Assembly (NCBI GenBank): GCA_963665665.1
Contig: OY762428.1
Span: 5,120,001-5,184,000 of the forward strand
Length of the DNA: 64,000 bases
Direction of reading: 5' to 3'
DNA from: Candidatus Kapaibacterium sp.
GTDB lineage: Bacteria; Bacteroidota; Ignavibacteria; Kapaibacteriales; UBA2268
Shown here: positions 1 through 64,000 of the stretch, piece after piece
Position numbering within the stretch: position 1 is the stretch's first letter
How the letters are laid out: every line of letters starts with the position of its first letter
Notes under the pieces: model-generated
Seen by the model: only the letters and a program-made list of their open reading frames with translations
What the model was told of the DNA's origin: nothing
Databases searched by the model: none
Program-made: the position numbers and the translations under genes

Positions 1-1896
1 CTTGATTATAAAGCCAATGTTTGATGAAATAAATCCATTCCCCTGGCTTACTTTACTTTCAAAATAAAGTTTACCTGTTTTGAATGCGTTCTCTTTCGGG
101 AGGCCATCAATTTTGAATTTATCAGCAGGGTAGATAACATTTACATTTTTCTGAACGGTTTCAGGATAGCTGAAAACTATGGGATATTTTCTTTCATCTT
201 TTTGAATAAGGGATTTCATATAGCCGAAGAAATTAAAAACATCGAAATTCAGCATTACCAATGATCCTTGATTCTCGACAATTTTATCAGAATTCATTGT
301 AAAGCTTATCTCGAATATTTCGTCCAATGAATCAGGTTCCGTGAATTTCAGGTCTGTAATACCAGCTGAAATATCATCATTGAAGAAAAGGTCCTTTATT
401 TCGGTTACAATATCTTCTTCCTTTTCATCATCCATCCGGTAACGTATAAGGTAATTCCACTCCCCGAAAAAAATTGATTTTACTTTTACTTCGGAATTAC
501 CATTTTCATCAATATTCACATTTATATCAACAATCCTTTTATTTTCTTCGCATTTGGATTTTCCAATGGTGTAGAACAGGGAAGAGCCGTTATCAAGAAT
601 TACCAGGGCAGGAAGTCCTTCAATATAGAAAGGAATATCCTGTACGTTCTGATAATCCAGCGAAGGATCAAGCCATAGTTCCTTTTTATCTTTGGTTTTC
701 ACATAAGTAATCATCCTGGAAAATTTCCATTCCGGGAATCCTTCATCAATTTTCTGCTCGTCATCAGTTCTCAGCATTGCAGGATAGGCTTTTATATCCA
801 TTGATTTCAGAAGTGTGATAAGAAGAAGATTCTTTTCAAATCTTTCTCCGAATTCTCTCTCAATTATTGTTTTGGGTGAGGTCATATAATACATATCATC
901 TGAATCGATGGTTTTTTCAGTTTTCATTTTCCTGACATAATGGAAAAGGTTTGCAATTTTGGTTTCTTCACTGTCAGTACTGTCACAGAGCTCCAAGGCC
1001 TTGTACTTAACAGAATCAGTATTTTCAAGGTGTTCTTTCATTTCGCCATTCCAGAAACCTTTGGAAAGCATATTCCAGCTTTTGTAATATTTAGGAACAT
1101 AAACGATATTTGCCCTGTGATTAAGATGCGCCGACATCATTTTCTCCGGTTTGAAAGCAGGGATTTTTTTGTAAATCCAGTTAATGCATTCTTTGCTTCC
1201 TTCCACTTCGGGCTGGGGGAACTGTTTATAATCGAGTTCACTTTGTTCTGTTTTCCACAAGAAACCACTTTGAATCCGCATTGCTTTCCAATTATTCGAG
1301 GATGACAGTTTAAAATGTGAATACAATTTTGGCTCGTCATAGTTCTGTACATAAAAACGGCCCGACCCGTAAACACTTGTCCACTTCAACTTCAGTGTAA
1401 ATTCAATTATGCTGCCTTCCACAAGATTAGGGAAATTAAGTGTATAATTTGTCTCGCGGAAACCACTTCTTTCCACTACAACTTCATTACTAATAACGTC
1501 TTTGGGCCCAAGAACATAAACCGTACCATCAGGATGGATAACTCTTGCACCTGCTGCGATCAATTCGTCATATTCGTCAATCGTGTATGATGTTTCAGAA
1601 TATTCTTCAATATTTTTAAAAACCTTTTTTACCCAGTGAATTGTAGTTATGGAACTGAACATACCCTCGAAAGTTACCGCATCAGGATTAACTTCAAGGA
1701 AGCGCTCGCGGAATTCATAAAGAATTACGGCGTCGGCGTTTGGATAGTCCTCTGCGTCGGGGTATTCGTCAATTTCAGCAAGTTCAAGGATATTTTCTTT
1801 GCTGATAAATTCGGCTTTTTCTTCGCCACAGGAAAGGAAGAAAAATGATAGTGATGTAATTAATATTATATTCAGTATGATTAGGGCATATTTCAT
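1..1896 (-). CDS. DUF3857/transglutaminase-like lipoprotein; stop codon lies beyond the left window edge
   Basis: Spot-translated by hand, not in the ORF track. Start MKYALIILNIILITSLSFFFLSC (lipobox Cys; alternative ATG at 1908). Segment GERFEKNLLLITLLKSMDIKAYPAML parallels the transglutaminase core of 1928..3880. Reads ...IGFIIK at position 1. Confidence 0.8.
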   Translation of the reverse strand, partial: MKYALIILNIILITSLSFFFLSCGEEKAEFISKENILELAEIDEYPDAEDYPNADAVILYEFRERFLEVNPDAVTFEGMFSSITTIHWVKKVFKNIEEYSETSYTIDEYDELIAAGARVIHPDGTVYVLGPKDVISNEVVVERSGFRETNYTLNFPNLVEGSIIEFTLKLKWTSVYGSGRFYVQNYDEPKLYSHFKLSSSNNWKAMRIQSGFLWKTEQSELDYKQFPQPEVEGSKECINWIYKKIPAFKPEKMMSAHLNHRANIVYVPKYYKSWNMLSKGFWNGEMKEHLENTDSVKYKALELCDSTDSEETKIANLFHYVRKMKTEKTIDSDDMYYMTSPKTIIEREFGERFEKNLLLITLLKSMDIKAYPAMLRTDDEQKIDEGFPEWKFSRMITYVKTKDKKELWLDPSLDYQNVQDIPFYIEGLPALVILDNGSSLFYTIGKSKCEENKRIVDINVNIDENGNSEVKVKSIFFGEWNYLIRYRMDDEKEEDIVTEIKDLFFNDDISAGITDLKFTEPDSLDEIFEISFTMNSDKIVENQGSLVMLNFDVFNFFGYMKSLIQKDERKYPIVFSYPETVQKNVNVIYPADKFKIDGLPKENAFKTGKLYFESKVSQGNGFISSNIGFIIK

Positions 1897-1927
1897 GATA
1901 TTATCCATATAAATGTTTGTTAAATTA

Positions 1928-3880
1928 TTACTTTTTAAATATTATGCTTCCTGCTGACAGTTCAGAGGATTTTTTGTAAAAATCCCTTAAGCTGTCAAAT
2001 TCGGAGGATTTAAAATCAGATATGTTCCTGACAAAGCTTTCTGAAACTTTAATTGTTCCCGGTTCAAAAGTTGATTTATAATGATAATTGAGGCCTTTAT
2101 AATCAATGTTTTTATCAATTTTTGATGATTCCGGGTGAATAATTTCAGAAGGGTAATGAATGTTTACCTGATTAAAAATGGAAACATTACCTTCGAAATC
2201 AATATCGTGAATACGTTTGTCTTTATCCAGCCAGTCAAGGTTCCCGAGGATATCAACAACAGATGTATTAATTATCAGGTAATCGCCACTTAATTTAATA
2301 AAGTTATCGGCTGTACATGTAAATTCCACTTCGAAAGGTTTGTCTACCGAATCAAGGGACGAATAAATGAATTCTTCCGGTTTTACATTCAAGGATGAAC
2401 CCGACAGAATACCCTTTACCATTTTTTCCTCGTATTCATCCTTAAAATCCTCATAAAAATTTCTTATTGAAGCAGCTATGCCATTGTAATATCTCGTTTT
2501 CATTTTGAATTTTACATTCTCACTTTTATCTACCGAGATATCAATGAAATATTCAATTTTATTTTCATTTGCCGGGCAGTTAGGAATGTCTTTTACAATA
2601 CAATTATTTTCATCTTTCAACACCAGGACTTTAATTCCCTGGTCCATATCCGGCAGTGTACCGAGCGGATGATATTTGGCTGTTCCGTCCAGAAAAATTT
2701 CCTGTCCGTCCTTTGTTTCTACCATTGTAATAACATGATTGAAATATGAATTTACAAGTTCAGGATTTAAGTCGAAGCTTCCTTTTGTTGGCACTAAAAC
2801 CGGATAAGCCTTTATTCCTTTGCTTTTTAGCAGTGACGTCAGAAGGCAGGCTTTGTCCTTGCAATCTCCATAATCTCTTTCAATTACCCTGTCGCAAGGT
2901 GTGGGTGTATTGCCTCCATCTTCGAAACTGATATCATTGTAGCGAATTTCACGAACATATTTATAAATGGCATTGATTTTCTCCATTTCCGATTTGCAAT
3001 CTGTGGTAAGTTTATCGGCGATTTCCTGTACCTTCGGAGTTGCTTTTGCATTCGGGAGAAAACGTTCTTTCAGGTAAATACCATAAACATTCTCCCATTT
3101 CGAAACCGGGGCTAATGTAAAATTAATATGTGGCTTTGTGAAAGTTACAGTAGGCATATATGGTTCATATTCCATGCATTCCATATTTCTTATCTTAATG
3201 TCCAGATAAGACCTGCTACCGGCACTACCGCTTGTTTTATTTATATTATCAAATTCCTTATTATCCAAGGAATATATTATTCCTTTTTTTCCGGGAATCA
3301 TTTCATCCCAGCCTGCTGGATAGTCGTAATGATAATGTTGATAAATAATTGGAAATCCGAATTGTTGGAAAGAATTGTAATTTCTGAATTCCAAAGAATT
3401 CTCGGAAGTTTCGAAAAATACTTCCACAAGACAGCCGGGTTCCATATCGGTTAATCTGACAGCATAACTTTGCCATTTTTCCTTGTAATCACCAAAATTA
3501 ACATCTGATTTTACAGCCATATCGCTGCTGATCTCATATTCACTTCCGTCATTCTTGATTACCCGGGCATTAAAAGCGGTTATTTTTTTTCTTGGGGTAG
3601 TTGTATATGTGAGAACTGAATGATCGGAGAGATTTTTAAATACTCTTTTTACATAATGCCATCTTGAAGTGCTTACAAGATTATCACCATTTCTATCGAA
3701 TGAAACCTGATAATCGTCATAGAGCATTACTGCATCACAATCGGGATAATCTTCCTGCTCCGGAAGTTTTTCCGTTCCGATAATGTTCAGAAGCTCGTTT
3801 CTTTCCAGAAATTCTCCTCCTTTACATCCAAAACTAATTGTAATCAATGTAAATATTAATATCCTCAACAAAAAGGACAT
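1928..3880 (-). CDS. DUF3857 and transglutaminase domain lipoprotein
   Basis: 650 aa; lipobox ISFGC; GDCKDKACLL, FNHVI and LDGT triad motifs. Confidence 0.85.
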   Translation of the reverse strand: MSFLLRILIFTLITISFGCKGGEFLERNELLNIIGTEKLPEQEDYPDCDAVMLYDDYQVSFDRNGDNLVSTSRWHYVKRVFKNLSDHSVLTYTTTPRKKITAFNARVIKNDGSEYEISSDMAVKSDVNFGDYKEKWQSYAVRLTDMEPGCLVEVFFETSENSLEFRNYNSFQQFGFPIIYQHYHYDYPAGWDEMIPGKKGIIYSLDNKEFDNINKTSGSAGSRSYLDIKIRNMECMEYEPYMPTVTFTKPHINFTLAPVSKWENVYGIYLKERFLPNAKATPKVQEIADKLTTDCKSEMEKINAIYKYVREIRYNDISFEDGGNTPTPCDRVIERDYGDCKDKACLLTSLLKSKGIKAYPVLVPTKGSFDLNPELVNSYFNHVITMVETKDGQEIFLDGTAKYHPLGTLPDMDQGIKVLVLKDENNCIVKDIPNCPANENKIEYFIDISVDKSENVKFKMKTRYYNGIAASIRNFYEDFKDEYEEKMVKGILSGSSLNVKPEEFIYSSLDSVDKPFEVEFTCTADNFIKLSGDYLIINTSVVDILGNLDWLDKDKRIHDIDFEGNVSIFNQVNIHYPSEIIHPESSKIDKNIDYKGLNYHYKSTFEPGTIKVSESFVRNISDFKSSEFDSLRDFYKKSSELSAGSIIFKK

Positions 3881-3963
3881 AAGATGCCTCCACCAATATT
3901 AGCAAAAATATTTTATTTTTTCCAACAGGAATAGAATTCCCAAGCGTACTTTCATAATTTAAT

Positions 3964-3997
3964 AAAAAATCCGGAATTTTGAAAAAAATTCCGGATT
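3964..3997 (-). terminator. Intrinsic terminator after meaB
   Basis: ATCCGGAATTTT/AAAATTCCGGAT stem followed by a T run on the minus strand. Confidence 0.65.
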
Positions 3998-4028
3998 CTA
4001 ACATGATTATCTATACAAAGTGTTGTTA

Positions 4029-5132
4029 TTACTGTTTCAATATCTTAGTTAGTTCAATAACTGCATTTGTTGCCGTCATGTCACCGTTAAGAACAGATTT
4101 TTCAATTCCGGGAGTGATATTTTTAATATGATCGGAATTATAAAACCAATTTCTTAGCGATTCTTCAACCATCGAGTAAACCCAGTCAAGCATCTGCTGT
4201 TTACGCCTGCTTTCGAAAATATCGTTTTCTTTAGTGAATGCAATAAATTCCTTCACTGTTTCCCAAATTTCAAAAACGCCCTTCTTTTCAATTGAAGAGC
4301 AGGTCTGGACTTTAGGAATCCATCCTTCCGTATAGGATTTCAGCAGGTGCAGGGCATTCCTGTATGAATCGGCAGTCATGTCAGCGTAGTACTTATTCTT
4401 TCCGTCGGCTTTATTCACAATCAAAGTATCAGAAAGCTCTACTGTTCCTTTCTTTATTCCCTGGAGTTCATCGCCACCACCCGGAAGAAGTACCAGCATA
4501 AACATATCAACCATAGAGCGTACCGTAGTTTCGCTCTGCCCGACTCCTACCGTTTCAATTAAAATAATATCATACCCGGCCGCTTCGCATACAAGGGCAG
4601 TTTCCCTTGTTTTCCTGGCAACACCGCCGAGAGTACCGCCGGAAGGAGAGGGGCGTATAAATGCATTCTTCTCGCGGGAAAGTATCTCCATCCTGGTTTT
4701 ATCACCGAGAATAGAGCCCCTGGAAAGTGTACTGCTCGGGTCAATTGCCAAAACAGCTACTTTATGGCCATCATCACAAAGGTATTTCCCCAGAGCTTCG
4801 ATAAAAGTGCTTTTGCCGGCACCCGGAGCGCCGGTTATCCCAATCCTGATTGATTTACCGGTGTGGGGGAGAAGCTCTTTAAGAACTTCCTGGGCCTTTT
4901 GTATATGTATATCGGAATTGCTTTCGACAAGGGTTATTGTCCTGGCAAGAACCGAGCGATCTGATTTCAGTACTCCGTCCACAAAATCTGATGTTTGTAA
5001 TTGCCTGCGTGCTGTTTTTATATTCGAACTGACTTTAACAACATCATTAATACCGGGCATAACGGAACTTGTAAATTCCTTTCCGTGCTCATCCGGTACC
5101 CATTCCGGTTTTTTATTTTTTTCCTTTGCCAT
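4029..5132 (-). CDS. meaB: Methylmalonyl-CoA mutase-associated GTPase MeaB (ArgK family)
   Basis: GAPGAGKST, IDPSS, GSILGDKTRM, ETVGVGQSE, NKAD motifs. Confidence 0.93.
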   Translation of the reverse strand: MAKEKNKKPEWVPDEHGKEFTSSVMPGINDVVKVSSNIKTARRQLQTSDFVDGVLKSDRSVLARTITLVESNSDIHIQKAQEVLKELLPHTGKSIRIGITGAPGAGKSTFIEALGKYLCDDGHKVAVLAIDPSSTLSRGSILGDKTRMEILSREKNAFIRPSPSGGTLGGVARKTRETALVCEAAGYDIILIETVGVGQSETTVRSMVDMFMLVLLPGGGDELQGIKKGTVELSDTLIVNKADGKNKYYADMTADSYRNALHLLKSYTEGWIPKVQTCSSIEKKGVFEIWETVKEFIAFTKENDIFESRRKQQMLDWVYSMVEESLRNWFYNSDHIKNITPGIEKSVLNGDMTATNAVIELTKILKQ

Positions 5133-5142
5133 TGCTCATAAC

Positions 5143-7512
5143 TCATATTTCTACAATTGTAACTCCGGAACCGCCTTCTACAATTTGTCCGTCCCTGAAG
5201 GATTTTATCCCGCTTTGCTGCTTCAGGTAATCCTGAACAGCTTTTCTTAATGCTCCGGTTCCTTTTCCATGAACTATTGTCAGAATATTCAGGCTGCTGC
5301 TAACAAGCGCGTCACCAATGAAAATGTCCAGTTCGCGCAGTGCTGCTTCTGCTCTCATCCCGCGTATGTCCAGTTTGGATTCTACATCAAACCTTATATG
5401 GTCAGTTTTTGAACTGGTTTTTATCTGTTTTTCCTTAACTAGTACAGGGGAAAGCTTGTCGGTTGAAACTCTGAATTTCAATCCGTTGAAATCAACCACT
5501 GCAAATTTGCCGTTTTCGTCAATTTCAATTATGGAACCAATCGAATCGGAATCGTCCATTGTAACGCTGCCGCCTTTTTCAAGTTTCAGCTTTGGCTTGG
5601 CATTTCCTGGTTTTCGATTTTCAGCGTTTACGCTTTTTTGGATTTTTTCCTTTTTCAGGTTGAACTCTTTCTTTACATCTTTGAAAGATTTCTTTTCTTC
5701 CTGAATATCCCGTATCGCTTTTTCAATTGCCGCGTTGGCATTATCAACAATTTCCGAAGCTTTTTCTTTTGCTTCGTTGATGTGTTCCTGTCTTGTCTGT
5801 TTTATCTCAGAGAATTTCTCTTCGAATTTTTTGCGAGCCTTATCAGCTTTTATCTTGTTTTTATTTGCTTCAATTTTCAAAGATTCTGCATCTGAAATAT
5901 GTTTCTGGAGAACAGAAATACTCTTTTCAAGTTCTTTTTGCTTGTTGCCAAGGTATTTTCTTGCTCTTTGCAGAACAAGCCTGCTCATACCCAGGTTTTC
6001 CGCGAGATGGAATGCATAGGAATTTCCTGGTATTCCGGGCAGGAATTTATATGTTGGCTTCAACTCATTTTCATTAAATTCGAGCGATGCATTGTCAATT
6101 TCTTTCCTGTTCAGAGCATAGGTTTTAAGAGATGACTGGTGTGTTGTAGCCACAAAAAATACCTTCAATTCAAGAAATGTATCCAGGATACCCGCTGCAA
6201 GTGCAGCACCTTCCTGAGGATCAGTTCCCGATCCTATCTCGTCAACAAGGATAAGAGAATTGCTGTCCGTTTCATCGAGAATTTGTTTCAACTGATACAT
6301 TTGGGAGCTGAAAGTACTCAGGTCATTTTCAATAGACTGATGGTCTCCGATGCAGGAATAAATATTGCAATAATTGGTATGTACTTCCCCGATCGGAAAA
6401 ACTCCGCTCAGAGCCAGTGCGATATTTAATCCCATGCTTTTTAGCGCAACTGTTTTACCACCGGCGTTTGGCCCTGAAATCAGATGGCCTCTCTTTTGTG
6501 TATCAAAATCAATATTCAGCGGGATTACTTTTTCGCGCCCCTTGGAGTGAACCAGAAGCGGATGCCGGATATCCCTCATATAAACCCTTTTGTCTTCAAC
6601 TATTTTTGGCTTGATACCTCCGAATTCAAGAGAGTATTTTGCCCTCCCTAGAATTGAATCAATATGAGCCATTATTTCAGCGGATCTCAGCAGGTCGTTA
6701 GCCTCATAGCCGATCTCTGATGTTAAATCCATCAGTATTTTTGCTATTTCCCTTTTTTCTTCGTTCAGAAGCAGGGATAGCTCGTTGTTTAGTTCGATTA
6801 TCTCCGCAGGTTCAAGAAAAACTGTAGCTCCGGTCTGAGACACTCCGTGTATGATACCGGATATATGTCTTTTATGTTCAGATTTCACGGGAAGAACAAA
6901 ACGCCCTTCGCGTAAGGTATAAAAGTCCTCACGGGCAAAATCCTCTTCAACCACCTTTTTCAATATGCGCTGAAGCCTTGCCCTGAGTTTATTTGATTTA
7001 TCATGTATAGATCTTCTTATTCTTTGAAGTTCCCGGGATGCCGTATCTCTGACTTCTCCAATATCATCAATCGAATCGGAAATATGTTTTTCAAGCAGAA
7101 GATTCTGATGGAGAGCTTCCACTTCATCAGTCATAACAGGATATTTGTGCTTTTTGTCGTCGAAGTATTTCTTTAACAACCTGGAAACTCTTGAAATTTC
7201 CTTAATTCTTAATATTTCCGTAGTAGAAAGTATTGAATTGGTTACTTTCGATTTATGCAGTGATTCCCGGACATCATGGAGGCCTTCAAGCGGTATCTCT
7301 GTTTCTTCGGCCATTATCTCGCATGTTTCTCCTATCAGGTCGTGTTCCCTGAGAAGGAAATATATTTCGTTGACGGGGCAGAGGCCTCGGATAATTTCCC
7401 TGCCCATTGATGATATACAATATTTTTCAACTTTTGCTAGTACTGATTCAAATTCAAGCTGTCTGAGAGCTTCCTTTTGTAATGATGTTAAACTGTCCCA
7501 GTTTTTATCCAT
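5143..7512 (-). CDS. mutS2: Endonuclease MutS2
   Basis: SGPNAGGKT, LSTFS, DEIGSGTDP, coiled coil, C-terminal Smr domain (LDIRGM...HGKGTGAL). Confidence 0.95.
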   Translation of the reverse strand: MDKNWDSLTSLQKEALRQLEFESVLAKVEKYCISSMGREIIRGLCPVNEIYFLLREHDLIGETCEIMAEETEIPLEGLHDVRESLHKSKVTNSILSTTEILRIKEISRVSRLLKKYFDDKKHKYPVMTDEVEALHQNLLLEKHISDSIDDIGEVRDTASRELQRIRRSIHDKSNKLRARLQRILKKVVEEDFAREDFYTLREGRFVLPVKSEHKRHISGIIHGVSQTGATVFLEPAEIIELNNELSLLLNEEKREIAKILMDLTSEIGYEANDLLRSAEIMAHIDSILGRAKYSLEFGGIKPKIVEDKRVYMRDIRHPLLVHSKGREKVIPLNIDFDTQKRGHLISGPNAGGKTVALKSMGLNIALALSGVFPIGEVHTNYCNIYSCIGDHQSIENDLSTFSSQMYQLKQILDETDSNSLILVDEIGSGTDPQEGAALAAGILDTFLELKVFFVATTHQSSLKTYALNRKEIDNASLEFNENELKPTYKFLPGIPGNSYAFHLAENLGMSRLVLQRARKYLGNKQKELEKSISVLQKHISDAESLKIEANKNKIKADKARKKFEEKFSEIKQTRQEHINEAKEKASEIVDNANAAIEKAIRDIQEEKKSFKDVKKEFNLKKEKIQKSVNAENRKPGNAKPKLKLEKGGSVTMDDSDSIGSIIEIDENGKFAVVDFNGLKFRVSTDKLSPVLVKEKQIKTSSKTDHIRFDVESKLDIRGMRAEAALRELDIFIGDALVSSSLNILTIVHGKGTGALRKAVQDYLKQQSGIKSFRDGQIVEGGSGVTIVEI

Positions 7513-7527
7513 TATATTAAAATTCCG

Positions 7528-7980
7528 TTATAATTCCTTTAAAGCATTTGTAACACATTGCTTAACAAGGGAACCGTCTGCTTTGTCCTTAAGCTCTTTC
7601 ATGCACACTCCCATCAGTTTGCCCATATCGGACATACCGGCAGCGCCAGTTTCGGCAACCTTGCTTTTCACAAATTCCATTATCGCTTCTTCCGACAATT
7701 GTTCCGGCAGGAACTCATTTATTATATCAAGTTCTTGCTGTTCTTTTTCAGCCAATTCTTCCCTGCCGCCTTTTTTATAAAGGTCAATGGCATCTTTTCG
7801 TTTTTTCGCGGCTGATTTCAATATTTTCATTGCTTCTTCTTCGCCAAGCTCCTTGTCGGTTCCGCTTTTCTTAAATTCAAGAATCGAGGCTCTGAGAGAT
7901 CTCATAGCATCGAGCCTGACTTTGTCGCCACTTTTCATGGCTTCTTTCATTTTTTCATTTACAATTGCTTCGATATTCAT
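7528..7980 (-). CDS. yqeY: GatB/YqeY domain protein
   Basis: MKEAMKSGDK...KKRKDAIDLY...FLPEQLSE...DMGKLMG...ADG pattern. Confidence 0.9.
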   Translation of the reverse strand: MNIEAIVNEKMKEAMKSGDKVRLDAMRSLRASILEFKKSGTDKELGEEEAMKILKSAAKKRKDAIDLYKKGGREELAEKEQQELDIINEFLPEQLSEEAIMEFVKSKVAETGAAGMSDMGKLMGVCMKELKDKADGSLVKQCVTNALKEL

Positions 7981-8145
7981 TTTCTTCTCCCTTTTTTATA
8001 AATTTCATTTTTATATAATTTCAAAATTAGTGTTTTCATTGGTAAGAATAAAATAATTAAGGCCGTCCTTTTCAATAATCAGTAATTTTTTTATCTCTGA
8101 GCTGATCTATTATTTAGGACGGCCTGTAAATTTGGACCGTTTAGA

Positions 8146-11100
8146 TTATTTAGAAATCACCAGCTGTGCTGAAGAACGGAATGGCCCTGAAATCATTTTA
8201 ATCATGTAAACACCCGATGATAATTCATCGATTGGCAGGTTCAATTCATATTTACCGGGAGAAAGCACTTCTTCAATCAGAACTCTCTCTGTTTTACCCA
8301 TTGTGTTTACAAGTTCGATAGTTGTATGAGCTTCAAGCCCGACAGAGAATTTTAGTGTTGATTTTTCAACTGCCGGATTTGGTGCCGGTGGAGCCAAATC
8401 GTAATCGTCACTGTTTATTGTGATAAGCCTTCCGTCGCGGAAACAGATATTAATAATTTCAGCTTCAGTTACTTTTTCGGCTGTTGTTTCACAATCCGAA
8501 TGAACAGGTTTCAGCATTACATCGCTTGTATCAGTATCACAAAGGAAATATTGCATGAACACATCGAACAAATGGCCGTCGAAAGATGTGTTTAAAGTTC
8601 CTGAACCAGAGATTGTAAGAGTTCCCGGTGATTCAACAAAAGGATCATTCCATGTCCAGTTACTAAGTTTGTTTTTAAACGATGAGCCTTCAACATGGTT
8701 GTAACTCAGCATTTCCGGATTATAAATTATCTGAAGTGTCATTTCAGTAAGTGGATTATTTGCAAGTTCCTGAATTTCTGCATATACCGAGAACTTACCA
8801 TACTTGCTTGGTTCTGCTGCCACAAGGTTGTCAGATACTGATAAGTGAATTATATCGCCTGTTCCTTTTAGTTCAGCGGTAAGCTCTTCATCAAAAGAAT
8901 TAACCAGGTGAAGGAAGCAGGAATAATCTCTATCCTCAGTCGGGCTGAATGAAACATGGAATGTGTTATCATCGCCACCCGGAACAGCAAAATCATCAGA
9001 AATAAATACTTCAAATGCTGTCGAGTCAGCTCCCGTGAAATAATAATCACTTACGATAAGTTCAGTTGATCCGCCGCTGTTAGTTACAGTAACAGGTATA
9101 TTCTGTACGGTAGTACAAAGCAGTGCCACGCCTGATTCAACAGGATTGGTAACTGCTACGCCAAGGGCATCGCAATTAGCTTCAACCAGATCAACCTGAG
9201 GGTATTCTTCCGCGCCTGTATTGGCATCGGATTTCACAATAATGTTCACAGTTCTTGTGCCAGCATCCTGAGGCGTGAAATCAACAGGAAAATCAAAGAA
9301 ATCTTCTTTATCAATAGTAACTCCGGCAGGTGCTGTACCACCGGGCCATGAGTAATCACTTGTTGCTGTTTCGAAAGCAAGGGATTCGATATATAAAGGA
9401 GCACTCTGGCTTGGATTTTCAATCCTGAGATATGCTGTTGATGTTTCGCCGGGTTTCACCGGATTATCGCATATCCAGGTAGGATTGATCTTTGGCAATA
9501 CGCCGGTTCCTTCAATAAGAACTTCCAGAGGTTCGTCCATTGATTCAATATCAATGACAACCGTGGCAGAATAATACCTTTCATCAACAGGTTTGAATGA
9601 TACCGGGATTTCGAATTTATCATTTGCATTTACTGTACCTGTTTCAGTATCAATAGTGAAATATGAATCGTCAGCTCCTCCTTTGAGAGAAATACTGTTT
9701 ATTGCAGCATTTAGAACTGAATTATTGTTAACAACCAATACGGAATCATAAGTACCAAGAACTTTTCTGTCTTCCCAGTTTATCGGAAGGGCAAGAATAT
9801 CAGCATTAATACCAACACCTATCAGATATGTTATTGGTTCCTGGCAGCCTTCGGGCATATTATAATTAATATAAGCCGACCTTGGGCCCGGAACTGTCGG
9901 AGTAAACCAAACCTGAAGGTCAACACATTCGCCAGCTTCAACAGGGAATGTTCCGCAAGGAGTTCCATCCGGGAAAGTAACTTTGAAATCGCCAGGGTTG
10001 TCGCCTTCTATTGTCGGCTGTATCCTGATAGTGGCTGGGTTAGTATTTTTAAATATACATGTTTCTATTTGTTTTTTTGTGAAACCTGTATTCTGAGTTC
10101 CCATATCAACAGTATCAACTGCCTGAGCAGAACAAACACCGTTACCTATCAGGTCGATACTGATGGATTCGGCACAATCACAATCAATTATCAGAGTTCC
10201 CTCGCGGACACCTGTTGCCTGTGGGGCAAAGCCAAATTCAAGATTCAGTTCGGACATGGCTTTCAGGTTAGTACCTGCAATATCCTGAAGTGTAAAGTCA
10301 CTGGAAGGGTTACCGTTTTTATCTACTATTCTGTATCCTTCGATTGTTTCATCAATATTTTTAATATTAGCAACAATTTGGTTAAATCCCACAGGGCAAT
10401 TATCGCCAAGAGTGCAATCGCCGAGATCAAGCGGGGAAGCTTCAGTGAATTCAAGTACCGGTTGAATGATATCAAAAGCCTCACTAATATCTTCCGAACC
10501 CGGAACACGGCCATATTTATTTACCCATGAATCGGTATTTGCCTCTCCATTAACAGTATGGTTACCAAAAGCAATACTGTTTGTGAAATTACCAGTCTGG
10601 AATCGGCTGCCTTCGGAATCATAGTCTGTATCAGAAGACCAGTCCGGATAGTCGGTATTTGATTTTTCCAGTCCGGAAAGCCTTAGGTCGGAATTGAATG
10701 TTGCGATGAAATAAGCCGGCCTGTCAGATCGGGGCAAGCTGTATCCCTGGTAATTGTATGTATTTAAATATTGTCCTTTAATAATTATTTCGTCTTTAAT
10801 AGTGTCAATCTTTATTCTTAACCCGCGTGCTTCAAATTTTGTATAAACATCAATTGCACCAAGCAGAGTTACTTTTGGATAACCACCACCGGCGGGATAT
10901 CTTGCTACATAGCAATAGGGAACTCCTGCTTCCTGAATATTTGGTGTGATCGTTCCAAATTGTGCGCCCTGATAGCAAATTCCAGTTACGAAAGCATTCC
11001 CCATTTTATCAACACAAACACCCATAGCAGAATCATTTCCGTCGCGTCCTCCGGCTCTGTCAGACCAAACAAAGCCGCCTTCCTGGGTATCGAACTTGCT

Positions 11101-12771
11101 TACGAAAATATCATAACCGCCTTTGGAAGTTAAAGTATCTTCGCCAAAGTGTGCATCTCCTTCGAAATGGCCTACAACATATACGTTCATGTCATCTTTT
11201 GTTACAGCGAGACTTGTTGATACGATATTATCCGGCCCTGTAAGGCCGCTTGCCCACTGATACAACTGCTGTTCGGAAACTTCTGCTTTGATAATAACAT
11301 TCTCTGCTTCAAATCCCGGATTCCATGTATAGGAAAGATTTCTCCTGTTATTAGCAATAGTATTCCAGCTTCCGCCACCATTGGTACTATATGAAAGATT
11401 TACAGGTACATCAGCTTCGACTCCGGCCCATTCAATAACTACCCTGTCGCATGTGGATTTTATTTCCCCGCCTTCAGGATTCGTAATCAGTACCTGCGAA
11501 TAACCTCCAATCAAAGTAGCCTGGGCAGGGCAGGGGCTTCCTTCGAACATAAGTGCTGCCTGCCTGAAATCTTTTACAGCTCCCTGTGTGAATTGAACAA
11601 CTACGTCATGTGTTTGGCCTGAGTCCAACAGGAAGGGGTAGCTGTCCACTCCGTCATCAATAATTTTAAAGTACTGCTCTGAAGGCAATATTTTAATTTC
11701 CTCGATATTCATTGCCGTTTGTTCCGGCATGATTGTTATGGTTTTTGATGGTGCTGAAGTATTTACCGGGGGATTTCCAAAAGCATTGATATCATCATAT
11801 ACTTCAATGCTTGCGATGCTGTTTTCCGGAGCCAGAAAAGTCCTGCTCACATCCCGGTTGTTTCTTGTAAATTTTATATAAACATCTCTGGTACGGCTGA
11901 ATTCATCACAGCCAAAAGGTGATTTCCAACGAAGCTCGCATATACGTTTGGACTGTATGTCGAGAGCAATATATTTGTAAATATTATTAAGCTCTTCTTT
12001 CGTATAAACCTCGTATGATTTGCCACCTGTTTCTTTGGAAATATATTCAAGTTTGGAATGCATAGGCATGGTTAACGTTATGGCATAGACCTGAATATTA
12101 TAATTGTTCAGGGAATCAACAATTTTCAACTGATCGGGTTCATGATTCGGGTTGCCGTCAGTAAGGAAAACAACAATTCTACGCATATCTGATGGCCGGG
12201 TTTTCAGCATATCAACAGCACCGACGTTTTCCTGAATAAAAGGCGGTTCGTATTCTGTTGCGCCAACAACGGGAATATTATTTAACGAATCAAACAGCCT
12301 GTCCTTATCATTAGTAAACGGACAGCGAAACATAGCATATTTACCAAAAGAAGTTAAGGCAATAGCGGTTCGTCCTTCAAAATGAATTGTGTTAATAAAA
12401 GCACGAACGCCTTCTTTAACCCATTTCCATCTGGTTTCGCCGGTAAGTGTGTCAATAAAACCCATAGAACCGCTCTGATCGAGTATGATAAGAACACTTA
12501 CTTCGGGATTTTTGACTTCATCCCAGCATTCTACTTCAAGTGATGCATTCATAGACTGCATATTTTCCGTTACGTTAAAATCATCAACGGCAATATCTTC
12601 ATAATTGTTGCCTGCTGCATTCAAAGCAACAAAACTTGCCCGGATCCACGGAAATCCCGATGCATCCAATTCAGATATAGAAAAAGTTTGAGATTTTAAA
12701 GTTCCAGAAAATTGAAAAAATAGAAATAGGGATACGAAAATTAATAAAGTAGTATGGCATCGGAAATTCAT
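8146..12771 (-). CDS. Large secreted protein: VWA domain, beta-propeller region, repeated Ig-like (choice-of-anchor D) domains, T9SS C-terminal sorting domain
   Basis: Signal peptide; MIDAS DQSGS...FLTDG; repeated F.P...G.R...L.. G.G Ig modules; C-terminus PNPA...LSSGVYMIKM. Confidence 0.8.
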   Translation of the reverse strand: MNFRCHTTLLIFVSLFLFFQFSGTLKSQTFSISELDASGFPWIRASFVALNAAGNNYEDIAVDDFNVTENMQSMNASLEVECWDEVKNPEVSVLIILDQSGSMGFIDTLTGETRWKWVKEGVRAFINTIHFEGRTAIALTSFGKYAMFRCPFTNDKDRLFDSLNNIPVVGATEYEPPFIQENVGAVDMLKTRPSDMRRIVVFLTDGNPNHEPDQLKIVDSLNNYNIQVYAITLTMPMHSKLEYISKETGGKSYEVYTKEELNNIYKYIALDIQSKRICELRWKSPFGCDEFSRTRDVYIKFTRNNRDVSRTFLAPENSIASIEVYDDINAFGNPPVNTSAPSKTITIMPEQTAMNIEEIKILPSEQYFKIIDDGVDSYPFLLDSGQTHDVVVQFTQGAVKDFRQAALMFEGSPCPAQATLIGGYSQVLITNPEGGEIKSTCDRVVIEWAGVEADVPVNLSYSTNGGGSWNTIANNRRNLSYTWNPGFEAENVIIKAEVSEQQLYQWASGLTGPDNIVSTSLAVTKDDMNVYVVGHFEGDAHFGEDTLTSKGGYDIFVSKFDTQEGGFVWSDRAGGRDGNDSAMGVCVDKMGNAFVTGICYQGAQFGTITPNIQEAGVPYCYVARYPAGGGYPKVTLLGAIDVYTKFEARGLRIKIDTIKDEIIIKGQYLNTYNYQGYSLPRSDRPAYFIATFNSDLRLSGLEKSNTDYPDWSSDTDYDSEGSRFQTGNFTNSIAFGNHTVNGEANTDSWVNKYGRVPGSEDISEAFDIIQPVLEFTEASPLDLGDCTLGDNCPVGFNQIVANIKNIDETIEGYRIVDKNGNPSSDFTLQDIAGTNLKAMSELNLEFGFAPQATGVREGTLIIDCDCAESISIDLIGNGVCSAQAVDTVDMGTQNTGFTKKQIETCIFKNTNPATIRIQPTIEGDNPGDFKVTFPDGTPCGTFPVEAGECVDLQVWFTPTVPGPRSAYINYNMPEGCQEPITYLIGVGINADILALPINWEDRKVLGTYDSVLVVNNNSVLNAAINSISLKGGADDSYFTIDTETGTVNANDKFEIPVSFKPVDERYYSATVVIDIESMDEPLEVLIEGTGVLPKINPTWICDNPVKPGETSTAYLRIENPSQSAPLYIESLAFETATSDYSWPGGTAPAGVTIDKEDFFDFPVDFTPQDAGTRTVNIIVKSDANTGAEEYPQVDLVEANCDALGVAVTNPVESGVALLCTTVQNIPVTVTNSGGSTELIVSDYYFTGADSTAFEVFISDDFAVPGGDDNTFHVSFSPTEDRDYSCFLHLVNSFDEELTAELKGTGDIIHLSVSDNLVAAEPSKYGKFSVYAEIQELANNPLTEMTLQIIYNPEMLSYNHVEGSSFKNKLSNWTWNDPFVESPGTLTISGSGTLNTSFDGHLFDVFMQYFLCDTDTSDVMLKPVHSDCETTAEKVTEAEIINICFRDGRLITINSDDYDLAPPAPNPAVEKSTLKFSVGLEAHTTIELVNTMGKTERVLIEEVLSPGKYELNLPIDELSSGVYMIKMISGPFRSSAQLVISK

Positions 12772-12979
12772 AATAGCTCCAAAATATCAGTTTGTATAGT
12801 TTCTTTCCAACAAAACACAGTTCTCTAATTAGTCCAGTTAATACAAATTTAAAAAAAAAATTCAAATACAATCTATAAACAGACAAAATAGGAGAAAGTC
12901 ACAAAAAAAAATCTCTTTTTTTATTAAAAAAAGACGATTATAAAGAATTATTATACAGAATTGTGAATAATTTTTTTTA

Positions 12980-14089
12980 TCAGGCAAGTACAGATTGTTC
13001 CTTGATAACAAGGTTGCACTTTTCGGCATCCATCTGAGCTGTAATTCCTATGGGTAATGTGATCTTTTTGGTGCCATGCCCAATAGGCATTCCGATTACA
13101 GTAGGAATGCCGAGTGGTTTAATCAACTGATTCAAAACCTGCTTGATAGTGAATGAACCACCGGGATAGAAAGATCTTTTGGTGTTAAGCCTTTTGAAAT
13201 ATCCGAATATAATTCCCTGAACGGAATCAAATTTTCCGGCAAGCTTAAGCTGTGTAAGCATTTTGTCAATTTTGTACGGGTGTTCGGAAACTTCTTCGAT
13301 AAATAAGATTGCATTGTCAGTATTTATTTCATAAGGGGTTCCAAGAGTAGCACTTAGCATAGAAAGATTGCCTCCGACAAGTTTGCCCTCTCCTTTTCCT
13401 TTAACTAAAGTAAAAGCACTGTTCGAGGAAGCTTTGATAGGTTCAAATTGTTCCTTGCTATATAATACTTTCCTGAAATAATTAGTTGTAAAACTATCAA
13501 AATCGCAAGCTGCAACCGGGCCGTGATAAGTTACCATATTAGTTTTAACATGAATGGCATTGATTAGTGCTGTAATGTCGCTGAAACCAACTATGATCTT
13601 CGGGTTATCACGAATAATATTGAAATCCAGCTTGTCAAGAATTCGCATAACTCCGTAGCCGCCCCTTCCGCAAAGTATACATTTTACGTCGTCTCTTTGA
13701 ACGTAATCCATAAATTCATTTGCACGCATATCATCAGGTGCGGAGAGGTATCTGCTTCTGGCTTTTCTGTCCTTTATAGTTTTACCGACTTCAATTTTAA
13801 AACCTGATTTTTTCAGCATTCTCAAAGCATGGCGCATCTCGTAGTAAGAGGTAGGGCTTGCCGGAGCGGTTATAGCCACAATGTCTTTTTCAGTCAGGGC
13901 AGGAGGGATGATAAGTTTGTTATCGGATAAAGATTTTTCCGGTTTATATTCAATCTCGGTATTAATTGAATCTTTTTCGTATATCTGATCCTGAGCATCA
14001 GAACGGCCGGAAAAAAGACGCCTTCCCGAAACCGCCATCGAGCCGAGTCCGAGCAAGCCTGTAAATTCCCTTCTGCTAAATCTTTTCAT
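12980..14089 (-). CDS. LD-carboxypeptidase (peptidase S66) with Tat signal
   Basis: SRREF twin-arginine motif; RGGYG, GFSDITA, GGNLS, IEEVSE and PIGHG motifs. Confidence 0.9.
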   Translation of the reverse strand: MKRFSRREFTGLLGLGSMAVSGRRLFSGRSDAQDQIYEKDSINTEIEYKPEKSLSDNKLIIPPALTEKDIVAITAPASPTSYYEMRHALRMLKKSGFKIEVGKTIKDRKARSRYLSAPDDMRANEFMDYVQRDDVKCILCGRGGYGVMRILDKLDFNIIRDNPKIIVGFSDITALINAIHVKTNMVTYHGPVAACDFDSFTTNYFRKVLYSKEQFEPIKASSNSAFTLVKGKGEGKLVGGNLSMLSATLGTPYEINTDNAILFIEEVSEHPYKIDKMLTQLKLAGKFDSVQGIIFGYFKRLNTKRSFYPGGSFTIKQVLNQLIKPLGIPTVIGMPIGHGTKKITLPIGITAQMDAEKCNLVIKEQSVLA

Positions 14090-14150
14090 TATACCTTCAA
14101 ATTTCTGAATAACTCAATATTTATTTCAGAATCAAAAACCATTCCTGTTT

Positions 14151-15782
14151 TTATTCGGTTCCTGGATAACGCTGATTAATATCGGATACAAATGACTTTA
14201 ATTTATTGTCAATATTGTTCATATCAGTATTATGAAGCGGAGTCAGGTTTCCTGAACCGGGGAAATCTTCGATATGAAGCGTGCTTGTCGGGAATGCAAA
14301 CCTGACTTCAAGAGCCTGTGCAAGCCTGATAACTTCATTGATAACCTGATGTCTGGCCTCTAATTCAGCGGTCCAGTCCGGAACATCAAAGAAAATGTAG
14401 AACAGTATTTCAATTGATGTTGCTCCGAGGTCGTTCAGATGTATCTGGTAATAGTCTTTTCTTGTATTTGGATGTGCTGCAATTATTTCTTTTAATCCCG
14501 AAACAAATGCGTCCAATTTTTCCGGAGGTGTGTCATACGTAAGCCCGATTTTGGAAACATAGCGCCGATATTGACGCCTGCCCATATTATCAATAGTCAT
14601 ATCAGAGAGTTTACCGTTTGGAATTGAAATTAGGGAATTGTAAAATGTCCTGACTCTTGTTGACCTTACTCCTACTTCTTCTACAGTGCCTTCATTTCCT
14701 GAAAATACAATCCAGTCGCCCACTTCAAATGGCTGGTCGGTGAAAATCGTTACCGAGCCGAAAAGATTTTTAATGGTATCCTGGGCAGCAAGAGCAAAAG
14801 CAAGGCCTCCTATTGAAATACCTGCCAGCAATGGTGTAACCGGAATGTCGATATTTTCCAGTATAAAAATACCGCCAAAAGCAACAACAAATATTTTGAA
14901 TGCCTTTCTTGCCAATGGAACAAGGTTGTCGTCTACAGTTGTGGATGTTTTACCTGCGAGTTTGCCAAGAAAATCAGAAAAGAGATCCGAAAGCCTGTAA
15001 ATTATCAGGGTTCCGGTAAACGGTATTAAAGCCCTTATCGCGTAGGAAAATATCATATTCATCTTCACAGGCAGGGTTAGTATCGGAAGAAAAAGAGATA
15101 ATAGAATAAGAACAAGTAAAAAGCTTAAGGGATTTGATATTGGCTGGATAAATTTATCGGCTAAACCTTTAAATGGAAGTTTAGATGCAATTCTTATAAG
15201 GAAAATACCAAAAATCCATCTGAAAAGATAGTATATCAGGAAGGAAAGAATAAAATAAATCACTATTCCTGCATATTGCCATATCTGTATTCCAAGAAAT
15301 TTGTTAAATGCAAATTCAGGCAGAATCTCTCTGAGTTCATCTATCGATATAGGAAAAGTTTCTGCATAAAGTGAAGGTATATGGCTAACAGTATGTTTGG
15401 AATATTTCCATTTCCCGTCTTTTTTCTCTAAATAAATATTTGGATAGTGATCAAATAGAATATATCTGTGCTTTCCGCTGATTGTATCAATATAATCTTT
15501 GTCTGTAGGAATATCATCCATAACAACAAACAATCCTCTTGCATCTAAAACAGCCTTTAGCTTCCTGGCAATTTTTTGTGATGCTTTAGATCCGGGGTTT
15601 TCGAGCCTGAATGCTGTAGAAGCTATACCGGGATTGTAGTTATCTTTCTGGAGGTTGCTTAAGTGAATATATACCGGGCCGTAGGGTGTTGAAAAATCAA
15701 CTTTCTTTTCAGAGGTTTCATCTGCAGATGAAATATTTGGTAAAAGAAAAAAAATTGCGAGAAATAAATATCCTATTTTCAT
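14151..15782 (-). CDS. MscS-family mechanosensitive channel with periplasmic N-terminal domain
   Basis: GGLAFALAAQDTIKNLFG, DQPFEVGDW, GTVEEVGVRST, FAFPT. Confidence 0.9.
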   Translation of the reverse strand: MKIGYLFLAIFFLLPNISSADETSEKKVDFSTPYGPVYIHLSNLQKDNYNPGIASTAFRLENPGSKASQKIARKLKAVLDARGLFVVMDDIPTDKDYIDTISGKHRYILFDHYPNIYLEKKDGKWKYSKHTVSHIPSLYAETFPISIDELREILPEFAFNKFLGIQIWQYAGIVIYFILSFLIYYLFRWIFGIFLIRIASKLPFKGLADKFIQPISNPLSFLLVLILLSLFLPILTLPVKMNMIFSYAIRALIPFTGTLIIYRLSDLFSDFLGKLAGKTSTTVDDNLVPLARKAFKIFVVAFGGIFILENIDIPVTPLLAGISIGGLAFALAAQDTIKNLFGSVTIFTDQPFEVGDWIVFSGNEGTVEEVGVRSTRVRTFYNSLISIPNGKLSDMTIDNMGRRQYRRYVSKIGLTYDTPPEKLDAFVSGLKEIIAAHPNTRKDYYQIHLNDLGATSIEILFYIFFDVPDWTAELEARHQVINEVIRLAQALEVRFAFPTSTLHIEDFPGSGNLTPLHNTDMNNIDNKLKSFVSDINQRYPGTE

Positions 15783-15878
15783 AAGCCTTTAAAAAAAAAT
15801 TGTCAAAGTCTGATTTCAAATATATAAAAATTTGTGTAATTTAATCTAAAACATACTGTTTCTTTTTGGAATACCGGA

Positions 15879-17831
15879 ATGAAAGTAATTATTACTGTTT
15901 CAATTTTTATTTTGTTATACTTTTTTTCTTCAATTTTTGGCTCGGAATATTTGTGGGGTATTTCCCATTTGTCATATCTTCCAAAGTATATGTATATTTT
16001 TCCAATTATTTTAATTCTTGTTTCAATTATTCCTAAATCCAAAAATTCATTGGATAATTATTTCAACAGAACAGCAGACAAAAAGTTATCACTCCGGATT
16101 ATTATTGGTTTGATATTTATATCATTTGTTTTATTTGCACAGGCAATTCCAATCCTGGGTGACGGATTTCTTAGAATCCGTAATATCGAAGCCGGTATGA
16201 TGATAAGCGGGGCAGAACCGGGTGATACATTCGTTCACGCTGTGGTATACAGGTTGTTAAACAACTTTGTAACTGTCAGCGGAGCAGCTGTTTACTCATT
16301 GGTATCACTGCTTTCCGGGGCAGGTTTCCTGATCTATCTTGCAAAGCGTTCAATCAGACTTTTTGACAACCATTCCGATCAATTATTTTTCATACTTATT
16401 CTAGTTTTTAATGGAATATTTTACCAGTTTTTCGGATATGTGGAATCATATTCAATTCTGATATTGTTATTGTCAATGTTGTTAACCGAATTAATTATTT
16501 CATTGAAATATATAGAGTATAATCTATCCATACCCGTTCTCCTGGCATTGGCTATTATTACTCATCCGGTAGCATTAATATTTCTGCCTGCTTACTTTAT
16601 TTACTTTTTTAAAATTCGCTTTCCTCTGAAAAAAATTATTATTGACCTGATAATAATGGCTGGTATTGGAGCCATGCTTGTTATAATGTCACTTATCGCC
16701 GGAAAAGGCCTGTTTGGATTTTTACCTGAACCGGGAGAAAATACTTTACTGCCCGTTTTATCTTCCGCTGATATATACGGAGCTTTTTCATTTTTTCATT
16801 TACTCGACATTTTGAATCTTTTGTTTCTGGCAGCTCCGGTTATAATTATAAACCTGCTTTTTGGGGTGGAAAAATATTCAAAAATCACTAAATCATTTCT
16901 AATTATTTCCATAATTCCAATTCTTTTTGTCTTATTTTTCAATCCTGCATTGGGATTTGCAAGGGACTGGGATCTTTTTTCCATAGCATTTATTCCACTT
17001 ATCCTGGTATTTTCTTTTCAGCTTGCACAAAACAAAGAGTATCGCATTCCGGGATTCCTGATTTTACTTGCTGTATTTATTCCATGGGCAGGAGTTAATC
17101 ATTCCGAATCTGCTTCGGTTAAACGCACAGAGTCACTGGCCGGTACTGATTACTGGACGAAAAAATCAAGGGCCAACCTCCATGATGAATTGTCACATTA
17201 TTACTATGAAAATAATGACAAAGAAAATGCCCTTAGAAATATTTATAAATCAGATTCACTCAGGCCCAATGAAAGACAAATATATAAAGCCGGTGTGATA
17301 AATTTTGAACTTGGCCGATTTAACCAGGCATTAAATGACTTTTTGTCAATTAGTTCAGCTGACTATGAGAAACAGAAGGTTAATGAAATGCTGGCAGTAA
17401 TCTATTATAATCTTGGTAATTTCGATGAATCAGTAAAATACTGGGAGAAACTTGTTGAATACAAACCAGATGATAAGATTAAAGCACTCAATAATATTGC
17501 AATGTGCCACTATACAAATTCAAATTGGATAAAAGCTATTGCAGCTTTTAAGGATATAATCAGTTTTGATCCGTTAAACAAAAGTGCTTTAAACTATCTT
17601 GCTGAAATATATTATAAAACCGGGGATACACGGAATGCTATCGTTATTTATAACAAACTACTGAAGATTGAACCATCTAATTCCGGATACTATTTTAACC
17701 TAGCTTTATGCCAGGCAGATTCAGAAATGTTCCGGGAAGCACTCGAAAATGCTGAAAAGGCTAAGGCAGCAGGATTTGATCCGGTTACTATAAATGAGTT
17801 TATTCGATCAGTTCAAGCAGCTGTGAAGTAG
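15879..17831 (+). CDS. Polytopic membrane protein with C-terminal TPR repeats
   Basis: About 400 hydrophobic residues followed by TPR-like repeats (ALNNIA, ALNYLA, YFNLA). Confidence 0.75.
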   Translation: MKVIITVSIFILLYFFSSIFGSEYLWGISHLSYLPKYMYIFPIILILVSIIPKSKNSLDNYFNRTADKKLSLRIIIGLIFISFVLFAQAIPILGDGFLRIRNIEAGMMISGAEPGDTFVHAVVYRLLNNFVTVSGAAVYSLVSLLSGAGFLIYLAKRSIRLFDNHSDQLFFILILVFNGIFYQFFGYVESYSILILLLSMLLTELIISLKYIEYNLSIPVLLALAIITHPVALIFLPAYFIYFFKIRFPLKKIIIDLIIMAGIGAMLVIMSLIAGKGLFGFLPEPGENTLLPVLSSADIYGAFSFFHLLDILNLLFLAAPVIIINLLFGVEKYSKITKSFLIISIIPILFVLFFNPALGFARDWDLFSIAFIPLILVFSFQLAQNKEYRIPGFLILLAVFIPWAGVNHSESASVKRTESLAGTDYWTKKSRANLHDELSHYYYENNDKENALRNIYKSDSLRPNERQIYKAGVINFELGRFNQALNDFLSISSADYEKQKVNEMLAVIYYNLGNFDESVKYWEKLVEYKPDDKIKALNNIAMCHYTNSNWIKAIAAFKDIISFDPLNKSALNYLAEIYYKTGDTRNAIVIYNKLLKIEPSNSGYYFNLALCQADSEMFREALENAEKAKAAGFDPVTINEFIRSVQAAVK

Positions 17832-18001
17832 TACCGAATATTGTAATATGTAATATCCATCTATCATAATTTTCTAATGATTTTAATAGTATTCAGCAGG
17901 ATAAAAAATGAAAATTGAAAATGAAGAATAACAAAATAGATGTTTATCCGTAACCATGTTTATTATATTAGTAAAATTTTCTTTAATAACCGGTATAGCA
18001 G

Positions 18002-18499
18002 ATGAAATATTTAAAATTATTAGTTCTGATACCAATTGTAGCTTTTATTTCCTGCGACGGAGGCCTTGAACCTGAACCGCCAACCTTCATCAATTTAAAT
18101 ATCCAATTTGTTGAAGGTGCAGCTGCCTGGCCGAGCCCGGCAGCAAATCCGGATCAGGATTCAATTTACGATCTCAGGTTTGTTGCTTTCAAATCCTATC
18201 CACCGCAGGATATTCTAACTGAATTATTAAGCGGCAATGCATTATTCTCTGAATCTCTTCCCTTATTTAAGGATTCGATACAATTTGATTTTCTTATTGA
18301 AGAAATACCGGTTGACCTTAAATACCTGGTGATAGCATGGCAATACGGAGAAAACCTTACAAGCGACTGGCGTGTGGCCGGAGTTTACACAATCACAGGA
18401 AATGTTGAAGAGCCGGGTGAACTGAATATTGATGAATCGGGATATTACCCGGTTTCGATAATAGTAGATTGGGAAAACCTGCCTCCTCAACCATTTTAA
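18002..18499 (+). CDS. Hypothetical lipoprotein
   Basis: Lipobox FISC; directly upstream of the TonB-dependent receptor. Confidence 0.75.
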   Translation: MKYLKLLVLIPIVAFISCDGGLEPEPPTFINLNIQFVEGAAAWPSPAANPDQDSIYDLRFVAFKSYPPQDILTELLSGNALFSESLPLFKDSIQFDFLIEEIPVDLKYLVIAWQYGENLTSDWRVAGVYTITGNVEEPGELNIDESGYYPVSIIVDWENLPPQPF

Positions 18500-18517
18500 A
18501 TAATTCGGAAAAATATT

Positions 18518-20689
18518 ATGAAGTTTCTTATTATTCTATTTACCCTGTTTTATACCGGACAAATATTTGCAGCCGATTTGAAGGGAATTATTCTTGAAGA
18601 AGAAACAAATACACCCATTGCCGGAGCAACTATTAGGGTGGAGGGGAAGGCCTTTGGTGCTATCAGTAACCGAGAAGGGTATTTTATAATCAGCAACTTG
18701 AAGAAAAGCAGTTTTACCCTGGTAGTTTCAATGGTGGGGTATGTAAGAAAAAGAGTAGAAATCAGTAATGATGATTTTGACAGGGAAATTACTATTGCAA
18801 TCACACCCAGCCCTTTGCAGACAAGTGAAATTGTAGTAACTGCAAATAAACGTGTTCAGGCAGTTCAGGAAGTACCGATATCGGTATCAATTTTCGATAA
18901 CAAACAGATTTTTGAACGCAGTATAGCAAAAGCTGATGAAGCCCTTGCGTATGTTCCCGGCCTTCAGGTAAAAAAAGGAAGTGTTGATATCAGGGGGGCA
19001 TCCGGATTTGCACTCGGAGTAGGTTCACGTGTTGCACTGCTACTGGACGGCTTCCCATATCTTTCTGCTGATAATGGGGATATGAAATTTGATGCGCTAC
19101 CTTTACTTGAAATTGACAGGATAGAAGTTGTAAAGGGTGCAGGGTCGGCATTATATGGTACTGGAGCGCTGGGTGGCGTGATAAATGTGATAACATCAAA
19201 ACCTGAGAAGGAAGGGCAGTTGAAGTTTCGTTCTTTTGCCGGGGTATATACCAAACCCCGCTATGAGCAATGGGAATATTCTGACGGATTCCATACCAGC
19301 AAATCAATTGAAGCAAGTTACAGCAAAAAATTTGGCGATCTTGGATTAATCGCATTCGGAAGCATTGGTAATGATCAGAGCTATCGTCAATACGATGATT
19401 CAAAAAAAATGTCGGCTTTCTCTAAATTGAACTATCAATTCAGCGATTATTTTAATTTTTCTTTTACCGGTTCATATGCCCGTGAAGACAGAGCTGACTG
19501 GGTATACTGGAACAGCCTGGATACAGCTACATTTCCGAGTAATCTTCCTGAAGATAGAAACAGGCTACAGTCGGATAAGCTAACGTTAACAGGACAGGGC
19601 AGATATTTATTTGACGGCGATAATTTTTTAATATTCAGAACCGGTTTGTTCAGAACTGAGCTGGAAACAGATCATGAGGTATCAGATAGTGACTACAGGC
19701 AGTCCGATGCTAATTCCTACAATTTTGAAATACAGATGAACCAGAAAATAAGTGACCAATTATTGTTGACTTACGGCGTTAATTTCAATCTTAACGAAGT
19801 GAAATCCCATACATACGGCAATGAGAACCAGAATATTTTTTCGGGTTATATGCAGGGTGAATACTCTGTTCTTGAGGAGTTGACAATGAACCTCGGGACA
19901 AGAATTGATTATGAAAAAACCGGCGATCTGGAAGAAAATCAGGAAATATCTCCTAAGTTCGGGCTTAGTTATAAATTTGATGAAAATATTAATTTCAGAG
20001 CCTCGATTGGAGCAGGTTTCAGGGCTCCAATGGTTGTCGAGAAATTTACTACGATAAGTTTTGGTGGATTTGACGTCATTCCCAATCCCGATCTTAAACC
20101 TGAGCATAGTATGTCTTATGAGATCGGCGGCAACTATGAATTCAATATTGGGGATTTTCCTTTCAAAGCTGATATGGCAGTATTTTATAATAATCTCAGC
20201 GATCTGATTGAACCTGAAATTCAGGGTACCGAGATAATTTTCAGAAATATAACAAAAGCAAATATTATAGGTTCGGAATTAGCCTTAGAAGGATTTCTTG
20301 GTTTTGCAGGTTTCAGGACAGCACTCACTCTTATGGACCCAAGAGATGAAGCGACTGATAAAATGCTAAAGTACAGATCTGAAGTATTATGGTATTCGCA
20401 AATAATGTTTCCGATTGGATTCGTGCAGTTCCAGGCTGATTACAGGTATATAAGTAAAATGGAGGAAGTCGATGACGAACTTTCGATTGCAGGAGTTAAA
20501 GATATTAATGCCCGGGTTCCGGTTCATATTGTTGATGCACGTCTTATATTTGATCTTGAAAAAATTGACTTTCTGCCGGTAAGGCTTTCTCTGAATGCAA
20601 AGAACCTGTTTGATTATTATTATACTGAGATTATTGCGAATTTGGGGCCGACTAGATTTTTATCTGTCCAGGTTGACGGTAAGTTATGA
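18518..20689 (+). CDS. TonB-dependent receptor
   Basis: N-terminal carboxypeptidase-regulatory-like domain; plug IDRIEVVKGAGSALYGTGALGGVINVIT; NPDLKPE; barrel C-terminus. Confidence 0.92.
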   Translation: MKFLIILFTLFYTGQIFAADLKGIILEEETNTPIAGATIRVEGKAFGAISNREGYFIISNLKKSSFTLVVSMVGYVRKRVEISNDDFDREITIAITPSPLQTSEIVVTANKRVQAVQEVPISVSIFDNKQIFERSIAKADEALAYVPGLQVKKGSVDIRGASGFALGVGSRVALLLDGFPYLSADNGDMKFDALPLLEIDRIEVVKGAGSALYGTGALGGVINVITSKPEKEGQLKFRSFAGVYTKPRYEQWEYSDGFHTSKSIEASYSKKFGDLGLIAFGSIGNDQSYRQYDDSKKMSAFSKLNYQFSDYFNFSFTGSYAREDRADWVYWNSLDTATFPSNLPEDRNRLQSDKLTLTGQGRYLFDGDNFLIFRTGLFRTELETDHEVSDSDYRQSDANSYNFEIQMNQKISDQLLLTYGVNFNLNEVKSHTYGNENQNIFSGYMQGEYSVLEELTMNLGTRIDYEKTGDLEENQEISPKFGLSYKFDENINFRASIGAGFRAPMVVEKFTTISFGGFDVIPNPDLKPEHSMSYEIGGNYEFNIGDFPFKADMAVFYNNLSDLIEPEIQGTEIIFRNITKANIIGSELALEGFLGFAGFRTALTLMDPRDEATDKMLKYRSEVLWYSQIMFPIGFVQFQADYRYISKMEEVDDELSIAGVKDINARVPVHIVDARLIFDLEKIDFLPVRLSLNAKNLFDYYYTEIIANLGPTRFLSVQVDGKL

Positions 20690-21508
20690 TCTTTGTTTGT
20701 AGATGTAGATAATACATGCTGAGAAAAGAATCAATCCGCCGAGAAGAAATCCAATAGCAGGTAAAATATCAATATCGGGCAAGGCTTGTTCCTCTTCTAC
20801 TGCGAAATACATTGCAACAACTACCATAGCATTATTTATTAAATGTAGAAATATTGGTACTTTAAGGCTTTTTCCGGCATACGCGCTTGTTCCGAGAAGA
20901 ATGCTTATCATCATCAATGGAATAAACTCCACTGGATTGAAATGAATGGAAGCAAAAATAACCGAACTGATACCAATTGCCAAAAAAGGATATAATTTTT
21001 TTTCAAGTGTTGATTGCAAATAACCCCTGAACATAAACTCTTCGCAGACAGCCGGGAATAATGCCCCGATTAAAAGGCTGATAACCAATTGCTCAGGGGT
21101 ATCCGCATTCAAAAGGTTAGAATATGCTTCTTCCACAATTTTTTCAAAATCCTTGTAGTATTCCATCATGAAATCAGGTATCAACTTTTCCTGGAGTATC
21201 ATATAACCTATTGCAAAAATCCTCATTGATGCCAGACCCCCAATTCCGGCAATATACAAATGTATTCCCGGCTTACCTCTTAACCTGAATATATCCTTCA
21301 GCGGGTAGGGGAGTTTAGATCCAAGTATAAGGGCCGGTGTAAGCAGGAAAAGTAACTGACTGAGTCCGATAACATATGGTAGAAGCTCATCACGGGAGTC
21401 CGGAAAAAAATATTCCAGAATAAGCCATCCCGGTATGGAATACATAAGTGACACAAGAACAGAGCTTACAAGTACGAAAAAAATAATATTGGAATTTTCT
21501 TTCTGCAA
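20684..21508 (-). CDS. CPBP (CAAX/Abi) family intramembrane metalloprotease
   Basis: EEFMFRG, FASIH, HLINN motifs; TTG start. Confidence 0.88.
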   Translation of the reverse strand: MQKENSNIIFFVLVSSVLVSLMYSIPGWLILEYFFPDSRDELLPYVIGLSQLLFLLTPALILGSKLPYPLKDIFRLRGKPGIHLYIAGIGGLASMRIFAIGYMILQEKLIPDFMMEYYKDFEKIVEEAYSNLLNADTPEQLVISLLIGALFPAVCEEFMFRGYLQSTLEKKLYPFLAIGISSVIFASIHFNPVEFIPLMMISILLGTSAYAGKSLKVPIFLHLINNAMVVVAMYFAVEEEQALPDIDILPAIGFLLGGLILFSACIIYIYKQRS

Positions 21509-21516
21509 ATCAGGCC

Positions 21517-22257
21517 CTACACAATTCCAAATAATTTAACTGCCATAATCAGAATTGCAACTATCATAACATATCTTACAAGTTTTTCTCCTTTTTTGAT
21601 TTGAAGCTTAGCAGCCCACCAGCCGCCAAAAGCATTTCCTGCGGCGAGTCCCAAACCAAGCTTCCAGTCAACATTATCAGTTATAAAAAATACTAATAAT
21701 GCAGGAATAGTATAGATCAGAACTATGAAAACTTTGTGCATATTAGTATTTACAAGATTCAGGCTTTTCAGATAATTTATGGCAGCCATCAGGATAAAAC
21801 CAACACCAACCTGAATAAATCCGCCATAGAATCCGATCAGGAACATTACAGGATAAATCAACCATGGGCGTTTAGCCTCAATTTCACTTTTTTTCTTTTT
21901 GGGTATAAGCATGTTAACCACAATGGCGATCATTACAATTCCGAGAATCATCTTGAAGGTTTCATCACCAATTTTCACGGCAGTAATAGCACCGATTATT
22001 CCTCCCGGCAGTGTGAAAACCGCCATTTTCATACTTTGCCCGAACTCTGAATAATTTTCTTTTTTGAATGAACTGATGGCTGCAATGTTCTGAACAAATA
22101 TTGCTACCCTGTTAGTTCCGTTTGCAAGAGTAGGGTTTAATCCCAGAAATATCAGCAATGGAAGTGTTAGCGTTGAACCGCCTCCTGCCATAACATTCAA
22201 AAATCCTGCAACAGAGCCGACTACAAATAATAGTAGTAAAATTAAAATATCGTCCAA
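21517..22257 (-). CDS. TauE/SafE family permease
   Basis: AGGGS..., ANGTNR, GFYGGFIQVGVG. Confidence 0.88.
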   Translation of the reverse strand: MDDILILLLLFVVGSVAGFLNVMAGGGSTLTLPLLIFLGLNPTLANGTNRVAIFVQNIAAISSFKKENYSEFGQSMKMAVFTLPGGIIGAITAVKIGDETFKMILGIVMIAIVVNMLIPKKKKSEIEAKRPWLIYPVMFLIGFYGGFIQVGVGFILMAAINYLKSLNLVNTNMHKVFIVLIYTIPALLVFFITDNVDWKLGLGLAAGNAFGGWWAAKLQIKKGEKLVRYVMIVAILIMAVKLFGIV

Positions 22258-22316
22258 AATTTACCTAAATATTGGTTGCAAATAATTCTAATATATTATT
22301 AAAACACATGGAGGGT

Positions 22317-23240
22317 TTATTTGTCCTTTTCATTCTTTATTTCTAGAATATCTTCGATGGATAAACCAGTAAGCCTTGATATTTCATCATCATTATAACC
22401 GCTGATGATCATAGTTTTAGCGATATTGATTTTGCTCTCGGTCATGCCTTTTTCTAATCCCTCTTTTCTACCCTCTTCTCTGCCTTCTTTTCTGCCCTCT
22501 TTTCTGCCCTCTACTCTACCTTGCCTTATTCCCTTCTCTATGGAATCAGATTTTATTGCTTTTTCAACTCTTACAGCATCCCAGTACCTGTCATAGACCT
22601 CAAGTTCATCCTTAGTGTAGCTGGATTCCTCAAGAATTTCAATAGCTTTCCTGATTTTATCATTTTCGGGAGATTCTTTAATTGCGGGGTTTTCATTATC
22701 AAATTCAGTCAGGAAACGCAGCCATAAAACAGCCATACGTTTTTCTGCAATTGTTTCGGGTTTAAATTTGGGAAGTTCTATAAAAACAAATTCCAAACCT
22801 TCTATTCTGTCTTCACTATTTTCAATATTCACAATTCTGTAATGATGGTAAAAATCAGTTTCATCAGGAAGATAATTGTCATTAACCAAATTCAGTGAAT
22901 ATACAGGGCACATTGATTTAAATTCTTTGCCTCTTTCCAATTGGCTGACATAAGCCTTTGATGCATTAAGCAACACTCTTACTTTAAAACTGTCCGTCCA
23001 GTGCATTTGCATTTCGATAATAAACTGTCGTCCGGAATTATCTATACACCGAACGTCAACTATTGAATTTTTTACTCCCGGTGTAATTGGGACTAACTCG
23101 GGTGACAAATACTCAAGACTTTCGATAAATTGGCCGTCATCGAAAGGCATTAGTGCGTTTAGAAAGCTAATTAGCAAATCAGGGTTTTCACCGAAAACCT
23201 TTTTGAAAGTCAGGTCGTTTTTTGGATCCAGGTAGCGCAT
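22317..23240 (-). CDS. Rpn family PD-(D/E)XK nuclease (putative transposase family)
   Basis: LDPKNDLTFKKVFG, SIVDVRC, IIEMQ, FIELPKF, EGRK repeats, C-terminal IAK.M...I..LTGL. Confidence 0.9.
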   Translation of the reverse strand: MRYLDPKNDLTFKKVFGENPDLLISFLNALMPFDDGQFIESLEYLSPELVPITPGVKNSIVDVRCIDNSGRQFIIEMQMHWTDSFKVRVLLNASKAYVSQLERGKEFKSMCPVYSLNLVNDNYLPDETDFYHHYRIVNIENSEDRIEGLEFVFIELPKFKPETIAEKRMAVLWLRFLTEFDNENPAIKESPENDKIRKAIEILEESSYTKDELEVYDRYWDAVRVEKAIKSDSIEKGIRQGRVEGRKEGRKEGREEGRKEGLEKGMTESKINIAKTMIISGYNDDEISRLTGLSIEDILEIKNEKDK

Positions 23241-23308
23241 AAAATGCTCCGTCTAAATCAAATGATTATATTTAAAAAACGTATTTTTCAAATAGTTATT
23301 ACAATATT

Positions 23309-26769
<3,461 letters not shown>

Positions 26770-26863
26770 TTTACCGCCGATGAAATCAAGTTGCAATTAT
26801 TAAATTTATTAAAGATAAAAAAAAACTTTAAAATTAAAGTATATATATTCTTAAAATTCAAAG

Positions 26864-26898
26864 AAAAAAGCCCGATATTATCAGTTATTCGGGCTTTT
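26864..26898 (-). terminator. Intrinsic terminator after purB
   Basis: AAAAGCCCGA...TCGGGCTTTT. Confidence 0.7.
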
Positions 26899-26918
26899 AT
26901 TTCAATTTCTTTAGCCTC

Positions 26919-28217
26919 TTACTTATTCAGGCCGCATCTTTCGAAAATATAGTCAGCACTTTCGATTACTCTGTCATTAACGAACAGAGCTTTTATTTCT
27001 CCTTCGCTGATATATTTCATTAATTCTTCGTTTTCGAGTACTGTATCAAGGAATGGAATTTTCTCGTTGAATGTTTTCATGGCAGAGCGCTGTACAAGAA
27101 CATATGCTTCCTGGCGTTTCATTCCTCTTTTGGCTAATTCAAGAAGAATTTTCTGAGAATAAATTAAGCCGTTTGAAAGTTCAAGGTTTTTCTTCATATT
27201 TTCGGGATAGACTACCAGGTTGTCTATCAGTTTGATTGCTTTATTCATGATATAATCCAGAGAAATTGTGGAATCAGGAAGAATCACTCTTTCCACGCTG
27301 CTGTGGGAAATATCTCTTTCATGCCAAAGTGCATTATTTTCAATGGCGGCGAGGGCATTAGTCCTGAGCAATCTTGCCTGCCCGCTGATATTTTCTGATG
27401 TTATAGGGTTCCTTTTATGGGGCATCGCCGATGAACCTTTCTGGCCTTTAGAGAAAAATTCTTCGGCTTCGTTAACTTCAGTTCTTTGCAGGTGGCGTAT
27501 TTCAATTGCAATTTTTTCAAGCATCGAGCCACAAAGTGCTATAACATTAAGGAAATATGCATGACGGTCGCGCTGAACTATCTGTGTTGAAACCGGGTCC
27601 GGTTTCAGGCCGAGTTTTTCACATACATAGTTTTCAACGTCGGGGGAAAGGTGCTCGTAAGTACCTACAGCACCGCTGATCTTGCCATAAGATACCTGCT
27701 GCAGGGCCTGTTCCATTCTTTCGATATTGCGTTTACATTCCTCGTACCAAACACAAACTTTCAGTCCGAAAGTAGTGGGTTCTGCATGAATGCCATGGCT
27801 GCGGCCAATACATAAGGTGTGTTTGTGTTCTTTGGCTTTTTTTGCAAGTACGGATTTCAGGGTTTTCAGGTCTTCCAGCAGTAATTCACCTGCCTGTTTT
27901 AGCTGAACAGCGTTACATGTGTCCAGTACATCGCTTGATGTCATGCCAAGATGTATGTGCCTTGAGGGAGCACCAACATATTCTTCAACGTTAGTAAGGA
28001 ATGCAATAACGTCATGCTTTGTAACTTCTTCAATTTCAAGAATTCTGTCTACGTTAAAATCAGCTTTTTCGCGAATAATCTTTACATCTTCTTCTGGTAT
28101 CAGGCCTTGCCTGGCCTGTGCTTCGCAAGCAAGAATTTCAATTTCAAGCCAAATAGAGAATTTATTCTGATCTGTCCATATTCTGCCCATTTCCGGTCTG
28201 GTGTATCTTGCAATCAT
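26919..28217 (-). CDS. purB: Adenylosuccinate lyase
   Basis: TKHDVIAF, GRSHGIHAEPTTFG, GSSAMPHKRNP, WHERDISHSS. Confidence 0.97.
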   Translation of the reverse strand: MIARYTRPEMGRIWTDQNKFSIWLEIEILACEAQARQGLIPEEDVKIIREKADFNVDRILEIEEVTKHDVIAFLTNVEEYVGAPSRHIHLGMTSSDVLDTCNAVQLKQAGELLLEDLKTLKSVLAKKAKEHKHTLCIGRSHGIHAEPTTFGLKVCVWYEECKRNIERMEQALQQVSYGKISGAVGTYEHLSPDVENYVCEKLGLKPDPVSTQIVQRDRHAYFLNVIALCGSMLEKIAIEIRHLQRTEVNEAEEFFSKGQKGSSAMPHKRNPITSENISGQARLLRTNALAAIENNALWHERDISHSSVERVILPDSTISLDYIMNKAIKLIDNLVVYPENMKKNLELSNGLIYSQKILLELAKRGMKRQEAYVLVQRSAMKTFNEKIPFLDTVLENEELMKYISEGEIKALFVNDRVIESADYIFERCGLNK

Positions 28218-28249
28218 TTTGCACTCCGTTATTGAAAAAATTACAACTA

Positions 28250-28257
28250 CAAAAATA
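28250..28257 (-). promoter_or_regulatory. Bacteroidota-type -7 promoter box (TATTTTTG) upstream of purB
   Basis: Matches TAnnTTTG about 33 bp upstream of the ATG. Confidence 0.5.
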
Positions 28258-28363
28258 ATAAAATGTTGTTAATCGTTTATAACTAAAATTATTGTACACA
28301 GATTCTGAAATATATGGCTGTTTTTTTCTCGTTTTGTTTTTTTTGATTAATTATCGGTTTACA

Positions 28364-29236
28364 ATGGTAAAAACAGCATTATTATTTTGTCTGATTATAA
28401 TATCAGCGTCATCATCGCTTTTTTCAAATAAAAAAGATAAAATTGTAATTCTAAGTGATTTAACCGGCATCGAAATAGATAGTACTGAAAATCAGAATTT
28501 CAAAATATTTCATGATATGAAATCACTGAATTATGCGGTTTTTTTTGAAACAAATAAGCGTTTTCATTATGTTTATTATGTTGAAATGATCGACGGAAAT
28601 CCCCGGGAAGGTATTTTCTGGATTACTGAAGCCGAAATGCTTGACATCACAAAAAAAATTACCGGAAAGGATAAAGCTTTATATTCTGATTGGAAATTTG
28701 TTGATAATTTATCATTTCCAGGCGTTGAGAAATTACGTAATACAGATAAAAGCCGAAAAAATCTTAATGATCTAAGCGAAGAAGTCAATATCGAAAAAAT
28801 CAGGAAAAAGGCACAAAGAGATTTCTGGTATATTTATACTTATGAATTTATTTATGAAAAAGCCAGTCTTGATTATGTAGAAGACGATAAGCTTGCTATC
28901 TGGCTTGACGGAAAATTTTACTTGATAAACATTGAGGATATTGAATATATTAAGTACGATGCTAACAACAAATTCAGCCAGGTAGTATTCGGTGCACTAA
29001 CAGGCCTTGTAAGCGGAGCGATAATCGGGCATTTGAGCAATAATATTGCAGGTAATGATAACAGCAATTTTGGAAGAATGAATTCATCAACATATTACGG
29101 CGGGTTGTTTGGTTCAATTATTGGTGGGTCTATAGGGGCAGCTATTAAAACTGAAGACGATAATTATGACCTTTCGGGCAAATCTCTTAGGGAAAAAATA
29201 AATTTTATCTCGGATTTTCTTGTTGGGATTAATTAA
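28364..29236 (+). CDS. Hypothetical exported/membrane protein with C-terminal glycine-zipper-like helices
   Basis: Signal-like MVKTALLFCLIIISA; GALTGLVSGAIIG and GGLFGSIIGGSIGAA. Confidence 0.7.
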   Translation: MVKTALLFCLIIISASSSLFSNKKDKIVILSDLTGIEIDSTENQNFKIFHDMKSLNYAVFFETNKRFHYVYYVEMIDGNPREGIFWITEAEMLDITKKITGKDKALYSDWKFVDNLSFPGVEKLRNTDKSRKNLNDLSEEVNIEKIRKKAQRDFWYIYTYEFIYEKASLDYVEDDKLAIWLDGKFYLINIEDIEYIKYDANNKFSQVVFGALTGLVSGAIIGHLSNNIAGNDNSNFGRMNSSTYYGGLFGSIIGGSIGAAIKTEDDNYDLSGKSLREKINFISDFLVGIN

Positions 29237-29324
29237 AAAAAAGGTTGCATCTTTGCTTTCTGATTCGTAAATTGAATTTATGAATAGCCTGATAAGGGGT
29301 AGTAATAATAATGAATCAGGCGTG

Positions 29325-29352
29325 CCGGGGCGGAAGCCCCGGTTTTAATTTT
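29325..29352 (+). terminator. GC hairpin with GGAA loop and T tract
   Basis: CCGGGGC-GGAA-GCCCCGG-TTTTAATTTT. Confidence 0.65.
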
Positions 29353-29620
29353 CATAATAAATAAAATCCGAATCATAGCAGCGATGAAGAAATATTTAAT
29401 TCAAAGCACTGAATTTTCAAAAAAATGCAATCATCTTAAGGCGTTGCCTGTTCCGAGCTGTTCATATTATGTTTGTTTGCAGGGGAGTGGGATTTACCGG
29501 AAGGCTCCAAAAAATACTTATATGAATAGTCATCCCCGGTGTTATTTTTCAATAATAAGCCCTCCCGGCGTGATAGGGGAGGGCTTTTGAAGTAGGGGGA
29601 GGGGAGTTAAGATATTATAA

Positions 29621-31510
29621 TTATTCCACGGAAATCATTTCCGAACAAATGCTTTCTTTTGATTTGACAACAACAATATAGCTGCCGCCTGGCAGATCGC
29701 TGACATCAATATCAATCATATTATGATCATTATTAAACATACATTGGGTGGAAATGTATTGTTTGCCGGAATAGTCATAAATTTCGATATTGGCAATTCC
29801 GTGATCTCTGCATTTTATCTGTATGTTAATATTGTCTTTTGCAGGATTAGGGCTGATATTTTCAATAAAGATATCACCATTTATCGAAGTAACTGATTCA
29901 ACGCCAAGCGGAGTTGTGCTAACAGGAATCTTTGCCATGTATATATTCAGGTTGCCGTCATTTGTTCTGCCATCAGCCCAGAAAGGCATAGCATATTCGT
30001 CCGTACATACCATCTGGTTATATTCACCTATTCCAAAACCATTGTTCATATCGTCAGTTTTGTTCCAAATTGATGAACCCCCGCTTATCCTGAAATTATC
30101 AATAAAACTATTACCACCGTCAAAAGAATATGTCATCCAATATTCTGTTTCGCCGGTTTCCGGATTTGCTCTCTGGTCGTACCATGCAATTGCTACAACA
30201 CCATCAGGAGTAACAGCAAGAGAAGGATAAAAATTGTGGATTTTCATACTTTTATCGTCGTCGTGGATTACTTCTGCTTCGCTCCATGTTTCGCCGTTAT
30301 CGGTCGATCGTGAGAAATAAACATTAAGCCCTTTGCCAAGATCGGATGTAAAACCGTTTGCTGTCCATGAAAAATATAAGTTGCCGGAATTATCGCCTGA
30401 ACTTTTATCTATGGCAAACTGCGGGCATGGGTAAAGTCTTTCAAGCCCTTCAACAGATTCGGTTTCTCCAGCATTCGGGTTGGTTCCGTGTATATCAGAA
30501 ATTTTTACAGGAGTGCTGAAACTATGGCCGCCGTCCGTTGAAACAGTATGGTAAAACGCAACTCCTTTATCTCCAATTGAAAGGAAAGTTACATGCAGGT
30601 TCCCGAATTTGTCAACTTCAGGCATTGAAAATTGAAAACTCAGGTCATTCTGAGAAGATGGTTCCGATGAATTTTCATTGAAGAAATCATTGCTCGCTTC
30701 CTTAGTGAATAATTCAATAGCCACGTAAGGATCTTCACTGCTGCTGTCCATTGTAATTGTTGTTGCACTCAGGTAAAGATTATTTCTGTATTCTGAATCA
30801 GACTGGTCGCAAACCATCCATTGTTTGTCAGTAAATCTATCAAAGCTAATTCCTTCCGGATCATATAGCGTTCCGCATTTGCTATTGGGCAGTTCGTCAT
30901 TTTCAGGCCTTATCCAGTTTTCACCGCCGTCAGTTGATTTCGCCCAGTTCAGGATAACAAACACTGAATCAGGTTCCTGCTGCCCCATGTCATCAATCCT
31001 GAGTGTAACAAATAATTTTATCCACGACATATATGCTGTGCCGTCCGCATCGAATGCCAGAACAGGGTCACCTCCACCGGCATTATATGTTCCGGGGAAG
31101 TTTGAATTATTTGTAAAAGAACTTCTGTCCCAGGAATTTCCGCCGTCACGGGAATAATATACAGGGCAAAACATTCCTCCTGCACCATTGTATATCGGAC
31201 TAACAATAATATTGGTATTATCAGTCGGATTCATTGCAACTGTAATTTCAGATTCCGGGTGGTCCTTTTCTGACATTGGATTTTCTCCCTTATCGGAAAT
31301 AATATCTTTTGAATTTTTGCTATCGATTATATCCGGTATGTGAGATTCAAAATTTTCAGGCAGGCGTAGCTTTTCCTGTTCCCAGAAATGCATCAGATTT
31401 TTATTGATTTTTTTTATTAATCTTGCTTTGTCATAACCCTGAAGATTAACTGAATTCAAAAACAGAACTATTGCCAGTACAAAAGATGTTCTTATAAATA
31501 ACTTGTCCAT
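29621..31510 (-). CDS. BNR/Asp-box (sialidase-like) beta-propeller protein with T9SS sorting domain
   Basis: Asp-boxes SRDGGNSW, STDGGENW, STDGGHSF, STDNGETW, SFDGGNSF; C-terminal SPNPA...LPGGSY. Confidence 0.85.
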   Translation of the reverse strand: MDKLFIRTSFVLAIVLFLNSVNLQGYDKARLIKKINKNLMHFWEQEKLRLPENFESHIPDIIDSKNSKDIISDKGENPMSEKDHPESEITVAMNPTDNTNIIVSPIYNGAGGMFCPVYYSRDGGNSWDRSSFTNNSNFPGTYNAGGGDPVLAFDADGTAYMSWIKLFVTLRIDDMGQQEPDSVFVILNWAKSTDGGENWIRPENDELPNSKCGTLYDPEGISFDRFTDKQWMVCDQSDSEYRNNLYLSATTITMDSSSEDPYVAIELFTKEASNDFFNENSSEPSSQNDLSFQFSMPEVDKFGNLHVTFLSIGDKGVAFYHTVSTDGGHSFSTPVKISDIHGTNPNAGETESVEGLERLYPCPQFAIDKSSGDNSGNLYFSWTANGFTSDLGKGLNVYFSRSTDNGETWSEAEVIHDDDKSMKIHNFYPSLAVTPDGVVAIAWYDQRANPETGETEYWMTYSFDGGNSFIDNFRISGGSSIWNKTDDMNNGFGIGEYNQMVCTDEYAMPFWADGRTNDGNLNIYMAKIPVSTTPLGVESVTSINGDIFIENISPNPAKDNINIQIKCRDHGIANIEIYDYSGKQYISTQCMFNNDHNMIDIDVSDLPGGSYIVVVKSKESICSEMISVE

Positions 31511-32162
31511 GACTACTCTTTCATTTATTAAAAATATTGCTTCAATAATAGGAGTCATAGCATGGCTAAAAAGTTTCTTACAAATTCAGAAATAATTATT
31601 TTGAAATAAAATCAAAAACATAGAAGAGCAAGGTGCGGAAGCAAAGAAAGAAAACCACCCCGACTCGCTGCGCTCGCCACCCCTCAACGAGGGGAATTTT
31701 TATAAAATCAGCCATCCAGAAAGCGGCGTAGCCGCGACATTTTTGTAGAAAATCGATCCCGGGATTAACAACAGACCCGTCGGGGCGGCATTTATATATC
31801 AGATGTCGCTCCTACGGAGCTTTTTCCCTCCTTCCGAAGGAGGTGGCCGGGGGGAGGTAGGAAGGGTTAGAGGCAAATCACCGATGTTTGATGATATTTC
31901 CGCCCTGGCCGTAAGCAAAGCAAGAAAACCACCCCTATAATCCCCTCCTACATTAGGAGGGGATAAGAAGTTAAATATCATAGAATTAACTCCCCCTCCT
32001 TCCGAAGGAGGGGGCCGGGGGGAGGTAGGAAGGGGCGAAAGCAAAGCACCAAAGTTTTAACCTATTGCTGCCTTGTTCGGAATCATTGCCGCCTTGTTTG
32101 AAGATAATAAACTCTTGGTTGAAGCCATTGCAGCAATGTGTTGCTTTATTGCTGCCTTGGTT

Positions 32163-32309
32163 GGAGTCATTGATGCCTTGGTTGAAGTCATTGACGCCTT
32201 GGTCGGAGTCATTGACGCCTTGGTCGGAGTCATTGATGCCTTGGTCGGAGTCATTGATGCCTTGGTCGGAGTCATTGACGCCTTGGTCGAAGTCATTGAA
32301 CTCTTGGTC
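32163..32309 (-). repeat. 21-bp tandem array A (GRAGTCATTGAYGCCTTGGTY), 7 near-pure units
   Basis: Units start at 32163, 32184 ... 32289; degenerate in-phase units extend left to 31869. Confidence 0.95.
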
Positions 32310-32325
32310 GGAGGCAAAGAACATG

Positions 32326-32451
32326 TTCAGTAAGGTCAACCAAGTGTTCAGTAAGGTCAACCAAGTGTTCAGTAAGGTCAACCAAGTGTTCAATAAGGTC
32401 AACCAAGTGTTCAGTAAGGTCAACCAAGTGTTCAGAAAGGTCAACCAAGTG
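32326..32451 (+). repeat. 21-bp tandem array B (TTCAGTAAGGTCAACCAAGTG), 6 units
   Basis: Units at 32326 ... 32431; degenerate in-phase units extend to 32661. Confidence 0.95.
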
Positions 32452-33102
32452 TTCAATGAGGCCAAATTTCACTACATTAAGGCCAAACAGTAGTTCAATA
32501 ACTCCGGCCAAGGCAGTTTAAAGCCCTGCCAACAAAACATTTAGCCCAAACATTTGGATTCTGGTTCAAAACAGCGTTGAATTAAGGAAATTATTCGATT
32601 CATTGAAACCAGAAGATGGGGAATTAAGGCCGGCGGCCTGTTCATTGGGGTGGAAGAACGGGTAAACAGAGCAAAAGAATGAGGTATTATGTTGTCATTC
32701 TGACGGAGCGAAGCGACGGAAGAAACCATCTTTGTTTGCAGATAGTGTATGAAGAATCCACCCCGTCTCGCTGCGCTCGCCACCCCTCAACGAGGGGAAT
32801 TTTCCGGAAGTCCACCCCCGTCCTTCGGACACCCCCGCCAGCGGGGGACATTCCCATCCGTCATTCTGAACAAAGTGAAGAATCCATCTTTCTTTGCAGA
32901 TTAGGTATTAAGAATGGATTCTTCGCTGGCGCTCAGAATGACCTCCCCGACCATCGTCAAGTTCAATTGCCACGTGCTTTAGCTCGTGGATAAGGGCGCA
33001 AGGTTCGGAAGCAAGGAAAAGAATCCACCCCTGTAATTCCCTCCAAGGTAGGGGATGAAAACATCGCAGAATAGTAAATCCACGAGGATGGAAAATATCC
33101 GA

Positions 33103-36100
33103 TCAACTGAATTTTTTCATCTCTTTATGTAAAATTTCCAATTGTTTACCAAAGTTAATTAATTCTTTTCTGTTCCAAACATGTGAGCGTACCCATTGGC
33201 TGTCATCACAATCAGGCATGGCCATTGATGTAAAAAGCAGCCTTGCCTTATATTGCTTTTGCGAAGGGTATTGCATGGAAAGAAAATAGGCGTAAATTTT
33301 CATTTGTAGCAGATAGTGATCGGAAAGTTTATCAAGGTTCCCGGCGTTTTCCGCTTTGTTTGTTTTCCAGTCCCATATTTCCATATTTCCGGCAGGGTCT
33401 CGAATGATCATATCAATTGTTCCGTTCAAAATATCATTTCCAACGGGAATGCTCATAAATACTTCATTTTCAGCATTTTGTATCCTTTTTGCCGATTTTT
33501 TAATTAATTCTGTGGAACTAAGGGATATTATCTCTTCCAGAATTTTATCAGAATATTTATTGTAATCACCCGGTATTTCCGAAATTACGTTTTCAATAGT
33601 ATTCGATAGCTCCTTTCGGTTTGTTTTTCCGTCACTTTTCAGCCACGATGAAATATTTTCCAGAACTTTGTGTACTATGGTTCCTTTTTCCGAGCCTGCA
33701 AATTCGCTGTTTTCACCATTATCAAAATATACAGGTTCTTTATCCGGATCAAATCCAAGAATATATTTCCTGAAATACCCCGGTTCATTTTCTGTAAAGG
33801 ACATAATTTTACTCGGGGAAAATATCTCTGAGAAATCCCCGGGTTTTGTTCTCTCTAAAAGAAATTTCCCTTGTTTCACAGATTTTACAGGTGACGTTGT
33901 GTCGGTGGAGTTTTCAATATATTTCGTTATTGTAATTGGATATCTGACAGGGTGGGTTTCAATCTGATTATTAACAAGTAATTTCAGATTGTCTGTGATT
34001 TCCACTTTTGTAACATTTTCCGTTAACGTTTCAAGATTCAGATTTCTAAGGAATTTGTTTTTGAAAATTAATTCAAGGGAACCCTTTAGCTTGTTTTTGA
34101 TAGTAGCGCTGATGATCAATCTGTCTTCGGCCCTAGTCATTGCCACGTATAGCAATCTTTTTGCTTCAGCATGATTTTTTGTTTTTTCAATTTCTTTGTT
34201 CAGCAGATGAATAGCCGGATCAACGGGAAATTCAATTCTGTTGGAATTGTTATTAATTTTGAAGGATAGTCCTAATTCATCGGTCTGAATCAGAGAATCC
34301 GTGCGATTGTTTTCGGAATTGCTGTCGAAAATGGCAACAACCGGGAATTCGAGGCCTTTCGATGCATGAATTGTCATAATATTTACAATTTCGGAATTTT
34401 GGAAAGTCATGGCTTCGGATTCATCAGAGCCGATCTTTGTCAGCATATCCGTATCATACAGGAAATCATAAATTGTATTAAATCCTCTTTTCTCGAATTT
34501 ACGTGCCCAGGCAGAAAGTTTATCAATATTGGCATACATTTGCGGGCATGATTCGTAACGCACAGTGGTGGCATACCATGCCGTTTTTTCAAGAATATCG
34601 GCAATTAGTTCTGTAATAGTCATTTCGTCGGCAATGCTGATAATTTCCCTCAATATCTCTCTGGCTCTTACAATCATCTTTTTATGATTCTCATTCGGCA
34701 GAATGTTGATTTCAATATTTATCATTTTTTGATAGAGGGTTTCTCCCTTGATTCCTGATATTATCAGCATAAGCGTATCATCGAAGCTGAAGTATGGGGA
34801 TTTAAGTATTGCGGACAGAGCGAGATCGTCGTGATTGTCGGTAATGAATTTCAAAAAAGAGATAATATCCCTGATTTCCGGCGAGTCAAAAAAGCCTCTT
34901 CCTGAATGAACTGCAAAGGGTATTTTTTCTTTCCTGAAAGCATCGGTAAGTTCATCTAATTTCGTTCTGCTTCTAATTAGCACCGCAACGTCGCCAAATC
35001 TGATTTTTCGGGATACACCTTTCTCATCAATAATATCATTGTTAACCATTGCCATAATTTTTCGTGCAAGTAAAACTGCTTCCGGGTTGTATTCCGTATT
35101 TGTATCCGTATCCTCTTCGAAATTAATAAGCATATCGATACTTCCACAGAATCCATTTTTATCAATAACCCTTGCTGTATTTCTTCCACAAATAAAATCC
35201 GAATAACTAACATCGTAGGATGAGTAGTTCGATTTCATAATTTCTGAACAAACAATGTTGGTGAAAGATGCAATTACAGGTTGCAGCCTGAATGTTGATG
35301 ATAATTTAAGATTGCCTGTTGATTCCTCCTTTGATAAAGCAGGGATTAACTCATTTTTTATTTGAAAATCAGGATTGATAAACTCTGAGCCTAACATTTT
35401 ACGGTTAACTTCAGCAATATCCATGGCTGCCTGAAGGAATATTCTCACGTCAGCGTTTCTGAATCCGTATATGCTTTGCTTTTCGTCTCCCACCACAAAC
35501 AAGTTCACCCCGAGTGTGCTACCGGCGAAATTTCCGGGAGCAAGTAGTTTGATAATTTCGTATTGAATTTTATTCGTATCCTGAAACTCATCCACGAGAA
35601 GATATTTAATTCCTTTTCGAATTTCGGAAGCAACTAATTTGTCTTTCAGCAGAACATGTGCTTTTACAAGCATATCCGAGTAATCAATATAGCCATTCTC
35701 TGATTTTTTTTCCGAATAAAGATCAATGGCCTGCCTGCTAATATCAAAAAATGCATTCCTGTGTGCGATTAGTTTCTCGTCGAATTCAAAATTCTGAAAA
35801 ATTTCAAGGGCCTTTCTTGCAGCTCTTATATTATCCTGCATGGAGGAATATTCAATAAAATCTTCAATAACAATTTTCCGAAGGTAACGCCTGCTAATAC
35901 CATCATCTTTTGTAATATGATCGGAAGCTAATATGGTTTCCAATAAAATAAAAATATCGGATATTATTTTTTCATCCGGCGGGGAGGATATTTTATCAAA
36001 CATATCAATTATTTTTTTCACATTGGCCGACAGATCGGCAATTTTTTCTTTATACCCGGGATGATAGCCGCCGTTGGCAATTATACTCAGATTTTTATCA

Positions 36101-36753
36101 AGTAAGAGCATTCCCGTGCTGATATTTGAAATATATAATCTATTGAATAATTCATTCCTGCGTTTAAAAATATCTTCATCAGCTATTTTTCCCGAATCTG
36201 CCTGCCTGAAATCTTCAGTACCAGAAATAAATTCATAGATCAGCCCTGCAAGCCTTCCCGGCCCGTGTATTTTTAATAATTGTTTCAGACCGTCTTTTTT
36301 TTCATTATCTGCAAATTCCAGGGTATCTTCGATTACCCGGTCAATTGATTCCATAATCAGGCGAAACTGTTCTGTTTCAGGAATATCAATAAAATTCGGA
36401 TCAACATCTGCTTCGATAGGGTAATCACGAAGAAGGGATGAACAGAAGCTATGAATAGTGGATATTCTTGCGCCGGTCAGCCTTTCCCTGATTCTTCGAA
36501 GTTTTTTGATTCTTGCCGAACTGTTTTCCGGACACCGTTCTTCGGTTTCGATAAGGGCGGTTACCCTGCTGATCATTTCCGAGGCAGCTTTTTTTGTAAA
36601 TGTGATGGCAACAATTTCCGACGGATCAGTACCACTTAGAATAATATCGCAGTATCGATTCACCAAAACTCTTGTTTTACCTGATCCTGCATTAGCAGTC
36701 AGAGAAATCCAGCGATCTATACTTCTGGCAATTTTTTGTTCTCTTGTATCCAT
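33103..36753 (-). CDS. UvrD-type helicase with C-terminal PD-(D/E)XK nuclease (AddA/RecB-like)
   Basis: ANAGSGKT, AITFTKKAA, DEFQDT, VGDEKQSIYGFR, MTIHASKGLEF, YVAMTRA; nuclease GTID...DWKT...Q..IY; start set at MDTREQK. Confidence 0.9.
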   Translation of the reverse strand: MDTREQKIARSIDRWISLTANAGSGKTRVLVNRYCDIILSGTDPSEIVAITFTKKAASEMISRVTALIETEERCPENSSARIKKLRRIRERLTGARISTIHSFCSSLLRDYPIEADVDPNFIDIPETEQFRLIMESIDRVIEDTLEFADNEKKDGLKQLLKIHGPGRLAGLIYEFISGTEDFRQADSGKIADEDIFKRRNELFNRLYISNISTGMLLLDKNLSIIANGGYHPGYKEKIADLSANVKKIIDMFDKISSPPDEKIISDIFILLETILASDHITKDDGISRRYLRKIVIEDFIEYSSMQDNIRAARKALEIFQNFEFDEKLIAHRNAFFDISRQAIDLYSEKKSENGYIDYSDMLVKAHVLLKDKLVASEIRKGIKYLLVDEFQDTNKIQYEIIKLLAPGNFAGSTLGVNLFVVGDEKQSIYGFRNADVRIFLQAAMDIAEVNRKMLGSEFINPDFQIKNELIPALSKEESTGNLKLSSTFRLQPVIASFTNIVCSEIMKSNYSSYDVSYSDFICGRNTARVIDKNGFCGSIDMLINFEEDTDTNTEYNPEAVLLARKIMAMVNNDIIDEKGVSRKIRFGDVAVLIRSRTKLDELTDAFRKEKIPFAVHSGRGFFDSPEIRDIISFLKFITDNHDDLALSAILKSPYFSFDDTLMLIISGIKGETLYQKMINIEINILPNENHKKMIVRAREILREIISIADEMTITELIADILEKTAWYATTVRYESCPQMYANIDKLSAWARKFEKRGFNTIYDFLYDTDMLTKIGSDESEAMTFQNSEIVNIMTIHASKGLEFPVVAIFDSNSENNRTDSLIQTDELGLSFKINNNSNRIEFPVDPAIHLLNKEIEKTKNHAEAKRLLYVAMTRAEDRLIISATIKNKLKGSLELIFKNKFLRNLNLETLTENVTKVEITDNLKLLVNNQIETHPVRYPITITKYIENSTDTTSPVKSVKQGKFLLERTKPGDFSEIFSPSKIMSFTENEPGYFRKYILGFDPDKEPVYFDNGENSEFAGSEKGTIVHKVLENISSWLKSDGKTNRKELSNTIENVISEIPGDYNKYSDKILEEIISLSSTELIKKSAKRIQNAENEVFMSIPVGNDILNGTIDMIIRDPAGNMEIWDWKTNKAENAGNLDKLSDHYLLQMKIYAYFLSMQYPSQKQYKARLLFTSMAMPDCDDSQWVRSHVWNRKELINFGKQLEILHKEMKKFS

Positions 36754-36944
36754 AATTTTCTTGCATTCATAAAAAATGAAATTTTTTTTTGGCGGAATAT
36801 TATTTCCCGCAAATATTGCTAAACTTAAAAATGAAAGAGCTTTAGCAAAATGAAACATTAAAATATCAAGATGCAGTAAGACTTTCAGTGGAAAATAATC
36901 ATAAAAAAACTATAAAAAAATTTTAGTATGTGCAAAAATTTACC

Positions 36945-36952
36945 TATATTTG
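36945..36952 (+). promoter_or_regulatory. Bacteroidota-type -7 box TATATTTG for the tRNA
   Basis: TAnnTTTG ending 13 bp before the tRNA 5' end. Confidence 0.6.
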
Positions 36953-36965
36953 TAAACGTTATGAC

Positions 36966-37038
36966 CGCGGGGTGGAGCAATTGGCAGCTCGTCGGGCTCA
37001 TAACCCGAAGGTTGCAGGTTCAAGTCCTGCCCCCGCTA
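36966..37038 (+). tRNA. Initiator tRNA-fMet (CAT); CCA not encoded
   Basis: Cloverleaf CGCGGGG...CCCCGCT-A; C1:U72 mismatch; anticodon arm TCGGG-CTCATAA-CCCGA with three G:C pairs; T arm GCAGG-TTCAAGT-CCTGC. Confidence 0.97.
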
Positions 37039-37040
37039 CT

Positions 37041-37068
37041 AAGGCCCTGATAAATCAGGGCTTTTTTT
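37041..37068 (+). terminator. Terminator after tRNA-fMet
   Basis: GCCCTGAT-AA-ATCAGGGC-TTTTTTT. Confidence 0.85.
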
Positions 37069-37249
37069 ATTAATACCTGATTTGTTTTAAAGAACACAAT
37101 TTCGGTGAGGTTTGCGATTCTAAAAAAATATTAATTGAATTTCTTCGAAATAGTTTTTATTATAAACGGTTATAAAAATATCATTTGTTCTTTGTATTAA
37201 TAATTAAAAATATTATTAATATTTTACTTTTCAGTTTGTCGGCAATATT

Positions 37250-39502
37250 ATGTTAAAACCAATTTTTGAAATATTTTCTGGTAATAAAGCCATTATGAAG
37301 GGCCTGACTGACGAGCAGGCGCAGGAACTCAATACCCTGCTTGAACTTTGTAAAGCTAACCTTAAAAGCTTCGATTCGAATTTAATAGTAAAGGCTTTCC
37401 GATGGTGTATTGATGCACATAAGAACAAGATTCGAAAGTCAGGCAAACCATATTTTACGCATCCCGTAGCAGTTTCCAAGATCGTAGTAGAAGAAATGCC
37501 TCTTGATGATATTTCTGTAGCTTCGGCTCTTTTGCATGACGTTCTTGATTACAGTGACGATATTACTCTGAAAGATATTAAATCTGAATTTGGGACTACT
37601 ATTGCAGAAATTGTTGATGGTATAACAAAAATCAGGCATATTGAAGGGCATGGCCTGGGGCAGTTCGATAAATTAAAGAATTACCAGAAGTTATTACTTT
37701 CAATGTTCAAGGATGTCAGGATTATACTGATTAAACTGGCGGACAGGCTTCACAACATGAGGACTATCGAACATTTACCCGAACAGAGACAGCTGAAAAT
37801 AGCAAAGGAAACACAGGAGATATATTCCCGGTTTGCAAACAGGTTTGGGCTTGGAAATATCAAATGGGAACTTGAAGACCTTGCCTTCAAAGTACTGCAA
37901 AGGTCTAAATATTACGAAATAACAAAATCCATCAGCCAGTCCCGTGAAGACAGGGAAAAATATATACTCGATTTTAAAAATCCTATTGTCGAGAGGCTTA
38001 CCAAGGACGGACTGCTGAAAAGAAATAATATTAAATTCAAGATAAGCGGCAGGCCGAAACATATTTACTCTACATATAATAAACTAATCGACAGAAATCT
38101 TCCGATAGAAGAGTTGAACGATCTTTTTGCAGTAAGGATAATAATCGAGGATCCTGATCCAAATCTTTGTTTTTATTTTTATGGTATTGTTTGTGAGCTT
38201 TATAAACCTGTTCCGGGAACTTTTAAGAATTATGTTTATATACCGAAAAACAACGGCTATCAATCATTACATACTGCTGTTGTAGGGCCAAACGGCAAAC
38301 ATGTGGAAGTTCAGTTCAGAACCAGGCCGATGCATGAATTCGCAGAAAAAGGCGTTGCAGCTCACTTCCTTTATAAAAAAGGCCTTATGTCGGCAGAGTC
38401 TGTTCTCGAGGATGAAAACCTTCAGAAATGGATGGACTCGGTAAGGGAAATCTTGGAAAGCGCCGGAGATGAAACACCTCAGGATCTTCTTGACAGCGTT
38501 CAGCGGAATCTGTTCCAGGACGAAATATATGTGTTTACCCCGAAGGAAGAGCTGATTCTGTTGCCAAAGGATTCCACTCCTCTGGATTTTGCATTCCATA
38601 TTCACACACAGATCGGCTTTTCGTGTATAGGAGCAAAGATCAATGGGAAAATCGGGCCTTTGAATACAAAATTGCAAAGCGGGGATTTGGTGGAAATACT
38701 AACTTCCAACAAAGTTATTCCCAAACGGGAATGGCTGAATTATGTTATTACAAGTAAAGCCAGAAATAATATCCATAAATATTTGAAGGACGAGAAACGG
38801 GATGCTGAAAAAAGGGGTAGAGACCTCTGGAATAATAAAATTGAGGCAAACGAGCTTAAGCTAAGTGATTTTGCTATCGAGCAGCTTTTGAAAACATTGA
38901 ATTTTGATACCCAGGGAGAATTCTTTACTGCCATAGGAAAAGGCATCTTCGATTTGGAAAAAAGCTTCGATTATATTTTGTATAAACTCAGGGAAGGCTT
39001 CAAAACTGCTAATGGAGATAAAACCTGGGCCGGTACATTCGGCAGGCATGAATTGCGTGGCAATAACGGAAATGCAGGAAAAGTTCCTGCCAAATTCCCG
39101 GTTTGCTGTTCGCCTCTGATGGGGGATGATGTTATTGGTATTATTAGCGATACCAACGAGCTGTTTGTTCACAGAAGGACTTGTGAGAAGATTAAAGATA
39201 TTATCAACGAACCTCATCCCAATATTGTTGATATTGACTGGGATACTCTTGAAGGAAAGCATTCGAACCAGTTACTAAAGATAATTGCTGACAATCAGCC
39301 AGGTATCCTTAACGACATTACGTCTACAATCATTTCTATGGATAATACAAATATTCTTGGAATTTCCCAGGAAACCGAAGGTGATACTTTTGTGGCTAAA
39401 ATTTCTGTCCACGTTGCCGATCTGGATCATTTGAACAGGCTTTTCAATAATTTATACAAATTTAACAGCATAAAATCCATAGAAAGAATCTCTGCAGAGT
39501 AA
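37250..39502 (+). CDS. Long RelA/SpoT homolog (HD, synthetase, TGS, ACT domains)
   Basis: RKSGKPYFTHP, LLHD, IKLADRLHNMRT, GYQSLHT, EVQFRT, YVFTP...DFAFHIHT, C-terminal ACT-like domain. Confidence 0.93.
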   Translation: MLKPIFEIFSGNKAIMKGLTDEQAQELNTLLELCKANLKSFDSNLIVKAFRWCIDAHKNKIRKSGKPYFTHPVAVSKIVVEEMPLDDISVASALLHDVLDYSDDITLKDIKSEFGTTIAEIVDGITKIRHIEGHGLGQFDKLKNYQKLLLSMFKDVRIILIKLADRLHNMRTIEHLPEQRQLKIAKETQEIYSRFANRFGLGNIKWELEDLAFKVLQRSKYYEITKSISQSREDREKYILDFKNPIVERLTKDGLLKRNNIKFKISGRPKHIYSTYNKLIDRNLPIEELNDLFAVRIIIEDPDPNLCFYFYGIVCELYKPVPGTFKNYVYIPKNNGYQSLHTAVVGPNGKHVEVQFRTRPMHEFAEKGVAAHFLYKKGLMSAESVLEDENLQKWMDSVREILESAGDETPQDLLDSVQRNLFQDEIYVFTPKEELILLPKDSTPLDFAFHIHTQIGFSCIGAKINGKIGPLNTKLQSGDLVEILTSNKVIPKREWLNYVITSKARNNIHKYLKDEKRDAEKRGRDLWNNKIEANELKLSDFAIEQLLKTLNFDTQGEFFTAIGKGIFDLEKSFDYILYKLREGFKTANGDKTWAGTFGRHELRGNNGNAGKVPAKFPVCCSPLMGDDVIGIISDTNELFVHRRTCEKIKDIINEPHPNIVDIDWDTLEGKHSNQLLKIIADNQPGILNDITSTIISMDNTNILGISQETEGDTFVAKISVHVADLDHLNRLFNNLYKFNSIKSIERISAE

Positions 39503-39575
39503 ATTTATATTTTTTGTCTCGAAGATTTTTATTAACTTCATACAAAACTGTAAAACTAACTTATCGTAATTTATC

Positions 39576-40088
39576 GTGAGTTTATCTGCTATCTTCTTTT
39601 TTCTCCTCGGAATCCTGGCAATTGCCAGCGCTATACTTACCGTTGCAAGCAAGAACCCTGTGATGTCAGCATTATCGCTGGTATTTAATTTCTTTATGCT
39701 TGCAGGATTATATCTGACTCTTCAGGCTCAATTCGTGGCTGTTATTCAAATACTGGTTTATGCCGGTGCAATAATGGTATTGGTGATTTTTGTAATAATG
39801 CTTCTTAATCTGGGCGATGAGAAAAGCCTAAAAGAGAAATTTAACTGGCGAAAGGGCCTGGCAATACTTGTTGCTGCGGGCCTGGCAGTGCAGTTTGTTG
39901 TTGCTTTTTTCGCAACGCCCTCGGGAAATGTTCTGCTTCCGGAAGCTTCGGCTGAAATTGGCACACCTGCTTCGATAGGGAATGTATTGTTTAACGATTA
40001 CCTTTTGCCTTTCGAAGCTATTTCGCTTTTATTGCTTGTAGCAATCATCGGATCAGTTATCCTTGCTAAAAGAAGAATTGAAAATTAA
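39576..40088 (+). CDS. nuoJ: NADH-quinone oxidoreductase subunit J
   Basis: NPVMSAL, QILVYAGAIMVLVIFVIMLL, YLLPFE. Confidence 0.93.
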   Translation: MSLSAIFFFLLGILAIASAILTVASKNPVMSALSLVFNFFMLAGLYLTLQAQFVAVIQILVYAGAIMVLVIFVIMLLNLGDEKSLKEKFNWRKGLAILVAAGLAVQFVVAFFATPSGNVLLPEASAEIGTPASIGNVLFNDYLLPFEAISLLLLVAIIGSVILAKRRIEN

Positions 40089-40102
40089 CCGGAGAGTAGA
40101 TC

Positions 40103-40414
40103 ATGTTTGAAAATGTGGCTTTGGAATATTATCTCGGACTTTCGGCTATACTGTTTACAATAGGAAGTATTGGTGTTTTAACCCGCCGAAATGCAATAAT
40201 AATATTTATGTCTATCGAAATAATGTTGAATTCAGTTAATCTGACTCTTGTAGGTTTTTCATCCTTTATGGGGGACTCTGCCGGGCAGATATTTGTTTTC
40301 TTTGTTATGGCCGTAGCTGCTGCCGAAGCAGCAATCGGGCTTGCTATAGTTCTTGCATTGTTCAGGAACAAGAAAACGGTTTACGTGGATGAAGTTAACC
40401 TTATGAAGTGGTAA
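40103..40414 (+). CDS. nuoK: NADH-quinone oxidoreductase subunit K
   Basis: [28 protein letters not shown]. Confidence 0.95.
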
Positions 40415-40427
40415 TTTTATTGCACTA

Positions 40428-40458
40428 TAAAAAATCCCGGCTGATGCCGGGATTTTTT
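40428..40458 (+). terminator. Bidirectional terminator between nuoK and blc
   Basis: AAAAAATCCCGGC-TGAT-GCCGGGATTTTTT. Confidence 0.85.
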
Positions 40459-40531
40459 GATTGTGATGAAGGCCTTGAAGGCAATCAATAAAATTAAGTT
40501 ATTGCCTGAAGAATATAGCCCAAAAGCACCG

Positions 40532-41071
40532 TTATTCTTTTTCCTGCTTAACTTGTTCAACAACTATAAGATCATTTGTATTGAATCCAAAGTTTTTGGC
40601 GGTTTCAATGTATAATTCAAGCATTTTGGGTTCTATTGTTCTGCTCCTGCTTAGAATCCACAAATACTTTTTACTTGAGGATGTTACCATCGCTATGCTG
40701 TAGTCTCTTTCTAATTTTATTACTTTGTATTCGGCATAAAACGGCCTGAAAAAACTGACCTCAAGTACAGCAGGGTTGTTCTTATTGACTATACCTGCCA
40801 CTCCTTCAGCCTCCTGCCACTCATTGTCTTCAGTATCAAATCCACGATTAATAACTTTGATATCTCCATCCTCGTCAAGAGAATATTCAGCACTTACTTT
40901 TATCAATCCGTCTTCAAAGCTGTGAGGCAGCCTTGCAATTTCATACCATTTACCAAGATATTTTTCTAATTCAAAATTTTTGACAGCCGGTATTGAATCA
41001 GTTCGCATTTCTTTTGGAATGCTGCATGCGGAAGTAATCAATACAATTGTGAATATGAGTAAATATTTCAT
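40532..41071 (-). CDS. blc: Lipocalin lipoprotein (Blc-like)
   Basis: Lipobox TSAC; YLGKWYEIARL, LEVSFFRPF, YLWILSR. Confidence 0.88.
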   Translation of the reverse strand: MKYLLIFTIVLITSACSIPKEMRTDSIPAVKNFELEKYLGKWYEIARLPHSFEDGLIKVSAEYSLDEDGDIKVINRGFDTEDNEWQEAEGVAGIVNKNNPAVLEVSFFRPFYAEYKVIKLERDYSIAMVTSSSKKYLWILSRSRTIEPKMLELYIETAKNFGFNTNDLIVVEQVKQEKE

Positions 41072-41213
41072 TTTATTGTCAGATATGTAAAACAAAAAAT
41101 ACTGTTACAAATCAATATTATATTCTAAGACTTTGAAAAAAATGGATTATTTCATCTTTTTTTGTTTTTGAACCCTCAAATTCTTAATTTTCTGAAAATA
41201 AATAAATCCGGGA

Positions 41214-41756
41214 ATGAACATGGACAAGAAAAAAGCTGAAGAAATCCTGATTGAAAAAGGATATGAAGATTTTAAGTGGATCGGTGGATGGGATATAGTT
41301 GTCAGGAACTGGGTGCGTTTTAAATGTATGTACGGGTGTTCAAGCTACGGACATAAGGGTAGTTGTCCGCCAAACACACCTTCGGTAAGGGAATGTAAGG
41401 ATTTTTTTAACGAGTATGAACACATTGCTCTTATCAGACTGAAAAAGAGATTTTCCGACCCGACAGAAAGAATATCGTGGAGTAGAAAAGAAAACAAAAG
41501 ACTTATTGAATTGGAAAGGGCTTTTTTCCTGAATCAGAATTATAAAGCTTTTATACTTTTTATGGATGAATGCAGAATTTGCAGTGAGTGTAGCGGTAGT
41601 AAATCAGACTGTAAAAGTCCGGATCAGTCGAGGCCATCACCCGAGGGCCTTTCTGTTGATGTTTTCGAGACAGTTAGAAAAGCAGGATATGACATTGATG
41701 TCCTTACTGATTTTAATAAAGAAATGAGCCGTTTTGCCTTTTTATTAATCGAATAA
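41214..41756 (+). CDS. DUF2284-like Cys-rich metal-binding protein
   Basis: KCMYGC..YG...SCPP, CRICSEC, RPSPEGLSVDVF.TV. Confidence 0.8.
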   Translation: MNMDKKKAEEILIEKGYEDFKWIGGWDIVVRNWVRFKCMYGCSSYGHKGSCPPNTPSVRECKDFFNEYEHIALIRLKKRFSDPTERISWSRKENKRLIELERAFFLNQNYKAFILFMDECRICSECSGSKSDCKSPDQSRPSPEGLSVDVFETVRKAGYDIDVLTDFNKEMSRFAFLLIE

Positions 41757-41772
41757 TGTGTAAGTGTAAGCT

Positions 41773-42765
41773 TTAAACATGGTTTAAACTCTCACTTTTA
41801 CGGATTAAATAAGCATCAGTTAGAACTATTGAGGTGACGGCTTCGATAATAACCGGTACCCGAAGTGCGAAACATGCGTCATGCCTGCCTGATATTTCAA
41901 GTGTTTCGGATTCTCCTGTTTCGAAGTTGAATGATCTCTGCTTTCCGGGAATACTTGCCGGAGGCCTGACTGCAACGCGAAAAACAATATCGTTCCCATT
42001 ACTAATACCACCGTTTATTCCACCTGAATTATTTGTTAATGTTCGTCCGCTGTTATCCTCATACTCGTCATTATATTCCGAGCCGAACATATCAGGAGTT
42101 CTGAATCCGGCCCCGAACTCAATTCCTTTTATACCTGGTATGCTGAATATCGCATGAGATATTACTGATTCAAGAGAATCGAAGAAAGGGTTACCCAGGC
42201 CTTCCGGAATATTTTTTACGGTACATTCTATGATTCCACCAACAGAATCATTCCTGCTAATAGCTTCTTCAACAGCTTTCTCAATATCAGTACTTCCGTG
42301 AACAGACAGCAATTTTGTACTAATATCAACTCCGTTTAATATTTTATCGGCAATAACACCTGCACATAACAAGGGGAGTGTTATCCTGCCTGAGAAATGG
42401 CCTCCTCCACGGGGGTCGTTAAAGCCATTGAACTTTTTGCGGGCTGTGAAATCAGCATGACCAGGCCGGGGTACTCGTGCTATTTTGGTATAGTCATCTG
42501 ATCTGGTATTACTGTTTTCAAAAGTTATATTAATCGGAGCTCCGGTTGTTAAATCGTTATAAACACCGGAATTAAAATGAGGTATGTCTGATTCTTTTCT
42601 TGGCGTAGTACCTTTTTTTCCGGGTTTTCTCCTTTCAATTTTTTCATTGAAATCATCCAAACGAAGTTTGATACCGGCAGGGCATCCGTCTATTGTTATT
42701 CCAATAGCGGGGCCGTGAGATTCACCGAAAATACTTATTCTGAAAAGTCTTCCGAAGGAGTTCAT
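41773..42765 (-). CDS. aroC: Chorismate synthase
   Basis: FGESHG, PRPGHAD, GGGHFSGR, GGINGGISNG, GRHDAC. Confidence 0.96.
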   Translation of the reverse strand: MNSFGRLFRISIFGESHGPAIGITIDGCPAGIKLRLDDFNEKIERRKPGKKGTTPRKESDIPHFNSGVYNDLTTGAPINITFENSNTRSDDYTKIARVPRPGHADFTARKKFNGFNDPRGGGHFSGRITLPLLCAGVIADKILNGVDISTKLLSVHGSTDIEKAVEEAISRNDSVGGIIECTVKNIPEGLGNPFFDSLESVISHAIFSIPGIKGIEFGAGFRTPDMFGSEYNDEYEDNSGRTLTNNSGGINGGISNGNDIVFRVAVRPPASIPGKQRSFNFETGESETLEISGRHDACFALRVPVIIEAVTSIVLTDAYLIRKSESLNHV

Positions 42766-44904
42766 TTATCGTACCACTTTGATGTTTGATTTCAGATTTG
42801 TATTGTTAGATTCCATATTTAAAATATAAGAACCCTGTTCGAGTTGCGAAATATTGATTCTGACAGAATTGTCTCCAATAACCTGGTAGTATTTATCCTC
42901 AAAAACTATATTCCCGTTAATATCATATATTGTAATTTTTGAACAGCTATTGGTTTCTGAATAATAATTGATATTTACAAAATCTTCTGCCGGATTTGGG
43001 TACAGGACAAATTTGTTTTCCGGAGCATTTTTATCATCAATTCCTGAAGAAGTATATTTACTTCGATAAACACCGTTAAAATATGTACCGGCATAAACGT
43101 AATCATCTGAATCAAATTTGAAATCATTAACCCAAATTCCTCCCATACCGGAAGTAATATCTTCCCAGTAATTGCCTCCGTCGGTTGACCTGTATTTTTT
43201 AAGTCTCTGATCGTAGGGAAGTGACTGGTCATAGCTGTGATCGGCATAGAAAATATAATCATTCTTGTTTATACCCATAGCTCTGACTATTCGGCCTGTT
43301 ATAACTTCTTCCCAGTTTAATCCGAAATCAGATGATTTGAAAATTCCCTTTGTGAGCCCGGCATATAATGTTCCTTCTGAATTAAAATCAATAAAATTGA
43401 AATTAAGTGTATCACCATTGGGATATGCAGGCCTGTATTCCCAACCTTCATCAACAGGCATATCTGAAGGATGAAAGATAATACCTGCAACGGTTGCAGC
43501 TGCAATATTTCCTTCGAATTCCCTGATTTCAAGAATCGGATGCTCGGTATTGTAGTATGCAGTGTCCCATGTCTGTCCTGTATCATCACTGTAAAGAATA
43601 CCGCTTATTGTACTGTTCATCAGGTCAAGGTACAAAATCATCCTGTTGTTACTGATCATCGCAAGCCCGTATTGAACCATTGATCCGGCTGCATGGACTT
43701 TATTCCAGGTTCCGGCATTATCAGTTGATAAGAATACCTCTCCGATTTCATTTACAAAAAGTACATTATTCTCACCGGCAGCAAGGGCTGTAACAATTAT
43801 TGATTCCGTTACAGGCAATACACTTTCCCAAACATCTCCTTTATTTGTTGTTTTAAAAAGCCCGCCTTCGTCAGCAGCGGCGTAAACACTGCCGACGGCA
43901 TCAACTGCCATAAAAGGTACAATCAGTTTATTCAGGCCGCTTCCTGCAAATCTCCAGTTTGCACCATCATCGGTTGACCTCCATATTCCGAGGCCGTTGG
44001 AACCGATAAATAAGTTTTCATTGGTATGATCCATACATGTAATATTGGCAATTGAAACACCCATGTCATTCCATTGGCTGCCTTCAAGCTTAAATACACC
44101 TGTAATGTCAAGTCCGTCATTTGCATAAATAACGGGATTATTCTCACTGTCGAAAGTAATGTTGACAACATTTGTGAAATCAGTTCCGTAATTAATATTT
44201 GTCCAGGTTTGGGTTTCAGTATCAAATATAAAAACTCCCTTTGATCCTGATACTGCATAAATATTATTCTCAGCATCCCTGGCAACCTGGTTTACTCTTC
44301 CGTATCCAATACCCTCGTTAACGATATTCCAGGTTGTTCCGCTGTCAGTAGAAATATAAACTCCTGCTGACAAGGCGCCTGCATAGATAATTCCTGATGT
44401 ATCCTGGCATAGTGATGTAACACTTTTGCTTGTCATGTTTTCCCATGTAACGCCCCTGTCCGTTGATCTGTTCACTCCGGAACCGCTGCCCGTATAAACT
44501 CTTCCGTCTTCAGTTGTCAGAATTGTTTTCACATTATAAAAAATAACTTCAGTTTCCGGTTCGGCCCAATTTTCGCCTCCGTCCTGAGATACAAAAATCT
44601 GACCGTCGCATCCGGCAACTGTAAGGCCATCCCATCCGGCAGATATTGTATAGACCATTCTGTTTTGAAGCTGATTTCTCTGAAATACCTGTGACCAGGT
44701 TTCACCGTTATCTTCAGATCGAAATATTTCTGCATCAACTTCGAGGTAAGGATCGCCAAACCCGGCGAATATAATCCCATCTGGGCTGACATCCATCGAT
44801 CTTACAAGTCCGCCATGCGGGCCGTTTGTCTCTTCCCAGAACTTAGCACTCAGGCTATAGTTTATAATTGGCAGGGCAAAAAACAGAAGTAAAATTGGTT
44901 TCAT
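42766..44904 (-). CDS. Secreted BNR-repeat beta-propeller protein with T9SS sorting domain
   Basis: Many S.D.G.TW Asp-boxes; C-terminal LYPNPA...GSYIL. Confidence 0.85.
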   Translation of the reverse strand: MKPILLLFFALPIINYSLSAKFWEETNGPHGGLVRSMDVSPDGIIFAGFGDPYLEVDAEIFRSEDNGETWSQVFQRNQLQNRMVYTISAGWDGLTVAGCDGQIFVSQDGGENWAEPETEVIFYNVKTILTTEDGRVYTGSGSGVNRSTDRGVTWENMTSKSVTSLCQDTSGIIYAGALSAGVYISTDSGTTWNIVNEGIGYGRVNQVARDAENNIYAVSGSKGVFIFDTETQTWTNINYGTDFTNVVNITFDSENNPVIYANDGLDITGVFKLEGSQWNDMGVSIANITCMDHTNENLFIGSNGLGIWRSTDDGANWRFAGSGLNKLIVPFMAVDAVGSVYAAADEGGLFKTTNKGDVWESVLPVTESIIVTALAAGENNVLFVNEIGEVFLSTDNAGTWNKVHAAGSMVQYGLAMISNNRMILYLDLMNSTISGILYSDDTGQTWDTAYYNTEHPILEIREFEGNIAAATVAGIIFHPSDMPVDEGWEYRPAYPNGDTLNFNFIDFNSEGTLYAGLTKGIFKSSDFGLNWEEVITGRIVRAMGINKNDYIFYADHSYDQSLPYDQRLKKYRSTDGGNYWEDITSGMGGIWVNDFKFDSDDYVYAGTYFNGVYRSKYTSSGIDDKNAPENKFVLYPNPAEDFVNINYYSETNSCSKITIYDINGNIVFEDKYYQVIGDNSVRINISQLEQGSYILNMESNNTNLKSNIKVVR

Positions 44905-45165
44905 CTATTTTTCTCCATGATTAATCTCATTTTTCCATTCTGCAAGTTTGAACTCATACGCAGCAATAGTCGCATTAAGTTCAATTTCATGAACGCCGTT
45001 CACAGCACCCCATGATTTATTCATGGCATCATAAGCTGTTTTCAGCAGGCTTTCGAGTTTTTCAATAGTAAAATGCTCGTATTTTTCTTTTTTATGGTCA
45101 ATTGCCCGGCACTGTGCTTCAAATGTTTCATCATATATCTGGTCGTTTAACTCGTCGAAGATCAT
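44905..45165 (-). CDS. Small hypothetical protein
   Basis: 86 aa ORF abutting the next gene with no gap; first gene of an apparent operon with aroC. Confidence 0.65.
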   Translation of the reverse strand: MIFDELNDQIYDETFEAQCRAIDHKKEKYEHFTIEKLESLLKTAYDAMNKSWGAVNGVHEIELNATIAAYEFKLAEWKNEINHGEK

Positions 45166-45340
45166 GCTTGTTTTTTTCTTAGAATAATTAAAAAATAATC
45201 CGCAAGATAATATATTTGACTGTCAAATAAAACAGTCTTTTATTAAAAAGGTTTCAATTATTCTATTACGAAATTACTTTTTAGAATTAAGGCTCATTAA
45301 TAATCTGGAGGTTTATTTTCCAAATTGTGAAGAAATTAAC

Positions 45341-47176
45341 TTATCTCATCATAAGAATTTTAAATGTAATTGTTTTTTCCTTGCCTTTAATATTGCATAA
45401 ATAGCAGTTGGAAAGCAGCGCCTGGCCATTGCCGTCAGTTCCGTTCCATGTTATCTCGTTGCGGCCCGATGGGAAAATTCCTTCGGCCAGAGTCTTTATT
45501 TTTATCCCGTTAATATCCGTTATAAATATTTCCACGTACTCTTCTTTATTCAGATCAAAGGGAATAACCGTTACTGAAGAAAATGGATTGGGATAATTGT
45601 TAAGTCTTATATCTGCGCCGATATTATTAATTTTTCCGGGATATGAGAGTATTATATATTCGGGAGTATAGTACACCGGTTCCCTTCCTGTTATTGTCGG
45701 GCCGGGCGAAAGATCCATGCCTTCCAGCCCTGGATAATCTACATCATAGCGGTAAAGCCTGAATACGGAGTTCCGCATTGGAAAGCCATCCTTCATAACG
45801 GTTTTAATTTCATTGCTGATAACGGGATTAATATATTCCCAAACGACTTCGGGGTAGTTATCAGCATCTCCGGGGGTTACTTCGAAGAAATGTCCTTCAA
45901 CGTCCGCGCATATCAATGTATTGCCGTTTGGCAGACGCTGAGCGCCGGATCCAATGTGGCTGAAAAAGCTTTGAATGCTGAGCGAATGGTACATCCATAC
46001 TATCTGTCGGGATATATTCTTTTTTTGCTTGTGGCTGTCTTTGTCTTCATATTTCCAGACATAATACAAGGCCTCAGGAGGATTAACGAAATCGTCGCTA
46101 ATATCTCCTTCCGCATTAAGGTAGGGATTGATTTCATAAATATAGGACTGGCTTGTCCGCTCGAACATATACTGCCCGTTATTGAATACAAGAATATTTC
46201 CTTCGCCGGGAAGGCCCCGGGGTATCCAGTGGGCGTGATGCGAACCTCCGATTTGCTTGTGGCCGGAAGTTGATGCTGTCCAGTCTTCCAGGATTGACGG
46301 TTTATCACCCTGATTATATCGTGCAGGATCTCCGAACCTGTACAGAAAATCTCCGGCTTCGGAAGCAGCTTTATTAATACTTTCCGATGGTTTATCCGGA
46401 AAGAAGGTATTGTCGTGATCTATAATATAAAATTCGCCCTGAACTGAATTCAGCATTATCTGGCCAGTGTCAGGATTATAATCAATCGAGTTGCAATGCA
46501 GCCAGTCTTTTTTAAGTGGCCTGCCCGGCATGTTGATATTGATCTTCCCCGGGTAATCTGCTATTGTTTTTCCGGCTCCGGTATAGTTAGCCTTCGTGGA
46601 GTCAAAATCCTGAATAATATGATCAAAAAACCACCATTCCCATACAATATTGCCATCCATGTCAATTTCGACAACTGCATCAACCTGGGCTGCATCGTAT
46701 GTGCTTTTTGCAGTGTCGGCACCGGCTTCAATTGCCATTTCATTTGTTATAAATTTATTGGCAATATACAATGTTGTGTATTTACCAAGCTTTGCATTAT
46801 AAATTCTTTTCCAGTCATGGTGGGGAATGTAGTCCTGCCTTTTCTCAGTGTAACTCCAGACGATATTGCTTTCCCGATCAAGCTCAACAAACATTGGTTT
46901 GCCGTCGGGAGTATTTTTAATTACATCCAGGATATTTCCATTTTCAAGCAGGATGGGCTGGAATCCGTATTCCCATCTGTGAATAATATGTCCTTCCATA
47001 TCAATCAGGTAAGTTTTATCGCCCGTAGCGAACAGGTTATAACCTGGGTCGGTTTTCTGTTCGTCCCAATAAATTATTTCCGTTTTCCCGTAATGTGATT
47101 CATAAGCAAAGGCTTGTATTTCAAAAAGTAACAATGCTAAGCATGTTATTATTCCGATTTGTGAGATTCTCTTCAT
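45341..47176 (-). CDS. Aryl-sulfate sulfotransferase-like protein with FlgD/T9SS C-terminal domain
   Basis: PHHDW, DWLHCNSIDY, SHHAHWI, ILVFNNG, GAQRLPNGNTLI; C-terminal NYPNPF...WNGTD. Confidence 0.85.
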   Translation of the reverse strand: MKRISQIGIITCLALLLFEIQAFAYESHYGKTEIIYWDEQKTDPGYNLFATGDKTYLIDMEGHIIHRWEYGFQPILLENGNILDVIKNTPDGKPMFVELDRESNIVWSYTEKRQDYIPHHDWKRIYNAKLGKYTTLYIANKFITNEMAIEAGADTAKSTYDAAQVDAVVEIDMDGNIVWEWWFFDHIIQDFDSTKANYTGAGKTIADYPGKININMPGRPLKKDWLHCNSIDYNPDTGQIMLNSVQGEFYIIDHDNTFFPDKPSESINKAASEAGDFLYRFGDPARYNQGDKPSILEDWTASTSGHKQIGGSHHAHWIPRGLPGEGNILVFNNGQYMFERTSQSYIYEINPYLNAEGDISDDFVNPPEALYYVWKYEDKDSHKQKKNISRQIVWMYHSLSIQSFFSHIGSGAQRLPNGNTLICADVEGHFFEVTPGDADNYPEVVWEYINPVISNEIKTVMKDGFPMRNSVFRLYRYDVDYPGLEGMDLSPGPTITGREPVYYTPEYIILSYPGKINNIGADIRLNNYPNPFSSVTVIPFDLNKEEYVEIFITDINGIKIKTLAEGIFPSGRNEITWNGTDGNGQALLSNCYLCNIKGKEKTITFKILMMR

Positions 47177-47416
47177 AGCAACCTCTAAATAATTTATTTC
47201 CCATTGAATACCAACACTATTTACGGAAAGAGCAGTGTAATAAATTTATTACATACCCTTACTTAAATAAACACTTTTTAGGAAATAATGTGAAAAATTT
47301 GTAACTTTTAGCCGTATTATTCGCTCTTATAAGTAGATGTTGGTATAATTGTGATGCGGATGAAAAAACTCTCCTGATTGAAAAATTGATTTGTAACCTA
47401 CAGAAGGGAGTATGCC

Positions 47417-50128
47417 ATGACTACGCGATTGTTTTCGATGCTTATCGTGTTTTTGTTTTATTTTTCCGCGTCAGCCCAGATGTCATTCCGGGGCGGACAG
47501 CTACCGATAGAACCGGAAGATGATAAATCTTTATCACCATATTTTAAGATAATCAGTGATGATCCTGACCTGGATGAATTTCCTCTTCTCGAAACATCGG
47601 CGGATGTTTCGATTGCCGGAGTGATTGCCGATGTTACCGTTAAGCAGGTTTATAAAAATGACGGTAAAAAGGCTATCGAGGCAATTTATGTTTTCCCGGC
47701 TTCTACCAGGGCCGCCGTGTATTCAATGGTAATGAAGATAGGCGAGAGGACTATTGTAGCCGAGATAAAAGAAAAGGGCGAGGCCCGGCAGATTTACGAG
47801 GACGCTAAGGAAGAGGGGCGGAGTGCATCGCTGCTGGAACAGTCAAGGCCAAATGTTTTCACGATGAATGTCGCTAATATTATGCCCGGCGACGTGATCA
47901 GCGTGGAGATGAAATATACCGAGCTGCTTGTGCCCGAGGAAAATGTTTATGAGTTTTCATATCCTACCGTTGTAGGCCCGAGATATACAAAGCCCAAAAA
48001 GGATGCAGACGGTAAGGACGAAACTTTTACAAACCAGCCTTATACGCACGAGGGCGAGGAACCTTCATATAAATTCGACCTGAATGTGAATATCAATCCC
48101 GGACTGCCGATCTCTGAGATTAAATCGGAAAGTCATGAAATTGATGTGGATATGGTTTCAGAAAATATTGCTGAGATAAAACTAAAACCCGGACAGGAAA
48201 AAAGCGGCAACAAAGATTTTATCCTGAAGTATAAACTTACGGGCGACAGGATTAACACCGGGCTGCTTCTGCATGAAGGAAGGAATGAAAATTTCTTCAT
48301 GTTGATGGTGCAGCCTCCAAAACGGGTGAATAAATCCGAAGTAAATAAAAGGGAATATATATTTGTTGTGGATATTTCAGGCTCAATGAACGGTTTTCCC
48401 TTAGATGTATCCAAGCAACTGATGAATAACCTGCTGCTTAAACTTAACCCCGAGGAAAAATTTAACATACTAATGTTTGCAGGCGGATCGAAAGTTCTGT
48501 CCGAACAATCCCTTGCCGCTACAAACGCCAATATTTTCAGGGCAAATAAATTTCTCGGCGAGGAAAGAGGAGGCGGCGGAACCGAACTGCTCCCGGCTTT
48601 GAAAAGAGCGCTGGCTCTGCCGACCGAAAAAGGAGTTTCACGGCAGGTGATTATTATTTCTGACGGGTACGTTAACGTTGAACGCGAGGCATTCGACCTG
48701 ATAAGGGATAACCTGGATAATTCCAACTACTTTGCCTTTGGTATCGGTAGCAGCGTTAATCGTTACATCATCGAAGGTATAAGCAGGGTTGGAACCGGGC
48801 AGTCGTTTATAATAACATCTCCGAAAGACGCCGCCGAGAAAGCCGACCTTTTCCGCAAGTACGTGCAAAGCCCAGTTATGACAGATATCAAAGTTGAGTT
48901 CAACGGCTTCAAGGCTTATGATTACAGCCCGAAGAAGATTCCGTCATTATTTGCATACCGCCCGATTGTCCTTTTCGGAAAATGGAAAGGCTCTGCGGCA
49001 GGCGAGATAAAGATCAGCGGCGTAAACGGCGATCAGCCGCTTAGCGTTACCATCCCGGTGAAAGTACTATCATCGAAAGATGAAAGCGAAGCCCTGAAAT
49101 ACCTCTGGGCAAGAAACAAGCTACTGACACTCGCTGATTATAATAAATCAATGTTCCAAAACGAAACAAAAGAAGAAATTACCAAACTGGGGCTTGACTA
49201 TAACCTGCTTACTGAATATACATCCTTCGTGGCTGTAGATTCAGAAGTAAGAAATAATGACAGCCTGACAACCGTAAACCAGCCATTACCGCTGCCCGAG
49301 GGAGTGGGGGATAAGGCTTTAGGTTTATCTGCAGGCGCTATCAGAACGAACAGACTTTACTCTAAATCAAAAGTTGCTGCACCAGCACAACATTATGCAA
49401 TGTATGCAATCGAAGAGGAAGTGAAAGAATTTGATGCCGATCATGAGTATTTGCAGCCTGATGTAATGGCTTCATACAACAGTAAAGAGCTTGTGAAGCT
49501 GGCTAAAAAATATTACCCCGAGGAAGCCAGAAAATCACATACTGACGGCGTGGTGCTTGTAAACGTGCAGGTGGATGAAAAAGGCAATGTAAAGAAAACA
49601 GAGATATTCTCAGCTTCAGCAGAGGTTCTGAAAGAGGCCGCCTTCAAGGTGATAAAAGACCTCAGCTTTATCCCGGCCTCAAAGGGTGGCAAGCAGATCG
49701 AGTCCTGGGTAAAAGTCCCGGTTAAATTTGAACTTGACCCGGAGGCTATGGACTTTGTTCGATATACTTTCCAAAATAATACACACCTGATGGAAAATAT
49801 TGGCTCTGGAGTACTTATCTATGACAAGAGCAAAGGAAGCACTTTAACAGCTATGCCGGGAATGACTGTAATACTTCATTACACGGCCTACTCGCCGGAC
49901 GGAACCAAGCTTGCAGGATCGAATGAAAGCGGTATGCTGAAATATAAGATAGGACAGAAACCAAGTATAATCAAGGGGCTGAACCAGGCAATAATAGGAA
50001 TGAAGAGAAACGGTGTCCGCCTGATTGTAATTCCGCCGGAAATGCAAATGGGAACTATGCCTGCTGTTCCGCGCAAGAGCGGCGAGGACCTGATATTCGA
50101 AGTGGAATTGCAGGATATTGAACTATAG
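47417..50128 (+). CDS. Exported VIT + VWA protein fused to TonB-C and FKBP-like domains
   Basis: VIT (IEAIYVFP, ASLLEQ.RPNVF); VWA DISGSM...ISDG; YTSFVAVD; YPEEARK...VNVQVDEKG...VPVKF; IIKGLNQAIIGMK...IPPE...LIFEVEL. Confidence 0.85.
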   Translation: MTTRLFSMLIVFLFYFSASAQMSFRGGQLPIEPEDDKSLSPYFKIISDDPDLDEFPLLETSADVSIAGVIADVTVKQVYKNDGKKAIEAIYVFPASTRAAVYSMVMKIGERTIVAEIKEKGEARQIYEDAKEEGRSASLLEQSRPNVFTMNVANIMPGDVISVEMKYTELLVPEENVYEFSYPTVVGPRYTKPKKDADGKDETFTNQPYTHEGEEPSYKFDLNVNINPGLPISEIKSESHEIDVDMVSENIAEIKLKPGQEKSGNKDFILKYKLTGDRINTGLLLHEGRNENFFMLMVQPPKRVNKSEVNKREYIFVVDISGSMNGFPLDVSKQLMNNLLLKLNPEEKFNILMFAGGSKVLSEQSLAATNANIFRANKFLGEERGGGGTELLPALKRALALPTEKGVSRQVIIISDGYVNVEREAFDLIRDNLDNSNYFAFGIGSSVNRYIIEGISRVGTGQSFIITSPKDAAEKADLFRKYVQSPVMTDIKVEFNGFKAYDYSPKKIPSLFAYRPIVLFGKWKGSAAGEIKISGVNGDQPLSVTIPVKVLSSKDESEALKYLWARNKLLTLADYNKSMFQNETKEEITKLGLDYNLLTEYTSFVAVDSEVRNNDSLTTVNQPLPLPEGVGDKALGLSAGAIRTNRLYSKSKVAAPAQHYAMYAIEEEVKEFDADHEYLQPDVMASYNSKELVKLAKKYYPEEARKSHTDGVVLVNVQVDEKGNVKKTEIFSASAEVLKEAAFKVIKDLSFIPASKGGKQIESWVKVPVKFELDPEAMDFVRYTFQNNTHLMENIGSGVLIYDKSKGSTLTAMPGMTVILHYTAYSPDGTKLAGSNESGMLKYKIGQKPSIIKGLNQAIIGMKRNGVRLIVIPPEMQMGTMPAVPRKSGEDLIFEVELQDIEL

Positions 50129-50141
50129 ATGTTTTTAGAAA

Positions 50142-50535
50142 ATTCATCCGATGACTTGAAGTCATCGGATGAATAGATAAACAGAGTTCAACACTACGCA
50201 GGTGTTGGACATCTTGCTTTTCAGTATGACATTCCAGCCTTATTCAATAGCCACGTGCTCTATCTCGTGGATAAATGAGGCTAAGAAAAAGAATCCACCC
50301 CGTCTCGCTGCGCTCGCCACCCCTCAACGAGGGGAATTATTTGGAAGTCCACCTCCGCCAGCGGGGGACATAAAGCCTCCTTCCCAGGTTGTACTTGGGA
50401 AGGATTATTTCCTGGAATGTTATACTTTGGAATTGTGAAGCACTGCTTCAAAGGAAAACTGCATTGGAAATACAAGTTCGTGATGAGGGAAATTTTTACC
50501 ATATATCCAACTTCTGCCAGGAGTTGAACAACTTC
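50142..50535. repeat. Cluster of REP-like palindromes
   Basis: 33-bp inverted repeat ATTCATCCGATGACTT-G-AAGTCATCGGATGAAT (50142-50174); GCCACGTGCT..CTCGTGGA; CCACCCCGTCTCGCTGCGCTCGCCACCCCTCAACGAGGGGAATT shared with the large elements. Confidence 0.85.
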
Positions 50536-50656
50536 ACAAACAGATTTTACTTTTTTTCAAAAAACTCGGTATCGGCTGAGTAGTTATCTTTCTTTTGAAA
50601 AGATTTATTTGTATTTTGTGTTTCAAGGGAAATTGTTAAATCAAGATATTGAAACC

Positions 50657-53008
50657 ATGGCAAAAAAAGTTGTAAGCAGGAAAAAAGCAGATAACGAAAA
50701 AGTTGTTGAAGATAAAAAAACTATTAGTATTAAGGAATTTAGCCCGTATATAGCAATTGCGGTTTTTATTTTTACCACAATTGTATTCTTTTGGGGCCAA
50801 TTGAGCGGCGGCAGCTACTTCTGGGAAGATTTTACTGAGTATGTGTATCCGGTTCAGTCTTTTGCAGCAACCGAATCGGCTGGATTTGAAATACCTCACT
50901 GGAATCCTTATACTTTTGTTGGTATGCCTTTCGTGGCTGACCTCCAGGCCGGGTTCTTTTATCCCTTTAACAGGCTGCTTAATTTCTTTGTTACCGACGG
51001 ACACCTTTCTGTCTGGGCTTTGCAGTTTATAATAATACTTCATTTCATTATTGCCCAGGCCGGTTTTTTCTTCCTTGCGCGATCCTGGAAGATCAGCAGC
51101 CTCGGGTCAATGATCTCGGCGGTTTCATGGGGCTTTTCGCTCATGCTTGTGTGCCATGTTATACATCCCATGATAATATATCATCTGGCATGGTTCCCGC
51201 TTGTGGTTATGCTTTTCCGCCAGGGGCTTGAACAGAATTCTTATAAAAAGACAATTTTCAGCGGCCTGATCCTTGGTATGTCCATGCTTTCGGGGCATCC
51301 TCAGCTCACTCTGTACGAAGCATTCTTTATTCTGTTAATGGGATTATGGTATTTTATTTTTAATATTAAGGAAAAGAAAATCTCCGGTTCTGCAATTGGC
51401 TTTTATTTGCTCAGGGCTTTTCTGCCCCTTGTAATTGGCGCAGGAATATTTGCGATTCAGTATATGCCTTCGGCTGAACTTGCCGAGCTTTCGCAAAGAA
51501 AAGAAATGACTTACGAAGCTGCCGGGGAAGGATCTTTGCAGTTCCGTCAGCTTTATACGGCTGTTAATCCCAAACTTTTCGGATTTGTGGATGGAAGTGG
51601 TAAAAGTTCCGTTCCATACCATCTGACAATTGACGGTGATAAGGGCAGGCAGCAGGCTCCATACTATTACTATTGGGAATCAGCATTTTACTTTGGTATT
51701 GCTGCTCTTATCCTGGGACTTTTTGCAGTATCAACTTCGTTAAAAGGAAAATCAAAAATATTTTTACTTTCTGCCGGTATATTCGGGATATTATTTGCTA
51801 TGGGGTCAAACGGGTTTATTTTCCCGATATTTTATAATCTGCCATTCTTTGGAAGCTTCAGGAATCCCTCCAGGATGATGTTCTGGTTTGTGTTTGCATT
51901 ATCTTTGTTTGCAGGTTTCGGATTCGACAGCCTGTGGAAAAATATCGGAAATAAAGCTACTTTTACCAGGCTTCTGATAATTGCAGGTTTTATTTCATTT
52001 CTTGCCGTACTTATGGTTACGGGCGCAATTCCATCGGCATTCGACGTTCCGGATCAGGTTGCATCCGGTGTTGCTTCTGCTTCAACAATAATTTTCATTA
52101 TTGCCCTTGCCATTTCAATTGTTGCAATATTGATAAACAAAAAGATACTGAATCCTTTTGCCGGAGGAATATTACTTGTCGTTATAGTATTCCTCGATTT
52201 AAATTTCGCTGGTGCATCATTTAATCAGAGTGAGAAAAATCCGGCTGATGTTTACAAATTACCTGAACAACTAAAGGCTCAGTTTACACCGCAGTTGCCC
52301 GGAAATATTTTCAGGGTGAACACCAGGATGTATAATCCGTCATATTCTGCCATGCAAAGGAATCAGGGTATGGTTGATAAAATTATGCTGACTGAAGGAT
52401 ACAACCCTTTAATACTTGACAGGGTGAAACCTCCGGTACAAACCAGGGAAGAACTGAATAATATTTATAACGTGAAATACCAGATTGATATCGATCAGGC
52501 AGCAAGGCAGCCTGTTTTCACAGAAAAGAACAATTATTTCCCGAGAGCATGGATGGTTCATAACGCGGAGGTGATAAAATCTGAAGATGTAGAAAAATAT
52601 ATACTTGAGAAAAGGCCGGACCTTCGTAAAACTGCCGTAATTGAAGAGGATCCCGGACTGGAACTGAGCAAAACTCCGGATGTATTTGCCCAGGGAAGCG
52701 CCGAGATTAAGGAATATGATAATAATTATATCAGTGCACATGTTTTATCCGACATGAACGGACTTCTTTGTTTCAGCGAGATTTGGTATCCGGCCTGGAA
52801 AGCCTATGTTGATGGTAAAGAAACAAATATGCTGCGTCTTGATTATTGTTTCAGGGCCGTGCCGGTTCCATCAGGTGATCACGTTGTGGAATTAAAATAC
52901 GAATCAGCAGCTTTTTCCGGCGGGGCAACAGTAACATTAATAACTTTGCTTCTTTCAATTGGCGGCCTGGTTTTTGCTTTTATTAAGCAAAAGGCAAAAG
53001 CTGAATAA
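50657..53008 (+). CDS. YfhO family membrane protein
   Basis: PHWNPY...G.PF.AD.Q..FYP, GHPQ, FRNPSR, FPRAW, SEIWYPAWKAYVDG. Confidence 0.88.
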   Translation: MAKKVVSRKKADNEKVVEDKKTISIKEFSPYIAIAVFIFTTIVFFWGQLSGGSYFWEDFTEYVYPVQSFAATESAGFEIPHWNPYTFVGMPFVADLQAGFFYPFNRLLNFFVTDGHLSVWALQFIIILHFIIAQAGFFFLARSWKISSLGSMISAVSWGFSLMLVCHVIHPMIIYHLAWFPLVVMLFRQGLEQNSYKKTIFSGLILGMSMLSGHPQLTLYEAFFILLMGLWYFIFNIKEKKISGSAIGFYLLRAFLPLVIGAGIFAIQYMPSAELAELSQRKEMTYEAAGEGSLQFRQLYTAVNPKLFGFVDGSGKSSVPYHLTIDGDKGRQQAPYYYYWESAFYFGIAALILGLFAVSTSLKGKSKIFLLSAGIFGILFAMGSNGFIFPIFYNLPFFGSFRNPSRMMFWFVFALSLFAGFGFDSLWKNIGNKATFTRLLIIAGFISFLAVLMVTGAIPSAFDVPDQVASGVASASTIIFIIALAISIVAILINKKILNPFAGGILLVVIVFLDLNFAGASFNQSEKNPADVYKLPEQLKAQFTPQLPGNIFRVNTRMYNPSYSAMQRNQGMVDKIMLTEGYNPLILDRVKPPVQTREELNNIYNVKYQIDIDQAARQPVFTEKNNYFPRAWMVHNAEVIKSEDVEKYILEKRPDLRKTAVIEEDPGLELSKTPDVFAQGSAEIKEYDNNYISAHVLSDMNGLLCFSEIWYPAWKAYVDGKETNMLRLDYCFRAVPVPSGDHVVELKYESAAFSGGATVTLITLLLSIGGLVFAFIKQKAKAE

Positions 53009-53056
53009 TTTCTTTATTTATTGGTCTTATTTGAAAATTTTGAAGACAATGAAAAA

Positions 53057-53170
53057 TGTCATCCCCCGATAAATCGGGATCTTCGACTGAGCTCAGCGAA
53101 GGATTCATTCATCAAAAAAATCTGATGGAAAAAATGGATTCTTCAGTAGCAAGCTCCTTCAGAATGACAT
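53057..53170. repeat. REP-like long inverted repeat (GTCAT...GAAGGATTC / GGATTCTTC...AGAATGAC)
   Basis: Same family as 32694-32942 and 61073-61163; contains the short palindrome CCCGATAAATCGGG. Confidence 0.7.
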
Positions 53171-53285
53171 TTGCCAGAGTTCTCATTTTATATTGTAAAA
53201 AATCACAATATAAGAAAAATGAATTTTAAACGAACAGATGATTCAGCTATAACAAATGATTAATTCTTTCATTATTGAGCATTAA

Positions 53286-55184
53286 ATGAAAAGGAAAAAG
53301 CGGAAACAGGATGACGAACTTTTTGAATCCGACTGTGATTTTTCGGAAGAAGAATTGCCGGAGTTGGATTTTGACGACGGGCTTCAAATGATCCACGGTG
53401 AGGAGTTTTCTGCTGCTATTGAATTTTTTAATGAATATATTGAATACTATCCGAACACGCCGGAGGCATACTACAATATTGCTTATGCAAACTATCGGCT
53501 CGGATATTTCAACCTTGCAATTGAATATGCCGAAAAGGCCCTTGAAGCCGATCCTGATTACGCCATTGCATGTAATATGCTTGGATCACTTTACCAGGCA
53601 ACCGAGGATTTTGATAAAGCAGAGCAATATTATTTCAAGGCCATTGTAATCGAACCAGATATGTATGACGCTCAGTATAATCTGGCTCATTTACTTTTTG
53701 AGAATGGGAAATATCAGGATTCAATTAAGGCATTCAATGAATGTATCCGCCTGAACAGGAAAGATGCCGACAATCACTTTTACCTTGGTATGGCATATTA
53801 CAGAATGGAGAGCCCTGATAAAGCGATAAAAGCCTTCGAAAAAACGATAAGCATTGATAAATCATATATCGAAGCTTATAATAATTTGTCTGTTTTATAT
53901 TATTCAGAATCAAGAATCGACAAAGCCCGGGATGTACTTTACAGGCTTCTGAAATATGATCCGGATTACTATGAAGCATACTATAAACTTGGGATGCTTT
54001 ATTATCGGGAAGAACAATACGAAGCTGCAATAAGAATGCTCCAAAGGGCAGTTGAATTAAGGCCCGTCAGTTACGATGCTCATGTTAAACTTGCATTATC
54101 ACTGTATCATAACGGATTATATTACCAGGCGATAAGGAATTTCGAAGAGGCCTTTGAACTTAATAAATCATTCACCGAAGGTAAATTCGAATATGGGGTA
54201 TCGAGTTTTTCGGTTGGGTATTTCGATCAGGCAGTAAGAATATTCGGAGCTTTACTCGCAAATGACCCCGAGAATTACGATATTCTTGTATGGTACGGCA
54301 ATTCACTAATTAGAATTGGCGAATACGAGGATGCAATAAATGTTTTCATAAAAGCCGAATCAGTTGCTGAGGCAAATGCAGCACTATATATATCCATGGG
54401 ATCGGCATATAAACAGCTCGGACGATTTGACAATGCAATCGAATCATATAAAAATGCCTGCGCAGTGGAACCGGATTCTGCCGATTCTTATGTTTCACTT
54501 GGCTCTTTATATATTCATGTTGCAAAAGAAACTGATAATAAAACTTTATACAGGGATGCTATAATAGTTCTCGAAAAAGCTTACGGCCTGACAGGTGGTA
54601 CTTTTGAATCCAGCCTTCACCTTGGTATTGCCTACGACTGCCTTGGGCAATACAATGACGCTATCAAGCATTTTCAGCTTGCCAAGAAGTATAATCGTAA
54701 TTCTGCTGTTGTACTTTATCATATTTCATTATGTCAGGCTCACGAAGGTAATTTTGCTCCGGCAATGAAAAATCTTAAAAAGGTTGTTGAATTAAAACCT
54801 GATCTTATTTCGGCCATTTATCATCTCGGGGTTATCTACACTTATGTTGGCAGGTATGACAGGGCAAAAGACTCCTTACGAACATGTATCAGGATGAAAC
54901 CTGATTTTACTCATGCCTACAACACACTTGGAATAGTTTATCTAAATTCCGAGGAATATGAAAATGCCGCCAGCCTTTTCCGCCAGTGTATAGAAATGGA
55001 TGCTTCCTATGTCGATCCGCTCTACAACCTTGGCGTAACTTATGTTGAAATGGATTGGAAAGTTGATGCAAAAGCTGTTTATAATGAACTTAAGGACAAA
55101 GATAAAGAAAAAGCAGCTTCCCTTCTGCGCCAGATAGAAGGTGGAAAGAAACTGGACCTGATCGATCCTCCAATGCTGGATTGA
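53286..55184 (+). CDS. Tetratricopeptide repeat protein
   Basis: Acidic N-terminus followed by continuous TPR repeats. Confidence 0.9.
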   Translation: MKRKKRKQDDELFESDCDFSEEELPELDFDDGLQMIHGEEFSAAIEFFNEYIEYYPNTPEAYYNIAYANYRLGYFNLAIEYAEKALEADPDYAIACNMLGSLYQATEDFDKAEQYYFKAIVIEPDMYDAQYNLAHLLFENGKYQDSIKAFNECIRLNRKDADNHFYLGMAYYRMESPDKAIKAFEKTISIDKSYIEAYNNLSVLYYSESRIDKARDVLYRLLKYDPDYYEAYYKLGMLYYREEQYEAAIRMLQRAVELRPVSYDAHVKLALSLYHNGLYYQAIRNFEEAFELNKSFTEGKFEYGVSSFSVGYFDQAVRIFGALLANDPENYDILVWYGNSLIRIGEYEDAINVFIKAESVAEANAALYISMGSAYKQLGRFDNAIESYKNACAVEPDSADSYVSLGSLYIHVAKETDNKTLYRDAIIVLEKAYGLTGGTFESSLHLGIAYDCLGQYNDAIKHFQLAKKYNRNSAVVLYHISLCQAHEGNFAPAMKNLKKVVELKPDLISAIYHLGVIYTYVGRYDRAKDSLRTCIRMKPDFTHAYNTLGIVYLNSEEYENAASLFRQCIEMDASYVDPLYNLGVTYVEMDWKVDAKAVYNELKDKDKEKAASLLRQIEGGKKLDLIDPPMLD

Positions 55185-55226
55185 TCTATAGTGCTACATG
55201 CTACATTAATTGCTGAATCAGCTAAT

Positions 55227-56588
55227 CTATTCTCGGTTCTTAATATCATTTATTTTGATAAGTTTAAATACTCCGGCGGACACGGTTTCGAAAATAAATT
55301 CTTTATCCAGCCTTTTATATTCCCAAACTTCAAATGATTTCTCTCCGGTAAGCTTTACATCCTTTTTATCCGGTTTGCCATATAGCATGTAAACCTTGCC
55401 CATATCGGTACGTGCGCCGTCATTTACGGCCATAGTACGGTAATTATAGAAAGCAAAATCCGCCCGGCTGAAATATTCAGCCATGGCCTCGTTGTAAGGT
55501 GTATTCTTTGATGGATCGTGGTCGGTCCAGTATGCAAGCAGCTTTGCTACCATTTCATCATCCGATCCTGAATCCATTGCGTCGAATTCTTCTTCGGTCA
55601 GGATATAATACATCAGAGAAACCGCATAGTCCGCTGAGGAACTATAATCAATACTTCTTAAGGATAACGGCATATCAGCCCATTCCACAAGGAATGTATC
55701 ACGCATTACTTCATTTTTACCATCGCGAAAAACGAAAAGGTACTCGCCGGGAACCATTTCCTCTGCAGGCAGTTTCACGAGATAATAACCGTTTTTCAGG
55801 TTGCCGGCATCGCTGCCTTTTACCGAGAATTCGTTATTTGAATAATCTTCAACATTAAGTTCCATCCCGCGGAATATTTCAGCTGATCCCGATAAATCAA
55901 CATTTTCATTCCATTGCAGCAGCTGGCTTACCGAGCGCATTTTACTTACTTCGAAAAATAGCGGGTCAAGCCCTGCTTTCTTGCGTGCGGTAACGATAAT
56001 TGCAGGTCGGGGAGAGGTAAAAGAAATTTTATCCTCAAGTATGAACGGCGTAAAGAAATTTCCAGTCATGGAAACTTCCGCGAAAATCGGCGCTGAATAG
56101 AAATTACCGTCTTTATCAACCTTTGTATTCAGCTTGATCTTTGTCTTCATCAGCTTGTTGCCTGTTTCGCCAAGAACGCTCAGTTCCGGTTTGTAATTGT
56201 CGTTAGGCAGCGTTTTTTCGATATAGCCGCGAATAAATTTGGTTTTGGAGTTAGTTTCCTCAAATTCATCAACAATTGTATTTGAAGAGTGTTTGGATCG
56301 GCTGATAATGATACCGTCGCTGTCGGCAAAGCTGATCTCGACAGTGGTTTCGTTTTTATATTTTTTTTCGTCATCGATCTGTTTGAACGGCAGGGCATCG
56401 TACATAATCCTGTAAAATACGAGAATTTTCACGGAGTCCGGGCTTTCGGAGGGAACAACGTGGGCTTCGGCAAAGAAAGGATCGCCGAAGTTATAATAGA
56501 ACCTGCGGTCTTCGGGCAGATTGCTTTGTGCGAAGATATTCAAAGCGAAAGCAAAGGAGAGGAATGTCAGCAGAATAATTTTTTTCAT
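55227..56588 (-). CDS. GWxTD domain protein
   Basis: Signal peptide; YW...DP..TP.NE...EYF.R...A...GARTDMGKVYMLYGKPD...EVW.Y. Confidence 0.85.
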   Translation of the reverse strand: MKKIILLTFLSFAFALNIFAQSNLPEDRRFYYNFGDPFFAEAHVVPSESPDSVKILVFYRIMYDALPFKQIDDEKKYKNETTVEISFADSDGIIISRSKHSSNTIVDEFEETNSKTKFIRGYIEKTLPNDNYKPELSVLGETGNKLMKTKIKLNTKVDKDGNFYSAPIFAEVSMTGNFFTPFILEDKISFTSPRPAIIVTARKKAGLDPLFFEVSKMRSVSQLLQWNENVDLSGSAEIFRGMELNVEDYSNNEFSVKGSDAGNLKNGYYLVKLPAEEMVPGEYLFVFRDGKNEVMRDTFLVEWADMPLSLRSIDYSSSADYAVSLMYYILTEEEFDAMDSGSDDEMVAKLLAYWTDHDPSKNTPYNEAMAEYFSRADFAFYNYRTMAVNDGARTDMGKVYMLYGKPDKKDVKLTGEKSFEVWEYKRLDKEFIFETVSAGVFKLIKINDIKNRE

Positions 56589-56951
56589 GAACCTTACCGT
56601 AAATAATTATTTCAATTTTCCTATAAAACGATTCTGTTTGTTTATTATTAACAAATCTATGGAATAATTAGTTACGAACTAAGAAAGATTTTGTTTGGGA
56701 GGGTGGGGGAGATTAGAAAAAAACTCTATTATGTACAAATTCCTCTCCTCCGATTTGTATTCCTGATTAGCTTTGTGTAATTTATTGAAAATTGTACTGT
56801 ATTTTTACCAGGATAAATTATAATACTAATAGTCATTCTTATATTACTGCTCTTATTGCCTCCTGTGATATGTAGAGAACCAGAAATACTAATACTTCCG
56901 GGGATAGCAGTAATGAAAAAAACACATTGCTCACAATCATGAAGGTTAAAA

Positions 56952-57620
56952 ATGAAAAGGAAAAATGATAATCAAACGCGGATCAATTCAGCGCTGAAAA
57001 TTTTTGTTGCTTTTATACTGATTGGCTTTACGCTTGGCGCAACGGGATGTTCGCAGAGGAATGTTTATTCAAGCGGGCTTAGCGAGCCGATGAACTTTTC
57101 CAAAAGAAAAGTGATGTACAGTATGAAATACCTGTTTCCAACGAACCAGCCGGACAGTATTCATGCTAAAGTAATACAAATTGCCAAAAAATTCGACGGC
57201 TATATCGTCGAGCAATCAAACGATTTGACTACTATCAGGATACCTTCGAAAAATCAGATCGAAGCAGTTTCAATTATCGAGGGCATGGGAGAAATTGCTA
57301 ATAAGCAGGTATGGGGAAAGGATGTAACCGAGGAATACCAGGATTTGAATATTAAGCTTGAAACCCTGGAAAAAACCAGGAAAAGATATCTTGAATTGCT
57401 TGCCAAGGCCGAAAATGTTACGGCTACGCTTGAAGTGGAAAAAGAACTGGAACGGGTAAACAAAGAAATTGACCTGATAAAGGGGAGACTTGCAAATATG
57501 ACGCACCTGATAGAATATATTACTATTGAAGTAAGAACTGAAAAACCTGTCAGGCCCGGCCCCATAGGATGGATATTTTATGGCCTTTACAAAGGCGTAT
57601 CCTGGCTTTTTGTATGGTAA
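56952..57620 (+). CDS. DUF4349 domain lipoprotein
   Basis: Lipobox ATGC; TIRIPS, DVTEEYQD, L.VEKEL.RV..EI. Confidence 0.85.
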   Translation: MKRKNDNQTRINSALKIFVAFILIGFTLGATGCSQRNVYSSGLSEPMNFSKRKVMYSMKYLFPTNQPDSIHAKVIQIAKKFDGYIVEQSNDLTTIRIPSKNQIEAVSIIEGMGEIANKQVWGKDVTEEYQDLNIKLETLEKTRKRYLELLAKAENVTATLEVEKELERVNKEIDLIKGRLANMTHLIEYITIEVRTEKPVRPGPIGWIFYGLYKGVSWLFVW

Positions 57621-57890
57621 AATAAATAATTTTACCTTGAAGAGGGATATAAAAGAAATGTTATTATTTTAAATCTGCTATCATAATTTTATGATGCTCT
57701 ATAACTGATAATTCGATTTCTTTGTATTCCTGACCTTTCACTTCCGGATTAGATATCTTTGAAACTGAAATAATATCCAACATGCTCAATGAGTTGTGTA
57801 CTCTGGCACGGGCATTGCAATTATATCCCTGACAAATGATTATAAATTTGTAAATAGGGATGAAATATGGAATTAGAAAAAATAGCCGGA

Positions 57891-58946
57891 ATGAATAAGG
57901 GGATAAAATCATACAGATGGATAATATTATCCGCACTTGTGTTTGTGGTTTTATTAAATTCCTGCACACAGTTGAGGAGCGTAAGGCATTATGCCGGCCC
58001 TTATGTTGTGAAGAAAGAGGCCGGAGGAGTGGAAATACCAACAGATGACGCGAAGGCAATTCAGGTAAACCCTGATGATCCGAAACTTAAACAGAACAGG
58101 GATATACTGGCAAAGCTTGAAGAATTTCGCGAAATGGCTGAAAAACAACAATCCGGGGAAGGCCTGAAACCCGAAGAGGGTCTGCTTGCAACAAGCGATA
58201 ACAGGCCCGTGAAATCGGTTCGCAGAAGGCTGCCGACCCTAAGGGAACAGATGAGGGAAATAGCCGACAAACAGGTTGCAATGGAATCAAGGCTGAATAA
58301 TATCGAAGGAGATATCAGCGATATAAGGGGAGATATTGCGTCAATTAACAGGAAACTTGACAATATTACAACCCGGGACGCAGGAGCTATTGCAGGCGTG
58401 CAGCAAAAAAGGGCAGAGAATCCGAATTATGCTTCCCAGACATTTTTCGATGACGAAGACATTATTCTTCCTGAAGAAATGGAAGAACCAAAAGCAAAAG
58501 CCAAACCGAAGAAAACTGTTAAAACTGATCAGGCTAAAATCCATGATGATCCGAAACCTGCTGCTAACACAAACCAGGAGCAACAAAAGGAAAAACTCGC
58601 GGCTATTGCTAAAAATGTAGAAAGTAAAGATTACAGCAATGCGCTGAATTCATTGAATAAACTTCTGAAAGAATCTGAAAACCCGACAATAATCGTTAAT
58701 TGTCATTACTGGATTGGCGAATCGTACTTCGGACTGGAACAATTCGAAGATGCAATTGAGCATTTCAAGATGGTTGTTGATTCAAAAATACCTGATAATA
58801 AACCGAAAGCCAGGATAATGATAGCGGAGTCTTTGATACGTACCGGAAAAGTTAAGGAAGCAAAGAAGGAATATTCCACGCTTATTGCAAATCATCCGTC
58901 AAGCGAATATGTTCCCGATGCAAGGAAAATGCTTCAGAAACTGTAA
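57891..58946 (+). CDS. CpoB/YbgF-like lipoprotein (coiled coil plus TPR)
   Basis: Lipobox LNSC; coiled coil; HYWIGESYF...F..VV...K.KA...HPSSEY. Confidence 0.75.
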   Translation: MNKGIKSYRWIILSALVFVVLLNSCTQLRSVRHYAGPYVVKKEAGGVEIPTDDAKAIQVNPDDPKLKQNRDILAKLEEFREMAEKQQSGEGLKPEEGLLATSDNRPVKSVRRRLPTLREQMREIADKQVAMESRLNNIEGDISDIRGDIASINRKLDNITTRDAGAIAGVQQKRAENPNYASQTFFDDEDIILPEEMEEPKAKAKPKKTVKTDQAKIHDDPKPAANTNQEQQKEKLAAIAKNVESKDYSNALNSLNKLLKESENPTIIVNCHYWIGESYFGLEQFEDAIEHFKMVVDSKIPDNKPKARIMIAESLIRTGKVKEAKKEYSTLIANHPSSEYVPDARKMLQKL

Positions 58947-58965
58947 TATATATCATTCAAAAATC

Positions 58966-59005
58966 AAAAGCCGATTCGGAGATATAAATTCGTATCGGTT
59001 TTTTT
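58966..59005 (+). terminator. Probable terminator after the CpoB-like gene
   Basis: AAAAGCCGAT...ATCGGTTTTTTT. Confidence 0.55.
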
Positions 59006-59497
59006 ATTTCCACTGTAATACCACCTTGTTCTAAAGCAAAGAAAGAAAACCACCCCCTTCCTTCGGACTCATCGGGGCCGGCGGAGGACAGCTAACGTTG
59101 TCATTCTGACCAAGCTTGCGACTGAAGAATCCATCTTTGTTTGCAGATAGTGTATGAAGAATCCACCCCGTCTCGCTGCGCTCGCCACCCCTCAACGAGG
59201 GGAATTTTTCCGGAAATCCACCCCGCCCTTATACTCGCATCTAAGCCCCTGCTTAGATGTGATGTTTTCTTTTTTTCCCAGTGGTATTTGCCTTCCCAAG
59301 CGGGGCTTGGGAAGGAGTATAAAATCAGCCATCCCGAAAGCGGCGTAGCCGCGACATTTTTGTAGAAAGGCGAATCCGGAAAGGACAACACCCCCGTCGG
59401 GGCGGCATTGGCAAAAGATTGTGTCGCTCCTACGGAGCTTTTTGAAATAATGACTGACAAAATATCTACAAAAATTCCGCTCCTACGGAGCTTTTTC

Positions 59498-60127
59498 CCT
59501 TCTTCCGAAGGATCTGGCCGGGGGTAGGTAGGAAGGGTCGGAAGCAAAGCACCAAAGTTTTAACTTATTGCTGCCCTATTCTTCTTCAAAGCCCTTCCCT
59601 TCGGGGAGGGTTTGGGAGGGGTCAGAAGCATTGCACCGATGGTTGAAGATAATGGCGCACTGACCAGAAGCAAAGAAAGAAAACCACCCCTGTATTCCCC
59701 TCCTACATTAGGAGGGGATAAGAAATTAAATATCATAGAATTAACTCCCCCTTCTTCCGAAGGATCTGGCCGGGGGTAGGTAGGAAGGGTCGGAAGCAAA
59801 GCACCAAAGTTTTAACTTATTGCTGCCCTATTCTTCTTCAAAGCCCTCCCCTTCGGGGAGGGTTTGGGAGGGGTCAGAAGCATTGCACCGATGGTTGAAG
59901 ATAATGGCGCACTGACCAGAAGCAAAGCAAGAAAACCACCCCTGTATTCCCCTCCTACTTTAGGAGGGGATAAGAAGTTAAATATCATAGAATTAACTCC
60001 CCCTCCTTCCGAAGGAGGGGGCCGGGGGGAGGTAGGAAGGGTCGAAAGCAAAGCACCGATTGTTTGGGATATTGGCGCACTATTCTTCTTCAAAGCCCTC
60101 CCCTTCGGGGAGGGTTTGGGAGGGGTC
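59498..60127. repeat. 252-bp tandem repeat (about 2.5 copies) of hairpin modules and 21-bp units
   Basis: TTCCGAAGGA at 59503, 59755 and 60007; GRAAGCAAAGCACC at 59540, 59792 and 60044. Confidence 0.93.
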
Positions 60128-60190
60128 AGAAGCAATGCAACGATGTTTGATGATAATGAACTCTTGGTTGAAGTTATTGCAGCATTGTTT

Positions 60191-60337
60191 TGCTTTATTG
60201 ATGCCTTGGTCGGAGTTATTGATGCCTTGGTCGGAGTTATTGATGCCTTGGTCGAAGTCATTGATGCCTTGGTCGGAGTTATTGATGCCTTGGTCGGAGT
60301 TATTGACGCCTTGGTTGAAGTCATTGACGCCTTGGTT
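60191..60337 (-). repeat. 21-bp tandem array A, 7 near-pure units
   Basis: GRAGTYATTGAYGCCTTGGTY units at 60191 ... 60317 (the first is degenerate at its 5' end). Confidence 0.95.
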
Positions 60338-60353
60338 GAAGTCATTGATTATA

Positions 60354-60773
60354 ATCAGTAAGGTCAACCAAGCTGTCAGTAAGGTCAACCAAGCTGTCAG
60401 TAAGGTCAACCAAGCTGTCAGTAAGGTCAACCAGGCTGTCAGTAAGGTCAACCAGGCTGTCAGTAAGGTCAACCAAGCTGTCAGTAAGGTCAACCAGGCT
60501 GTCAGTAAGGTCAACCAAGTGTTCAGTAAGATCAACCAAGTGTTCAGTAAGATCAACCAAGTGTTCAGTAAAGCCAACCAAGTGTTCAATAAGGTCAACC
60601 AAGTGTTCAGTAAAGCCAACCAAGTGTTCAATAAGGTCAACCAAGTGTTCAGTAAGATCAACCAAGTGTTCAGTAAAGCCAACCAAGTGTTCAATAAGGT
60701 CAACCAAGTGTTCAGTAAAGCCAACCAAGTGTTCAATAAGGTCAACCAAGTGTTCAGTAAGATCAACCAAGTG
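60354..60773 (+). repeat. 21-bp tandem array B, 20 units
   Basis: 420 bp of variants of TCAGTAAGGTCAACCAAG(CTG/TGT). Confidence 0.95.
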
Positions 60774-61459
60774 TTCAATGAGGCCAAATTTCACTACATT
60801 AAGGCCAAACAGTAGTTCAATACCACCGGCAAAGGCAGTTTAAAGCCCTGCCAACAAAGCGTTTAGCCCAAACATCAGGATTCTGGTTCAAAACAGCGTT
60901 GAATTAAGGAAATTATCCGGTTCATTGAAACCACAGGATAGGGAATTAAGTCCGGCGGCCTGTTCATTGGGGTGGAAGAACGGGGAGTAAGGGACAGTTG
61001 ACGTTGTCATTCCCCGACCAGTCACCGAAAAATCGGGAATTTGCCCACCGCCAGCGAGGAACATTCCCATCCGTCATTCTGACGGAGCGAAGCGACCGAA
61101 GAATCCATGCAAAATAGCAGATAATTTATGAAGAATGGATTCTTCGCTGGCGCTCAGAATGACATCCCAGCCTTATAATCGTCAAATTCAATTGCCACGT
61201 GCTTTAGCTCGTGGATAAAGTAGGCTAAGAAAAAGAATCCACCCCTGCCTGTCCCGACGTGTCGGGAACTCGCTGCGCTCGCCACCCCTCAACGAGGGGA
61301 ATTTTTCCGGAAATCCACCCCCGCCCTTCGGGCACCCCCGCCAGCGGGGGACAGGTGGCTTCTTCCAATTTTTAATTCTTAATTGTCAATTATCAATTAG
61401 GAACGAATTCTTCGCTGGCGTACAGGATGACAGCACTTCCGCCAGTGGGGAAGAGGGAA

Positions 61460-62608
61460 TTATACTTCTTCAATACTAACGTATTTGCCTTTTTCGCGCA
61501 GGCGACATGCTATCAGGCGGACTACGCGGTCGCGCTTTATAAGGCCCATCTGGCGAAATCGTATATTTGAATCGGCGGGATTAATGCCGCGTCCGAGTAT
61601 AAAATTAATCCGGTCGGAAGAATGAATGATATCGTAGAGCTTGGTAACGGGGTTGTCCTCGTCGAAAACTTCCCGGTCTTCGTCCAGCAGGTTGAAAAGC
61701 TGGTTCAGGGTCATAACTCCCTCGCACACAAGGTCTATACCATTAATTCGGCTTTCCGGCGGCGTCAGGTCGTCTGTGGCAATGCCCGTGTTTTGAATTT
61801 CGTTTCCTGTATACTCTGAAACGATCCGTGCGGTAGTGGCTCCGCAGATCACTTTCCTGCCGGGGCCGGCAAGGAATTTCTGAACGGTGAATTTGTCGTT
61901 GGACTGCCTTGCGGGCGGGCCCGTGAAGATATTTGTAATGTTTGCTTCCGTGGTTCTGACGGCAAGGATAGTATAGTCGTCCTGGTTTGTGCCCCCGCAT
62001 ATTTCCAGGGATTTTTTCCTGATCATTTTTACTAAGGACCTTTTGCTTGAACTTCCAAGCAGAGAAGTAAAAATGAAATCGTTAAGGCCTTCTTCGCCCC
62101 ATCCCAGAGGGTATCCCATTCCGAGGCCTGCCTGTGTTATGCCATCGCTCACACATAGCAGCCCCATACCGGAATCAAGCCATCCGTTAAATTCGGATGT
62201 TACTTTTTCTCCTATCGTTCTTGTTCTGCCTTTCAGAATTTTCGACTGATTAGAGTATAACAATATTGGCGAGGGCATATCATAGTTGAAGATGGAAAAA
62301 GATCCGTCGTTGAGTATCCGCATTATCATGAACACAGCGTAAGGCAGATTGTTTTCAACAGCGCTATTCATTGTTTCTGCTACTTTCCTGAAAGCTTTTC
62401 GCAGGTGGGTTCCGCCGCGGACAAGTTCTTTGAGCCTTGAAATGCAGAGCAGTGCCGCAATATTTGCTTTCACCCCCGAACCCAGCCCGTCAGCAATAAT
62501 TACCAATGTACCCTTGTCATCCCTGAGATAATCCCAGGCATCGCCGCAGGGCTGCCCCGGATACTTAGAGTCCTGCAGGCAGTCTATTTTGCAGTGAAGA
62601 TATCCCAT
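61460..62608 (-). CDS. SpoIIE/PP2C-type serine-threonine phosphatase (hydrogenase-sensor-associated type)
   Basis: CGDA, IADGLGSGVKANIAA, VSDGITQAGLG, DDYT, GPP....D, VICGATTA, EGVMTL. Confidence 0.88.
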   Translation of the reverse strand: MGYLHCKIDCLQDSKYPGQPCGDAWDYLRDDKGTLVIIADGLGSGVKANIAALLCISRLKELVRGGTHLRKAFRKVAETMNSAVENNLPYAVFMIMRILNDGSFSIFNYDMPSPILLYSNQSKILKGRTRTIGEKVTSEFNGWLDSGMGLLCVSDGITQAGLGMGYPLGWGEEGLNDFIFTSLLGSSSKRSLVKMIRKKSLEICGGTNQDDYTILAVRTTEANITNIFTGPPARQSNDKFTVQKFLAGPGRKVICGATTARIVSEYTGNEIQNTGIATDDLTPPESRINGIDLVCEGVMTLNQLFNLLDEDREVFDEDNPVTKLYDIIHSSDRINFILGRGINPADSNIRFRQMGLIKRDRVVRLIACRLREKGKYVSIEEV

Positions 62609-64000
62609 TGGCTTTCCCTTTTGTCATTTTTTTCATTTCCGGCCATTTCCATCAACTGCTCCACGAGCTGTTCACCTTTGGCGGTATTTTCTCCGAGCAT
62701 TTTTGCAAAATTCTGTGCCATATTTATCTGGTGATCAAGCAATTCTTTTGCCTGACGGAGTGTTTGATTCTTTAGTTCTTTAAGAATTTCCTTGTCGTTC
62801 TGATGATTGGTAACATTAACAAAAATCCCGACAATCTTTCCGTCATCATGTAATTTATAATGAATCTGGTGGCAGATCAGGTTATAATTTTCGTGTTCAG
62901 TTTGAATTTCATAAATATCAGAATCGGATTCCTTTAGTTTGACGAATGGTTCCGGGTCAATCAGATATGACAAGTGTTTTCCGCATATTGAATCGTTGCA
63001 CAGGAACATTTTTCTGAAAGCCGGGTTCATCTGTTTTATCCTCAGGTGCTCGTCGAGAATTATTATACCATTGGGGCTTGTGTCCATTATCTTGTTGCTG
63101 CGGGTTTCCGCTTTGCGGCGCATGTATGGCATGCACATTTCGGGCACGGCCATTCCGGAAAGAACAGCAATGGCTTTTTCCCGGCAGCTGTTGTATCCGC
63201 ATGCTCCGCAGTCGGGCCTGTCCTCGGGGTTGGCCTTGCCTGTTTTGCTTAATACTTCAATGATAGCTTCCTCGCTGAATGCGTTTGTGAAATCATACTG
63301 TTTGCAAAATGAGCATGAGTAATCAATATCTGCGTATAATCCTTCTTCATAATCGTTGTTTTCAGCCATGTTATTTACAGATAGTTTTTCCCAGGCAGCA
63401 AACTGATTGATCTTTCTGCTGCTGCCGGGGCCTGAGGGGCATCCACCCTTGCAGAAGAGCAATTCCATAACAACAGGTTCTCCGGCTGAACGTAAATAAT
63501 CGAAAGCAGCATCGAATTCAATAAATCCGTTAACGCTTATCTTCTTTATTTTTTTATTATTAATTAATCCAACAGCTCCGCCCGGCAGGGGAAAATCACT
63601 ACAGTAAGTATTTCCGATTTGGTCGAAATTACTTTCTTCCAGGCATTCGAAATCAACCCCTTCTGATTCCATCCATTTGTCCAATTCTTCGAAAGTCATA
63701 GCCGAGCTGATAATATTTTTATATTCATCTCTGAGGTTTTCATCTTTTTTGGCAACGCATGGTCCAATAAATACCACTCTTGTTTTTTTGCCGTATAATT
63801 CCTTAACTGCTTTGCCACAGGATATCATGGGGGAGATCACCGGAATAATTGAATCAATAAACTCGGGCCGGTATTTTTCGATATAGCTTATTGATGCAGG
63901 GCAGCTTGTATATATAAATGAAGAATTAGCTTGTGAACTGAGGGTGCTATCAATATAATCCGATGCCCGCTTCATTACAGGGCGTATTGACTCGCCGACG
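62584..64000 (-). CDS. Putative sensory [FeFe]-hydrogenase (group C type) with extra FeS and PAS domains; 5'-truncated by the window edge
   Basis: H-cluster motifs YTSCPA, IGPCVAKKDE, ELLFCKGGCPSGPG; CGACGYNSC...CMP; PAS SPNGIIILDE...MNPAF; frame stays open to position 64000. Confidence 0.85.
   Translation of the reverse strand, partial: VGESIRPVMKRASDYIDSTLSSQANSSFIYTSCPASISYIEKYRPEFIDSIIPVISPMISCGKAVKELYGKKTRVVFIGPCVAKKDENLRDEYKNIISSAMTFEELDKWMESEGVDFECLEESNFDQIGNTYCSDFPLPGGAVGLINNKKIKKISVNGFIEFDAAFDYLRSAGEPVVMELLFCKGGCPSGPGSSRKINQFAAWEKLSVNNMAENNDYEEGLYADIDYSCSFCKQYDFTNAFSEEAIIEVLSKTGKANPEDRPDCGACGYNSCREKAIAVLSGMAVPEMCMPYMRRKAETRSNKIMDTSPNGIIILDEHLRIKQMNPAFRKMFLCNDSICGKHLSYLIDPEPFVKLKESDSDIYEIQTEHENYNLICHQIHYKLHDDGKIVGIFVNVTNHQNDKEILKELKNQTLRQAKELLDHQINMAQNFAKMLGENTAKGEQLVEQLMEMAGNEKNDKRESQWDIFTAK

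Follow-up and report, generated by a model that had tools for sequence, protein, structure and literature searches.

The window analysed here, a stretch of 64,000 nucleotides from the genome of Candidatus Kapaibacterium sp., carries at 59337-61440 a block of repeats that contains a long run with a 21-bp period, hereafter the lattice. Its most conspicuous feature is a perfect 12-bp palindrome (TGATTATAATCA, 60346-60357), found a single time in the window where 0.01 occurrences would be expected, and flanked by about nine A units on the left and 20 B units on the right, each of 21 bp. All features below are given on the + strand, the junction rows being unstranded. A cluster of REP-type hairpins found by inverted-repeat search (GCGGCGTAGCCGC, CCCGTCGGGGC and two copies of GCTCCTACGGAGC; 59337..59494) abuts the left end of the lattice and is a separate repeat family. 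In the outer left arm (59497..60158), GC-rich hairpin modules (42 and 105 bp, with 60-130 BLAST copies) are interspersed among degenerate A-type units. TRF reports over this arm a 252-bp (12 x 21) higher-order repeat (2.6 copies, 93% matches), and its rows are in register (lattice lags 0.304 vs 0.250 +/- 0.016, a value reached by 0 of 1000 shuffles).

The homogeneous part of the lattice begins with the A array (60163..60335; units of TCGGAGTTATTGATGCCTTGG type; TRF and aligned rows), an inverted relative of B, for which TRF gives 7.4 copies of 21 bp over 60163-60349 and a 42-bp higher order in 4.5 copies. A one-unit junction row follows (type J3, TTGAAGTCATTGATTATAATC; 60336..60356) and forms, with the next base, the dyad. 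The B array (60357..60776) holds 20 units of 21 bp, AGTAAGGTCAACCAAGCTGTC and then ...GTGTTC variants, as seen in the aligned rows and in TRF (60355-60777, 20.1 copies, 91% matches). It is prolonged by a right flank of about ten degenerate B-type units (60777..60985), the best conserved part of the family, whose 21-bp periodicity (0.354-0.363 vs 0.25-0.26) was matched by none of 1000 shuffles. A mosaic of other hairpin modules closes the block (60986..61440; GTCATTC... / ...GAAGAATCCAT... / CCACGTGCTTTAGCTCGTGG ... in the alignment consensus); it comes after the flank in most copies of the family, and its modules are present in 20-150 copies.

The original prediction had described this core dyad, with arms that are inverted relatives in one register (about 15/21 identity per unit), homogeneous near the axis and degenerate outward with the phase kept. 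This description holds: the axis-nearest units, TCAGTAAGGTCAACCAAGCTG and the reverse complement of the left arm, TCAATGACTTCAACCAAGGCG, match at 15/21 positions (manual count), and the register reaches well out into the degenerate flanks. Genome-wide, the commonest A unit and the commonest B unit agree at only 12/21 positions, and the inverted-repeat search returns arms of 47-58 nt that are 71-72% complementary. A second copy had also been announced, and it exists (about 32056-32663), with the non-palindromic junction TCGGAGGCAAAGAACATGTTC in place of the dyad. It comprises a left degenerate lattice and A array (31831..32307; TRF rows at 32064-32313 and aligned rows), a junction row of type J1 (32308..32328; sequence and junction comparison), and six B units with the right flank (32329..32663; TRF, rows and flank search, anchor 5152458).

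These are two members of a much larger family. In the 5.46-Mb genome the 206-bp right flank occurs 53 times (identity 84.5-100%), rather than twice, and A arrays lie at 54 loci, 51 of them with a flank copy nearby. We counted some 1,400 array units over about 54 lattices, each copy spanning 1-2.5 kb. Of the 224 strong tandem-repeat loci of this genome, 171 repeat at a multiple of 21 bp (manual count). The copies differ at the junction, which is of type J1 in 26 of the 53, J2 in nine and J3 (the dyad) in four; in a further 12 (the spacer class) the arms are separated by 567 bp (27 x 21) of 82% A+T, and two are of other kinds. Unit number ranges from 6 to 20 in B and from 4 to 29 in A, with 25 of 39 copies having B arrays of 11-13 units (manual count). 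A single 21-bp register spans flank, spacer and hairpin-bearing left modules; because it is kept through each copy, differences in array length amount to whole units. Junction and array types are intermixed across the tree of the flanks: the junction classes require 20 label changes, where the minimum is 4 and shuffled labels average 24.5 (weak clustering), and the four J3 copies alone need 4 changes.

This variation bears on the organising role that the original prediction gave to the dyad, from which the lattice was said to radiate. Such an explanation would have the two arms pair with each other, either in the DNA (a cruciform or resolvase-type site) or in a long hairpin RNA, and the array grow from its centre outwards. 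The perfect 12-bp dyad fits this idea, and single-stranded DNA folds of both window copies are better than shuffles: 60163-540 reaches -59.5 kcal/mol vs -38.3 +/- 4.4 (z -4.8), and the second copy has a z of -3.4. However, the centroid structure of the latter is almost unfolded (-3.5 kcal/mol), the arms are merely 57-72% complementary, and they complement their own partner (13.76/21) no better than the arms of other copies (13.34/21). The dyad is missing from 49 of the 53 copies, 12 of which have the 567-bp spacer in its place. The lengths of the A and B arms are uncorrelated (rho -0.03, n=39), so that nothing radiates from the dyad. Nor does an RNA fold emerge: Rfam gives nothing usable on 58900-61500 (best match E 0.29) and no match at a spacer-class locus, and RNAalifold finds no conserved fold in 51 distinct flanks (-9.6 and -2.0 kcal/mol on the two strands). 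The rarity of the dyad, the spacer class and the independence of the arms largely refute palindrome pairing as a general mechanism, and we regard a palindrome-driven element as highly improbable. The perfect dyad is an incidental variant, one of three one-unit junctions, without a general role.

Long inverted arrays could also be produced by the mis-assembly of repeats. Short-read contigs do stop at about 59142 and 61370, leaving the 2.4-kb repeat block of this copy unbridged, and read support comes from contigs whose joints mix many repeat copies. Against this, the 53 copies have a consistent architecture in different unique contexts within one 5.46-Mb contig, and the dyad junction is identical in four copies and covered by an 86-nt contig from a public run (60287-60372, three differing letters). 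The modules have 10-100 times the unique depth in a second sample and study, and related ORFs occur on contigs of four other assemblies. An assembly artefact is thus the least probable of the explanations considered here, with a negligible chance of being correct.

The genomic distribution of the family shows a preference for a particular kind of site. All 53 flank copies are intergenic, their spread along the chromosome does not depart from uniformity (KS p 0.94), and gaps between convergent genes hold 21 of them vs 8.2 expected (p 7e-6). We found no link with replication in their orientation relative to the leading strand (31/53, p 0.27), the origin being placed near 1.73 Mb by GC skew and gene-strand bias; a switch in orientation suggested by visual inspection was set aside as post hoc. 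A co-occurring gene family, which the original prediction suggested looking for, did not appear: when the 1,626 ORFs within 5 kb of the copies were compared all-against-all there was no recurrent neighbour, and the only clusters were ORFs internal to the repeats and an IS transposase. The predicted lack of a transposase or cas gene nearby stands for both window copies but does not extend to the family, as some other copies have an IS in or beside them. This IS is ruled out as a mobiliser; its targets are CCCC..GGGG hairpin modules, and its insertions carry 11-bp duplications. The hairpins of the cluster at 59337..59494 (GTAG-type) also flank the one clear Y1_Tnp gene of the genome, and a cluster of them, always co-oriented, adjoins 18 of the 53 lattice copies, but nothing ties the Y1 enzyme to the lattice itself.

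The taxonomic range is very narrow. Flank DNA was found in none of 40 relatives and the array motif in none of 253 other genomes of the order, although the genomes compared are mostly fragmented MAGs, where repeats of this kind may fail to assemble. A scan of species genomes returned only two short, unrelated matches, and two metagenome scans returned none. The repeats of an integrated plasmid fragment in the genome, with periods of 11 and 44 bp, are unrelated.

The 21-bp unit itself is far from uniformly variable. Among 194 distinct B units, nine positions are nearly invariant (A1 T3 A5 G7 A11 C13 A14 A15 G16) while other positions are saturated; the number of single-step changes at a given unit position varies between 0 and 29 (chi-square p 1e-24 in B, 1e-42 in A). 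The nearly invariant positions form two blocks about 10 bp, or one helical turn, apart, and the inverted A arm retains the CAAG/CTTG core though A and B match at only 12-15 of 21 positions. Since the two constrained blocks lie about 10 bp apart, an array would present a single helical face, and might thus offer a long docking track to an oligomerising, sequence-specific DNA-binding protein. The protein-binding platform of the original prediction therefore survives as the best functional guess, with the constrained unit as its basis. Judging from these patterns of conservation, whether the unit is a binding site, and the array a docking track for a putative oligomerising protein, is close to an even question. 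On the other side, the analysis turned up no binding protein and no recurrent gene among the neighbours, and the pattern of constraint (ART RAR GYN RAM CAA) is also compatible with a + strand heptad, [N/S][K/E][A/V][K/E/N/D]Q.

This last point raises the possibility that the + strand of the arrays codes for small heptad-repeat (coiled-coil) proteins, 21 bp being seven codons. One such ORF (ORF-A, ...VIDALVG/E...) would stop at the junction, and another (ORF-B, M-F-(SKVNQVF)n-NEAKFHYIKAKQ-stop) would start at the junction ATG, overlapping the stop of the first. Several observations go in this direction. Read as ART-RAR-GYN-RAM-CAA, the unit gives conservative K/E and A/V changes and shows each of the four bases in the last place of GYN; pN/pS is 0.63 in frame 0 of B and 0.71 in frame 2 of A (both + strand), with a synonymous excess in A frame 2 (p 0.0005, small) and B frame 0 (p 0.03). 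J1 reads GGAGG, 8 nt, ATG, the ATG of J1 and J2 is in frame and overlaps the stop of the upstream frame, Pfam coiled-coil families match frame 0 of B (e.g., Alanine_zipper, 2.6e-11), and some frame-2 ORFs are filed as proteins in the genome's own record. Yet the effects are much smaller than in real genes: the synonymous fraction of single-step changes is 0.34-0.35 vs 0.27 expected, codon log-odds are -0.04 to +0.13 vs +0.29 +/- 0.11 in real genes, and frame 1 of B on the - strand has a similar synonymous excess (p 0.018). Four of the six frames are open in 39-41 of the 41 class-I B blocks, which makes openness uninformative; + strand frame 0 of B is broken in two of these 41 and in five of 12 spacer-class blocks, and no frame is free of stop-bearing units. 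The consensus of the spacer class (12 copies) lacks a conserved start codon, and the GGAG of J1 belongs to an ordinary A unit (TCGGAG). ORF-A would have to run through GC hairpin modules, and the flank has four in-frame stops and substitutions without 3-periodicity (p 0.68). The 53 copies lack a unique N-terminus and no promoter was identified; in the AT-rich spacer, the promoter scan gave 12 sites vs 7.5 +/- 2.8, in line with composition. Among 5.8 and 1.8 billion proteins searched, relatives of these ORFs came only from the family itself, the remaining matches being low-complexity look-alikes, and the available part of the BOX literature already documents such both-strand ORFs as an artefact (PMC3049150). 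The coding signals are thus weak and ambiguous, and it is improbable that the arrays encode proteins.

In its modularity the lattice resembles several known repeats. The claim that no described element has this layout was too strong: although we found no description of two opposed 21-bp arrays in one register in the literature searched, modular interspersed repeats are already known, and two of them, BOX (PMC3049150) and the paired sites of Geobacter (PMC2700814), are close in kind, neither having the scale or the unit of the lattice in the available parts of the two papers. BOX elements (Streptococcus pneumoniae, S. suis) have the structure boxA - boxB(n) - boxC, with conserved ends, a variable tandem array and ORFs on both strands (Croucher et al. 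2011, PMC3049150). By this description, they share with the lattice a dispersed, intergenic, modular organisation in which conserved end modules surround a variable-number tandem array, clustering with other repeat families with mutual insertion, large copies that have open frames on both strands without homologues, and the judgement of being non-coding, with possible effects on neighbouring genes. They differ in having, as far as the same account goes, a single array of 45-bp boxB units, a size of 67-637 bp, TIRs and TSDs (PMC3049150), whereas the lattice has two opposed 21-bp arrays and decayed arms in one register over 1-2.5 kb. The lattice has the dispersed intergenic copies with end modules and the variable internal tandem module of BOX, and exceeds its size limit of about 650 bp. 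The lattice ends lie buried in other repeat modules.

The sites of Geobacter metallireducens (classes 1-3) are multicopy, intergenic, paired tandem repeats, mostly on opposite strands, which were proposed to bind global DNA-binding proteins, i.e., IHF/HU (Aklujkar et al. 2009, PMC2700814, available part). Heptamer repeats of GGGAATC type have been described in Xanthomonas and Nostoc, those of Xanthomonas being under-represented between divergent ORFs (Rehm et al. 2015, PMC4692102, available part). Like the Geobacter and Xanthomonas sites, as described there, the lattice consists of multicopy, intergenic, short tandem units in an opposed pair (PMC2700814, PMC4692102). Its units are nonetheless of 21 bp, with 4-29 per arm, against units of 7-9 nt in 3-5 (up to 26) copies in Geobacter, Xanthomonas and Nostoc according to the same partial accounts (PMC2700814, PMC4692102), and it differs from the Geobacter and Xanthomonas sites in showing no visible 7-bp substructure and in having conserved decayed flanks and inserted hairpin modules. 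The lattice also resembles the REP, BIME and REPIN elements with their RAYT (Y1) as high-copy extragenic repeats found in mosaics, going by the available parts of PMC2817692 and PMC3333891. We do not place it among REPs or REPINs: its units are 21 bp long rather than short GC hairpins with a 5' GTAG, they are in tandem rather than in alternating REP pairs, and the Y1_Tnp gene of this genome is flanked by different hairpins, which merely adjoin the lattice. Since the units follow each other head-to-tail without spacers, they do not form a CRISPR array either.

The original prediction had further considered a centromere or an iteron. In plasmid iteron arrays and in partition centromeres (P1 incC/incA, F sopC, R1 parC-ParR, pSK41), helically phased repeats of 11-22 bp (43 bp in sopC) assemble a small DNA-binding protein into a polymer along one face; in some cases the arrays are opposed, with a promoter or an AT-rich region between them. 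Such arrays occur at one or two loci per replicon, beside a rep or par gene. The lattice has phased direct repeats by an AT-rich stretch (21-bp arrays, and in 12 copies the 82% A+T spacer) but, unlike these plasmid arrays, lies at 53-54 chromosomal loci without a recurrent neighbour gene. This number of copies excludes a single origin, centromere or iteron locus. An iteron-type origin is rejected on the number of loci, the lack of a recurrent neighbour protein and the position of the origin, and a partition centromere (parS, parC, sopC) on the lack of a recurrent neighbour and the uniform spread of the 53 loci.

The family might instead be functionless, i.e., selfish or neutral satellite-like DNA tolerated in the gaps between convergent genes, with unit conservation reflecting the amplification machinery or a mutation bias. 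Random placement of the copies, their enrichment in gaps free of promoters, the even spread of substitutions in the flank, the exchange of reshuffled modules among copies, the association of the lattice with other repeat families and IS insertions, and its very narrow range are all consistent with this explanation; BOX, RUP and SPRITE were deemed parasitic on like grounds (PMC3049150, available part). What speaks against it is the near-invariance of 9/21 positions over 194 distinct B units while other positions are saturated, with the CAAG/CTTG core also present in A, as well as the concentration of B arrays at 11-13 units in 25 of 39 copies and the failure to find a mobilising enzyme. We consider selfish or neutral DNA rather unlikely, while giving it more weight than the coding explanation.

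A phased protein-binding array is, to judge from the sequence, the probable nature of this lineage-restricted modular repeat. Taken as a whole, the account that we cautiously favour is that of a non-coding composite repeat, confined to its lineage and dispersed in at least 53-54 copies, whose units would form a phased array of binding sites. On a single 21-bp register, every copy reads from the outer left arm, made of decayed A units and hairpin modules sized in whole multiples of 21, into a homogeneous A array, then through one hybrid junction unit or an AT-rich decayed spacer of 27 units into a homogeneous B array, whose unit is the reverse-complement relative of A, and finally into a decayed B tail of ten units. 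Whole units would be gained and lost in the arrays by slippage or unequal exchange, and ectopic recombination may shuffle modules among copies. In a bolder and distinctly less likely version of the binding-array reading, the roughly 54 lattices would act together across the genome, each presenting one side as a docking track to a polymerising DNA-binding protein specific to the lineage, with selection on the unit core and turnover of whole units, as a satellite- or heterochromatin-like organiser analogue placed in promoter-free gaps.

These arrays have practical consequences, as they break short-read assemblies, and the long ORFs that they spuriously create on both strands have already been recorded as proteins. 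If they are docking tracks, about 54 natural, length-variable, phased lattices would provide a system in which to study the bacterial use of satellite-like DNA. If they are selfish, a bacterial chromosome can hold kilobase-scale arrays with eukaryote-like features, i.e., homogeneous cores, decayed edges, higher-order periods and exchange between loci.

The perfect dyad TGATTATAATCA of the original prediction was recovered at 60346-60357, as a single occurrence in the window against 0.01 expected. TRF places a 21-bp array on its left (the A array; 7.4 copies at 60195-60349), where a 42-bp higher-order period starts at 60163, and another on its right (the B array; 60355-60777, 20.1 copies, 91% matches). 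Further left, a 252-bp repeat of 2.6 copies spans 59497-60158. The two arms are indeed inverted relatives: read outward from the axis, the first unit of the right arm and that of the left arm after reverse complementation share 15 of 21 letters (manual count), and the commonest A and B units genome-wide agree at 12 of 21. An inverted-repeat search returned arms of 47-58 nt with 71-72% complementarity, and the single-stranded DNA fold of 60163-60540 reaches -59.5 kcal/mol (shuffles: -38.3 +/- 4.4). A 12-bp tandem repeat elsewhere in the window (CCCTCTTTTCTA x 5, 22452-22520) has no relation to this lattice.

The element is one copy of a dispersed family. The window (G000:C1:5120001-5184000) belongs to a single contig of 5,458,198 bp. 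In this genome, BLAST finds the 206 bp after the B array (60780-60985, the right flank) 53 times, with identities of 84.5-100%; from our reading of the BLAST output, 47 are essentially full length and 6 partial. The second copy predicted in the window is present (around 31831-32663) without being the only other one. A flank copy lies near 51 of the 54 loci with A arrays and near all 35 B-array BLAST loci; one further array pair, for which no flank could be recognised, is at 3.5288-3.5306 Mb. When each copy was laid out in rows of 21 counted from the flank, B rows were followed by A rows in a common register in every copy. Genome-wide, the period is a multiple of 21 in 171 of 224 strong tandem-repeat loci (manual count). 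The copies differ at the junction of the arms: 26 carry TCGGAGGCAAAGAACATGTTC (J1), 9 carry TTGAAGATAATGAG(T/C)AACCTC (J2), 4 carry the dyad, ...CATTGATTATAATC (J3, confirmed), 12 have a 567-bp spacer separating the arms, and 2 are unclassified. B arrays have 11-13 units in 25 of the 39 class-I copies, those set against the spacer class (manual count; median 12 units, i.e., 252 bp), and A runs in class-I copies range from 4 to 29 units. Two complete elements with identical flanks lie in direct tandem, 1,396 bp apart (G000:C1, the host contig, 1775223-1777300), suggesting that the whole composite was duplicated recently.

The dyad had been proposed as the organising centre of the element, a role that does not survive the comparison of copies, since 49 of 53 lack it. 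The lengths of the two arms do not correlate (Spearman rho -0.03, p 0.85, n = 39), and A units are no more complementary to their own B units (13.76/21) than to those of other copies (13.34/21). The second window copy has a fold z of -3.4 and a nearly unfolded centroid. For these reasons, the family in general is not characterised by a cruciform, a hairpin RNA or symmetric outward growth, and the perfect dyad is incidental. At the RNA level, the best Rfam match had an E-value of 0.29, a search of one spacer-class locus gave no Rfam match, and RNAalifold gave -9.6 and -2.0 kcal/mol for the two strands, respectively, of 51 distinct flanks.

The description of units homogeneous near the axis and degenerate outward in constant phase was correct, and applies further than first seen because the spacer, the right flank and the left modules also follow the 21-bp lattice. 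With a length of exactly 27 x 21 bp, the spacer is 82% A+T and more than 90% conserved, without indels in its 12 copies; its mean match at lags of 21, 42, 63 and 84 is 0.473 (shuffled: 0.358 +/- 0.010; 0/1000 reach this value). The corresponding values are 0.354-0.363 against 0.25-0.26 for the right flank, and 0.304 against 0.250 for the left modules (0/1000 in both cases). The flank is thus not 'unique' DNA but about 10 B-type units in tandem that have decayed, and the left modules are likewise a decayed 21-bp array. Since 21 is a multiple of 3, random 190-bp pieces of the genome also show an excess at these lags (mean 0.024, sd 0.077), so that the flank signal is clear relative to shuffles and modest relative to the genome. 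The GC-rich hairpin modules of the left arm measure 42 and 105 bp, whole multiples of 21.

All 53 copies are intergenic, in gaps of 1.2-4.6 kb that are patchworks of repeat modules, each found by BLAST in 20-290 copies. The genes on either side converge in 21 cases, run in tandem in 26 and diverge in 6, where a crude ORF set gives expectations of 8.2, 36.6 and 8.2 (p 7e-6). The copies are spread along the contig as a uniform distribution predicts (KS p 0.94; spacing CV 0.90, random placement 0.79-1.18), and orientation is unrelated to replication direction (31/53, p 0.27). From GC skew and gene-strand bias, the origin maps near 1.73 Mb and the terminus to about 4.75-5.1 Mb; cumulative GC skew peaks at about 5.11 Mb and the strand bias changes over at about 4.73 Mb, which puts the window (5.12-5.18 Mb) close to the inferred terminus of two unequal replichores (about 3.2 and 2.3 Mb). 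The window copy has ordinary neighbours (genes for a TPR protein, a SpoIIE-type phosphatase and an Fe-hydrogenase-like PAS protein), and a Por_Secre_tail protein gene adjoins the second copy. Neither the number of loci nor the outcome of a partner-gene test fits iterons or centromeres. The flank tree is not structured by junction class: it requires 20 changes of class (minimum 4), and the four dyad copies taken by themselves require 4; shuffled labels average 24.5 and are equally low in 1 of 200 cases. Clustering by junction class is therefore only weak, and parts appear to have been exchanged among copies.

Several other repeats share these gaps. A cluster of REP-like hairpins (GCGGCGTAGCCGC / CCCGTCGGGGC / GCTCCTACGGAGC, with TTTTTGTAG) lies at 59337-59494 and 31724-31830 of the window and at 1150-2060 of another locus, L055; it adjoins 18 of 53 lattice copies in constant relative orientation. 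The same hairpins flank the only clear Y1_Tnp gene of the genome (IS200-like, 153 aa; G000:C1:1821817), and together they look like a RAYT/REPIN system. In most lattice copies the flank is followed by other high-copy hairpin modules, often preceded by AAGGAGGTATTATG; they occur at window positions 59100-59215, 61075-61345 and 32690-32960 (GTCATTCTGAC...GAAGAATCCAT...ATGGATTCTTCGCTGGCGCTCAGAATGAC; CCACCCCTCAACGAGGGG; CCACGTGCTTTAGCTCGTGG), with about 70-150 BLAST copies of each. A 1,332-bp IS encoding a 370-aa transposase, which we would guess from its sequence to be IS4-like, is present in seven copies of at least 98.9% identity (G000:C1 137769, 372488, 997182, 1347969, 2158432, 2211100 and 2484416), with target duplications of about 11 bp. 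Five of the seven insertions lie within lattice GC hairpin modules, at CCCC-rich sites such as CCCCTTCGGGG and CCCCCCGCCCC, which looks like a target preference for such modules.

Stop-free tandem arrays always yield long ORFs, and among the 41 class-I B blocks, 39-41 are open in each of four frames out of six. Could the arrays encode heptad-repeat proteins on the + strand? The two most protein-like readings are B frame 0 ([N/S][K/E][A/V][K/E/N/D]Q[V/A/D]x, ending in NEAKFHYIKAKQ* where the flank starts), which matches coiled-coil Pfam families, and A frame 2 (VIDALVG/E, with a stop within the first B unit). These + strand frames have the lowest pN/pS over distinct units (0.63 and 0.71, respectively), and single-step unit variants show a synonymous excess over the expected 0.27 in both (B, 0.34, p 0.03; A, 0.35, p 0.0005), but the excess is small and similar in B frame 1 of the - strand (p 0.018). 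An in-frame ATG overlaps the upstream stop at J1 and J2; in the spacer class, no start codon is conserved, and frame 0 (+) is interrupted in 5 of the 12 B blocks. Stop-bearing units occur in every frame (20/208 in B frame 0 (+), 42/383 in A frame 2), the A-array ORF is forced to cross hairpin modules, and codon-usage log-odds (B frame 0, -0.04; A frame 2, +0.13) fall between real genes (+0.29 +/- 0.11) and off-frames (-0.45). Substitutions among the 53 flanks lack codon periodicity (p 0.68). Searches of 5.8 billion and 1.8 billion proteins returned only unrelated low-complexity repeats and ORFs of the same family, from this genome's own record and contigs of four other assemblies. Large BOX elements, in the available text of Croucher et al. 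(PMC3049150), show the same artefact, both strands being open without homologues. We thus consider the coding reading unlikely, and the lattice family very probably real and non-coding.

Constraint is visible at the DNA level. Array blocks taken without a motif filter gave 194 distinct of 663 B units and 266 distinct of 704 A units, with very uneven variation along the unit, a pattern that also fits the heptad reading. B positions A1, T3, A5, G7, A11 and C13-A14-A15-G16 hardly vary, and positions 9 and 17-20 are near saturation (0 to 29 single-step changes per position, chi-square p 1e-24); A units mirror this pattern (p 1e-42). The conserved letters form two blocks with centres about 9.5 and 11.5 bp apart, a spacing that would put them on one face of B-form DNA along the whole array. 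This predicted alignment looks like an array of phased binding sites, and phased protein binding would be the best candidate mechanism for the non-coding arrays.

The flank DNA was found in none of 40 relatives. The array pattern, with 306 occurrences in this genome, was not found in the other 253 genomes of the order, which is not to be read as absence because most are fragmented MAGs; it had only two matches, short and unrelated, among 185,579 species genomes, and none in two metagenome scans. In a second sample, from another study, the modules reach 10-100 times its unique depth; with the related ORFs in four other assemblies, this means that the family extends beyond a single assembly. A Bacteroidetes MAG contig (L053, 4380-4620) carries, downstream of a gene, an unrelated intergenic 21-bp array (CAAATAAAGTRAAACAAGCAM, about 9 units), which most likely matches the degenerate search pattern by chance. 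A metagenome ORF on a 12.5-kb contig (P0089) reads (LVDLIEP)n, similar to LVDLIEH, which the B array gives on the - strand; the remainder of the ORF resembles translated non-coding DNA, and a further family of 21-bp arrays may thus exist in a GC-rich organism.

In the original prediction, no described element of this layout was known. A literature search indeed found no description of this layout, but the kind is known. The family is, as BOX is, a modular interspersed repeat with a tandem array inside, and its arms are opposed tandem arrays, as in the paired sites of Geobacter metallireducens in the available part of their description (PMC2700814). It sits in a REP-rich mosaic beside a RAYT-type system. 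It differs in its 21-bp unit and kilobase scale, in the single register kept through decayed flanks, spacer and inserted modules, and in a satellite-like gradient from a homogeneous core to decayed edges. The lattice family is a newly seen variant of the known modular interspersed repeats.
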